From: Klebsormidium nitens
Lineage: Eukaryota; Plantae; Klebsormidiophyceae
Direction: 5' to 3'
Length of the DNA stretch: 64,000 nucleotides
Assembly (NCBI GenBank): GCA_000708835.1
Contig: DF236992.1
Span: forward strand, 14,591 to 78,590
Numbering within the stretch: position 1 is the first letter of the stretch; each line of letters opens with the position of its first letter. Shown in pieces: positions 1-64,000 of this stretch. Made by a program: the position numbers and the translations under genes. The notes under the pieces were generated by a model. The model worked only from the letters and a program-made list of their open reading frames with translations, was not told where the DNA came from and made no database searches.

Positions 1-3000
1 CCCTCTGCCGGTGAGCCTGACGTCCGGAATGAGGTTTTGCTCCTAAACCCCTAAACCGGCTCTGGTTTACGCCCTGAATTCGCTCGAAGCTGGATTGCCT
101 AAGTAGCACGTGACTGTGTTAGAAATTGGAGGACGTTTCGGATAGCCCCTGCTATTGAAGTGGACGGGAAGTCCACTTTTCGGCGTAAAACAGGCCTTAC
201 CATTTTCGAAACAATGTAGTATATCATAGACGTAGCGTACTGGGAGGCCAGAAAACAAAAACCCTGGGTCCCTTACCCTGATTTTCCCATGAGCTCTGTG
301 AGATTCTTTCTACCCGGCGCTTCAGAGGTTGTTTTCCGGCAAAAAGGGGCATTGTGCGCTGGAAACCTGGAGCGACCCATAAGCCAGAGCACTTGGACGC
401 CTTCTGAAGCCGTTCACCTTGCTTGGGCCGCACAGACGTCAGGTTCTAGGATACATGATGTCATGCAATCTGATTTGTCTTGTCAAATAGCACGTGCAAC
501 GCCGTTTCTTCTCACAGAAAGCGTCTCCCTTTTGGGACGAACTCGCAGATTTGGCATTCGGGCTTCCATCCAACACAGGCAATCCGAAGACGGCAATCCG
601 AAGCCATCCGCTGTTTCCATACCCCAATGTTCCGCATATTTTCACCTTCCTCATTGGCGGTGACGCGTTTCTCTTCCTCTTCTCCGCGTATCCCAGCAGC
701 GGCACGTGCATCTGCGCCCGTCCCCATTCTTCCTCTCGTCTGGGCACCTTATGAAAAGCTTGTGCGAAATGGGCTTCCCCTCCTCCCTCCTTCCAGGCAG
801 CTCCGCCACGTGCACTTGCACCCGTCCGCCCCGCTCCTTTTCGTGTCCGTCCTGCGCCGCACGCGCGCGACCGCGGACCTCATCCCGCTGCTTGCGGAGC
901 CCCTCCGGAGCGTCCTCCAGGGCCTGGGGGTGCGCGCGCGCGCGCAGCACCCGCAGCACGCGCTCGCGTTCCTCCTGGCGCTCCGCGAGGTCGCGCGCGC
1001 CGCGGAGGACGAGGCGCGCGAGGTTTTGGCCGAGGTTTCGGGGGGTTTGGGCGTCGGAAAGGGATTGGGGGATCGGAGCGGAGCTGAGAGTTTTGAGGAT
1101 TTGGGGGACTTGGGCGGGGGCCGGAACATGGGGCGTTCAGGGGAGGCTTCGGAGGGTTTGGGCGCAGGGAAGGGTTTGAGAAGTGCGGAGGGCATGCCGG
1201 CTTTCAATCCGAGTGAGTCTTCGATCGCTGGGAAAAGCGCAGGCGGAATTACGGGGACTCGGACTGAACCCCAGCTTGGAGTGGTTTCGGAGGGTTTACG
1301 GACATCGACTCAGGCAGGCTTCGGTACGGAGAAGGACGAGGAAGGCGTCGGGCTGACACGTGGCGTGGGGAGGGGCCAGCCACGTGGCTCGGATCAGGAG
1401 TCGGAGGAGTGGTGGGACGAGCGGAAACGGCGGCGGGAGGCGGCGGCGGCGGTTGCGTGCTCGGCAGTGGACGCTTGCGCGCCCCTCATGGGTGCCAGGA
1501 GCGTTCAAAGCAGGTGGGGACTTTGTGGGGAATGCGTTTGGGGTTTGCGTCAAAATCTGAAGTCGGTATCTTGTGCGCTACGCTTCGCTGATGGGCGCCA
1601 GGAGCGTTCAGCGCAGGTGGGCAGTTTGTTCGAATTGGGTGTTAGTGGGGTTTGCGTCAAAGCTGGATCCGTTTGTGTTTTGCGGTTGGCTCCGCTGATG
1701 GGCGCCAGGAGCATTCAGAGCAGGTGGGCAGGTTTGCGAATTGCGCTTGAGTAGGGTTTGCGTCAAATCTGAAGCCGGTTAGGTTTGTGCGCTATGCTCC
1801 GCTGATGGGCGCCAGGGGCGTTCAGAGCAGGTGAGCAGTTTGTGAGGCATCGGGTGGAAGTGGGGTTTGCGTAACACCTGAATTCGGTTACGTATGTGCG
1901 CTGAGCTCCGCTGGTGGGGGCCAGGAGCGTTCAGAGCAGGTGGGCAGTTTGTGCATACTTCTCGATCTGGTAAGATCAGGCATAAAACAGTGAGCTTCTC
2001 TTAGGAATTCCTGTGTGAGGCTGGCACTTGATACACTTTCTGCCCTGCCAGCCGTGTCGCAAGGTTGTACCAAAGTGCGAAGCACCTAATTTTGACGCGC
2101 TCCGCACTCGTACATACCCTGACCTTCGGACCAACCCCACCCGTCCCAGCTACTAATCTACTAAAACGATGGGGCCTGTTTGTGCGGCGTTCTGCGGGAG
2201 AATCTGGATTGATAAAACTTGAACCCGTTTCACTTTTGTGCGCCCCGCTCCTTTGACGGGCGCCAGGAGCGTTCTAGTCCGGGGGGTGGTTTGTGCCGCA
2301 TCAAGTTTCGTGGTGGCGCGTTCCGACTTTCTACATCGGAGCGTTCTGCGAGTTCGTAACTTTGTGGCTCTGGGGCGTTGTTTGAAAGGGGAGACGCGGG
2401 CCCTGGATCGAACGTCGATGTCGAGTCCTCGTCGGTGTCCTGTTTTGTGGATTCACACCGACAGAAGGAAAGTCTGCTGACGAGCGTGGCCAGCGAAAGT
2501 TATTCACACCGTCTGCTCCCATTGCACAGTTCCACAGGGCTAATACTCACGCCGGTTCAGCATTCTTTCACGAGCAACAAACTTCCTTGGCTTTCTTCTG
2601 GAGTAAGTAGTAATCAGCACACGAGCCGAGCAACCCCGCACTGTCGATCTGGATAAGCGGCTACTTTGAACCCCATTCACACCCTGCCTTTCCAGGGTGG
2701 TCGCGATGGACATTGCGGAAGTGGGAATGCGCGCTCTGGCAGCGGCCGAGCGTGCGGAAAGAGCCCACAAAGACGCTGCGGAACAGTCCGCCGCGGAAGC
2801 GCCGGATATCGACATGGACAGACAGGAGATCGAGATCAGCAACCGCGTGCTGCCACGTGTCCACTCCTTGTGGCCCCACGTGGTGCAGGGCCTCAGGCAC
2901 ACGTCAGCAGCGGTGGGTAATTCTGCTTTCCTTATCCGGTTTATTCACAGAAAAGACTAATCCAATAGAGATGTTTCAGGTACAACTTTTTGCTTCTCCC

Positions 3001-3952
3001 TAAGTCATTTGGTCCATTCGGTTGAGTATTGCTTGAAAGCCGCTGGGGCCTTCTTTCCTGCCTACTAGCATACTCGCTTCCAAATGTGACGAAAGTTACA
3101 AGGTGAGAAGGACACGAAACGCGCTTAGAGAGTGGCAAACTTGGAGGGCGCCCTTGTTCTTCAAGAGCTGATGACAAGTAGGTCGCAATCTGACTTTTGC
3201 AACGTGTCCGACTTTTGACAGAAGCTGGACGGAGCGATCGTTTTGAAATTTCAATCTTATACGGTTGACGTACTGAAGTCTGCATCTAAAGGGTCACTTC
3301 ATCAATCGTGTCAAAGCAAGAGCCGCTCAAAGATCGTCGCCTTCCGCAGGTAATCGAACGCGCGCTCGGCCTCATCTGCTCACTCGCTGCCACGTGCGGG
3401 GGCGACTTCATGGCACGCAGAATCGAGACTGACGCGTGGCCGCTTATGACTAGCCTCCTCCTTAACGGAGTCCCGAACGCGGGAATGAGCGCTTCTCCAC
3501 GCGCATCTCTTATGATCGTCAAAGGCGGGGAGAGCAGCCGGGGTGCCGCATCGAGCCCGGCCGCCGACTTGCGCGTGCGGGCAGGGGTGCTTTCCTGCTT
3601 GGGAAGCCTAGCCGATAACGAGTTTAGCCGGGGGGCGGTCGGGCGGATGGCCGGCGATATGGCGCGCAAAGCGTCGCGCTTTCTCGAGGAGAAATATGCG
3701 CAAGGTTTGCGGGACTCGGCGTCTGCGGCTTTGCTTGCGCTCGCGAAAGTCGATTCGGACGCAGTGTGGGTGATTCTCGTGGACATAGCGAATGTGGGCG
3801 CTCGAAATGTCGCGGCGCCCAAAGGCTTTCCGCCGATGGAGTCTATTTTGCCAACGCCAACGAAGGTTGCGGTAGATGCAGAGATAGGGGCACGAGAGAC
3901 ACTGCGCAGATTAGATGCGTGGCAAGGGCGAAGCTCGGTGAGCAACTGGTAA
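1..3952 (+). CDS. TTI1: TELO2-interacting protein 1 homolog (TTT complex), 3' part; exons <1-10, 797-1513, 2696-2912, 3350-3952
   Basis: Spliced translation (A)LCR|QLRHVHLHPSAPLLF...LIPLLAEPLRSVLQGLGVRARAQHPQHALAFLLAL...PLMGARSVQSR|VVAMDIAEVGMRAL...LPRVHSLWPHVV...|VIERALGLICSLAATCGGDFMARR...DSDAVWVIL. This matches recalled plant TTI1 C-terminal motifs (QLRHLDLHP, LP.MNKIWP, GGDFF.RR, D.DL.W.LL). All introns are GT-AG and in phase. Confidence 0.85.
1480..1950 (+). repeat. Five-copy ~103-109 bp tandem repeat spanning the TTI1 exon end and 5' splice site; degenerate sixth copy near 2243-2275
   Basis: Unit CC(G/C)CTGATGGGCGCCAGGAGCGTTCAGAGCAG|GTGGGC...GGGTTTGCGTCAAA recurs with GT at 1514, 1617, 1724, 1831 and 1940. 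Confidence 0.95.
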
Positions 3953-5447
3953 AGTGGTCGCAAGAGGTTAGAACCATTCATGTTGAGATGCTGGGATGTC
4001 ATATGAATATGACGACCGATTTGTGAGTGCAGTCAGAATCGTCATATTCTAAGTGCAGTCAAAATCGTCGTATTGTGAGTGCCTCTGTCACTCATGACGA
4101 GCTTTACTAAAAGATTCTTGGGCTTAGAGGATCGTCAACGACGGTACTGTACTATGACCTTCACTACATTGCCAGGGCTGAATAGTTGGTGGTCGTTGTT
4201 ACCGACTGAAGGCCGCACCTTGGGACTGAAGACAGGAGTAAATGTAGTTTTCGGTGGGGACGGCACTATATTCGGATAACATGCACATGAGCTCGCAAAA
4301 TAAAACTGAGTGCCTTGTGACGATATATCCCAACCGGGTTGCACTGATTGCTGCACTTTCTTTCGTTGAAGCTCTTCATAAGTAGTAGTGCTCACTGTTC
4401 ATTCGCACTTCTGTCTGCTTTGGAGTACGAGCTGTACTTTCCTTCTACTTTGACTCGGTGGTCACTCTTCAAGCTTACTACAGGGTGCTCTAATCAATAT
4501 CATCTTGTACGATGCCATGATCTGACTTTTAGTCGATGCATGGCGCTAATGCATTTTGTGCACAGAGGAGAAATCGACCTGCTGCATGCAAAGATCTTTC
4601 TCGAAACAAGGCTGGTGAGATGTCCTGGTCGCCATATAACTTCCGCATACATGTAACCATTCATCGAATTGCCCCGGACAGAAAAATATGTTACTAGCAC
4701 GGGGCGGCCGGCACTCAGTGACGCGCGCGACCATGCAGGATTCCACATTTCAGTGCCCGATCCAGTATTCTCGTGCTGATTCGGTCGGCTCATGAGACTA
4801 GCTAGAAAATTGGTTAAAACTTTCTCCTTTCGATCCACGTGTCGTGACTCGTATCGGATTTAGGTAGTACACGAGTATCAGACTGCATCTCTCATCTCTC
4901 AAGCTTTGACCGGATAATAATTGCGCGGCCCACCGATATTAGCCAATCCTTATCGATTCATTCATCGGCAGGGAGATTGATTACCGTCAATTCAGGCATC
5001 CCGAGCATCGGACGGTAAGGACCCTTGCATGCGCTCCGACGAGCGCGCGGCCGCCGCCTATTGCGCTCGGGGTTTGTCCCGCAGGTGTCAGAATGTGTCA
5101 GGAATCTGTTTGCAATCAGGATCCGGATTGCAAAACATACGTCATGTTATCCGGCTGATTGACGGGGTGGAAAGTATCAACTTCCAAGGCCCTTGAAGAG
5201 CGGAACAAAGCGGTTCTTCCTATCCCACCACAGTAAATTTTGTGACACTGTAACACGGAGCTAGTCCGAGTTTGCGATTACACCTGCACCGCTAGTGTCA
5301 TGAACTTACTCCGGTTGTACGGGCTTCGTACAGCTGGCAGCGGGCTGAAGCTTCGGCCCAAGTTCCAACTGCCGGCGACCCTTGTACTACCTAGTAGCCT
5401 TGTAGCCTTCTGGCTAGTGTGCGAACTCCTTAAGTGGACAAATAACC

Positions 5448-5808
5448 ATAAAGTTTAATACCTATAAGGTACGTTCCCTATAGGGAATTTGATTAACCGT
5501 AGAGGAATATTGTACATGGGAGGCCCCGGGCAACACTAAAAACCTAGGGTAATGTGACCGACAGACCCTAATGTTACTGAGAAGTGCCCGGTTGTCACCC
5601 GGCTTGCTTGCGAGACCCTAATGTCAGAGGGAGGGCCTGCTTGTTACCCGGTTGCTTGCGAGACCCTAATGTCCCAGGGTAGGCCCGGCTGCTTCTCGGG
5701 TACGCACCGCGCAGCGCGGGGTACGACCGCGCAATCATTAAACGTACAGTCCTCTTACGCAATACAGTACCTTATAGGTCACATTGCCTTATAGGTATTA
5801 AACTTTAT
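5448..5808. mobile_element. MITE-like non-autonomous DNA element, ~360 bp
   Basis: Perfect 22-bp inverted termini ATAAAGTTTAATACCTATAAGG (5448-5469 and 5787-5808), an extra inner inverted copy (5767-5779), and three internal ~48-50 bp repeats containing GACCCTAATGT (5564, 5614, 5662). No clear target-site duplication. Confidence 0.7.
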
Positions 5809-8177
5809 TTATGTGTGGACAAGGGCACCTCAAAGCACTTAGGTCGCCCCTATGATATTATCATTAGCTGGGCAGATACCATAGTAACGGTAGTTGGGAT
5901 CTCTTGGACCTTGATCTTCCTTGAAGCTGAAGCCAGCGAAAGGGCTTTAATTTGGGCCAACTCTGGAGCCATCACGCGCACTGGGGCGTTCGGTTGGTGC
6001 TTAACAGCAGCTTGTCATGATGCGAATGCACCTCGAAACAAGGGATTTTGAAATTCATCTTGGCTTGGTTGAGCTTAGGGGCTGAAGGCTTGGCAGGTGG
6101 GCAGTCGCCATAAGGCTCGCTGTCGACGCTCTGCAAACGTCCGACGGGCCACTGAACATTGGCTCCCCTAGAAGCTCAAAAGGACTTTGTTCTCTTCGGA
6201 AGGTGTTTTGCAGAAACGAGGAAGTGGACGGGCATTGTGTGATCACCACTTAGAAAGATGCCAGAGGTCTTGATCTGAAAGGGCTAGGGCTTGGGGCCAT
6301 GTCGCAGATCTAAAGCGGTCTTGTGACAATCAGAGGATTAGGCATTTATACAATTGGGCACCTAGAACTGACTGACGTTCAGTGCGCCGCCCTTACCATG
6401 GGGGAGGGCCAACGTGGGCAGGCGAGCTGAGGCGCTCGAAAGAACATTTCAGGTGGGTGATCCTCCAGGAGCAACGGGCCAGCCACGGACTTGGGTGCCC
6501 TTGCAATGCCCATAAAAGCGCCAGCTCGTGTCGGGTTCGCCAAGTCCTTATTTTAGAAAGTCTACACAAAGATTGGTGGGTCATGAAGCGCAAGAGTGTT
6601 TGTCTGCTGGACAGTGTGGGCATTGTTTTCTCTTGAGAGTAATTCTCTTTTGGCTTCGTGCGAGAGGCTTATTGGGCTGAGACAAGCGTTCAGAATGCCC
6701 CAGCGCAGAGTGACTATGAGGCCACAACGTTGAAAGCGAACCGCTTCAATCGTGTTGCACTTTTTGTCCATATATCTATGCTCTTGAGGTGCAACAGTCT
6801 GCAGAGACCGAAAGCGCATGCTGACGTCTATTGAAAAGTTTACGTGTCTGATTTTAAGGGCAGCTAGAGTCTCTGATAACCTTTCCATCTGCGGGTAAAG
6901 CTAGAGTTGGGGCTCACTTGGTCGCAAGGCTTGTTCTGCAGAAAAATGCAAAGAGGTAAAAACCTCTTTTCTCCTTTTGAGTCACTTTAACAGGCAGTAA
7001 ATTCTGGGCGCTTTTCTGTTGAGCTGGCCCGCTGTTGCCTTAAGCTTGCAGGCTGGCCTTCCATGCATCCCAGCTTTTCCTTCTCGCACACCATCTTTCT
7101 CTTATGCGCTCCCTAGCCCAGCTGAAACGCCGGCTCAATTGTTTTCAACTCCATTGAGTGGGAGGAAAGGTCCTCAATGATGAGGGTGCCTTGTTTCCAA
7201 ACTTCAAATGTTCTTCCCAAACAAGTAGCCATCTGCAATGATTGAGTTGGCAAGCGAGCGTCCCAGAAGAGAAACGGTGACCACATACCACATCGCGTCA
7301 CCCAAACGGTGGGGTTCCTGGTGCGAAAAGCCCTCTAGATCCATTGAAGTTGATCGTCCCACAGGTCAACTTTCTAGAGTACTTTGTCGTCCAAGCTGCC
7401 TGAGGGTCTTACTTCTAGGCAATATTTTGAGGACTGCTCTCTGTAAGGAGAAGAGACAGTGGGGCGGCGTATCGGCTCACACACTTGTCGAGGAGCGCTC
7501 AAGTTGCTTCCTACCCAAAGAGACTCTTTCGAACCACCGTCATTCTGGCAGACAAATCTCGCTGTCTATTCCTAGGCTCGTACCAGCTCGCTAACGCCTT
7601 AAAAGATGCTCTGTGCAGGTCTCCGAAGCAAAGGAATGCTGACGGGAGAAGGTGCAGGGAAGAGTTGGCTCCAAGCATCAAAATCGGAGGTGGGTCGCTC
7701 TTTGCCACAATCCCAAGGTGCAGAATGGCTGACAATCATGTGATGGCTCGACCCCTTACGGTCCGCTTAGTCTCCTCTGTGTCTGTCATCGTTCTGGACT
7801 GTGGCAGCTTCAAGAGGGGGGATTGGAGTGGTCCTGGAGCTTGAGGAAGGAAACAGAGTAGTGGGAGAATGAGGAGACGAGCCTAAAGGACCTTTTGTGA
7901 ACATGTTTTCAAGGCAGATGGGTTTACTTTCTTGAGGAGTCTTTTGTATCTCCGAACGTGGGAGCTTTGACAAGCAACTTAGACTTTACTACGGATTCGC
8001 AAGCCCTCCTTTCCGACATTGTTGTTTGTATATTTACCTTCTCCCGTCTGATAGCCTGTGCTTCCTTTTTCCAGTCTCTCTCATTCTTCTTACTTGCTGG
8101 TTGGGAACTCGGACGTTGACCCTGATCCATTGGTTCAAAGTATTCGGCTCTCAGGGCCCCCATCCTGTAGCGATCTA

Positions 8178-10487
8178 ATGAACCTCTTCGCACAAGAGCT
8201 TTCCAAACTCTCTAATGCTCGGTGCTTTTCCTCTCCCCTGCAGTCAGACACCCTCTCTTCAAGCCGCTCTTGCACGACCACGGATCCAGACGGGATGTGC
8301 GCCGGCGCCTCCTCCGACGAGTTGCTCTTCCAAGTGGTGAGCTATCTGGAAGCCCAGCGGAGCCGCTCCCCCGCCGTCCCCTGCGTGCCGACGCCCCCCC
8401 CGAGCGCGCTCGCCACGATGCACCGCAGCCCGAGTTTCAGTGCCGATAGCGGCGTCGTTCTTGCGGAAACCGAACGGGAATCGTCGAATTGCCCACCCAC
8501 GAGCGACTCGAGCGTGGAGGAGAGCTCGTCGGCGCACGTTCCGGATGGGGGGGCGCCGCCGAGCGGCGCGTGTACCCCCCTGGAAAGTGCGTGGATGCAG
8601 TGTCTGAGCCCCGACACGGGGGGGCTGGATCTCCTGGCAGACATTCCTGACGAGTGGCCGGCCGCCCCGAGAGGGGGGGCCGTGGGCGAGAACGCGCTCC
8701 TCGCGCCTTTGGACGGCAACGGGCCGAAGTTACTGGGGGTGGGTAGTGTTGGGGAGGTGGCAGCAAACGAAGGAGTCGACTCGATCTGGCAGCGGATCTC
8801 TGCGAGCCGAGGTGGGGGGCTGTGGGAGACACATACGGGCGCTGGAGAGTTAAGGGGGGGGTCAAGTGAGGGGTCCGGTTTAAGCAGCGAGGGGCTAGGC
8901 TTGACTGGCGCAAAGCACCCTGGAGCACCCCCCCGGGTCTCGCGATTCCGGCCCCCAGACGAGCTCTGCTTCTCGAATACGAGACCGCTGCAACGGTCTT
9001 CGACGCTCCCCGCCTCTTCAAGCTTTGCATGTCAGGCCCCCAAGGCTGGCGCGACACCAGCCGGCCCCATTGAGCTCGAGCAACTCAATGCTGCACAGCC
9101 GGTGTCAATGGAGCTCGAACCCCTGCCCGCTGCCCCGTGGATCCCATCGATGGAGGCTCTGAAGCTGCCACCTGTCGCCCCGCCGCGGCGCCAGCTGGCG
9201 CGGGTGCGAGCGCCTGGGAACGCTCTCTTGCGCACGCACTCCGACCCTGCGCGGTGGCTGCAGAGTTACGAATCGGGGGAGGGTCTTTTGGGCGACGCGC
9301 TGCTCCCCCCCCGAAGTTTCGCCCCGCGACCAGCCCCCCTGGAACGACAAAGAAGCGTCCCCGCTTTGCCGGTGTCGTCCGCCCTCGGGGGGGGTCCCTT
9401 GCAACGACAGAGCAGCGCCCCCGAGGCAGAAGTCACGGAGCTTTTGGGCGAGCAGATCCTGCAAGAGCTCAGGCGGCGCCGGGAGGGCCAGGCGCCGCTG
9501 CGGGGGGGCCTTGCCAAGCCAAAATTGACCCCCAGCCAGATGCAGCTGATTTTAGACCAGCACCGTTTCATGCTCGAGAACCAGCCCCCCGAGGGCGCGT
9601 GGCGGGGTGGGGGCGTCCTGGATACCGTGCGCGAGGGGGTGCCCACTGGACAGCTGGCGGTGCCCAGCGGACAGCTGGCGGGGCGTCATCAGCCGCTGGC
9701 ACGAAGCGGACAGCTGGCAGGGTCCGACGGACAGCTGGCGGCGGCGCGCGCGTCCGCGCGGCCGAAGGTGGACAAGCGGCGGCGCGGCGCGGAGGACGAG
9801 TGGGCGGCGCACGCGCACCAGCGCGAGGTGACGCGCGAGCTGGCGGAGGCGCGCGCGGCGTTGCCAGGTGGCCGCAACTCACTGGCCGGCCTCGCGGCAA
9901 ATGCCGGGCACCGGGCGCAGTGCCCGGGTCCGGACGGTCCGGCTGCTGCGGGGCAGATGAAAGTTGCTCGGCAAGCCATGGGGAGCCAAGGTCCGCTGAG
10001 CGCTCAAGCTGAAGCAGATGCGCTTTTCTGGGGGGAACAAAGTGCTCCGGAAGTTGGCCCCCTACGGGGCGCCGTTCCGCTCAATGAGGCCCAACCGGCG
10101 GGCCACCCGGAACTCCACTCGAGAGCCTTCTTGCCCGAGGTCGGCTTGCACCCTGCGCCGCTCCCAGGGTTCGAAACCATCACCGTTCCGGAGCTGCCAC
10201 GTGGCAGCTCCCCGAACGAGCTGCCGTGCGCGCCGCACGCGCGCTTCGTGGTGCCCGTGGGGCCCAATCTGGCGCACGTCATGGAGATCTTTAAGAACGC
10301 GCAGCCTGCCCGGGAGGTGGAGGTTTCCAAACCTTTACCGACGGAAACACCGAATCACGTGGGCGAGACGCCGCTCGTCTCCCCCCGGACGCAACTTCCC
10401 AGCTGGGAGAGCTGGGCGTTTGAGGAGGGGCTTGCCGATATGGACTTCTCGGACACGCTTCTTGGTAGCGCTAACTTGGACGTTTGA
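8178..10487 (+). CDS. Uncharacterised intronless ~769-aa low-complexity protein, possibly a nuclear regulator
   Basis: Uninterrupted 2.3-kb ORF with GC-rich coding composition; first in-frame ATG at 8178. Contains a KVDKRRR basic patch, four LxRxxS/T motifs and an acidic/aromatic C-terminus. No family recognised. Confidence 0.75.
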   Translation: MNLFAQELSKLSNARCFSSPLQSDTLSSSRSCTTTDPDGMCAGASSDELLFQVVSYLEAQRSRSPAVPCVPTPPPSALATMHRSPSFSADSGVVLAETERESSNCPPTSDSSVEESSSAHVPDGGAPPSGACTPLESAWMQCLSPDTGGLDLLADIPDEWPAAPRGGAVGENALLAPLDGNGPKLLGVGSVGEVAANEGVDSIWQRISASRGGGLWETHTGAGELRGGSSEGSGLSSEGLGLTGAKHPGAPPRVSRFRPPDELCFSNTRPLQRSSTLPASSSFACQAPKAGATPAGPIELEQLNAAQPVSMELEPLPAAPWIPSMEALKLPPVAPPRRQLARVRAPGNALLRTHSDPARWLQSYESGEGLLGDALLPPRSFAPRPAPLERQRSVPALPVSSALGGGPLQRQSSAPEAEVTELLGEQILQELRRRREGQAPLRGGLAKPKLTPSQMQLILDQHRFMLENQPPEGAWRGGGVLDTVREGVPTGQLAVPSGQLAGRHQPLARSGQLAGSDGQLAAARASARPKVDKRRRGAEDEWAAHAHQREVTRELAEARAALPGGRNSLAGLAANAGHRAQCPGPDGPAAAGQMKVARQAMGSQGPLSAQAEADALFWGEQSAPEVGPLRGAVPLNEAQPAGHPELHSRAFLPEVGLHPAPLPGFETITVPELPRGSSPNELPCAPHARFVVPVGPNLAHVMEIFKNAQPAREVEVSKPLPTETPNHVGETPLVSPRTQLPSWESWAFEEGLADMDFSDTLLGSANLDV

Positions 10488-12481
10488 GGGCGGGTTATAG
10501 CGCCTGCTTGTAGTATGTATGAGTGTTGGTTTTGGCCATTCGCCGCGGAGAAGGCAACGGAGACGCGCCTCGGAGTGCCTCTAAAAGCCTGAGGCTTTCT
10601 TGCTGGGCAGTGCATATATGCTCGGCAAATTGATGCAGTTCCCACGGACGCCATTAGTTAGATGTGGTGCTTAGGGTAACTATAAGTGAGTACCCAAGCT
10701 AGAAACAGCGGGCCTATAGATGGAGGCTGAGGGCGCTGCTTGGAGCTTGGAAATAATATGAAAGACGGATTGACCTCAATTCTTCCATCGACGTATAGGA
10801 CTCGTTGACTTTCCGTCAATCGTTGTTTAGGTCGGTGAATAAGGTACTTTGGTTTGATTAGTAAGTCGTATATATAGGGTAGTTTGGAGGACGGCCTCCC
10901 GAGGTAGTGATATGCAAATTCTAGGGTTGACTTCGGGCCTAGATAGACCCTGCTGGAACATGCAAGTACCAGTACAATAGCACGTAACATGCTGGAGAGC
11001 TCTCAATCAGCATTCCCAAAGTTTGTCAGCTGAGTAGAATCCATCAGCCAAGTCTTCGTCGTGCTTTGGGTCGGATCCACTGTAATGATCCTGTCCACAT
11101 GAGCTGTAGTGCGGGCCAGGCCCGCGGCGCGGCCCTTTAAGATTACATGCAATCCCGGTCATGAGCTAGGTCAACTAGTCAATGAGCGATCGACTAGTGT
11201 TGGAGAGTATAGTTAGTACTGAATTTCCCCATATCGATCCCATTTGATCGATGAATCACATGATAGGGGCCATCTCATAATATATCATCAGCCGCCTGGA
11301 TTGCCGGCCGCCCATGCAATTAATTGTCGCGTGTCTGACACGACTGGACTGGCATGATGAAATTGCGTACGTCGCCGGGCCCCGCTGCGGTCAACTTAAG
11401 ATTATAGGGGAATCGTTGGTGAAGCTGCCGCCGCGCGAGCATGCATATTATCATCATGATAGATTCCAAGATTGAGTCCCGACTCGGAAAAATAGAAGAC
11501 ATGAGTCTCGACATACCTATGATCTGAGTCCGAACTCGATATATTCCTGTATAGGCACAATTATGCGCAGCACATGTGACATCGAGCGCGCGCGCGGGCA
11601 CCATTGGCACGTCAGTCCTCGTCACTGATATCAGAGTTGAATTTTTGTTATATGTGACAATAGGACAACGGACTATAGCTATGACCTGGCATCGTAAGTC
11701 ATAACTTACGGTGGTAACCAGCTAGATCCTTTTATAAACATGATCGATTCTAGCGCGTTATAATTGTTACTTAATCTTAGTAGACCGCTACCGTCATATC
11801 GCGCGGCTTGGCCTCATGTGAACTGAGTAAAAGTGCATTAAACTGATTAGTGATCCGACGCATGCATGTCTGTAGTGGATCAAAGGCACACGTCGTCACA
11901 GCTCAGGCTGCATATGATGCTTGAGAGAGGCTCAGTTGGGAACTTAAACATGTTGGGTGAGTGACCGACTTGTTCATGCCTGATTGGGATGACACGAGTA
12001 GCTGGCAGGACGCCTTGATTGTCAAATGGCGGTGCAGCCTGCTCACCATTGTCCAGACTTTGATGATATGAAATAGTAAATTTGATTCCCAGTACTCAAG
12101 CGGCGGCAATCATAGCATAGGCAACATAGCCGGGCACTTTACTATGAAGACCATCTGCTGCCAGGCAACCGGCCTGCCTACCGTTGTCTCCTCCGTGATT
12201 GAAGTACAAACACAAACTCGAGCTGTGCTGAAGGCCAACACGTCGCATGTCCCTCAAGTAGTGGTGCACGGCTTCGAATCCTTCAGAAGAAACGCACATA
12301 TAGAGACGCGCATGCCACAAAATACTTTAACATGACAGCCCTTCACCTTGCTGCGACCCCAACTCATCTACCGTCAGCTTTCATAATCATAACCTTGCAT
12401 AATTATTTGCCCTCCTCTAGCAGGGAGCAGACGGCAGAGACGGCTGCTTGCCGCCACGTGTCACACCCACGTTCGTTCCCG

Positions 12482-15400
12482 TCACTCCTCGTCGTCATCC
12501 GGCTCAACCCGGGGCCCAGTCCGCGAGAAGGGCAGCTCCGGCTCTCCGAGGATCGGCGTGAGGTATACAGCTGCGCCGGCGGCGAGAAACGCGGCCCCGT
12601 TCTTCAACAGCGGCTGCGACAAGATTGGAGCGAGCGGAGCCCTGGTTAGAGGCTTCAGCCTAGCTTTGACGTCAGGCGGGCACGAGGGCTAGTCCATTGA
12701 CACGTGACACAACAAGAAGCCAACGGCGAACGCTCCACCCATCGAGCCAGTGCAGATGTGTGCACAAAGGAAGGCCTAGCGTCAAGGAAGAAGGACATTT
12801 CCAAGTCATCCTAAACCCGCAAACTCTGACACCTTTCTGATTTTCATTAGACTTCCGCAGGCAAAATCCGTGCAGAACATCGCCGGAGGGTTTACAAAGT
12901 CGAAGTCATGCACACTGCACAGGGTCGAAGAGTTGCCTCGCAACTGGAGTTTGAGAACCGCTCGCGTCGTCAATGTCGGGACTGTCACAATGCGACGCTG
13001 GCCCATTAAAATGTCAGGCTGATGCCAACGTGCCAAGAAAGTCTGCAAACGGGCTAAGTTTTGTAGGAGACCGCAAAACCTTGGCAGCTGGGGCTTACTT
13101 CGAGCTCTGTGGTCCGTGACGTCACCGGAAGGATCCCAAACGACACGAGCAGGAACGCCCAGAGCGGAGCGAACGTCAGGATCCACTGCGGTTACAATGA
13201 TCGGGTTAGAGTGGGTTATCACCCTTGCGGCGCTGCATTGGAATGGTAAGGCAAACTGAATCGAGCTTCAAGCAGAGTCAAGGGACTCGCGAAACGTACC
13301 CCAGAGAAAGGGAAATTAGATCGCGGGCTCAGGACGGGTGCCTCGATCCTTTCTCCCGACTGGGGACCGGACAGCATACCTAGTTGCCTCAGGACAATCA
13401 TGGCACGCATTTTGCCCCAATCCCAGAAGGTTGATCCCTGGTTTATTACAAGAGGCAGACCCAACCGGCGTCCCTGTCATTAGGAAGCAGATTTCCTGCT
13501 TTGCAGACCAGTGAAGTGCACTCGAAGGTCAACGCTTCCTTGTGAAAGTTACGAGGTTTTCTTCCCGATCGCAACCATCGAGCTATCCATTACAGAGCTG
13601 GTCTGGCGTTCGAATAGCGCGTGCATGTTGCGATGCGACAGCTGACTCGAGCAGGTGTCCGAGATGAAGCAGCGTCGGACGAAGCGAGCGTCCGGAAAAG
13701 CGTTTACATAAGCAGGCGTCAGCGTTCGCAATAAGCAAAGCAACTCACTCACTGATTGTCCACTTGAGCCATCGTCCGTTCGGACAGCGTTTGCATAAGC
13801 GGGCGTCGAACGACTGACGTCCAGATCGATAGCGTCCGCACGAACCACGGTTCACATGAGCGACGTTTCGTAAATGGCAGCTTGCCTCTTTGGAAGCCAA
13901 ACGTCTTTTCTTTGCTGCTTTAAACACTCGTCAAGGGAATGCAGCGTCCCCATGATTAAAAATGGTTCGAAAGTAAGAGGCTTCCACTTACTGTCAGCTG
14001 ATTGTTGACCCTTCCCGAGAGGGGCACGCGGGCTGAGAATCCGAAGACGGCCCCCGCGGCCACTGAACAGGCGAGGGTTAGGAAGTAAAGATCGTCAACC
14101 AAACCCGGTACAAACCTGCGCAGGTCAAGGAGACGATATATGGGGTTAACCAACATGTCAAAGGGCGACCAAAAGGCAGATCGACAGGTTCAGAACCGAG
14201 GTTGCAAGCAAAGCTTGAGTTTGGGCGGACTTCTAAACTTTTGAGCGCAAACGGTCAGGAGTGCACTCTTAGGCAAGTCAGGTTATTAGCCGAAGCCGGA
14301 ATAAGTCTGGAGGTTTTAAAGAAAAGTGGAAGCAAGAAAGAAAGGAAGCGAGCTAGCGAGTACAAAATGAAAGAAAAAGAAGAAGCTCTGTAAGGGAAAA
14401 AAGCAGGACGTCCTTCGTGCGTCTGCCCACCTGCATCCCTTGTCTCGTCCGAGGCAGTCCCTCAACGCGCCGACCGTCTCCATCAACGCCTTTGCATTCC
14501 CCTCTTCTGCAATGTAGAATTGGTTCCCGAACCGCGACTGAAGTTCCGTAAAGAATTGCCGGGGCAGTTTTTCCCTCACGCCGTCGCCCGTGTTGAAGTT
14601 GAGCACGTTCGGAGCGCTGACGTCATCGATGACGACGATGGTGCGGGAGTCGAGGTTCCAGACTGACCGGACCTCGTTGCCCGAGGGGAAGGAGCCGGGA
14701 CCGTTGCGGGTTACAATGCCTGCAAGAATGGGAGCTCCATCTTATTCTTGCTTACTCTTATGGGGCTTCCGACGCTCACTTAGTTCGTCATATCAGCGAA
14801 CCCCAGTGTTATGCAGGAGCAACAAAAACCTAGATTGATTCTCGAGTACAGGATCGACACTGATTGCCTGCTTCATTTGAGCTGCGAGGAATGAAGTCAG
14901 GAATGCTGCCGTCTGCAGCCAGAGAGAGCGTTCCAACTTCTCATCTGATCCATTTTCACCGACAAACGGTAGAGGGCAAAGTAAGGAAGTTTAGACCCCA
15001 AGTCTCTTCCAATCCAGAAGTTGTCAGTGCACCAATAAGAATAGAAGCTGCTCTGGTTTAGGGAAGCAGGCTTACGGATCTTCCATCCTGTCTGGTCTGC
15101 AAACTCCGCCAGTCCATTCGCAAGCTCCCCTTCCCTTCCGTCTGGAATGATGCTTGCCCCATCAATGATTGGCCCGTTCCTCTCGGGTCTTACAAAAGCG
15201 CCCCTCTCCGCACCGTAAGCTATGCCCGGACTGCCCATAAGCAGTGCGGCTGTGCAAAGGACAGTAGCGACACCTTGAGCCCCTCTGGTTAGGAGCGAGC
15301 TTTTGCCATTGTCTACGTTAACTGCTCCGCAGGTTTCCACGTTCACGGGTCTCTCCCAACGCCTGGTTTGCGGCTGGCTGCATTCTGGACTATCATAAGC

Positions 15401-15637
15401 GCCAGCCCGAACCAGACACTCCGAATGGTGCGAGATCTTCTGGTGATTCTTTGGAAGAAAAGGAGCGCCACCCAAGTTCCTGCGAAGCAGTAAATGTACG
15501 GTGCGGTACCATTGGGCAGCAGCCGGCCCCGCAATGGAAACTTCAAGTGGGCTTGAAGTGTGCTGCGCTTCTGCTGCCGACAGCATGCTTCCACTTGTGC
15601 GGCGCCCATATGAGCGAGAGAGCGCAGGAGACGCCAT
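12482..15637 (-). CDS. Thylakoid TPM-domain (TLP18.3/Psb32/MOLO-1 family) protein with C-terminal membrane segments, ~397 aa; exons 15637-15076, 14719-14431, 14115-13992, 13185-13099, 12613-12482
   Basis: Spliced product has a transit-like N-terminus ending AYGA, then IIDGASIIPDGREGEL...GWKIR|IVT...VWNLDSRTIVV...NVLNFNTGD...FFTELQSRFGNQFY...CLGRDKGCR|FVPGL...|WILTFAPLWAFLLVSFGILPV...|PLLKNGAAFL. This resembles recalled cyanobacterial TPM proteins and Arabidopsis At5g52970. All junctions in phase. Confidence 0.85.
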
Positions 15638-15845
15638 GATTACAGCAAGAGAAGGGCACCCAAAATGTGGAGAATGTCTGGCCTTTTATGAACCAATGAG
15701 GAGTCGCCAGTGATTGAAAAGACGTTTGCTGCTGCTTGGCACCTACCGATCTGCAAAACAATCCAAGTATTACATTAGGTATTCGAGATACCGGTACCTG
15801 AGGCTGTGTTGAGGATCGACGGCCCATCGGCCAGCAGAGATGAAA

Positions 15846-16121
15846 CTCAAGAAAAATAATAGTAAGCCCAGATAATAGTAAGGTAACCGCACNNNNNNNN
15901 NNNNNNNNNNNNNNNNNNNNNNNNNNNNNNNNNNNNNNNNNNNNNNNNNNNNNNNNNNNNNNNNNNNNNNNNNNNNNNNNNNNNNNNNNNNNNNNNNNNN
16001 NNNNNNNNNNNNNNNNNNNNNNNNNNNNNNNNNNNNNNNNNNNNNNNNNNNNNNNNNNNNNNNNNNNNNNNNNNNNNNNNNNNNNNNNNNGCCTTACTAA
16101 GTTACCATTATCTTTCTTGAG
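15846..16121. mobile_element. Probable TIR element spanning the assembly gap
   Basis: CTCAAGAAAAATAATAGTAA (15846-15865) and the reverse complement of TTACCATTATCTTTCTTGAG (16102-16121) match at 18 of 20 positions. Partial inner copies (TAGTAAGG / CCTTACTA) lie on both sides. Confidence 0.5.
15893..16090. other. Assembly gap (198 N)
   Basis: Run of n characters. Confidence 1.
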
Positions 16122-16713
16122 AATTATCCAGCAGAGGCGCCCGCCCGCGAGGCGGCCCGACCCGTCCTAACCCCCAGCTAACCCTACTAACTTACAGCAG
16201 TGGTTCAATGCGAAATTCAATAGGGGATATTGCCTGAAACCCGCTTTTGCCCCGCGCACGCCGTGCACTTACCGAGGGTTTGGCCAAGGTTTCCTCAAAA
16301 CCTGACAACATGATCATCACTCGTTTGCACCATAAATATGCATAATGCTCCTTCCGGCACCAAGAAAGCAAGGAATGAGCGGTCAGAATGAGGAATGAGG
16401 AAATCAAAGTGAGCAATGAGGAGGAGCCATTGTAAAGAGCAACGAGCATTGCAGTAAGCAGCTAGCCCGTGAATACATGATCCAGTGGACTCTGCAGCAG
16501 CAGAGGCTATTAGAATCCAATCAGAAGCCATGAGATACGTCAGCAGGAAGTCCCCAGGAAGTCATCCCTGCAAGCTTTAAGATTTGGGGCGTCCTGCAGA
16601 TACCCTTGGAGTTCTGGTTGATGTTTGAGGCTCTACTTGACTAGGAAGGCTTGAGATGTAGAAGCTTGGGTAAAGTTCTTGTCTCTATTAGCAACTTGCA
16701 TACTTCTAACAAC

Positions 16714-19700
16714 ATGTTGGCAAGACCCCGTTTGGCCTCATCGTTTCTGCTCATTCTAGCCTTGAGTTGTCTACTTCAGACAATCTGCGCAGACTATGTA
16801 GTAACATGGCCACGGCCAGGGGCCCCAGAGCCCCCAGGCATTACTCCTGGCGAATGCCCTCTGACTTACCACGAGCCAGACATCCAACAAGCGAAGCAAG
16901 TCTGTTCCTCTGGTGAGGGGTTTGAAATTCTGTCAAGCCTGTAGGTGTACAGTTCAGGCCTGTATGCACTGACCAAGCACCTCCAGTTGTTGCAATAAGG
17001 CTTTGACAGACACGTTGGGTAAAAGAAAGTTACCCCTTTTACCAGACGTTGTCTACTTGTCAGCTATTTTCCAGTGATGCCTCGACCGATCTTCATAATG
17101 TTGAGTCTTACCATGTGCATGCGCCACCTTTACTGTAGTCTCTTTCCTGAGGAACCTCTTGTAGCAGGGCTAGTTTTTTGGATTCTGCAGAATTGTGTCA
17201 GCAACAAGTTGCTCCAATGCGTCAGCTGAGGCTTGCTGAATTCAGCAGCTGATATTAACCCGGTAATATCAGCTGCTGTTAGTCGCTTCTAGATTATTGT
17301 CTTTACAAAGAAGTAGCTTCTTGTCCGCTTACATTTACGCTCCTCATTGTTCCCGCTCATGAAGGCACAGGCACTCTTTGTCTCCCTTACAGGGGCCAGC
17401 TCTGGCTGCTGCAATCAGCTGCAGGCAACCTTATTCTCGGCCAGGGTCCGTTACGCCAACGACACGGGGCGCTTACTCCTGCCTCAAGCATCAGCTGATG
17501 CATGCGTGCAGGTACCAGCTCTCCTTTGACCTCTTGCGGACATCCACAAGTGCGTCCAAATGCAAAAAAGTTGCACTTGGACGCAGTGACGTTTGTTACT
17601 AGAGGCTGCCTCTGGCTAAGTGCGTGAATCAGTTTCCAGGAATAGCTCAAGTGGACAGAGCCGCCGTCTCAGTTGGCAGAAGTCAACATTGCGTTGGTTG
17701 TGAGGCCCATCTCCAGATGTAGCATGTTCTGCCCCTTTGATTATGTTGCTGCAAATGCAGGTAGCTTGAGCTAATGCATGCACCCGGTATGGTACCTCAG
17801 AGTGACCCTCAGCAATCACTTTTCTCTTACCCCTCAGATGGCTAAGGCACGAGTGAGGGGCTTTGAAAGAGTGCTTGCTTCTCTGGTGCAGAGTCTTGGA
17901 AGTGCCGTGGCGTTCGCTGAGACACCCCTCGTTGGTACTTGCGGCATCACAAGCAGGCCCTTGTCAGAGGACTCTGGGAGGGCATGCGGAGAGGACCTTA
18001 CAAGTGTGTATGACTTCTGGAATGCTGCAGACCGCACCTTTCCAGGTATGCCCCAACTTCTTGGTCACTTATTCAAGGCTTTTCGGCTTCAGTTACTTCA
18101 AGTGTGCACACCATCCGAAGTGCTGTTTGCAATTGATACGTGCACAATTCATCATCTTCCGTCAGGCTTCAGTTGAGCTGCTGTGGTCTAGGTGGACTGC
18201 CATCGTACTTTCAACTGGTCATGCTTGATGAAGATACACTGCTAGACTGTCACCCTGCTTATCCGTAATCACGTACCTTCTCCAGAATCGACAAAGCAGC
18301 AAGTCCCAGGCGACTTGCTCTTCATGAGCTTCGTTCCTCTGGTCTCCATGTGCACTCACACCGTCTCAGGTTCGACCTTCTGCCTTCTCACACTTCAAGA
18401 ACCTGCCCTGCCGTTCAGGTCTGGTCGGTCCGAGTTGCTACGGGCAAAGGGACTGCAGCGTTTGTACCTCTCTCATCACATCCGAGATCATGGCACTGGG
18501 CCGCAGCACCACGGCCCTTCTCAGCACGCCATCATGTCAAGGTGAGGTAATCTACGTCAAAGCCAAAACACCTGATGTACGCATAAGATCGTTTATCATG
18601 TGTCCAATACTCTGTCCATTTTAAGGGGCACTAGCCGTCAAATGGAAAGCAGAATCTGCGAACGGCAATGATTCCCGGTGGATGCGTGACAAATGCCTTT
18701 GCATGATCCAGAGTCCCACTCATGCTTTTCAGGACTTCTGTGGCATCTGCATGCAAAACCCCGTGAACCTATCCACTTCGAGAGTGAGGCAGGCGGTTTC
18801 TTGCGAGCTTTCGAGATTCTAATGGCGGCTCTAGAGCTTTGTGAGCCAGCTCGACCAAGCCCGACCTCATACATCATGTCCCTGTCGATACAGTGTTGTC
18901 ACAACCTACACAAAGAACGTCAGACGACCAGCCTGGTTATCTTTGGCTAAGTGGTCTCGGGACCAATCAAAAGCACTTTACAAGGCACAACCAAACATAG
19001 TCAAAAGCAGCAACTTTTGCGTTACTTGTGCTTGAAGGACACCCTCCCCCTTGTCGCTTGACTTTACCAGTTCCAACTCTTTGCTTCTTTCCAAATCCTG
19101 CAGATCTGGCTCAAGTAGCAATGACGGCAGCAGCGTATCCCGTCACACTCGCCAACAGCATGGCACGCTGCCTCCATCTGATCGAAATTACGCCCGTTCC
19201 TCAGCGTCCAAAGTGCACCATCTTCGATTGGGATTCCATAGAGTACACGGGTGTTGTGCCCTGCTGTGGACCGCAGCAGGTTCGGCCGGACCGCTGCTGT
19301 GAAATGATCCTGGGAATGTACGGCCAAGTCCATTCGCTGTATCTGAACCAAACGGGCCACGGATTCGTCGAGGTACGTGCCCTTCCACACTCTTGGAGCA
19401 AGGAGGAGATACACAACGATAGAGTTGTTTCCGAGCAGGTCCTCGACCTTCTCTCTCTCTTCTTACCTTCTCTCATTGGAAGATTTGTGCAACGCTGACG
19501 GGCATTCTCAGGACGAAAAGTGAGACCCTTGCAAGCAGTCCTTTGATCTTTCGACATGATGGAAGATGTACGTGCGTTTCCAGGCACGAGCATTCGCTTT
19601 TCCAACAGCGCCTCTCCACCCTCTGCCTTTCTTCAAGCAAGTATCGGATTCTTTCGCATTTCTCGCTTCTCGATGCTTCAATACGAAGCCTTCTCAGATG

Positions 19701-22700
19701 ATGCAAAGAACAGTCTCGACCGGCCTACATGCAAGTCTAAGTTAGACGGACAGGCCCAGCTTCTCTCAACCCATTGATGCCTACCGTTCATATAGCCGAG
19801 CCTTCCGGCCATGCTTGCTCCCAGCCTGTCAGAAACTTTGAAGAAGGTTTCGGATTTCGGCAACACTTACAGGAATGTTGCTCAACTATTCGTACCTGGC
19901 CAACAGGTGTCTGGCCAACTTTGCAGCAGTGAGTCTGGTAAAAGGGCGTGTAACCACTACTTAACCACTCATGTTTATCTCTCTGATCGCAGGACCAAGC
20001 CGAGGCATGTGCAGCCGAGTTCAAAGCGCAGCTCGCTGCCCGGGGAGTCCCCCCTTCAGTTCCGGACAACTGCCTGATAACGCCTGCCCTTCTGCTTAAC
20101 GGCGTCGGTTGTTACAACTACACCACAATCCTGCAAAGGGTCCCGGCTCCTGTGTATGAGCAAATAGAGGCTGTGTGCAATCCGGCTACAAGCAATTGCA
20201 GCCAGTGCGTACCGGTCTTCTTGTCCTTGGGTGCGGAGCTGGCTAATACCACTAGTACCACTTATCTCAACCAATGCATGCTCACTTTTGGGACGCAATA
20301 CTTCGGCGGGTTCTCAACCATGGAAGATGTTACCGACCGGCTGAATTGCTTCTACCAATTTCCCCCGGGGTTAGAGCTAAGCCTTCCGAGCCCCCGGTCA
20401 AAGAGCAGCCGCCGTAACGTCGGCCTCATTACAGGCATAAGCACAGCGATTGCTGTAACGGTCGTAGCGTTTATCTGTCTTGCGTTACTTTTCTGGCGGC
20501 GCTCTTCGGTCCTGGTGGACGCGAAAACGCTCGATCGTATGGCGTCCTTGAAACGGAGCCCGAACAACAAAGGGCTCAAAGTGTTCAGTCGGAGGCAGCT
20601 GCGGCAGGCAACAAACAACTTCGATGAAAGCGCGTTGATAGGCCAGGGCGGCTCAGGGAAGGTCTATGTGGGGCTGCTGAAAGGCCATGCAGTGGCGATC
20701 AAGGAAGCCTTGTATTCGTGCAACAGCAAACGCGGTGCGCAGGTAAGAATGGACGTGGTTGAGCTTTGCTTTTTTTCGGGATTGCTTTGGATCATCGAAG
20801 TTCTTGGCGCGTTTTCATAAGGTATCTGCAGGCATGCTTCGAGCGACGTTGAATGTCCCCGTTGCATCCATCCTGTATTGCCAGGAGCTTTGTGTTCTTT
20901 CTTACTTTGGTCCGTGCGACTCTGGATATTTCAGTCCTGGCCCAAGCTCGACTCTGCGAGGCTATTTGATGGTTTGTGCAAGAGGGTCCTGATTGTCAGC
21001 ATGGATTCAAACGCTTTTCAGCAAACGGGTTATGCGAAGAAATGTTCCTTCGGACTCTTTTTGCCGAATCTTGCTCCAGCTAAGGCCTGGGAGTATGAAG
21101 GCTCAATTCGTTCAAGAGAACCTCCCGTATGGACATGCCCGGCGTACGGGTCTTAGCGAAGTTCGAGGCATGTTTCTTACCATTTCACAAGAAGTGTGGG
21201 TTCACAATCTTGCCCGAGAAGCGCAAACTCGAACCGGCTGGTAATACGCAAAGAGTGCTCACGTAACCATGATTCAAAGGCCTTGGTTAACGGTGCTTTT
21301 CCCGTTGGTCGATCAACCTCGATTTATGCACGTATTGCAGGAAGCGTGGAACGAGCTTACTACGCTAGCCTGCTGCCGGCACCGCAACCTGGTGGTTCTC
21401 AAAGGATGTTGCGTCGATCGATCGCACATCAGGTGAAGGAAGTTTGTCAGCAACAGCGTTCAATCGCATGGAATACCTTTGTACGTTGGAAAGAAGGAAC
21501 AAATTTGTGCTTTATGCGCTTGCATCAGCGCTTGGCAAAGTATCGACCTTGTCTGTATCTCTCCTGCGTACTAGCTTTTCTTTGTCAAAGACGATACTCG
21601 AGATGCTGTTCAAGCTCAGTAATCTATAGGGAGAGCAGGAGGTCGAGACACAGACAACCCGAGCGTCTCCCTGTCCGCAACAAGATGAACCTTTGCAGGC
21701 AGTAGAGGGGAATGAAAAATGGCCAGAGGTATTTCCAAGCTTGCTCGAAGCTTATCAGCCCTGCGGCTTTGCCCCCTTCGTGTCGGCGAAGCCTTTCAGC
21801 TAAGCGCACCCTTGATTCTGGGAAGTTAAAGAATTGCCAACTTCGTATCGCCCTTTCCTTGTCAGCTGCAAGGCTAGACGCTCTGGCATCAAGCGGGCTA
21901 AGAAGTTGAGTGCTCTGACTCTCGTTTTCATCCTTGCAGCCTTGTTTACGAGTTAATGGAAGAAGGCAGCCTGGAGGATCACCTCTTTGAAATTCATACG
22001 GACACTCAGAGGTGCCCGGGCAGAAGCATTACCGTCCGCTTCTTAGACTGGCCCACCCGCCTGAAGATCGCCCAGGGAACTGCCAGCGGTCTGGCTTATC
22101 TGCACGATGTAAGTCGCAATCCGCAAAAAGAGCGCGCTTTTTGAATTGCCGTGCAGGAACGTTACCGCCTTCCAAATCTGTTGAGCATGCTCGACTGCTG
22201 ACCTGCAACGAGTGACGCGCTTTGGTCAGCTCTCAGTTCAGTCCCATGGTTGCAAGGTGTCGCTTAAAGTCAGCTTGTTGCAGGTCGAATGGGGTACAAG
22301 CGGCTTGTGCCTTGTCCAGGATTAGCTTGCAAAACGACGCTTGATAGGCGAAGCAGACGTAGCTGGAAAGGGGATGTCTGTCGAAGTTCTTTCAAGGACC
22401 GTTGAATGCAAGCACGGGCCTGTTTCTGCAACGATCAAGTGCCTTCAGTGTGTGCGGATCACACACTCCAATCTTTGTACCTCAACTCTCCAGGAGTGCA
22501 CCCCCCGCATCATACACCGAGACGTCAAACCGAGCAACATTCTGCTGACGTCGTCCACTTTCGAGCCGAAGCTCGCCGACTTTGGTCTTGCGAGGCTGGC
22601 CGCTTTTGACGAGACGCACGTGACCACGGGTGAGCATAGAGCACCAGTCTAAACACTGATAGGAGAGAGATGTCGCTTCGATCATGGTTCCTACGGTCGA

Positions 22701-24536
22701 AGAAATCTGCTTCAGAGGAAATTGTGGCCCCCTCAACCATGTCTCGATCAATTTGATGGCCAGATAATATTCTCGTGGTGAACTTTTCACTGCGGTTAGG
22801 TTAAATCGCTTCTCAACCAATACCTCTTGATCCTTGTCGACGCATCTGACCGTGGCACACGTCTTTCGTGTTTGTGGTGAGGCCTTTTCCCTCAACCTCT
22901 AAGAAGTGTCTCCTTGTCGGTCTTCGTCGGGTGCCTACTACACGACAGTCCAAGCAAACACTCCCGGGGCGACCGAGCCACAGAATCAGCCGGTACTTTG
23001 ACCTAGCGGAGCCAACAACCCAACCCGATCTCAAAGCTGTCTTTCAAGCAATCAAGCCAAAAGTGACTTTCTGTGATCTACCCCTACAGGGATTGCGGGC
23101 ACGTGGGGTTACCTGAGCCCCGAGTATATGGCCGCCGGGCAGCTGACGGAGAAGGCTGACGTGTACAGCTTCGGGGTGGTGCTGCTGACGTTGCTGGCCG
23201 GCCGACGGCCTCAGTTACCAGACGCACCAGCGGACGAGGTGCGGACACGTGGCTACTCGATCCTTATGACACGTGGCTACTGGAATGTTGACACAACCTT
23301 GTTCTGTGTGCCCCAGATTTGTCCTTGTGCTCTGCTTCTTTGTTTTGAGCAAGAGGAAAGAACAGGGAGCACTCTCATCTCTTTAAAGCTGGATGCAGAG
23401 GCTAAATTTGGATGAGTAGGCGAGTGATTCGGATGTGCATAGTGTTCCACCATCCAAGCGGTTGTTTTCTCGGAGGATCAGGGGATCATCTTTCTAGATG
23501 TACAATCGTACTGTTGTCGTAGATTTTATGAAGCGGACAGTTACCTTGCTGCCCTGAATCGCATGTTGAAAGCATGGCGCTGGTGCCTGCGAGTTCCCTT
23601 CTCACGCTTTCCATACTTCATTCAGGTTTTCTTGCCGGAGTGGGCTTGGAGTCTGGCGGAACGGAATGAGCTGGGGCTGCTAATTGATCCGCGGCTCGAG
23701 AAGGAACGGAACGAACACGGCGACAGCATGGACCGGATGACAAGGGTAAGAAGTGTTCTGTAACGGAAAGAAGTTACTCGTTTTCAATTGCATATCATTG
23801 GTAGCTTCTGTCGCTCTCCTACGATTCAGCTCGGAGTCGTACCTTCCTAAGAGTCGGCTCCAATAGGCTGGTCGCTCGCACTTCGTGTGGCTTCTCTCAA
23901 GTACCTTTGGTCGTACTCTGAAAAGCGTACGGTCAGATGAAGGATGCTGAATGAGGCTTATAAAGGTCCGCACGGTTTCAGGGGCGTGTCTTTCTCGAGG
24001 AAGCTTGTCTGAAAGGATGGACGAGTTCGGAGGATATGAGAAGCCAGTGCTTAAGTGGCAAGGCTCGTAATGAGAAAGCCTGTTCTCAGCACATGCGGTT
24101 TATTTACTCGTCTGAAGACTTTAGTCCTAGGAGACGCCTTTAGTTGTGCTTCTCGATCCAGCTTGCCCACGAGAGCAATTTTCAATCAGTATTGACGCAC
24201 ACCTTTTGGAACGCTGCAGTACATATGCGTAGTGCCCAGCGAATGAGCTACGTCTGGACAGAATCTGCGCGTATCTGAAGCATGTACTCTGTTATTTCAC
24301 TGACTTCAGCTTTCGTTTTGCGCACGTGCCAGCTCGCCCTCTTTTGCGTCCACACCGCCACCGCCATCCGCCCAAGCATGCGTCGGTGCGCGGACATTCT
24401 TACAAACAGTCTAGAGGTTCCGCCCCTTCCTTATCGACCCGTGACCCTCCATACGATCGCGTCCATGTCGTCGTCCGACTCCTCAGCGGTCGCCTCAGCT
24501 GTTACTGATCCCAGTAGCCGACACTCATTGGACTAG
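16714..24536 (+). CDS. Receptor-like kinase: signal peptide, two SPARK-type Cys-rich ectodomains, TM, RLK/Pelle RD kinase; ~845 aa, 12 exons (16714-16912, 17393-17511, 17838-18045, 18419-18541, 19104-19372, 19993-20742, 21341-21432, 21940-22108, 22494-22629, 23090-23238, 23626-23745, 24333-24536)
   Basis: Kinase motifs [60 protein letters not shown] and [14 protein letters not shown] segment [25 protein letters not shown]. Hydrophobic N-terminal signal peptide. All splice phases are consistent; the exon 3 acceptor could alternatively be ~17891. Confidence 0.93.
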
Positions 24537-25690
24537 AGGCTGACGGTCAGATTACGAGTAGTAAGTGTGCGAAAGAAAGCTTTGTTTCAGCGATTGGGGA
24601 AGGTCGTATGTAATCCAAGCTTGATCATAGATTGCGTCAAAATGCCTAAACAAGGAATGAGTTCATCATGTCTAAACGGTCTACCAGACAAGCGGAAAAG
24701 TGGCGTATTTATTTGGACTGAGTTAGATATGCGGCCAAGAATGTTCTGAAACGTCCCTAGCTGAAGGACCGTTTGTAAACAGGACTTGATAACGCGAGCT
24801 ATATTACGTTGATAAAATTCAAAAGTGTGTGGTAACGACAGGCCTGCGACCTTATGGAAGCGCCAGGCCCCTATGGTTCATAGGCTATGCCGGAGGGGTC
24901 GGGGGTCGGGATGCCCGGCCCCGGCGGTGAAGTGACCGGGCTGGGTTGGGTGGAAATGCAAGGTCGCGCCAACTGCGCCTCAGGCTTGCGAGGCGCGGCG
25001 GGGCCTCGCAAGCGCGGCCGCGGCACGTGAACCGCTGGTGTCATATGATAACGCTTCACGGTGAAGATGATTGGAGACTATATGCGAAGGAGGATCTATA
25101 ATTCAAGGACGCTTGTGGCGCCGCGAGCTTTGCTCAACAGCAAGTGGCAGCAATTCAATAAAGGGCAAGAATCCAAGAGCTAGGGGAAAAGCACTCGGGT
25201 CTGTCTCAATGCATATGGTTGTCGCAATGGTTCAGACTATGCACTTGCACTGAGCGGCGCACGGCTTGCACTTCCATTCGTGTCGACCATGAGATTCGCT
25301 CGATCTAGTTGACCGCTGCTTTGCTGTGCTGCGCTGCCAAGTGCCAAATATCATAGGCTCTCGCTCACTCTCAAAGTTTTACTACCGACGTCAGTTTGGC
25401 ACGCTTTGGCGGGCGTACTTAGGATTGACTTCAACGGCCAGCTTACGAGTAGCTTTCTGGAATTGAATACAGCCCGTTTGCGTGCGGCTTGCACGGTATA
25501 CAGAAAAGCATGAAGCAATTGCGCCCTCTCTCCTCCCTATCATAATCAGCGAAGCACTCATCTCTCGGAGCAAAGTCAGCAAACCGCTTATTGGATCCGA
25601 GTCGAGCCGCGAGTTGAGTCGAGCCGCGAATATAAGCTTCAGAGACAACTCCAAGTCGATTACAAGAACTTCTGGCATCTCGAGCCTTCA

Positions 25691-27831
25691 CTATCGATCC
25701 TGCCCCGGCGGAAGCGTCAACGGTTGAGGAATCGCGCCGGCCTGTGATGTCGTGACATTGTTGTACGCGAGCCACGCGCGCTTGGCGACGCCCTCCCGCA
25801 TCTCCAGACGCGCCACGTGGCGCTCCATCTCTCGCCGCAGATCAATAAGCCGCACCTGGAAGGCGCTGTACACGGCGTTGTGCTCCTTCATGTCTTCTGC
25901 AGGGAAGCAAAAAGTATTGCAGTCTGGGGGGCAGGATGAGAGACGAAAACGCTAGCTGAGGTCTGGAGCAGCCCAGAGGCGCCGCAAATGGCTCCGAGTT
26001 GTCTGCGGAGAAGCCTGATTGACAGGTTTCACGCCGGAAGGTAGAACAGGAGAAGCGAGCAAGACGGTCCAAGATCAACTTTACAGATGTTTTAAGGGTT
26101 TTAAGGGTACACTGCACGGACCACGAGCTGAGAAAAAGGCGACATACATAGTCCTCATGACATGAAATCTACTCAATTCCTTTTATCGGCAGTATAAAGT
26201 GTACCAAACAAGGCTGGCGATGCCCTTGCGAGGAGCAAGGGTCCATCCGGAGACTTTGCATGATCATGACTTGAGAGGCAAGTATCATGTCTTAAGGCGG
26301 ATGCACTTCAACTGAAAGGTTTTAATCAAGAGGAACAACTCGTCTGGCCGCAAGCAATCGTTGAGAAATGCGAATTGATCCGACGGCAAGAGCCGAAAGC
26401 GCGCCCAGTATCCAGCAAGTGCGAGATCTCACTCGCGTGCAGCGCGGCCGCGACTTCGATCCCGAGCCGCTCCCCAACGGCGCGCCGCTTCGCGATCGCC
26501 TCCAGCTCCGTCGCGCGCGCGTCCTCCGCCGCACGCTTCAGCGCGTCCCACTCCTTGCGCGCCCGCGCACGCGCCTTAGAGGCCAGGTAACCCAAGCTGT
26601 CGTCGAAGGCCTTCGTGGCGCCCAGCTCCTTGAAGACTTCAACGGCGTTCAGGTCGAGCTCCGGGGGCAGGACATCTGGCCAAAGAGGGACCGTTCGATG
26701 GGTTCGAGTCCGTGTCAGATGGGCACGCGCTCTTTGCTCGTTTCCCGATATTCGTAACTATGATTTCTACAATCAACTGAACTAGGCCTGACGTCTTCAA
26801 AGAGACCACAGCGTCCACCGAAAAGGACAGCGTTGTCAAAGCTTGGCTGACTCGACAAGATCCTCCTTCCATCCTTCGTGATTCTGGCCGTCTCCGATGC
26901 AATTGAGATCTTTTCTTTTGATCTGATACCGATCATCGGTGCGATCAAAAGACTTTGCACATGTCGTGTGACTGGGAGGCCGTCCGCGGCACGCTATGAT
27001 CGGGTCAAGTCGTAAAAGCAAGTTTGGACAAGAGATGAGAATTTGCGTGCAAAGGCATTCTCTGTTTCCGTGCCGATCACCGTGCTGGCTCCTGATCCAC
27101 CCAAAACAAGTTACTCATTGCTTCGAACCCACACTGGCTATCAAAACGCTCCGGTGGCCCCAAAGCTTTGAAGCACGGCGCGAATAAGAGCTGCCTTGAG
27201 TTACTTTAGTGTCTGGCGAAGCGCCTTAGAAAAAATCGTATTCAGCAGGCCGGGGCGACTTACCGAGCAGATCCATGATCGCCCACATGCACCGTTCCTT
27301 TGCCTCCTTCACCCCCTTACACCCCCCCTTTTCCCCGGCCATTTCGGTCCCCTGGCCAGCGCTCTCGGACTCCAGACCCTCCCGGTCGTCAGCATCTGAC
27401 ACGTGGCGCCGTCCCCGCTTGTTCGCCCGCGCGCGCAGCGAGTACACCAACGCCTCGATTGCCTCCTGCTCGCCGTCCCCGCCGATGTGAACAGGCCCCT
27501 GCGCGCGCGCAGCATTGCGGGGCGCATTCGCACACTTCCCCTTCCGGCCCCGCGGCGAGCCGAGGCCTTCGCTCTTGTTCCGCTGGTTCGCCGCTTCCGC
27601 CAGGACCCAGGCCGCTTCCTCGGGGCGGATTCCGGCGGAGAACTTGCCATCTCTTTTCCGGTTCTGCCGTTCCGCCACTAGCTGATGCAGCGTCTTTCCG
27701 TCCGATCCGTTTCCGTCTCCTTCCGCTCGTCCCGTTCCGCCACTCCGCTTTGCTGGCTTCCGAACGCGCTTGATTCCTTGGGTGTGGGTCTCTGCGGCAG
27801 TCGCAAGCGCTTCCATGCCTCCGTCTTCCAT
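25691..27831 (-). CDS. Uncharacterised ~338-aa charged/coiled-coil protein; exons 27831-27264, 26675-26433, 25896-25691 (5' end uncertain)
   Basis: Phase-consistent GT-AG joins (MDLL|DVLPPELDL...ALHA|KDMKEHNAVYSAFQVRLIDLRREME) and GC-rich coding composition. No family recognised. Confidence 0.7.
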
Positions 27832-28055
27832 TCCTTTCCGCTTCTTCCGGCGTTCTGGTTTGCCTTCCTTCTTCGCCTCCTTCTTTTGTTGTCCTGCCAG
27901 AGACCGGCATTCTCGTCAAGACGCATAGACACATCGCTTCTCGAGACCAATCTTTTCACGCATCGTTTCGCTTCCTTTCAACATTTCTGTTCTCGGCAAA
28001 TGAAAATGTAAAGTGAGATGTGATGCTGACGATTGACCACTCGTCGACAATAGTT

Positions 28056-29565
28056 TCATGCGGTCCAACGTGATTCAAGCGACGTGACAAGGTCTGAAAG
28101 CCTGGAGAAAAGATTCCGAGACTTTTTAAATCCCGGTCTGACATTATATGAACTCCGTTCAAGGACAATCAAAGATCCATTTTAGATCCCCACGGTCTGT
28201 CAAAGACTTACATGAGTGACTTGATCTGGACCTGATCGACGTTAGTTATTTTATGCATTCAAGGAAGGCTTTAATTTCTCTCTTACCAGACTTTTGCTGC
28301 AAGCTGGTTGTAGGCAACCTGCTGCAAGAAGGTGGCGTTTCCTATCTGATCGTGCCGAAAGCTCTCCAGTACGAGGGCCGGCTTGCCGGCTTGGTCCTTG
28401 GTAGACAACAAGCAAGGAATCGCGTCGCACAATCGTGGACCCCAGAACGGATCGCTTGCATTCATAGGAGCCAATACGAGCCGATACGAGCAATACGTGC
28501 ATCGTTTGCCTTGACGAACGAACAAACGACACACCTGATAAGCGGGCTTCTGCCTTAATTTTAAGACCCTAGAACCCCTCAACCCCTGAAACAATAACCC
28601 TAAAATCTTGGGTTCTGACATCCAGACGGTCAAAACTTACTGGGCACCGGGGTCTCTCCCCGCACCCTCGTCTCCAGGGCCCCCTTGGTCGGTGCCCCGA
28701 GCGCCATCTTCGCGCAGATGATCCTCTTTAGCTCCTTCACTCGGACCGTCTTCCTGTGGACGTCGTTCTCCCCGGTCACGATGAAGTGCACCAGCGACAG
28801 CAGTGGCTGGTTCATCGCCCAGACCGCGTCGGCGTCCAACCGCGCGCGCTCGCGCTCGAGGCGCGCGCGCAGCGCGGCCGCGCCGCGCGCCTTGACCGCC
28901 TCCTCCATCGCGTACAGCAGGCCGCGGTCGTTGTTGACGGCCCAGTTGAGCGCGCTCCATTTCGGGGGGTCGCTCACCAGGTCTTCCAACAGCTGCTCGA
29001 CGGGGGGGAGCGCGCAGCTGGCGGCCGGCTTTTGGTCGGGGTTTAGCGCGGGGTTTGGGCTGGGATCTCGGGCGGGGTTGAGGGTGATGGGACTGGTGCC
29101 GCCGTTTGAAGAGGAATCCGGGTTAGAGTGAGGGTCGAGCTTTGAGTCGAGGCGACTGGTGCCAGGATCGATGTCCGGGAAGGGGTCTGAGCCAGGCTTT
29201 ACGTCAGCGATTCGAGCGGAATCTTGTGCGGCATTCTGAGCGGACTCCGCGCCAACTTCGAGCGCGAGGTTTGGCTGATCATGTTCTGGAATGGCCGAAT
29301 TCACAGCGAATTCTTCCTCAGGCTTGGATTGATGCGTAGAGTTTTGCGCAGCTTGAAAACCCTGCGCGGGGTTTGGGCCCTGGCTGCGGCGCTCGTCGGA
29401 CGTGGGCGGGGTGTCGGGGAAAAGTGGCCGGGACAGTGCTGGCGACATAATCCCGGGCGCAGCTTGAGGTTCAGATTTGGGAGTGAGGCAGGGGCTTGTG
29501 CCTGGGGCGAATTCTGCTGCAGGACTCGTGGTCGGGGAAGTCTCCCGGGCTGTGCCAGTCGCCAT
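28056..29565 (-). CDS. Uncharacterised ~351-aa protein with a Pro/Ser-rich N-half and a helical C-terminal domain; exons 29565-28666, 28396-28287, 28101-28056
   Basis: 311-codon ORF plus two in-phase downstream exons (ALETR|DQAGKPALVLESFRHDQ...AAKVW|LSDLVTSLESRWTA*). No family recognised. Confidence 0.72.
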
Positions 29566-32502
29566 TTCGCGTTGGAACTTAACGGGATGTTCTTCGTCAG
29601 CTTCGCGGCGCTTTTGTCCGAGAAACGGCTCTAGAGCGTGTTACCTGGAAGGAAAGAGGAAGGCGCTTTGGACTGGGTCCGTTGTATTGTTTGGTTTCTT
29701 GGCGAAATGAAGTGACGAAAGCGTGATGCTTTTTGGCACAGTGGAGAATTTGTGGGACTACATTTCATAGTGTCTGCTTTTAGGCTCAAGAGAGACAACG
29801 TAGATTTTAGGCAGAATTTCGGATCTCTATTTCCTCAGTGAGAAGGCCCGTATAGGACATAATCAATGTCGAAGATATTCCTCAGAGGTCAGTCCAGCAC
29901 ATCATGCTTACTCAGATCAGCCCGATACGGCATCAATTTCAAAAGATGCCAATTCAGGCTACAACGAGAGGGCACTAACAAGAATCAGCAACTGAGCTTA
30001 AAGACAAAAGAAAGGTTCATCCCTTACAATGATCACCGTGTTCTTCCACTCTTTTGAACCCTAAGCAGCAGGGATTAGACGTGCTTTGAGCTTCTGTCTT
30101 TCTCGACGCCAATCTACAACACAACAGATCGTCTAAGCACTCCAAACTCGAGTTCGAGAAGAATCATGACAAATCCACGTCAAGGTGCACAGAAGAACCT
30201 CTAATGAGACCTCGGAGACTCTTTACCTCGTATTTACAGCTTCGACTGCCAGACTGCTGAAAATCAAGACAAGAACTAACATGCCTATGCTAAGAATTGC
30301 TCCTGCGAAAATCTGGTGGGGCGTCAGCTTTGATCCTCCTCCAATCAATCACGGTGCCTGACAATTCTTCTCAGGGATCCGTGTTTCATCGCAAACCCCT
30401 CGAAACCTCCCGAATCATCAGCAAAACCTTGGACTCAAAATCAAGTCAATTCAGCTTGAGATTCAAACGTAGATCGTCCATTTTGGTGATAAAGCCTTGC
30501 AAACCAGGGTTATAGAATCGGTCACCGACTGATGGCATTTCGGACTTGAGTATGGGAAGCGACGAAAGCGATCCTTGTTCCCAAGAACAAAATCATCAAG
30601 GAAGCCGGAGGCAATGGTAACGCATGCAAGGATCTTCAGAAAACAGTCTTGCTAACCTTCAAAAAGGTGTCAAAGGCTCTTCTCGAAACTTCGAAGCAGC
30701 ATGCGCGAAAGCCTTTCTATTTCACGAGAAAGAGAAATGCGATTCAGCGGAAACCCCCATGGGAATCCTCAGCGCCTGACTACGCAGTATGACTGCGCGT
30801 CGTCGCTTTGCTTCTTAAGAAACAAGCTTCTTCGTTTGAACTGGCCCCAACATATACGAAGCCCTTTGCCAGGTGGTATTCGTATCATTTGCAAGGACAT
30901 ATGGTTGATTGGCACTCACCACAATCAAGCAGCTCGCTCCAAACTCCATGCATGTGCTCCGCTTCGCAGATCCAACCGTCCTGCTGTCAAGGCCATTTCA
31001 CGTCGTTGAGATCAGCGCCCGAGCCAGATCTGAAGAAACAACTCCTTTAGCTGCCCCTTAATATTGTGTCTACTTGACTTCGTGCCTTATTTGCTCCTCA
31101 AAAAGGCCTTCAGCACAATTGGTCCTTGTGAAACTCGCAATTACCCTAAGGATCCTCGTGGGTGGATCCTGGCTTAACCCTCCTGCTGCTTACCGGCGCA
31201 ACTTGACATCCATAGGGTTCAATAAGAGGCGATTTGATGAATGGTCTCTTTTCCAAGTCCCGCCTGCGCAAAAGGCCTACGCGCTTAAACCTCGTGGCCT
31301 AAGTGAGGGGTGTCGTCGCCACAGAGGAAAGATAGCTGAAAGTGGTGAGGTCAAAACCCGGTAAGCCTCAAGTCGCGTTCAGCTCGCTCTGAGAAGTTTC
31401 CAGTCTTCTACGAGATCGCGCAGGTTGCAGCGCAAATTGAACTCTTGCTTCTTGTGTTCACAATCCTGACAAATTTGACACTCCGATCACTTGGTGCGTG
31501 CTCCAAACGATTCAGACAGGCTTTCCGCCCGCCCGCGCTGACTACTTCTTGAACAACCCCACAACTCACAGCTGTTGGAAGTGTCAACTTCCACGTCGAT
31601 TGACGTCAGCATCCGGAAGACGGGTTAAACGCAGGCGCGACTATTGTCAACGAAGGCAATCGAAAGACTGGATGGGGCTGGTCAGCGAAAAGTTTGGATT
31701 AGATTTGGGTTAGCGGGCTGGGTTGGATGTCGTCACTTTCCCTCTGCTTTGACAGGGTCACTGCTTCAGGAGAGTTTGAGATCGGGTCCTCGTGAATCCG
31801 GAGTCGGGGCAATATTGCGATCTCGCAAGGAACATGCTGAGAAATGCTAAAAGTGCGTGCCGCGCCGATTGCAGAATGCAATTTGCTGACCCCTCGATCG
31901 ATCCACTATATCAACGATTGTGCGTCTATACTACGAGCTTTTCGTCCTTTTCAAATCCAACTTTTGTTGAACCCCTCAGGTAATTGCCTATACAGCCTAT
32001 ACCTACCAATGCAGCATGCTTTTGAATGTCCTTCTAGCTGCATGCGCACTCGGCGAAGTACCCGCGGAGTCGCGCGAAGATCCTTATATATAGTTGATAG
32101 GAGAGGGCCGCTTATACAGTTATGCATTTCCTTCAAAATTTCAAACAATGCACATATATCACCGAGCGAAAAACATGCATATGTACAAAACGCTTATTGG
32201 CTTATAAACTTCTATAATGTATACATGAGTTGCACAAAGATCCTGATTGCGGTTGGTCAAGAGACTGCTGCACGCAGCTCCTCAACATGAGCCAAATAAA
32301 TGAGGAACGATCAATCGTCGTCATGCGCATGTGACGAGAAGATTGCTTTGCAGCATGCAGTCGGGACGACCAAGCCTTTTTGGTGACAGACCGTCTATAA
32401 CATCACCCTAGCTCTGTTGCTGATCCATTTACACAATGTTCACTGCTGAATTGGGCGTGACGCGGTTACTCGCACTTTTTTGCGATTATGGCAATCAGAA
32501 AA

Positions 32503-35500
32503 TCATAGCAACGTGTCTTCCATCTGCCTTTCCTCTTCTTCTCGCAAACCCGCGCTGCCGTGACGAGCCCCCGTTACCGACGCGACTGTTTCAGCCGCCA
32601 GTCTGCTTGCTAATCGCACAATCGACGGCGAAGCGCCGCTCCTTTCTCTAGGGCTGACACTAGCCGAAACCGGATCGCTGTAACGCCGGGGACGAACCAA
32701 GCGCTCTCCGTTACTTTCAACGGGGCTCGTGTGCCGCCTCGATCGTTCTGCGGTGTCCAGATCCCCACCGCTTTTGACAACACGATCTGGATGGGTGATA
32801 AATCCTTCGTACGAGGTCCGTAAGGGTTCCGGGGGCTGATTCCGGTGCAACAACGGCTCATCACCGGAACCACCGGAATTCTGCGAGACAAGTGGCTGCA
32901 CGGTAAGAGCTCCCGCCTCCTCGGAACGTCTAGAGCTTCCCGCGGCGCCGACCAAACCCGCCTCGTTCGGATGTTCCGCTAAAGGACCCGACAGCCGTTT
33001 TCTACCACTACTCCCTCCAGAACTCTCTTCTTCGAAACTCGTTCCCACCGCTTCAAAGTCCTTAACCTCGATACCCTGAGCTTTCTCCTCTTCCTGGTAA
33101 ATGTCAGGGGCTTCCGATTCGGTCGCTCCGGGGGGGTGGATCGGCGGGCGTTTCGAGGGGGGGCTCAAGCGCGCGAGCTGTGCGAAGGTGGAAACTTCGG
33201 AGATGCCCATCAGGCGCAGCTGGGCGGACTCGCCGGCCTCCTGAACCAGCGCCGCCTTCAGCGCCGCGAACTGCGGGGACTTGTAGAAGTCCTTCTCCAA
33301 GTTCTGCGAGGAGGAGGCGAGAACAGGGTCTAAGGACGGAAGCAAAGAGCCCTTCCTTCTGACATGTCGAAGTCTTTTTCCGCATACTGCAAAGGCGAGA
33401 CGGAAAGCGAATTGGTTGATGGAAGCAAAGAGAAGTCCTATTCCAAGTTGTGCAAACGCGAGGCTAGCACAAGTTCTATTGTCGGAAAGAAAGAGCCCGT
33501 GCTGATGGCTGCAGGTCAAGCATTAACTGCCCAGAGGTTGCAATGTCCAGTTCTGAATGAAGCCTGTCGTGGATGTTGTCTCTTGCTGTCTCACCCAAGG
33601 TCTGAAAGGCGGAAGACGTGTTGCAGGTAGCCCGAACAGTGACAGCTTTACTGCGGTCGCCTTAAGAAATATTGCATCGTTACTTTCTGCGCGCATCCAG
33701 GAACAATCAGAAAGCCTCTAAACATCTCAAGGGGACACACATCCCAATCAGGATGAGGTAAGACACACAACAGGCTCGCAAACTCCCCTCGCGAGCTTGT
33801 TCCCAGTGAACGGGACTCACGCGACAAAAGGTCCGCAACGGAGGATTAAGGAAATTGATGTAGGAGGACCTTCCGCCGTTGGTAGGTGAGTGATTCGCGG
33901 CGTGTCCGTAAACATAGATACAGAAAGAGCGCCCGTTCCAAACAGACGGAAAGAATGCTGAACCGACCGCTCACACGAGGCTCCCAAGATCTCGTCCGCA
34001 TTTTTCTGGCACTTGCAAACCAAAAGCTCAAATTTTTGAGTCCAAAAAGGCGCCGCCTGCGCGAAAGATAGCGCCTTCAGGGTTCAAATATTCCCCTCCA
34101 ACAGGACGAGACCGCTATAGCCTACCGTCTGCATGATGCTCAGCGCCTCTCTCCGCGCTTCCCGGAAGAGGTCCTCCGCAGCCAGATCGTTGCGCCGCAG
34201 GATCTTGGCCCGCATGGCCGCCGAGATGTTGATCTGCAGGGGCGCCCCCGCGCGCACGTACTTCGCGATGACGTCATCCGCGGCGTAGATGCGCGCCTCT
34301 GGGGAGGCCACGTGTCCCGCGTCTAGCCGCCGCTCGACGGCCTCGAAGAAATGGACGCACTCTCCCGCAAGGCGACTGCAGGGAATGCTCACAGATCTCA
34401 GGAATAAAGTTTTACCGAAGAGGGGTTTGAAGGGTTCGATGCACGGAACCATCAAAGAAGGGAGGTACGGAAACTGGGAGCTGGGAGCCGCCTAAGAGAA
34501 CGGCAAAAAAACCGAAACGCGCAGCCGCGTTCATAATCAATGACGGCAAATATAAGGCAGTCTCCAGGTCAGAAACAAGAAGCTCTCCAGGTCCAAAAGC
34601 AATGAGACGGGGCGAGAAAGGAGCATTCGTTTCGGTGCATCGAGACTGCATTGAAAAGCAGACTGCATTCTTTGACAATCTTTGAAGCCCACCAGAAGAT
34701 GGGCTTTACCAGGCAAACAGAGCACGTGCCCACCTGTCGGCAAACTCTTTGAAGGCCTGCAGGAATCGCGGGAACCCGAGCAGTGTCTCCAGCCCCTCCG
34801 CCTCAAGCGCCTTCGCGGTGAGAATAGGCCCCATAGTCAGGGCGGTGTGGTCTCCTGCCGCCGCAAGTGGCGTATTTACACCGCCACCTGGCCGAAGGAG
34901 CCGCCGCACGGGGGCTTGGACGGGGACCCAGGAGAAGAGCAGGGCGGCCACGTCGGCCTGCGCACGTCAGATGGTGACGTATCAGCGATGACGTGTGAAA
35001 CGATGAGGGCAGCGAAAGATGGCCCGATCAGGCAAGCTAACATGCATACGGGAGGGAATTTGATGAAACACGATGAAGGTCGGGTAGTGGTCAAAAGTCG
35101 AAAAACGAAGGGAGCAGTAAAACAATTTACCGCTTAAGAAGTGGAAGATGTCTAGAGACAGGGGAAGATAGCAGCGCCTAGGAGAATATAAAGGAGAAGG
35201 ACAAGAAAGGAAGGAAATGAAGGGTTTGCAAATCAAGAAACAAGAAGAAAGGGTACTAAAACGGTGTGGAGCGGAAATAGAGAGGAGGAAATACGGCGAG
35301 CTTACAGCGACAATGAGAGTGAAGCGCACTGCGACCTGCAGCTGCCGCGCCGAATCGCCGGCGATGCGCTTTGCGGTCCACAGGATCAGCCAGATGCCTG
35401 CAGAGGGAATTGCGCTGAGCTTTTGAGTTGCTATGAGTCCACATGAAGATACACTCACTGTAACTCGAGAATGATTTCGTGTAAAACTTTTCGTTTCTCT

Positions 35501-38500
35501 CGCAATGTGTCTTTTGAAACCCAAAATGAGGTCTATTCTGGAAATAGTAACATGGTTCTCAGGTCAACTGGTTGACTGTATCAATCGTTCTGACAATTTG
35601 AAAATATATACATGTTCGTCTAGGCAAGCTGCCCGACGCTAAGTGGGTGGTGCGCCGCCCTCGCGCAAGGGTTTGCAGCGCAACCCACCGAAGTGTTTGC
35701 GAAAAGCGTCGCTTTTTTGGACGCTCGGCTGCAGTTCAAAGCTGCCTCTGATGAGCTTCTTCCTCCCGATTCTTTGTGACGAAACGACCAAACGCAGATG
35801 ATGGGTCTTGGGTCCTGGATTTGAGTCGCTTGTCCTTGTTTCAAAACTTTGGAAAATCGGAAAGCAAAGGAACAGCGGGCAAGCGACCGTAAGGATCACA
35901 AACCCCTGTACACCTTAGGACTCTGTGAGGTCAGAACCGGAGACACCCACCAGCGAAGCACACAATCACGGCCGCCGTTCGCTTCTGGTCTCGGTACTCG
36001 TTGAACATGAAGTGGATCCCCCGCACCGACAACGTGGCGCCCAGAAACAGCAACACGTAGACCCCGTGGATTGCCGCCAGCACAACGTACCACCCCAGCG
36101 GCGCGGTGCAGCGGCCGGACTCGTTATCCAGTGCGCCGCCCAACTCGAAGGCTGCGGCGAATTGGGCGAATATGAAAAGAGGCTCAGATCGCTTCAAAGC
36201 TGACTCAGTCCCGTGCCATCCATAAGAAGGGGGACTTCCAATCGAAGCTGGTCAGGACACCGAGATTGAGTCTACGAGCGCATGCGTCTGGGGAATGGGC
36301 TTCCGAAATCGGATTGAGGAACATTTCGAACGATATCAATTGGAGTTTTAGTAGCGGATTTGGAAGAGCCAGAAATAATCGCATCTGGTCCGACTTTGCG
36401 GTAGAATACGAGTGCCCGACTTCGGTAAAAGTTGTTTTCTCAGAAGGATCAGGTGACAAATGAATTCCGTTCAGGAGATTTAGCATGGATCCTCCGCTAT
36501 CTATGGATCCTGAAGCATGTAGAACCCAGGGACTCGCAAGAACGTTGGGCGTCCTACCGAGGGCGATCGCCAGCCAGGGGAGGAGTAGAAGCGTAACGAC
36601 CCAGAACGGCGATAGCGGCGGATAGTGCTTCCTGCGGTTTTGAAGGATGGGGTCAGACAACCTGAAACCTCACAACAACGTCCTTTGAGGAAGGACACCG
36701 CGATGCTAGCTCCCAGAAAGACGGAACGTGATACCTTTCAGAGGTCGAGACGATAAGACCCACGTGGCGAGTGTAGAGAGCGAAGCAGAAACCCTAATCC
36801 TGAAGAGGAACGAAGGAAAAGGAAACGACAAGCTCAAAGCGAGAAAGGGGGGCCTCACCGGACGAACACAAAGTAGAGCCGGAACCCCCGTGCCACGTGG
36901 CAGCTGATCCACAGCCCGAAGCCGAGCAGTCCCCCCAGCCAGACTGCGCAAAAAGGCGCCGAGTCAGCACGAGAACCAAAGAGTTTGCGCTGGCTGTGGG
37001 CAACTATCAGTCCCTTCGGCTCGGTCGGCCCTTCTCCTAAAGATCTCCACGTCTCGATTGGCTTTCAACCAGTGTGAGATAACTTGTCTATTAGGAGCAG
37101 GGATTTCATTGTTTGAACAGAGGATGCATTGTAGCGTCGTCAGCCAACGTCATTATTGCCAGCATAGACCGCTACGCAGTTTAAGATAGGACTGTCAACA
37201 GATGCGGCCTTTATGCTGACAATTATGCCAAAGGCAGTACGATGCTACAGTCACTGGGACTGTGTAGCCGCCGTGCGAAAGTGTACGAGTTGAAATCCGG
37301 AAGATTCGGTTAGGGAAGTAGGAAGTTATAGGTCTCTTTGCCCACGTCTCGTTCACAAAATCTTCAGATCACTCCTTCTTTTGATTTAAATCCACCATTT
37401 CTTGTTTCTGCCTGGTCAGTCAGCTAACAGGGACGCAGGCGGGGCAAATAATAAAAGAGACGACAAAACGAAAACGAAGTCTAGGGAAGGAAAAGAATGT
37501 ACGGAAGGAATCAACGACCATGAGGAAAAACGTAACACCCACCTTTCCAGAGCGAGCAAGAGTCCCAAAAGCTGCCTCCAGGGACTTTGAACAGCCCCTG
37601 CGAGACCTGGACGGCAGAAGCACAGCCCTGAGAATCTGTGCACGAAACACTCCCCATCGTGCGGCCCCACTCTCGGGAGCATTTAAATTCAACATTGCTT
37701 TGGTGGGCTGCGCAGAGTGCGAGCCAAAAATTAGAAGATTCGCTAGGGCTGAGTACCATTTGGCGCTTGGATAAACGACAGGAAAGGTGATGGAAACCAA
37801 CAGAAAATATATGCCATGGGTGAACCAAATGAAATTTGTGGCACAAGAAGAAACTGCCCAAAGTCCCGTGCAGGCTTGTTCTTCGGACACCAGATCCGGA
37901 CTTGAGGGGCAGGGGTTGAGCAGTGGGAAAAACCTACCACCATTGCGATCAGCCAGCACACACTGCTGGCCGCCCCCACCGTCACAAGAGGCACATGCTT
38001 TGCCCGCAGCGGAGGAAAGTGGCGGTGGTAGAAGACAAAGGCAGAGGTCACGAGCAGCCTGCAAGAGAGGGCTGCAGAATCTTGGGATCTGATGGGCATA
38101 TTTAAACATTGGAAAGCTGGTGTTCTTGAGCCCGGTGTGTCTTTAAGATTGGGAGTCCGACACTTGCAAATCTGGCCTGCCGCTTAATACCTCAGTGTCT
38201 GTGTCTTGAGAGTTGGGTCTGTGGTTTGGCATGTGAGAGAGTTCTCAAACTCACAGGACACATAACCAATTTTTCCGGTGCTGAAATTTTCATGGATCAG
38301 AAGCTCTGGCTGAAGAGCAAGAAAAGCCAATCCAAACGAGGGAACACATTCTTTGAGGCGCGAGACTGGCTGGCACGGAGCCAACTTGGGGCCTGAAAGA
38401 ATTGGCCACAAATCCGGAATAAGTTGATGCTTTTTCCCCGCAGGAGTGTTGCTTTGCAGTTGGGTTTTCTGGTGCATCAGATCTCCATATCTTAGAGCCT

Positions 38501-38681
38501 GTGATAAGAACAAAGTTCTCGAGCTTTCTTCTTTGTTGCTGGGTTTTGTAGAGAACACCGGGTGGTGGGGGAAGACTGCTTACCACAGGCAAGTTACCCC
38601 AGTCAAGACGACTGCAATGTAGTCAGTTGGGCACCCCCCTGCAGCATAGCAGGCGCGGCCCATTCCCCCCTTTTCGGCCAT
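32503..38681 (-). CDS. RGS1: 7TM regulator of G-protein signalling (RGS1-like), ~669 aa; exons 38681-38584, 38058-37938, 37606-37543, 36943-36859, 36631-36558, 36151-35951, 35397-35306, 34957-34734, 34375-34126, 33303-32503
   Basis: Colinear with recalled AtRGS1: GGCPTDYIAV, CSLWKVWLGGLLGFGL, LLPWLAI, HGVYVLL...FMFNEYRD, RFLQAFKEFADSRLAGECVHFFE, YVRAGAPLQINIS, LFREARREALSIMQT|NLEKDFYKS. All ten exons are in phase. Confidence 0.92.
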
Positions 38682-40662
38682 AGCAGCAAATTGTGAGCGT
38701 CGGGTTCAGAAACGTGCTATGGGCTGGTCCTCCATGGAACTGCGCAAGGAAGGGATCCCCTTGAATCCATCGCGGACAAAGGTGTTGGGCTGGCGGGGCT
38801 GACAATGTCTGCCTGGTTCAGATGCGTGTGCAAACCTGAGGTCGCTTCTGAGCTAAGCTGGGTGAACCTCCTCTGCCAAAAGATGAGCTCCGTAAAGTCG
38901 GTTTTAATGACCTGCGACGGAGTCACTGAAGTTTGACTGCGCACCCTTCAGAAAACCCCATGCTCAGATTCTTCTCCGAAAACTGCCAATGCTATGCACA
39001 ACCGTCGTCCCCAAAGTCTCATGTCATATGAAGCACTGCCATCCTTGAAGTGTCTTCAATACAATACAAGAGCGAATGCAATAATGCAGCGTTGCTGTGA
39101 TTGCGGTGATGCATTTGAATTCTCGGAAGGTTTGCCAGCTCACCCTAGCAAACCTTCATTTCTTTGGAGCGCCTCTTATCCCGTAAAACTCCTTTACAAC
39201 TTCCATAAACAGGACTGTATAAACTTATCGTCCAGACGAGCGGACTAAACATCCATAAGGGGTCCCTGACCCTTGACAAAGAAACCCATGCTTTTATGGC
39301 CTCCAGAGTACTCTGACATGTATGTGAGGAACGCACCAAGCTGCGCAATCTTCGTCGCATCAGCCAGAATGCAGTGCACATGCTGTCAGACGCGCTCTTC
39401 CATCTGCCCAGAAGTCGCCTGTTCCCAACAGCTACAGAAGTTTGAAAGAAGAAGCTGCAGCCTGTATAGGGCTTGCTACAGGTGCACGCACAGCTGTGGT
39501 CCGCAAGGGCTCCCTGCAAGCAAGTGTCCTCACTCTGGATTTGTTGTCTTCAAGTTCTGACATTGGCTTCCGCTGGTCACTGGAACGTCTGGTCAAAGAT
39601 TCGTGCCAGCTGTCAGCATTTCGTTGGTCAACGGACATCGCTTGTAAATGATCAAGTCTGGGGGGATCCCCGGCAAGTGCCTGCAACTCATGTAAATCGA
39701 AAGCCAACGGACTGCATGCAACGTGATCCCGGCCATCAACACAGCTTCATACTTCATTGTTGGCACGGCAGCTTTGCAAATCTGCAACGTTCAATGAATT
39801 GTGTGCTGTTTCCAAAATACGCTTATGATTTTTAGTTCACGCACCGAGCGGCTGGGGGGATTTAATGAGGGTTATCGCGACAAGCTAGGAATCAGAATTA
39901 AGCGCTTCGTCAACGACCACCGCGTCTGCATACATGTTCAGCTCCGTTTTTCAACCTAAGGGACGATGAAATTGGCGAGAAGGATTTACATGTTGATACA
40001 ATGAGACGTCACTGATCGAGTACAATATTGCAGCTCGTTGGTGACATGTGAACTTAGACGATTGAGCTCGATTTGTTGCAAGCATGATATCAGCATAGAA
40101 GTCAAGAACTACCACCACCTATCATTGAGCCACCGTGGTGGCGTGTGATGTCGGACCGACTCCAATATGAGTTTTGGGGAGGCAGATCATCGAGCTGCTA
40201 CGGCCACCACCTGAGTTTTTGATCAAAAGCTCGGCAGGCTCGACTGCAATGACCGCCCCACCCTTTGGAATAGGTACATGCATGTCGGGCAACCAGTTTC
40301 ATGAGCTGTTCAAGATGTAAGATGCGATCATGTGAAGGGCTACAAGCAGCTAAGCACCGCATGCCTTGAGTGTATAATCAACTAAAACGTCGTTGACGGA
40401 CAAGGACTAATGTACATGCTGTATATCTAACCCTGCTTCTTTTGTTGAGTTGCTGTCGATGCATTCCAATGTGCAGTCCTGGCCCCTAAGCTAGTAAGCA
40501 GACTTCGTCCACCATCTAGTTGCATCAAGGGTCACAGTAAAGAAATTCTTTTGTACATTTGGCCTCGGCCCAGTTTCAGTGTCTCCAGAGTGATAGTCTA
40601 CCAGCTGCTGCCGTTGGCACTATATGTCAATCGACGTCCCTCCTCAAAGGCATCTATCCGCG

Positions 40663-43600
40663 TCATGCTACAACCGTCGTCCAAGTCCTGATCTCTCCCT
40701 TAGTCCGCCCCATCGTTTTGACCGCTTTCCACTCCGGTTCATCCTTCGTAGGCATCGGATTGTACACTTCCACCGAGCCGACATCCTTCCGCCTCCGCCG
40801 TTTCCCCGGCAACCCTGCTTTCACTTTCCCGCCAAACACATAGAGCCGCCCGTTGAGGCCGGCCATCCCGAACTTGTAGCGGCTGCAGTTTTGGGTCGGG
40901 GGCGCCGACGCTTTCCGCTTCCGGATGAAGTCCTTGTTCACACTCCCTGCTGGCATGGCGGTGTCGAGGTCGATCCAGTCAATGCGCGCGTGGCGACCAT
41001 CATCCCCGGGGGCGTGCCGCGCCCCGTAAAGCTCCCCCCCGACGTTGGCCACCATGTAGGGGCTCTCGGACTCAGCATCAGCGTTTGCTAGAAAAGTCCA
41101 GGTGCTCCTGATAAGAGAAGGTTGAAAGTCTAAGGTGACATCTACGGAAGCGCACTCTAGGTTTTGCACCTTGCAAGACCTCAGTCCAGTTTATAATACT
41201 TCAGAAGATTACTGCCCGCCATTGACTACACAGTATTCTCGAACCCAGGCAGCGTAAGTTGGATCACGGGCAATGCGCTGTAAAACGCCTCAGCACAAAC
41301 CTCATTCGTAGTTTTTGCAAGTCTAAAAGCAAAGGCTCAAGTCTCCAACGGACGCTTTCGTTGCAAAGAAGATCCGGCTAATGCACCTTTAGATCGGCTG
41401 GGGGCTGCGAAGAGCCCAAAAGTATTCAGGAGCTCGATTTCCGTAACCTAAGAACTTAAAATGACAAGATCAGGGTTGTGGATCGAGGCACCCCTCTCGT
41501 TCACCTTGCTAATGCATTGCATGACTTATTTCCCTTGGGTGCGAAAAGTAATAAATCCTTTTTTGGACCTGTACAAGACATGAAGCCTTTTCCGCCTCAG
41601 AAAAACAAGTCTCAGGAAAGGCATGCAGCACGAAAACAAAACACACAGCTCAAATGAAGTCTGCATCATCGCTTACGCTTCTGGGTCGAAGATGGCATGT
41701 CCCGGCTCCACCAGGAACCGGTCACGTATCCACAGCCCCTGCAGGTGGCGGTTGCCCATCGTGCCAAAGTGGCGGTCCACGAGGCTCGGGAGGGGCACCC
41801 ACGTGTCATCCTCTGGATGGTACACCTCGCCGTCACGTGAGTAGTACGACATCGAGCCCCCGGCCACCCAGATGCGGGCGCCGTCGGTGCAGCAAGCAAA
41901 ATCGGCACGGGGGATGCTCATGTTGTTCGCTCGGCTCCACCTGAAGGGTTTGGGGGGGTCAAGGAGATTGTGAGAGGGTTATGGCGGCGTATCTAGCGGG
42001 TTGGGAGTCTGGTAAGAGGATGCGAAGGGACACGAAAGAGGGGAGAGGTGAGCTCAAAGAGAGGCCTTGCTTCTTGCTGGAAAGCTTGGGAGGGGGCTCA
42101 GATACAGAGCCAGTCAATACGTGTGAAGGAGCCTCTTGGAACAATCAATCATACGCTTCTGATCTACCCTTTTGTTTGTTTACCCGTGGCCATTATGTGG
42201 CTGATTTTCGAGACTGTCCTTGCCATGTCAGTCCAGAAGTCCTTCCCTGGTACTGTTACCTTGGGGGAACCGTCCCTCACTAGTGAGAACCCTCGGAGTT
42301 TCTCTGGGCAGCGATTGTCGCCCAAAACAGACTTCAACAAGACCTCAGACTTTATCAGTATGGGCCACAGATAGGACCACCCCACAAACTGCGTGCTTCT
42401 CTGCTTGACGAACTATGACCACTCAATGATCAAAAAATTTACAAGAGCAGCAGGTTAAAACTGTTCATATTAATTTCCAAAGTACACTCAGCAGAGATCA
42501 TTAAATTAGGTAGCTCAGGGTGGTGATAAGCACCTTGTGATTCCAAATCACCTTTGAGGGGCCTGGTCAACAGGCATTCTCTCGCATTGTCCGAGAAGCA
42601 ATCCAGGCGTGACTCTGGGCCCCTTGCAATATTGTGTGCTTAATGGGTAAACCAGAACGGATTTAACCCATGTATATCCTGTCACCTGCAAAGGGGCAGT
42701 TTCTCAAAAATTAAAACGCACATTTCAGGTTGCTGGCGCCAGACTCACTTTCCTCGCTCCAGGTCGTATACGTACACGTCTCTCCTGACACTTCCTGCCA
42801 GCTGCCCCCCCAGAAAGTACAGCTTGGAGCCAACCCCGACGCATCGATGCCTGACCGTCTTCTTCAGAGCCTCTGCCTCCCACTCCATGTAACTCCAGTT
42901 GCCTTCCTTGGGGTTGAAGAGTTCCCAGCCTTGCCCCTCTGCAGACATGTCCAGCATGCTTTTAGTCTGGGGTGATTGCATAGACGTGTCAGGATCTTTG
43001 GAAGGAATGGGTGGCGTGGCAGAAGTGTCGCAAAAGACTCTCTGACTTCCTGAAAAACATGCTGGCCAAACCGGAACCATGTGAAGGCCTCAATCTGCAA
43101 GCGCAGAGGAACTGCACTCCAACATTCCCAAAGATTCTTCAAGGACTGTCTTCTGAAGGTAAGAATGACTTCCAGTAAGCTAGGGTGTTGAATGTAGTTA
43201 TGGGCGTCTGTGCAAAGACCTAGAGGGGCACTTGCGTCGGTGAAGGCTTGGGACAGCAACATGTAGAACACATGTTTTCTATGAAAGGACTGTTGAATGG
43301 CGGCGGAGACAAAAAGTACTTATACGAGCTTGATGTCTGAAACGTTCTTGTAGCATCTAGACGTTGTATGTCCAGTTTAATAAGTTGCAACACAAACCCT
43401 CCCCTGAAGGGGTGGTACCAAAAGGTTTTTTTCGCGAGCACACAAGCATAATTTACCACCACATTCCTTTGACGAAAAGTTTCAAGATATGACCAGGAGC
43501 GAGCCTCACTTACCATGCGTGACACAGAGCATCTCTGTAGTAAGTCCCTGCTCCTTTCGCAATCGAAAGAGTTCTCCTGCATACAGATGGATCAACATTC

Positions 43601-44326
43601 AAATAGAGCTGAAGTGCTTACATTGCACTAATCCGCGCAAGTGATGGGTGCATGCCAGCACATTGGCAAACACAGAACCATGAAGTAAGCTGCAGGTTCC
43701 GGCTGGCATAGTGGGAAAGCTCTTCCGCCTTTTATATGGTGGTATGAAGTGCTTTCAGAAATCGAGGAAGAAGGACTTCTCTTTGTTTAAAGGAATTCAA
43801 GAAGGGCAAGCAGCAATATGCAAAAGCAACGTTTGACTATATTGACCAAGACTTTCAGGCCGAAACAACTGATCATTCATTGTGCAATTGCGCTACAAGA
43901 GATGTGTGCAGACTAATACCGATATTATATGAAGACTTTGCCCTATCACAATCACAACAATCAATTGCTGAAAGACCATACATATATTAACCGGATTCGT
44001 TGATGCAAAAGTTGCCGGCTCTCACCTTCTTCAATCAGCGACCTCCAACCCCTTGATACTTTCTTCATTTGCGCATAGCTGGCAGGATTTGCTCTTGGAA
44101 GTATCCACTGCCGCACGAGATCATCAGGGAGTCCTTTTATCAGCTCCTGCGGTCCGCTGGCCACTGCATTCTTTGAACAACCCTCGTCCACCACCATGTT
44201 CCCGTCTGATACAGAATCAAACAAACCATCCCCAAGAAGCTCCAGAAAGCTGTCTTTCAAACCTTCAGCCTGGGAAGAACCCTGACCTGGACGGCCAGCT
44301 GCGGCTCTGTTTCGTCTCTTCCCCAT
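40663..44326 (-). CDS. F-box/kelch-repeat protein, ~457 aa; exons 44326-44026, 43576-43514, 43049-42749, 41940-41677, 41107-40663
   Basis: F-box LIKGLPDDLVRQWILPR...KVSRGWRSLI; linker ELFRLRKEQGLTTEMLCV; kelch GG-containing blades (KLYFLGG, RIWVAGG...GEVYHPEDDTW, RLYVFGG...VEVYNP). Junctions in phase. Confidence 0.9.
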
Positions 44327-44712
44327 GACTCTGAGGGAAGCTGATCTCACACGAGGAGGAAGGACGGCGCGCACCAAACCGAACCTGCTGCTGGTGCAAG
44401 GTTGGTGCAAGGTTGATCAGTTTCTTGTACTTAGAACACGATGATGTCATTATGACAGTCATTCCGACTCATAGGTAGCTGACTGAAAGCCAGAAGGAAG
44501 TTCTTCGCCGTGGATGGAGACCTTGAGCACATCGGACGGCTGAACGGTTTCTCAGGCGACATTTTCTTGTCTTTCGGATCGGCATCGGGCGGTCACGAAG
44601 AAGACAAGTTTCAGTTGGTTTAGATTTGGGCAGATCGACGGCTCACAATCGTCAGGATGGATGCAGGTGGCGTAGGAAGAACTTAGCCATTGGGAGTTGA
44701 TCATAATAGTCA

Positions 44713-45039
44713 TTGAAGTCGTCTTCCTATACTTACCCGTTCAAGAGATCTCCCCACACCAGGGACTCGTTGTTTGAACCCCCGCTTTTGGCGGCAGTTC
44801 ATGGCAGTTCAGCCTTGCATGCCCATTCTGCAGAATCAGGATCCAGCTTGAAGTTGAAGTTGGAGCGCCTCTTCGAAGTTTTGAGAGCTTTGAGCAGGGA
44901 AAGGAGGTACCTGTTGCGGAGCTTCCTGTTCGCCAAGGAAGACCAGCTTAGGTTGCGGCTGTCACAGAGAAAGGAGCAGGAGGCGGCTTGCTCGGGGTAC
45001 ATTCTGCACGCGGCAAAGTGGAACACTCCGCAGAGTTAG
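44713..45039 (+). CDS. Putative upstream ORF / first cistron. No in-frame ATG in the unspliced frame; possibly ATG 44657 spliced 44666^44834
   Basis: 108-codon open frame with amphipathic helix LKLKLERLFEVLRALSRERRYLLRSFLFAKEDQLR, ending 139 nt before the next ATG. The start is inferred. Confidence 0.45.
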   Translation: MKSSSYTYPFKRSPHTRDSLFEPPLLAAVHGSSALHAHSAESGSSLKLKLERLFEVLRALSRERRYLLRSFLFAKEDQLRLRLSQRKEQEAACSGYILHAAKWNTPQS

Positions 45040-45178
45040 CTGTTTGCCCCGCGCGCTCCTGGCAACCATTCCTATCACAGGGAAACGATTTTAGCTAGTG
45101 GTAAACACAGGAAGACTTCTTCCCTTTTTGGTAAACTCTGAAAGAAGCTGCTTCTAGCAAAGTCCGGTAATTTTTAAT

Positions 45179-45550
45179 ATGGACATTGATCAGCAGCCTT
45201 CGGCGGTTTGTCTGTCAACGCACCAGGGGCAGGTCCACCGATGCACCTACAACTGCTCCATCACACACGTTCTGGGGAACCTGTACCAGTGCAAGGACAG
45301 CGGAGCGACGCACGTGTGCGACTTCAATTGCGACCAGAGGATCGTGTATGACAGCCACAGCAGCATCTGCAGAGCCAGCAGGAAGATCCTGCCGCTCAGC
45401 TCTGCAGATGTGGTGAGGGGCGTCCGGCGGGGTCGGTGTGAGGAGGACGGGGGAACACTACGGTCAAAGAGGAGCAGGGACCTGGGGGGGTGCATTCCGC
45501 ACCTGGTTCTTGGGGGGGGTGAGATGTCACATATGGACCTAGACAGCTGA
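45179..45550 (+). CDS. Small (123 aa) Cys/His-rich putative zinc-binding protein, conserved-plant type
   Basis: HRCTYNC...GNLYQCKDSGATHVCDFNCDQRIVYDSHSSICRAS...RGVRR...HMDL resembles a recalled uncharacterised land-plant family and the Herpes_UL92-like module of F-box SKIP31. Confidence 0.75.
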   Translation: MDIDQQPSAVCLSTHQGQVHRCTYNCSITHVLGNLYQCKDSGATHVCDFNCDQRIVYDSHSSICRASRKILPLSSADVVRGVRRGRCEEDGGTLRSKRSRDLGGCIPHLVLGGGEMSHMDLDS

Positions 45551-46805
45551 AATAGCTTTGACCGTCAGATACGAGGCACATTCAGAGAGATAACTGTTTA
45601 GATCATTAGAGCGTTTCTCAAGGAAGGGGCAGAAGGGTGGTCTGAGTGCGCTAGGGGTAGCGGTTGAACAGCCTCAGCTTAGGATTGTAATTTATCTAGA
45701 GAGGGCTGTTGTTCCAGGAAGATAAGATTGTACCATAGGCATTGAGCTACAAACGGTGTGGGTGGATTACCTCAGTTATGTCAAGACTAGAGGGTGGTGG
45801 TTGCAAACTGGAACGCACATTTTTGCGGATGGTTTGCCATCTGAGTTCAGATGAATAAGCAGAAAACTTGAAGCGAGAGTAGGATCATGTGTCGGAAAGA
45901 TAACCTTCCAACGGGGCTGTAATTTTGACAGTGGTTGTCAGCAGTTTTGTCAAATTGTTCAAAGGAAGTGTTCCTTCTTTACTCAAGTTGACAGAGTACT
46001 GGACAGAAGACATGTCCCCTGTCTAAGGGGTCCTTCAGATTGCACTTGCAAACAAGCTGTTTTGTCCAGGCTTCATTATTCCGTTGCCATGAGCATGTCA
46101 ATCTTTTGACCGTTTCTCTGGACATACTGTTTCTGCGTCCCATTTTCTGTCTTCACCCCCACGAGAATGAATCTTGTGTATTGGAAATACTTTCCCAAGG
46201 ACTTTCTTTGACAAAGTTGCAGCCTTCATGGACGTAGGACGTGTGGTGATGTCTAAAGAAGTAGGTATACCTCACGCTTTCTCTGGAAGACATTTCCGCC
46301 ACTCTGTCCCTCTTTTGATCAATCTTGAGCATAACACTTCAGCCTTCGCATCCAGAATGACTTGCCAAGTGTACACAAGGACATGTTCTGTTGTGGTTCA
46401 GCTGAGCCTATGGCATTGATGTGCGGTGATTGCAGGATCGAAGCATCACCCTCGATCATGCATGCGGCTTAATTTCAGAATTGCAAATTGTCACACATCC
46501 ATGCCAGACACCGAGTATGGCGATCCGTTCAGAATGTCGCCACGCCACCTGTTTTTGTGTTATGTATTCATTCACGAATCTGGATTGCTTCACTGTAGCT
46601 GCTATTGTCATGTCAGCGAGTGCATTGTGGCGTGAAAGCTCAAGATTATACCACAAGTCAATGACTGCGCCTGACGAATGTTGGACCTCCTTTTGCCAAC
46701 GGTGAGGCCGTCTACTTTCACCCATCTAATCGGCTTCTTCAATGCACTATGTACCTAAAGTCATTGACTTACCTGCCAAAAGATCTGGAAAAGAACATTG
46801 CGCGC

Positions 46806-49800
46806 CTAGCTGATAGTAGGAAGCTTGGTGTTATTTAGCCTCTCTAGGGCCAAGACAAGCGCTTGCGTCCCTAAATTGCTTTCTTCATGGGCCTTCAGAG
46901 ACACATAAAGTGATTGGGCCTGCGGACAATGTTGGACCGACATCAGTGGTGTTTCGTACACACCACTTGGATAAAAAGGTATCACAAGACGTGATGATTG
47001 GAAGATGCATGAGGAGGTCATCGACAAACAAGTTACCGACACGGATCTACTCCTTTCAATGTCTCAACGACTTCTTCCATCTTCCTCAGAAGCATAAGCA
47101 AAAGACGCCCTCTCTCACGATCCACGAAGAAGCAGGTAGAAGTGACCTCTTACTGACTGTCTTCCTTTGAACGTTAAGGGGACGCCATGGATAGGCCCAG
47201 TGGGACCACCGCATCTGATTCGTGGCATTGAACGAACTCACATGGCTACTGAGGGCCTTGCTTTCTCGAAGCAGACTGGTAAGGACGAGGTTAAGGACTC
47301 TGCAAGACCAAGATACCTGCTCTAGACCAGATTTAAAGGCCCTCACCAGTGCTAAGCCCGGTAGCGACAAACCCATCCTCTGGCACTCGTTCAGGGCAAT
47401 CCCAAGGTCCTTCACAAAGTGGGCGACGAAGAAGCCTGCAAAGGGCACAAACGGTCGCCAATGAGGATGCAGCCCAGGCGATCGCAAAAGCGGCCGAAAC
47501 TGCAAAACTGGACGGGTTGCGACACACCAAGTTCGCTGACCGCTGACTTGGCTCTCTGATGATGCATGCAAGAGTCGAGTTTCGAACTTCGTGCCCCTCT
47601 GAACATGCGAGTACGTTGGTATCAGAATGAACAGACACAGTCGTAGTGAGGACCTAAGCGAATGACTTCCAGACACTTAAATAAAAGCGGTGGAATGATC
47701 AACCGCCAACGAAAACCAAGGCAGTCGATAGATTGTCCTCCGAGGTTTCATTCTGCCATTAGTTGCTTCCACGACGTGATACGCTCGAGCCTGCTGGGCC
47801 CGCCAACAATGGGGAAGACCCGACCGGTTTCGGCCCATCTTGGTCCACATATGCCGGAGCGCTAGACCAAAACCCCAATCAGCCTTGAAACACTTTACCA
47901 TGTGCAGCCAGCCAGTATCGGATTGGTATGGCAGACCTTCGGGGTTTGATTACCTGGATCGAAATCCCGTTGCAGGATGCGTTGCGAGTAGAGCTCTAAT
48001 GACTTAGACGCGGCAGCGCCGCTAGAGATGGCCCGCAAGTACCTGCGCATGATGCAAACGAAACCGGGTTTGCATTAAGCACTGGTTAACCTGCACTCCT
48101 CGATGACGCGACGTTTTGCAGACATTTTTGGCCAGTCTTGCCAGTTTTGGGGTACCGTATTCAAGCTTGACGATGCCCGATCAATAGACAAATGACGGTG
48201 AATCGTCAAGCACAGCCCTGGCTTCCCCGGCATCACACAAATAACAACCAGAAAGCTGCCGCTCACGGGCGGAAAGGATTTTAAGACGCTGGCCGCATCT
48301 GCAGAAAGAGACTCCGTGCAGTCGCACCCGGATGCGACCAAATTGATCAAGATCAATAATTACTTCCGTAGGGAAGTTCGGCTTTTTGGAGTTCCCCATA
48401 TCAAAACGTTCGAAAGCCAATCGGATGTCAAGTCTTTTACCCGTCTACCAAGGCACGACTCTCACGGAAACCAGCTGTCTTCTGTTCGTGCTGAACTGAA
48501 CGTAATCGCAGCACCGTCAGGCCACGTTTAGTTTGATGGGAAGACTTTGACAGAAGCACAGCTTAAGAGGGGCGAATCGACGGCTTACGTCGGGACGTCC
48601 AGGCCCGCTTTGTGCGCGTACAACATCCCCTGAAAACGGTCGGAGTGAGTCATCAGTGAGTTCAGATCGACTCCACCTAACCTTGCATTTGTGCTCATTT
48701 TCCACATGTTTCAGCAAGAGACTTGAGAAGACAGACAAGGACCGCACATTAGCGTCTCTTACCAACCAAAGAAATCCTACCCCAAAATCAAGGCCGTCGC
48801 CTCGAGCCCCGCCGACGTCAGAGCTTCAGCTGGCCACGTGCAACGCTTGACCGCCGATTCCGTCGGCACCATGACTTTACCAAGTTATTCCACATGTTTT
48901 CGCTCCTGAAAGGCGTGTCTGTGACTTACCTCAACCATTCCCACCATGGTAGACGCGATCGTAATCTGGTTCGCCATTTTGCAGTGCTGCCCGTTCCCAG
49001 CGGGGCCCATGTACGTGGTGTTACCCATCGCGTTCAGCAGAGGGGCCAGTGCCGCAACCTGTGAAGTACAACCAGGAGGGATGTGTTTTGTTCTGAAGGA
49101 AGTTGGTAGAGACTGGATAACTGCAACTTGGGGTGTTCGAGACTATCGCCTTGGTTCATGGCATCACCACGTTGGAACGTCCACAACTCCAAGCAGAGCG
49201 TCTGGTCTTGAAACCTACAATGTTGAGCACCTTTGAACCCCCACCTGGCAAAATAGGGCTCAAAAAACCGTCATGCATTAAGAGCAGAATCAGATTGTAC
49301 TAGTTTTCAAGGCGAGGGAGCGACCAAGTCGAAGCGGCGTGCTTTGCAAGTGTCACTTATTGCCCCCATCGATAGTATCATAGAATCGAAGGCGTCCAAG
49401 TCCCAGTACTACCTGGCCTCACACTAAGAAAACAGCATCCAAGATCGTGCGTTTTTGGTTCAAAGTAGCGACTTCGTGCTTAAAAAAGTGAGTTGAACAA
49501 GGAACAAGAAGATGGTTTGTCGGTTTTCTGACGAGGGACAACAGCAGTCCCCGGCGGCCGTGACGGCCAGCGGAACAGACTCGCTGTCGAAGCCTATGGA
49601 AGCACGGGCGGAACTTCTGGCTTTCGCCGCGCACGAAAGGACTCCTCTCAATCGAGCATAGATCTTGTTTGCAAATACTGAAGACGATTCCCGAGACAAA
49701 TCAGCTTCGCTGCTAAAACCCGGAGGTAGCAGAAATGAACTATCGACGGTTCCGCGTGAGTATGCTCGACCGAGAAGGAAGCGCAAAACTGGTCTTCCGA

Positions 49801-52496
49801 GCTTCCTCTGCCCTTCTGGCTTCTACTCAGCATGCACCAAGCCCTGAAAGTAGTAACGGAAACGGAAAGGGGAACGGGGTTGGGAATGGACGGTATCCTG
49901 CGGTATGCTGAGAAAAACCGAAAAGGGTAATTCACACAGAGTGCCGAAGGCACTCGCTAATGGCACGTGGCCTCGCTTAAGATTGAAACGTGTCTCGTAC
50001 CGTTTCTTCCCGCCCTCCCGCCATGATGGCCAGCTTCGCGGCTTTTGCGCCCTTGTCTCCGCCAGACACTGGGGCATCGACCGCGTTGCAACCCCTGCGA
50101 AGACACGGACACCGTTTACAATCAAAATCGCTCGTTATCCAAAAAATGATCCTTACTGAGAAGCGTATTGGTTGACGCCTGCACGGGGAAGGTATAGTCC
50201 TCTGGAGTCCAAAAGCCTTCAAAGCCGGAGAGTGTTTCTACCCCATTTACGATGTCAAAAGGGACTGTGGATGAAGGCTTGTAGAGCGAGCAATCTCATT
50301 TACAGCAACTGAGTTCGATCGAAATACACCTGCTATGTGTCTAGTCGAAAGTAGCATATGCGCGGGCTTTTGATGCTTCTTCACCCCACACTGAGTTGAT
50401 GGACCTCTGGCCCTGTCAACGGACGCAACTTAGCAGGAGGCTGTTTGGACAACAGAAAGGGCCTGCAAGTAAAAATTGGCTCGACGACATCTGGCCAGCT
50501 TGGAAAGTCTCAGCCTGTATCTCTAGGAACAAGTTTCCTTACTTTGCCTGCGCTGCTTCGAAAATCTCCCTCGACAGCGACGGCTCGCTCGTCGTCATGT
50601 CCACGATCTGCGGGCGCAAGAGTACAAGGATCGGGTTGCAGGTACAGTGAAACGTGCGCTGGAGGGCAACCTACGTGCAGCCCAGAGAACTAGACTCCGG
50701 CCATTGCAGAACATCATACTGTTTCTTTTTGAGAGCACTCGAATCCAACAGCTTTTGTGAGTAGGAGATGCCTCAAGCCGTTGAAAGTCTCAATCTGAGG
50801 GTCGGGGCGTCAGGACTGGACACGATCCTGCTCGAAGCCGTCTCGATTTGAGATGATGAGTCGCAACTGGGTGATTTGTCGCTCAAGAGAGAACATCCTG
50901 TGCAAGTACAATCGCTCAATATTTCCAAAGGATACACAAGGTCTATTTGCAGTCGCGAGTATCCGAGTGGCCATGCTGAGATGGAACACCAACTTGGACC
51001 AACATATCTGGTACTTTCAAATGGCTCGAAGCGATCATTCGATTCTAATAAAAACTTAGCAGCAAAACCGATCACGAGGACTGACTACTTACGACGCCAC
51101 CCGGCTTGAGCCCTGCAAGCACGCCGCTCTCACCCAGAATGACCTGCCTGACGTCAGCAGGGAATCTGCACGGCAAGAAAAGCAGGTCATTCTGGCATGC
51201 AAATGGCAACTCGGCGGTCCAGAACAAACGTTGCAGGGAAGAGACAGATGGACATCACAACCGATTGGCCACGTGAAAGGCGATATGAAAGCCCTAGGGA
51301 AGCCGCTTCAATATTGGCCTGCTATGCATCTACCCTGGCTTCCGCGATGCAGAAAATTGCATTTTGCATGCTTCTTGTGAAAGAAGTGACTTGCTTAACG
51401 ACAGAGTTTTGGGAGCATATCTTTGCGCATTGAGAGTTTGCCGTACGCCAGCAACACACACAAACATTCAACATCATACAGACTCGCCTGTTGCATCGCA
51501 GCTCACCCCACGATGCTGAATACGACGTCGCTCTGCTCTCCCACCTGCTTTGGCGACTCCGCAACAACTGCGCCCCTGGCTTTCAGTCCGTCTGCCTTGC
51601 TGCATGCTGAAGAGAATACGTTTAGGAGACTGTCATAGTGCCGTACTTCCACCGAATGATCCAAGAAATGTGCCATTATTTTTATTACCATGATACATTT
51701 GAGTAATCCTTGTTCACTTCTTGCTCAGTTGCGGATACTGCCGCGCTCCTTTGACTTTCCTCGAGGCAAAACGGACCAGACAACTTGCGCTCTCTGGAAC
51801 TGCAGAACGGCTGCTATGAAACGTTGATATGTTGGAAGTTTCAAGTAGCCAACGAACCGACCAAGCGTACCTGATTGTACGGTTGTAGACTGTCATTGAG
51901 AAACCAGCGTCCATGATATGCCCGCACATGGCCGCTCCCATGACACCCGTGCCTATCCACCTGCAAGAGTTTCATCTGGCTCCGTGATGTTGGAAATGTG
52001 AATACGCCTTGACTAACTGGTGGACTTGAGTTTACTTTTTCAAAACGACTCCACACAAGCTCCGTTCCTGTGTAAAATTTGAAATTGACTTCTTCAAATT
52101 AACTCCGGACAAGCTCCAATCCTGTGTGACATTCACACAAGTCCTCAAGCAAGAGCCTAAATATGAATCACTGGCTACCTTGAGAATGCTACCTTTGACC
52201 AATTGGTTCACCAAGGCTCTCTGGCTCTCAAGAGTAACCTGTGCAAAAAGAGCCGTTTAGAGCCATGAACACTGAGGAGGACCGAGGATTCGCTGACCAG
52301 TTCACAACAGGTGCATCCTAGGTCCGTCTGTTCATCCTCCAATTCATCAGCATGATTTTCAGGGCGTCTATGAGCCCCTTGATCAGCTTCTTACTTTGAA
52401 GCTTGGCCCCAACAAGAGAGGAGCAACAGTCATCAGGACACAGACTGCTGCTCACCCGACCCGCGTTTTCCCAGGTTCCACCTTTATTGACTCCAT
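46806..52496 (-). CDS. 3-hydroxyisobutyrate dehydrogenase-like / 6-phosphogluconate dehydrogenase family (At4g29120-like), ~305 aa from ATG 52496; exons 52496-52456, 51960-51871, 51599-51507, 51165-51093, 50607-50543, 50094-50001, 49058-48930, 48629-48589, 48042-47954, 47435-47347, 46919-46806
   Basis: Motifs TRVGWIGTGVMG, VDMTTSEP, DAPVSGGDKGA, GQHCKMANQITIASTM, RDFDPGFFVAHFVKDLGI and GTQALVLALERLNN. All phases consistent. The frame stays open upstream of 52496, so an upstream transit-peptide exon is possible. Confidence 0.93.
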
Positions 52497-54535
52497 GGCC
52501 CCCGATCCTTGTTGACTAGCTCTTGTGGCCACCGCTCTCCTCAGTACAGTACTGCAAGGAGTGGCTCTGAAGCAGCAAGTGCCCCCACAAGCTGGCAGTA
52601 ACAGACGGTGCGCCTCTTGAGTAATTATCTCATTGGGACATTTCTAAACTCAACAATTCTACGGGCAAAGTAATGGAAACAAAACTACAGGGAAGTAACA
52701 AGGGGCAGTTGAGGAGTCATGAAGTACACGATCCGTTGAATGCCATCATGAAGGAGAAGTCACACAGATGTCTCTACAGGCAGCTGGGGCTATATTGTGC
52801 CCTCTCTAAGATTTGACTACTTGAAGCGGTTGTCTAGTGAGACATTCTTGACAGTAACTCTCTTGTTCTGCCCACTGCTGCCTTGGTGGCACAAAGTTTG
52901 GCAGTGTTAGCTCCTTTGAGCAAGTAAGGATCAAAGGCCCAGAAACCTTCAAAACAAACAGGCAAACTGACCTCCCGCATTCACAAATGCACGCCAAGCG
53001 GCTGACCTTTTCGCTTGGACGTCAAGTGCGAAGTATATTGCTTGATAGCGTGTTCATCCAAACTTGAAGAAGTGCCTCGGATGTCAGAGTCAACAAGCTG
53101 GATCCCAGTTCTGATTGCTAGACACTGGTTGGGGATGACCGCAATCCCTAGGCCACCTGCATTTGCGTACGTCAGCAGCCGGGAACCAATTGGTTTTGCG
53201 ACGGCGGTGATTTTTTGCAATGCTGTGGCAGTTGGAGCGGGACTTAGGGCAATCATAGCACTGGATGTCTCGTGAAAGCAGATTTGTTTGAAGGGATTGG
53301 TTGTACCTAAGCGCTCATATACATCTTTTAAAGTCCAAGTAGCAAGCGCCTGACAGTGACAGCTTTCCGAGGCAGATGAACATACCTAGCCTGCGTGGGC
53401 AATGTACTATGCAGAGCAAGCAGCTGAGCAAGGACCAAGGAGCAAGTTAGGTACCTAGGACAGGGAAATTCGGGGAAATTCGAGTCACTCAAAATGCAGA
53501 TATATTCAGGGACCAATACGCGCTCTAGAAAGAAGCTTTCGACCGGCCTACTCAACTGCGATAGCCAGTTGGACCGTGACCATAGCGCATCGGCCCTATT
53601 AAAATCGTGATTTATTCTGAATCTCAGCAAGATCTGCACAGTACAGATCAGACTGGTGCAGAGCACAGGAGCCTGAGCCTGAGGAGGAAGGACGGAGGCG
53701 CCGCGAAAATTGAAAGCTGAATCTTCTGCAGGAGGAATAGAGAGTTGCTGAGTGCTGCCTCGGATATTAACGGGTTAGGCCCAGCCAGGTACGCCCTCTA
53801 CTACTTTTGATGAGCAATTTGAGTAAGCGCTTCGTCCTAGGCGGGGTTTTGTTTGAAGCACACGGTGTCCTAATGAGACATGTTTTGAAAATAACCTCTT
53901 TGGGCTTCTCCTCACCGTGCCATTGATTCAGGTCATGTGAGGCGTTGCGGACAATCACCTTGTCTCTTTTGATAAGCAGACACCTTGTCAGTGATTGTGT
54001 CAGCTCTCGTACCACTCGTCGTCGAGTGGTCAATCATACACAATAGTATGATCGATGGAAGGATCTGGGTTCTTGCAATAGTTCACTGTTGATCACCACA
54101 TTGATATAAGTGGATAAGGTATCTGCTCGGGGACCTCTGTTGTGTCACATCATCTTCAGCGGCTAAACTGAGACGGTAAACTTTCTACATAAGCTATGCT
54201 TCTATGAAAACCCTAAACATCATTTTGAATGCACACATGCCTGTGGAAGGACGCTACTTGTATTTGGGTCATATACACAGCATTCGTGCACATTGACTCA
54301 CCCTCAACTCTACTCTAAGCAATAGTTTCAGGAGACCTGTGCGTAAAAGCTATGTGAGGAACCTGCGCAATCTTCAGTTGAATCTTGCAAACGCGGTTTA
54401 AGGAATTACTGGGGTTAAGGAATCACTGGAGATTTGCAGCTTGCCGTTGCCTCTATCAGCGGCTATCCCTACACAGCGGAGCTGCTGTACGCAGCCTGCT
54501 CATCGATTGGACTTAAATCTCTTCCGCATCCGCAG

Positions 54536-55112
54536 ATGAAGGCTATTGACTTCGCTTTCCGTTCTGTAACTGCGGGGCTGGGAGTGGCAACTATTGCTTT
54601 GGGGGCGGGCCTGATTGTCAACGTCATCAGTGGCCTCTCATACCACGCTGCAGTGAGTCCGCGACCTTATTGAACTAGTGTCTTCTTCTCTTCTGATGCA
54701 ACAACTGTTGATACTGACCAAGACATTGGTAGTTTCGGAAGAGCCATTGAAGGGAAGTACTGGCCACTTAACCAGGCTTAGTTAAGCGCGCTGAGTGTTC
54801 CTTGATCAAGCCTCCCTGATTGGGGTCGGCCAAGAGATGGATTGAGGGCCAAAGTTTGAATTGACAGGGTCCCAGCTGGAAGACTTGCCTAAGCAGGCGC
54901 GCATGTGAGTGATGCAAAGCCTTATGTTTTGTCCACTTTCGGTGGATCAGTTGCGGCCCGGATGATGGGAGGAAAGCTTTCGCTAGCCATTTGATCCTCA
55001 GCCCTGCAGAGTGACTCTGTTGACATTGAGTCAGCGAGTACACGTGACCTACTCTCATGTGGTGCAGGTTCCAAAGCCTGAACAGAAGCTGAACGAGCAG
55101 GAGCGGTCCTAA
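54536..55112 (+). CDS. 53-aa single-TM microprotein, COX14-like (complex IV assembly); exons 54536-54652, 55068-55112
   Basis: MKAIDFAFRSVTAGLGVATIALGAGLIVNVISGLSYHAA|VPKPEQKLNEQERS*, with strong donor GCA|GTGAGT and acceptor TGCAG|. Resembles recalled plant D.AF(K/R)..T.GLG.ATI...NV..GLS(W/Y)H peptides assigned to COX14. Confidence 0.62.
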
Positions 55113-55660
55113 GCTCGATAAAGGTGGGGAACTCCGCACCATTTGATTTGATATGACATGTGATTTTTTTTGTGGTGGTCGGTTCTTTTGGCAGTCGAAT
55201 TGGAAGGAAGTTCTTCAGGATGCCTCTATTTGTGTCGTGGCTTGGTTTTGGATGCCGTCTAGTCAGTGGCGGCTTGCGCAAGTCCAGAACTTGCTTGGAG
55301 TGTACTCTTGGTTTCAGTTGCAGCTGGTGTCTGCACACACCACTTGTGGAAGCAGATGTGTGAGTTTTCACCCCAGTTGGCAGCGAAGCAAGGAGCCAAC
55401 GACGGAAGGTCCTGCAAACGTGTCTGTTCCGAGGATGTTCACGAGCTCCACACTGCGTCCGTGTTGCACTCCTCGTGCAGTCCAGCAAACTTGAAAGTGA
55501 TAGCAAGGGCCCAATGTTGTTCGTGTTTCATGGTTCTCTTGTGATTCTTCAGAGGCGACTCTCGTGAACACCACTCTTTTCGTTCCTAAAGCGTCCTGAT
55601 TTCCAGCTGCAGTCCTGTGGCCGTTGATCAGCTCCCGTAAAAGCGAAAAAGAGAGGCACA

Positions 55661-55879
55661 ATGGCAGGGGGCGGGATGGACGTTCACCAGAACAAGTACA
55701 TCGAGGAGTGGGCCACAAAGCGCGAGAACATCGAGAAAGTTTTCAAGTTCAATGGGCGTTCCTTGTCAAGGATTGCCTTGTTTGGTGTTCTCATCCCCGT
55801 TGCCATCTACCAAGTAACAGTTGCTGAGTTTCACAAGACCGACGAGCTCAAAGGTAGGCCGCTCAAGAAGTTAATGTAG
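55661..55879 (+). CDS. NDUFB4: NADH:ubiquinone oxidoreductase subunit B15 (NDUFB4), 72 aa, intronless
   Basis: MAGGGMDVHQNKYIEEWATKRENIEKVFKF...IALFGVLIPVAIYQVTVAEFH...GRPLKKLM is colinear with recalled Arabidopsis At2g31490 (MGGGMETNKNKFIEDW...RENLE...GRP.RKFL). Confidence 0.88.
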   Translation: MAGGGMDVHQNKYIEEWATKRENIEKVFKFNGRSLSRIALFGVLIPVAIYQVTVAEFHKTDELKGRPLKKLM

Positions 55880-55890
55880 TCAGTCAGATG

Positions 55891-56030
55891 TTTTGGGTCC
55901 ACTACCCATTCTGAAACCTCAACGTTCCTGAATTGGAAGGTGTAAGTCAGTATCGAGAAGCTGTTTCGAACTTTCTGGGTCCACTACCCATTTTGACACT
56001 TTCAACGTTTCTGGATCGAAGGTGTCAAGA
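55891..56030 (+). repeat. Imperfect ~55-bp direct repeat in the NDUFB4 3' region
   Basis: TGGGTCCACTACCCATT.TGA.AC.T.CAACGTT.CTG.AT.GAAGGTGT occurs at ~55894 and ~55976. Confidence 0.85.
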
Positions 56031-57445
56031 AATGAGCGGGAACTGTTCCAAAGTAGAAGAGTTTGTGCGTGCTTCTAAGCTCTGCTTGCATGCACTTGGA
56101 CCATCATAAAGAGCATCTTTACGATTGACTTTTAGTTCTCTATTCTAGGCACATAAAAGACCGGTCGCAAATTGGTCCTTTTCTATTCAAGGCCAAAGCC
56201 ATCAACAGTTGTGAAGGCGCTTCAACGTGGCATTTGCTAGAACAAGTATTATGTGGCCATGATGGAACGTGGATGGAACGTTATGCAGAGTTCGTTCTTT
56301 CTGCATCTTGAGGCTTCACCAAGGTCCGTTTGAAACTTGCTGCTTGCAAACGTGAGACTTCATTGCGGCTGCCAAGTAACGCCCGTTCGCACAAGATTTG
56401 TTGCTAGCTGCCCTTCTTCAAGACACGTTGTGGTGTCATGTTAAAGAGGACACTACTATACGAAGCCTTAGGTCAGCTATGGCAAGGTATGTCATCTCAC
56501 AATGAGGAGTACATGCAGCGCGGCAGCAGGCTTGAATGGCATGCAATATCCGATGTTTTTACGGACTGAACGTGGTCCCAAACACCACGACAACAGCCGG
56601 AATGGCTCGCTGCCAGACCGTGCATGTGCAACCTGCTCAAGTGACGGTTGTGTAGATTCCCGACCTGCTGTAGTTGATCCGAGCCCGCCTGCAGAGGAAT
56701 TTGATTCCCCCTTGATCTTCGCCATCGAGCTTCGAGTTTCAGAGTTTGGGAATTGTTCCTAAATTTAAGGGGGGCTCTGATTCCTAGCTAAACATCACGG
56801 ACCGTCCTGGTTCTTGGTTATGGAATTCTGCACACTGCACATCATTGGACCTCAATGTTGAATGGATATACTCGCAAAACTCGATGGTCTCTGTTCGTAT
56901 TCGCCGTAGCCCCCCCGTGTGCCCCCCGCCCGCCCCCCGTTCCCCCGTAGCCAAATAGGTAGGCCATAGGCTTCTCATGCGTCATGGCATACACATGTGG
57001 TGTGTTGATTGATGGTCAGGCTACCGTCTGCAACAGTGTTTGCATTGAATGCCTGGCTCCTAATACTCGCTCTCTCGCTCCTTTCATTGAACCGTCTTGC
57101 AACTCTTCAACTCTTGCATCATAGACTTGTAATATTGCCCAAGTCACGCCACGCGGCTACAACTAGGGTGGGTCATTATTCAGAGCCACATTGGAGTACC
57201 TACAGGAAGTCAGGAAGCATTCAATGCCAACCTAAGTTGGAGTCGGAAGTTTTGGCAGTTTGGTGGCATTGCCGCCTGCGTGGGGGCATCCAAATTCCAG
57301 GGCGCACTTTCTGCCCAATTTTCGTGCCTGTCTTCCTTCTTCGTGTTCCGCCACGGTCACTTATCCTACACATTGGGCTAAGCAGCATTAAGCAATTCAG
57401 TCACATTGACAGGCGGTGTCCTTGTCCGTATCGCCCCTAGCCACA

Positions 57446-60400
57446 ATGTCGTCTGTTGAGAAGTCTGAGAAGAAGAAGAAGAAAAGCAAAGCGAAGTCTG
57501 AGCCGGAGGAGGCCGCTCCGGAGGCAAATGGGGTGCTTGCAGACGCGGCAGCGGGCAATGCACAGCTCTCGACTGACTTCCTTATCAAACCCGAGAACAT
57601 TACCGCCAAGCTCGACACGTCAAAGTGGCCCATATTGCTCAAGAACTACGACAAGCTGAACGTGCGCACCGGGCATTACACGCCAATCCCCACCGGTTTC
57701 TCGCCGCTCAAGCGGCCTCTCTACGACTATGTAAGGTACGGGGTGATAAACCTCGACAAGCCAGCGAACCCGTCGTCGCACGAGGTGGTCGCGTGGATCC
57801 GGCGGATTCTGCGGGTAGATAAAACCGGGCACAGCGGGACGCTTGACCCGAAGGTGACGGGCAGCCTGGTCGTGTGCATCGACCGCGCGACGCGGCTCGT
57901 GAAGGCGCAGCAGGGCGCCGGGAAGGAGTACGTGTGCGTTGCACGGCTCCACTCTGCGGTGGACGACGTCGCCAAGGTGGCGCGGGCAATCGAGACGCTG
58001 ACGGGCGCGCTGTTCCAGCGCCCGCCGCTCATCTCAGCCGTCAAGCGGCAGCTGCGCATTCGGACGATCTACAAGAGCAAGCTGTTGGAGTACGATGCGG
58101 AGCGGCAGCTGGTCGTGTTCTGGGTGTCGTGCGAGGCGGGGACGTACATCCGGACGCTGTGCGTGCACTTGGGGCTGCTGCTAGGGGTGGGCGGGCATAT
58201 GCAGGAGCTCCGGAGAGTGCGGAGCGGGATCCTGGGGGAGCAGGACAATCTGGTAACGATGCACGACGTGCTCGATGCGCAGTGGCAGTATGACAACTAC
58301 AAAGGTGGGTACACGGGAATGGTTTTGGATGGGCGGTAATGGTTGTGGACATTGCTGAGGTTTGTTTCCATGCCGCTGGGGTTGAGGGGCACTGAAGAGG
58401 CACTAGTTGGAAAAAGGTGCACCGGTCTGTAGGCCACTGCATTGTTGGCGGACATATGCAAAGTCTTCATTTTGGGTTTTTTGAAGTTCGGTGTTTTGTG
58501 ACTGTACAAACTGTGATTGTGTTGCCTGCTTGGGCAATGCTGGACCTGGGGAGCTTGAACTTGTTGGCACTTTCTGGCTTTCAAAGTTCTTCTCGGGGCC
58601 AGATTCGGTGTTGGGTTCCTTGACGGAGTGCAAACCAGTACCTTGTTGGATACTGCAAATCATGCAGAGCATTCGAAGGTGTTTCGCTTGTTTGGCACCC
58701 ATTGTTGGCACCCATTGTGTAAGCGCCGCCAGTGTCCATTTTGAAAGTTTAATATAGTCAAAGCTTAGGTCTTCCCTAGCAAATCTGATTGGCAATGCTG
58801 GGACATTGCTGAGAACGTAGGTCTTGGTAGTTCAAGCCCCTGAGTCTTCACATTGAGTGGCAACAATAAGCCGCGGAAGTCCACTTCTCTGCTGGTAGAG
58901 TTTCCAGGACTCAACGTCCTTCCACCTCAGTAATGATACATGAGAGCGGCACCCCACGCTTCAACACGCCAATCGGTCTGAGTGGTGCGGACGGTCATTC
59001 TTTCTACTCAAAGCTTGTAATTCTAGAGTTGGCGGGCAATATTGCAGTGTGAACTTGGAGTAGAAGGTGGGCCCCAGTTTTTGCTGTCAGCTGCCGTTCA
59101 AGCAGATGGATAGAAACGGCAAATGGTGCACAGCTAACTCGGTTGCACGACCGTCAGGTCACCTTTTGACCGCTCACAAATCAGTGCACAGTTGTCACTT
59201 GATGGGCCTTCAGGACAGGTTTTTAATGACAGCGCACTTGCTTCGAGTTGGTGGGCACTTACGAATGTTCGAGGTTCCCACGAGTTCCTTTGAAGCAAGC
59301 TTTTTGGGCTGGCAGCTGCCCTTACTCAGTTGCGCAGACAAGGCGGCCTGTGTCAGCCTCCGCTCCTTATGGGTTTGATCTGCCTCACCAGGCTTTGTTT
59401 GAGAGTTTTTGAAAGAGCGCCTCCCAATGGTTCAAGGCTACGTAGCCACATCTTTCAATATCTTCCCCAGAGTTGGTTACCATCTCTGATTATCTGGAAT
59501 GATCACCTTCAAGACTTTGACTGCCACTTCATCATTACGTGCCACATTCAGACACCCTCCCTATAAGCACCACCTCGCTCTTTCCACAGGTCCTGTCTGC
59601 TTCTCTGGAAGAAGTGAACCTGGACTAGAATCATCGCTACACTATTTTTTTCATCCTCTTTCTTTCAGTGGGATCCACTTGTCTCACTGCGCTGCCCCGC
59701 TTATGCCTATCACAGATGAGGCATACCTGCGGCGCGTCATCTCCCCTCTGGAGATCCTGCTGACCAGCTACAAGCGGATCGTGGTCAAGGACAGCGCAGT
59801 GAACGCCATCTGCTATGGGGCAAAGCTCATGATCCCGGGGCTGCTTAGGTGAGGCATTCATTTCCGTCATTATTTCCATCCCTCCTAAGTTTGATCTGGA
59901 CTGCGCCACACCTAAAGTTGATTTTATTCTCCAGTTGCTTCCAGCGAAATATGGCCGCTTCGGTCCCTCCGCCCCATGATCGAAGCTCAGACTAGTCCTT
60001 CAAGATCCGGCGCTTCTCCCCTGCTTTTTATACTGGGCTTACACCCTCCCAAGCTTTTGTTGCCCACTTCACCTCCGCCAGCTTTCGACCTTCTGCACCT
60101 GCCTCTCTGAGGATGCTTGTAATTCTGAGTGTCTGGTGGAGGCCCGTTCTATGCAAGGTCTGTCCAATGTATTCTTGCATATTCCAGGTGTTTTTGCGCT
60201 TCTTGTGGAACCTGTCTCGATTGCAAACGGACCTCCCAACCTTTCATCCAACTTGTTGCCTAAATTTCGATTCCTTGGTAACGTTTGCTTACATTTCTTC
60301 CTTACGTCCATGTGTCTTGAACATGGCTATCGCCCATCGGCCTCTCTCTTTTCGCCAGCAGCTCAGCTCCAAGCTGGCAACACTCTGCGAGTTGCTCTGT

Positions 60401-62084
60401 TCAGCCTCTTTCTCAGCCACCCCGGTCCCTTAGGCCACGATGCTGTGTTGAAAAGCTGTGGCAGCATGCTTCGGATTTGGCCCCCCTTATCTCGGACTTG
60501 CTCTATTCTCCGTCGGTAGTTCTAACAATTTCAGAGTTGAGTGTTGAGGTCCAGTTCGTCCCCTTGTGGTGCAGACTTTCCCTTCCGCTTATCTATGCCT
60601 TAGCCCCCGCTCTTTACTGAGCCCTCTCACCCCCGTTCTTCTCAGGTACGAGTCGGGCATCGAGGTGAACGAGGAGGTGGTCCTGATGACCACCAAGGGC
60701 GAGGCGATCGCGCTCGGCGTCGCCCAGATGACGACAGCTGTCATGGCCACGTGTGACCACGGGGTAGTGGCGAAAGTGAAGCGGGTGGTGATGGAGCGAG
60801 ACACCTACCCCCGCAAATGGGGCCTTGGCCCCACCGCCCAGAGCAAGAAGAAGCTCATCGCCGAGGGGCTGCTCGACAAGCACGGGAAGCCGAACGAGAA
60901 GACCCCCCCGGAGTGGATGCGCAACGTGCCGCTGCTGACGGGGGGCGACACAGAGGCCGCAGGTGGGCCTGCTTGTGGGCTGCTTTCTGTTCAGATCCGC
61001 ATTCAGAAAGAGCTCAACTTTGGAGTATCTTTGCCGCATGCAAAACTTTCTCAGGTATTCAGAGAGGTTGGTTTGATCTGGCTCAGAATGACGCTGGCAG
61101 TATGCCTAACAATCAAGAGGAAGGGGCCAGGGAGGGCTGCGTTTTTGTCAGGGCATGGTGTCTGTTTTGGCGGGGCAAGGAAGGGTCGGATGTTTTGACG
61201 GCCTTCCTGTGTCGGGGCGATTCCAGGGTGGTGGGTTTTTATGGTCTTGGCCTTGCTGCTGAATATATCCAGACTTTGTATGAGGTCCGCTTTCGTGGTT
61301 GGTGAGGGTTGGTTGGCTCCATTTGCACGGGAACTTCTTTCCTGACGATGGGAACGAGGGAGACTTGGAACGTTTCCATTTGGGAGGTGACGTCACTCGC
61401 TCGTTTTGTTGGACTCCAATGGAGGCGCTTGTGACTTTGCTCGCAACTTTTTGACGTGAATGGCAGGTCCAGCTGTGACCATTTGGAGACGTCACAGCCG
61501 GCAGACTTAATGACTGGCAGTACAGTGACGCATGCGGATGTCGTCGACATCTGGTTGACCAGTCTGGAAGTTTTGCGCAAGAACGCGGGAAGTCCGCCCC
61601 TCACGAGCTAAATGTATTCGCACCTGGTAATCATAAGATTTGTGCGCCCGCACAAATTGATAAGCTTGAAAACGTTCGTTCCGTCACAATTCTTGACTGT
61701 CCTGCTCCGTCTTCTGCAGCTGCCGCCACTCCGGTTGCAACAAAGGGCGATGTTGACGAGGAGCCCAAAACGGAGGAGAAGAAGAAGAAAAAGAAGAAGG
61801 ACAAAGGGGGGGAAGAGGCGGTGGAGGCAGCTGCGGAGGCCGCAGGGGGGGATGAGGAAGGGGCGACCGCAAAGAAGCGGAAGAAGAAGGACCGGTCGCC
61901 GGAGCCGGAGGGGGCTTCGACGGAGAAGAAGAAAAAGAAGAAGGTGGAGGAGGAGGATGGGGGGGATGCGGAGAAGAGCGAGAAGAAGAAAAAGAAGAGC
62001 AAGGGGGACGGGGAAGAAGCGGGTACCGGGGTGGAGGGAACCAGTAGCGAGAAGAAGAAGAAGAAAAAGAAGGAGGAAAGTTGA
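57446..62084 (+). CDS. CBF5: H/ACA RNP pseudouridine synthase dyskerin/CBF5/NAP57, ~557 aa; exons 57446-58304, 59716-59848, 60646-60962, 61720-62084
   Basis: [40 protein letters not shown], catalytic [37 protein letters not shown] region [10 protein letters not shown]...[12 protein letters not shown], and a Lys/Glu-rich tail. All junctions in phase. Confidence 0.97.
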
Positions 62085-64000
62085 GCGAAGGGCTAGCTTT
62101 TGTTGCCCTCCGAGATCCATGTGTGTATATTATCCAAAGTCTGGCCAAATGCGTCCCAGGTTCCAACATTTGTCGCTCGAATTCAGGGTCATTCTGTCAG
62201 TCAACCTGGTATTATGGGTGGTGCTTATCCACTGCATGCATCGAGTGCCAATTTCACGCTTGCATAGATGCTGTGAGCACACATGTACCCTCTGATGCAT
62301 GTGGAAGACGGGCGCAAAATTCACAATCATCGTGCACATGCATTAGTTGGTCCGGTAAGAGCAATTGTCTGCACCCCGCTTCTTTGGTACGATCTACATG
62401 TACACAGCCTCAATGACAAGGTAACACTATGCATCCACCTTGATGTTCTCTTTTCAAAACGCCGTAGCCACAGATCGGCCATATTATTTGGTAGGCTTCC
62501 ATGGCATACCTACATTCAGACAACAATATCATATTAGGGTACGGGTCGAGTCTTGAAAGTTTGGTAACTTCGGAAGTTCGACGGATTCGTCATGATTTGA
62601 GAAGACGTCAGGTTGACGCGTTAGCACAAGTATAGCTCGCGCATGCATGAATGCACAGGGCAACATGGCGTCAGATACCATACCTACCGTACCTCCCTAG
62701 TGAGTACCTACGAGTACCTTGAGTCTAGACTCTAGACCCTACCTATTTGAAGGTAACCATTAAAAGTGAAAGGTACCGTCTAGGAATCGCGATCTAAATA
62801 GGTTGCTGAAGGTACCGTTGCGCAGGGACAAGCTGGGTACTCATGAGTCATGACTGCTTGATACCCACAGACACACCGGTAGGTACCGGATATAAATCTA
62901 TTGTAACCTCCCCCGCCAGCTCCCCGTGATCGGCTGGCCGCTGCACAGTGCACAGTCACTGCACACTGCACTCCGTACTGCACAGTGCAATCCGTATGGT
63001 CGATTATGAACTTGGAACGTTACAGCCGGTTTGGGTAGGTAATATTAAATAGACGTACAGTATTAGGTACCGGTCACATTGGTTTCGTCAGCTGAGCCCG
63101 GGGTGACCAGCGCGCGCGCCCGGCTGGGACCGGGACCGCTCAGAGCAAGTGTTCTCCACGAACCGGTGTTGTAAGTGGTGGAGCGGGTAGCGAAGGCACC
63201 CAGCCGGCTGGTCGATCCCCGGCTGGAAAATTGACTGAAATTATCGATCTGGTTGACACACGTACTGTCCAAAGAGTCAAAGACCCGGTGAAATCACCGA
63301 AATCCGGGGACTTCGGACAAACCGGTGAAAAGTAATCCTCAGCCGGCAGAAACGAAGGGTACCCGGTGCCGGCATCAGCCAAACAAAGTTTCGGTGGCAA
63401 TCGGCTGGCAAGGAGCCTGAGTCCTGACTCCTGACGTAACGCTTTATCGTGGTAAACTTAGAATTGAAGGAACCTGGAAGCTGTGGACATCTAAGATATA
63501 CACAATCGAAACAAGCGCGGGGACATCTCGGGAAGGTTGAAAGTCCTTGTGACGTATTATGTACGGTAGACCTCAAACTGTGACGTCGGATATTTGCAGT
63601 TGTGAACTTGTGACTCGTGACTCGTGAGTCGTATACCGCCTACCTGTCAGCTACAGCCTACATCCTGCCCTGGAACACCCTTGAAATTAAACCCGTCGCA
63701 CTCGAGATTCGGGTATCGATTGAGATCCTTAAAAGGTTTACAGAACGTATGAGTCGTGACGTACGCTAGTTTTTTGACCTGGGCCGTACTACCCGGAAGG
63801 TAGGTATACTTGGGCGGCTGGCTTTTAGTAAAAGATAGAAATTGAGTATAAGGCGGTGTCACCTATGAGGTATACGTACGGCACAAGGAAGAGGACGGTA
63901 CACTCGGTGACGTACCTACGGAGGTTACGCAGTCGTGCACCGGGGTGCCATCCGGGAAGCAACCGCGACCTTCCTGTGACATTAGGGTCTCGCAAGCAGC

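What the first reader, a model, noticed from the sequence alone, without database searches (positions are those of the whole stretch)
54536..55879. Candidate bicistronic mRNA: COX14-like microprotein followed by complex I subunit NDUFB4
Seen in sequence: two small same-strand ORFs, both resembling mitochondrial respiratory-chain proteins. A donor (AAAG|GTGGGG) sits 11 nt after the ORF1 stop, and a pyrimidine-rich acceptor (TTTCCAGCTGCAG|) sits 48 nt before the NDUFB4 ATG. Splicing 55124-55612 leaves a 59-nt spacer. I read the spliced ORF1 and spacer base by base and found no ATG in any frame, so the next AUG after the ORF1 start is the NDUFB4 start. ORF1 has A at +4 (weaker context), while NDUFB4 has a strong context (ACAATGG). 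Established knowledge: chlorophyte algae have polycistronic nuclear mRNAs translated by leaky scanning, with AUG-free first ORFs. Inference: this is a streptophyte-alga dicistron that couples a complex IV assembly factor to a complex I subunit.
Basis: partly seen in the sequence, partly recalled or inferred. Interest (0 to 1): 0.85.

Follow-up and report, generated by a model that had tools for sequence, protein, structure and literature searches.

The report
COX14-NDUFB4 two-protein mRNA in Klebsormidium
In the streptophyte alga Klebsormidium nitens, one spliced nuclear mRNA carries two small mitochondrial proteins in a row, a COX14-like complex IV assembly factor and the complex I subunit NDUFB4, which extends the two-proteins-per-mRNA arrangement known from chlorophyte green algae to a close algal relative of land plants.

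Summary
The window is Klebsormidium nitens.

- **ORF2 (55661-55879):** a full-length plant-type NDUFB4/B15 (E 9e-20 to the Vigna complex I subunit).
- **ORF1 (54536-54652 + 55068-55112, 53 aa):** belongs to a plant-wide ~57-aa family. That family's profile aligns end to end with human COX14 (hhalign 92.6%, score 34 against at most 16 for 150 shuffles). Pfam's COX14 model does not reach threshold.
- **RNA evidence:** assembled RNA contigs from four studies show three GT..AG junctions (53788^54536, 54652^55068, 55123^55613). Their depth is 4 to 70 times that of the unspliced forms, by run and junction. One 770-nt contig carries both ORFs.
- **Other samples:** two environmental contigs from a related alga are fully spliced and carry ORF1, a 59-nt spacer and NDUFB4.
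- **Conservation:** five Klebsormidium-like sequences (about four distinct lineages) keep the layout. ORF1 is always 53 codons, no AUG lies between the two starts, the spacer is 59-69 nt, and the ORF2 context is strong. ORF1 dN/dS is 0.07-0.35.
- **Elsewhere:** in the land-plant loci fetched, the COX14-like gene stands alone.

Translation of ORF2 by leaky scanning is inferred, not shown. This is a new member of a known kind. Earlier unchecked notes of this scan list other bicistronic loci in the same genome.

The parts
53671..53788 (+). Exon 1, non-coding 5' leader (about 100-118 nt, no ATG). The 5' end is approximate.
   Evidence: Joint 53788^54536 in 4 runs. The X19 contig starts at 53689 and there is an adapter-tagged loose end at 53671 in X6. 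No ATG in 53602-53788. A homologous leader is joined directly to the ATG in L035/L036.
53789..54535 (+). Intron 1 (5' UTR intron, GT..AG). Its acceptor cag| lies directly before the ORF1 ATG.
   Evidence: joint, depth 146-1306 against 11-43 for the unspliced contig. The same cag|ATG is seen in L001, L032 and L034.
54536..54652 (+). Exon 2: ORF1 codons 1-39 (COX14-like, N-terminus and membrane helix).
   Evidence: Homologs. The intron position after codon 39 is shared with the lycophyte Diphasiastrum.
54653..55067 (+). Intron 2 (GT..AG), inside ORF1.
   Evidence: Joint 54652^55068 in 4 runs, depth 186-1473.
55068..55123 (+). Exon 3: ORF1 codons 40-53, stop TAA at 55110-55112, then 11 nt of inter-ORF spacer.
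   Evidence: The exon is spliced on both sides at equal depth.
55124..55612 (+). Intron 3, the bridging intron between the two ORFs (GT..AG).
   Evidence: Joint 55123^55613 in 4 runs, depth 161-1504 against 10-22 for the unspliced contig 55094-55640. Equivalent introns of 467-1674 nt occur in L034, L032 and L001.
55613..55660 (+). First 48 nt of exon 4: the rest of the 59-nt AUG-free spacer.
55661..55879 (+). ORF2: NDUFB4/B15 subunit of complex I, 72 aa, context acaATGg.
   Evidence: 8e73_B4 E 9.2e-20, At2g31490 E 1.6e-17, aligned over residues 3-72 of 72.
55880..56250 (+). 3' UTR (about 330-370 nt). The 3' end is approximate.
   Evidence: Contigs end at 56164-56252. No RNA in 56274-57108.

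Best explanation
This is one transcription unit of Klebsormidium nitens that makes a single mature, four-exon mRNA of about 0.9 kb. The mRNA has an AUG-free leader of about 100-118 nt. ORF1 (53 codons) encodes a COX14-like single-pass membrane protein. A 59-nt AUG-free spacer follows, created by splicing out a 489-nt intron that begins 11 nt after the ORF1 stop. ORF2 (72 codons) encodes the complex I subunit NDUFB4. The 3' UTR is about 350 nt.

Shown here: the exon structure, the co-linearity of both ORFs on spliced RNA, the identity of both products, purifying selection on both, and conservation of the layout among Klebsormidium relatives.

Inferred: 40S subunits load at the cap. Some start at the ORF1 AUG, which has a poor context (C at -3, A at +4). 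The rest scan on through 218 nt without any AUG and start at the NDUFB4 AUG, which has a good context (A at -3, G at +4). One promoter and one mRNA would then deliver both mitochondrial inner-membrane proteins at a ratio set by the ORF1 context. The ORF1 stop lies only 11-22 nt before the next exon junction, which by the usual 50-55 nt rule should not trigger junction-dependent mRNA decay (also inference).
For: - **Junctions:** three GT..AG joints occur in all four runs from four studies, at depths of 146-1504. The unspliced contigs have depths of 10-43. X19 record 13 is one 770-nt contig covering 54535-54652 / 55068-55121 / 55611-56208.
- **Depth across the locus:** junction depth is about equal to or above the depth of the NDUFB4 exon contig (1504 vs 765, 161 vs 186, 864 vs 572). 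There is no sign of a large extra pool of NDUFB4-only RNA.
- **Independent spliced contigs:** L035 and L036, from two other JGI samples and about 86% identical in nucleotides, are intron-less. They carry the leader, ORF1, a 59-nt spacer and NDUFB4.
- **Same layout in relatives:** the exon/intron layout recurs in genomic loci L001, L032/L033 and L034. ORF1 is always 53 codons, there is never an ATG before the NDUFB4 ATG, the spacer is 59-69 nt, and the frame relation is 0, 1 or 2. The ORF2 context is always A at -3 and G at +4.
- **AUG depletion:** absence of ATG has P 0.028 (window) and 0.016 (L001) in shuffles.
- **Selection:** among distinct lineages ORF1 dN/dS is 0.07-0.35 and ORF2 is 0.00-0.17; the near-identical L001/L032 pair has no ORF1 amino-acid change.
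- **NDUFB4 identity:**
- **COX14 identity:** atlas features score 0.89 to three COX14 clusters. There are 247 plant homologs, some named cytochrome c oxidase assembly protein. hhalign to human COX14 gives 92.6% over 46 columns, score 34.1 against 8.7 +/- 2.0 for shuffles.
- **Mechanism precedent:** leaky scanning with these same signatures was shown experimentally for chlorophyte bicistrons (PMC11892635; PMC7896298).
Against: - All RNA evidence comes from assembled contigs, not reads. Contigs cannot show transcript ends, and their depth is a crude measure.
- The runs are labelled RNA only by guess, although the spliced joints show they hold RNA.
- A minor NDUFB4-only transcript starting inside 55613-55660 cannot be excluded.
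- The last ~190 nt of the bridging intron are somewhat more conserved (60-72% against 36-46% to L034) than its 5' part, which could reflect an internal promoter.
- No evidence for translation of either ORF was available.
- ORF1 is 53 codons with a 59-nt spacer, so reinitiation is not excluded.
- Context strength was judged by the general eukaryotic rule, not by a K. nitens consensus.
- ORF1 itself gets no Pfam COX14 hit.
Confidence: 0.75

Rival explanations
1. The mRNA is the same dicistron, but NDUFB4 is translated mainly by reinitiation. Ribosomes translate the short ORF1, terminate, keep scanning for 59 nt and start again.
For: ORF1 is short (53 codons) and the spacer of 59-69 nt is long enough for reloading of initiation factors. 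AUG depletion near the ORF1 stop is also expected under reinitiation, as discussed in PMC11892635.
Against: The AUG depletion covers the whole of ORF1, not only the area near its stop. The ORF1 context is poor while that of ORF2 is good. In chlorophyte bicistrons, mutational tests favoured leaky scanning over reinitiation (PMC11892635). None of this was tested in Klebsormidium.
Confidence: 0.15
2. These are two ordinary neighbouring genes with their own promoter and poly(A) site. The bridging junction would come from read-through transcripts with intergenic splicing, as described for Arabidopsis, and NDUFB4 would be made mostly from a monocistronic mRNA.
For: Contigs cannot show transcript starts or ends. 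The 3' part of the bridging intron is moderately conserved. Intergenic-splicing read-through transcripts exist in plants (PMC9768141).
Against: The bridging joint is as deep as the two other joints and as the NDUFB4 exon in all four runs. The unspliced intron contig is at 1.5-6% of that depth. Exon 3 is only 56 nt and is spliced on both sides. The layout, the splice sites and the AUG-free state are kept across lineages with dS of 0.4-1.7. Independent spliced contigs come from other samples.
Confidence: 0.06
3. ORF1 is only a regulatory upstream ORF of the NDUFB4 mRNA, and its peptide has no function of its own.
For: It lies upstream of a well-known main ORF and is small. The K. nitens annotation treats the locus as one small hypothetical gene.
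Against: The peptide belongs to a family present as a stand-alone gene across land plants, with 247 hits. The intron position is shared with a lycophyte. dN/dS is 0.07-0.35. There is profile similarity to human COX14.
Confidence: 0.04

Closest known systems
Exclusively bicistronic nuclear mRNAs of chlorophyte green algae (Chlamydomonas, Chromochloris, Auxenochlorella; PMC7896298, PMC11892635), for example the TOM22-like/SDHAF3-like locus
   Same: Two small non-overlapping ORFs lie on one capped, spliced mRNA with a short inter-ORF distance. ORF1 has a weak context and ORF2 a strong one, and AUGs are depleted upstream of ORF2. The pair is conserved among related species. Both products are mitochondrial, as in the TOM22/SDHAF3 pair.
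   Different: The host is a streptophyte alga (Klebsormidiophyceae), not a chlorophyte. The gene pair COX14-like/NDUFB4 is not mentioned in those papers. An intron sits inside the inter-ORF spacer, and another abuts the ORF1 AUG. Translation has not been tested here.
CDC26-TTM3 bicistronic transcript of land plants (named in PMC11892635 and PMC9768141; details from my own knowledge of Lorenzo-Orts et al. 2019)
   Same: A conserved small protein is encoded upstream of a second, unrelated ORF on one streptophyte mRNA.
   Different: The genes are different. Here both products belong to the respiratory chain. The pairing was seen only in Klebsormidium relatives, not in the land-plant loci examined.
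COX14 / C12orf62 (Pfam PF14880), the COX1 assembly factor of fungi and animals
   Same: Length of about 53-57 aa with one central membrane helix. The family profile aligns collinearly with human COX14 and shares the pattern D-x-x-[FY]-[KR]-x-x-[ST] ... N/R-V-Y ... W/Y-H/R-x-A-Q.
   Different: No member tested reaches Pfam's gathering score; 3 of 40 are sub-threshold and the K. nitens protein gets no hit. There is no detectable similarity to yeast Cox14. The function in plants is untested, and a 2018 review lists no plant COX14 (PMC5877523).
NDUFB4 / B15 subunit of plant complex I (Vigna 8e73_B4, Arabidopsis At2g31490 in 7a23)
   Same: About 71-72 aa, aligned over the whole length with about 50% identity, and the same MxGGGM N-terminus.
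   Different: In the plant-like NDUFB4 contigs fetched (L002, L003), no upstream COX14-like ORF is present. Here NDUFB4 is the second cistron.

Membership tests
Green-algal type bicistronic nuclear mRNA | Two non-overlapping protein-coding ORFs on one mature spliced transcript | tested here: met
   (three joints in 4 runs; one 770-nt contig with both ORFs). (L035/L036 spliced contigs).
Green-algal type bicistronic nuclear mRNA | Exclusive: no substantial monocistronic transcript for either ORF | tested here: inconclusive
   Depths argue for it: the unspliced bridging intron is at 1.5-6% and there is no excess of NDUFB4 exon depth over junction depth. Contigs cannot show starts or ends, so long reads or CAGE are needed.
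Green-algal type bicistronic nuclear mRNA | Weak initiation context at ORF1, strong at ORF2 | tested here: met
   cagATGa against acaATGg in the spliced mRNA. ORF2 has A at -3 and G at +4 in all five sequences, and L035 ORF1 is also cagATGa. Strength was judged by the general rule, not by a species consensus.
Green-algal type bicistronic nuclear mRNA | Depletion of AUG between the ORF1 and ORF2 start codons | tested here: met
   Zero ATG in 222-232 nt, P 0.016-0.028. Zero in all five related sequences.
Green-algal type bicistronic nuclear mRNA | Both polypeptides are produced from the one mRNA | not testable with these tools
   No Ribo-seq or proteomics was available. Purifying selection on both ORFs is indirect support only.
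COX14 (PF14880) | Match to the Pfam COX14 model at or above the gathering score (25 bits) | tested here: not met
   ORF1 gets no hit at E<=10. Of the family members, 3 of 40 hit at E<=0.01, the best at 20 bits.
COX14 (PF14880) | Profile-level homology to a bona fide COX14 | tested here: met
   hhalign of A3 against human COX14: probability 92.6%, E 4.4e-7, 46 collinear columns. Score 34.1 against a maximum of 15.8 in 150 shuffles. Yeast Cox14 gives no match. Atlas feature hits are all COX14 clusters.
COX14 (PF14880) | Small single-pass inner-membrane protein acting in COX1 maturation | not testable with these tools
   The size (53 aa) and one uncharged stretch of about 23 residues (positions 13-35) are seen directly in the sequence. 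Location and function were not tested.
NDUFB4 / B15 complex I subunit | Full-length similarity to a subunit resolved in complex I structures | tested here: met
   8e73_B4 at 9.2e-20, 7a23_l at 1.6e-17, also Chlamydomonas 9f5x_h at 1.3e-4; residues 3-72 aligned to 2-71.
NDUFB4 / B15 complex I subunit | Match to any Pfam-A family model (which would include an NDUFB4 model) | tested here: not met
   No Pfam family at E<=10. Identity therefore rests on the match to solved plant structures.

The most novel reading that the evidence does not exclude
Exclusively bicistronic, leaky-scanning mRNAs are a regular feature of gene expression in streptophyte algae as well as chlorophytes. This locus would then hard-wire the synthesis ratio of a complex IV assembly factor and a complex I subunit. 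Because the ORF1 AUG is the first base of exon 2, its upstream context comes entirely from exon 1. Alternative first exons could therefore re-tune the COX14:NDUFB4 ratio. A minor one ending at 54175, which would place A at -3, is seen in one run.
Probability: 0.2. Interest if true: 0.75.

Novelty: new member of a known kind. Interest (0 to 1): 0.58.

Why it matters
**Lineage.** Polycistronic nuclear mRNAs are documented in chlorophytes, and only isolated cases are known in land plants. A well-supported, conserved and apparently exclusive bicistron in Klebsormidium places the mechanism in the streptophyte lineage. No paper in the searched library links Klebsormidium with nuclear bi- or polycistronic genes.

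**Annotation.**
- The public K. nitens model for ORF1 carries an unsupported N-terminal extension.
- One-ORF-per-transcript gene callers will tend to miss one of the two proteins.
- The work points to the probable plant-lineage COX14, which a 2018 review of plant complex IV biogenesis lists as absent (PMC5877523).

**Use as a test case.** The locus is compact: two tiny ORFs and a 59-nt spacer. That makes it a convenient test case for how scanning ribosomes share one mRNA between two respiratory-chain proteins.

Tried and rejected
- **Pfam on both ORFs:** no hit. NDUFB4 identity was obtained from solved structures instead.
- **PDB search with ORF1 and with its family profile:** nothing meaningful, so no solved COX14 relative was found.
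- **Word-indexed protein search with single sequences:** only Klebsormidium-level hits. The exhaustive representative search and a profile search were needed.
- **Annotated start of KFL_000430110** (ATG at 53402 plus a 10-nt mini-exon 53779-53788): rejected. No such joint exists in any run, three of four runs have no RNA at 53435-53601, and the real joint is 53788^54536.
- **Read-through or frameshift fusion of the two ORFs:** rejected. The frame relation differs among relatives (0, 1, 2).
- **Known structured RNA or IRES-like family in the locus:** none in Rfam at E<=1.
- **Conserved linkage outside Klebsormidium:** not found. The searches covered 12 NDUFB4 loci from metagenomes and 18 land-plant or plant-like loci holding the COX14-like gene, from about six sources. 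Other streptophyte algae could not be sampled with the remaining caps.
- **Upstream part of L035/L036** (a DUF3700 gene on the same strand): no counterpart in the window. It was treated as a different neighbour or a chimeric assembly and not used as evidence.

Full report
**Source and sequence check**

The window is Klebsormidium nitens. ORF1 is 100% identical to the C-terminal 53 residues of KFL_000430110, and the annotated upstream exon of that model lies in the window at 53402.

- The ORF1 ATG is at 54536.
- A GT donor follows codon 39 (54652|54653) and an AG acceptor lies at 55067|55068.
- The stop TAA is at 55110-55112.
- The donor AAAG|GTGGGG lies 11 nt later (55123|55124).
- The acceptor ctgcag|TCCTGT is at 55612|55613, and the NDUFB4 ATG is at 55661.

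Spliced, ORF1 is 53 codons and the spacer is 59 nt. No ATG occurs in any frame between the two starts, and the two ORFs are in different frames. Dinucleotide shuffles of that 222-nt stretch give a mean of 2.7 ATGs and no ATG in only 2.8% of trials.

**RNA evidence**

Twenty public runs hold the stretch, 18 of them half of its sampled words or more. I laid the contigs of four runs from four different studies on 52600-57600. All four show the same three GT..AG joints:

| Joint | X1 | X5 | X6 | X19 |
|---|---|---|---|---|
| 53788^54536 | 1306 | 146 | 663 | 208 |
| 54652^55068 | 1473 | 186 | 812 | 239 |
| 55123^55613 | 1504 | 161 | 864 | 239 |

- **Unspliced forms:** the unspliced contigs over the same introns have depths of only 10-43.
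- **Both ORFs on one contig:** in X19 one 770-nt contig runs 54535-54652 / 55068-55121 / 55611-56208 and so carries both ORFs.
- **NDUFB4 exon depth:** the NDUFB4 exon contig (765, 186, 572) is not deeper than the bridging joint. There is no sign of a large separate pool of NDUFB4-only RNA.
- **Missed intron:** It is a 747-nt intron in the 5' UTR whose acceptor lies immediately before the ORF1 ATG.
- **Exon 1:** it ends at 53788 and begins near 53671-53689, judged from an adapter-tagged loose end in X6 and the start of the X19 contig. Three of four runs have no RNA at 53435-53601. There is no ATG in 53602-53788.
- **3' end:** RNA stops at about 56164-56252 and is absent until about 57109-57290, by run, where the next gene (dyskerin-type) begins.
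- **Caveats:** these are assembled contigs, so transcript ends and exact levels are not shown. The runs are labelled RNA only by guess, although the abundant spliced forms show that they hold RNA.

**Independent confirmation from relatives**

A look-up of the NDUFB4 protein brought in two JGI contigs from other samples (L035, L036). They are about 86% identical in nucleotides to the window and contain no introns. A leader homologous to exon 1 is joined directly to the ATG. ORF1 follows (53 aa, 87% identical), then a 59-nt spacer and NDUFB4. No ATG occurs within 240 nt upstream of ORF1 or between the two starts.

Three genomic loci of further relatives have the same four-part layout, with introns of other lengths: L001, L032/L033 and L034.

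All five sequences share these features:
- ORF1 is exactly 53 codons.
- No ATG precedes the NDUFB4 ATG.
- The spacer is 59-69 nt.
- The ORF1 stop lies 11-22 nt before the exon junction in the four genomic sequences (the fifth is spliced mRNA).
- NDUFB4 has A at -3 and G at +4.
- In the four genomic sequences the ORF1 ATG is the first base of its exon (cag|ATG).

The relative frame of the two ORFs is 0, 1 or 2, which excludes a fusion by read-through or frameshifting. Among distinct lineages pairwise dN/dS is 0.07-0.35 for ORF1 and 0.00-0.17 for ORF2, at dS of 0.4-1.75, so both are under purifying selection as proteins.

**Identity of the products**

ORF2 matches the NDUFB4/B15 subunit in solved plant complex I structures over its whole length: Vigna 8e73_B4 at E 9.2e-20 and Arabidopsis At2g31490 at 1.6e-17. 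The Chlamydomonas subunit matches more weakly. Pfam gives no hit.

ORF1 has no Pfam or PDB hit, but several lines link it to COX14:
- An exhaustive search found eight small plant proteins at E 4e-5 to 8e-4.
- A profile search found 247 proteins, mostly ~57-aa 'hypothetical proteins' of land plants. A few are named cytochrome c oxidase assembly protein.
- Pfam COX14 is matched only below threshold, by 3 of 40 members.
- The family profile aligns with human COX14 over 46 collinear columns at 92.6% probability.
- The hhalign score is 34.1, against 8.7 +/- 2.0 (maximum 15.8) for 150 shuffles of the human sequence.
- The three best hits of the protein-atlas feature search are COX14 clusters, and all ten of its best family-bearing hits share that family or clan.
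- Yeast Cox14 gives no match.

I therefore read ORF1 as the plant-lineage counterpart of COX14, with function untested. A 2018 review lists no plant COX14 (PMC5877523). The coding intron after codon 39 lies at the same place in the lycophyte Diphasiastrum.

**Range of the linkage**

The COX14-like gene stands alone, with no NDUFB4 within the flanks, in these loci:
- Diphasiastrum (L014).
- Papaver (L016).
- Angiosperm-like metagenome loci (L017-L031).
- A plant-like spliced transcript contig whose organism is not identified (L015).

Twelve NDUFB4-bearing metagenome loci (31-51% identity) have no COX14-like ORF upstream. With the tools left I could not sample other streptophyte algae. The pairing is so far documented only in Klebsormidium and close relatives.

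**Mechanism**

The locus has the set of features that define chlorophyte bicistronic mRNAs and that were shown there, by mutation, to work through leaky scanning. These are a weak ORF1 context, a strong ORF2 context, depletion of AUGs upstream of ORF2, and a short inter-ORF distance (PMC7896298; PMC11892635).

I therefore take leaky scanning as the most likely route to NDUFB4 synthesis. Reinitiation after the 53-codon ORF1 is a real alternative.

An internal promoter feeding a minor NDUFB4-only transcript cannot be excluded. The last ~190 nt of the bridging intron are somewhat better conserved than its 5' part, although intron 2 is conserved to a similar degree. No Rfam family matches the locus.

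**Comparison with what is known, and verdict**

This is a new member of a known kind. It is a bicistronic nuclear mRNA of the green-algal type, in a streptophyte alga, with a gene pair not mentioned in the two key papers. No paper in the library links Klebsormidium with nuclear bi- or polycistronic genes.

Earlier notes of this scan list 21 'bicistronic' candidates in the same genome. Two had follow-ups that reported spliced two-ORF messages (s1-344061, s1-334303). I did not test those, and they are leads only, but they suggest the arrangement is not unique to this locus.

Interest is moderate to high. The evidence is unusually clean for a sequence-only call. The locus extends a recently discovered mode of gene expression towards the land-plant lineage, and it corrects the annotation of two respiratory-chain genes.

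Noticed in passing
window 53402-53446 and 53779-53788: The public model KFL_000430110 (71 aa) adds 18 N-terminal residues from an ATG at 53402 and a 10-nt mini-exon. No RNA joint supports this, and three of four runs have no RNA at 53435-53601. The supported product is 53 aa starting at 54536.
   Followed up: yes
window 54175^54536: One run (X19) has a minor alternative first exon ending at 54175 and joined to the ORF1 ATG (depth 8 against 208). It would put A instead of C at -3 of the ORF1 start.
   Followed up: partly
window 52600-53404: RNA contigs cover 52600-53404, with a splice-like loose end at 53007. This looks like a neighbouring gene about 270 nt from the start of the dicistron. Its strand is not shown by the contigs; the head-to-head reading rests only on minus-strand ORFs, which gave no Pfam hit.
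   Followed up: partly
window 57416-58339 (+): The next gene downstream is a dyskerin/CBF5-type pseudouridine synthase (DKCLD, TruB_N, TruB_C_2). About 850-1,000 nt (by run) without RNA separate it from the dicistron.
   Followed up: partly
L035:1-828 and L036:3-749: The two spliced environmental contigs continue upstream into a same-strand DUF3700 (aluminium-induced protein) gene that has no counterpart in the window. This is either a different neighbour with overlapping transcripts in that alga or a chimeric assembly.
   Followed up: partly
window 55424-55612: The last ~190 nt of the bridging intron are 60-72% identical to L034, against 36-46% for its 5' part. This could reflect splicing signals or an internal regulatory element.
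   Followed up: partly
alignment A3 (land-plant ~57-aa family): A widespread, mostly unnamed ~57-aa land-plant protein family appears to be the plant COX14. A 2018 review of plant complex IV biogenesis lists COX14 as having no plant homolog.
   Followed up: partly
It was not examined here.
   Followed up: no
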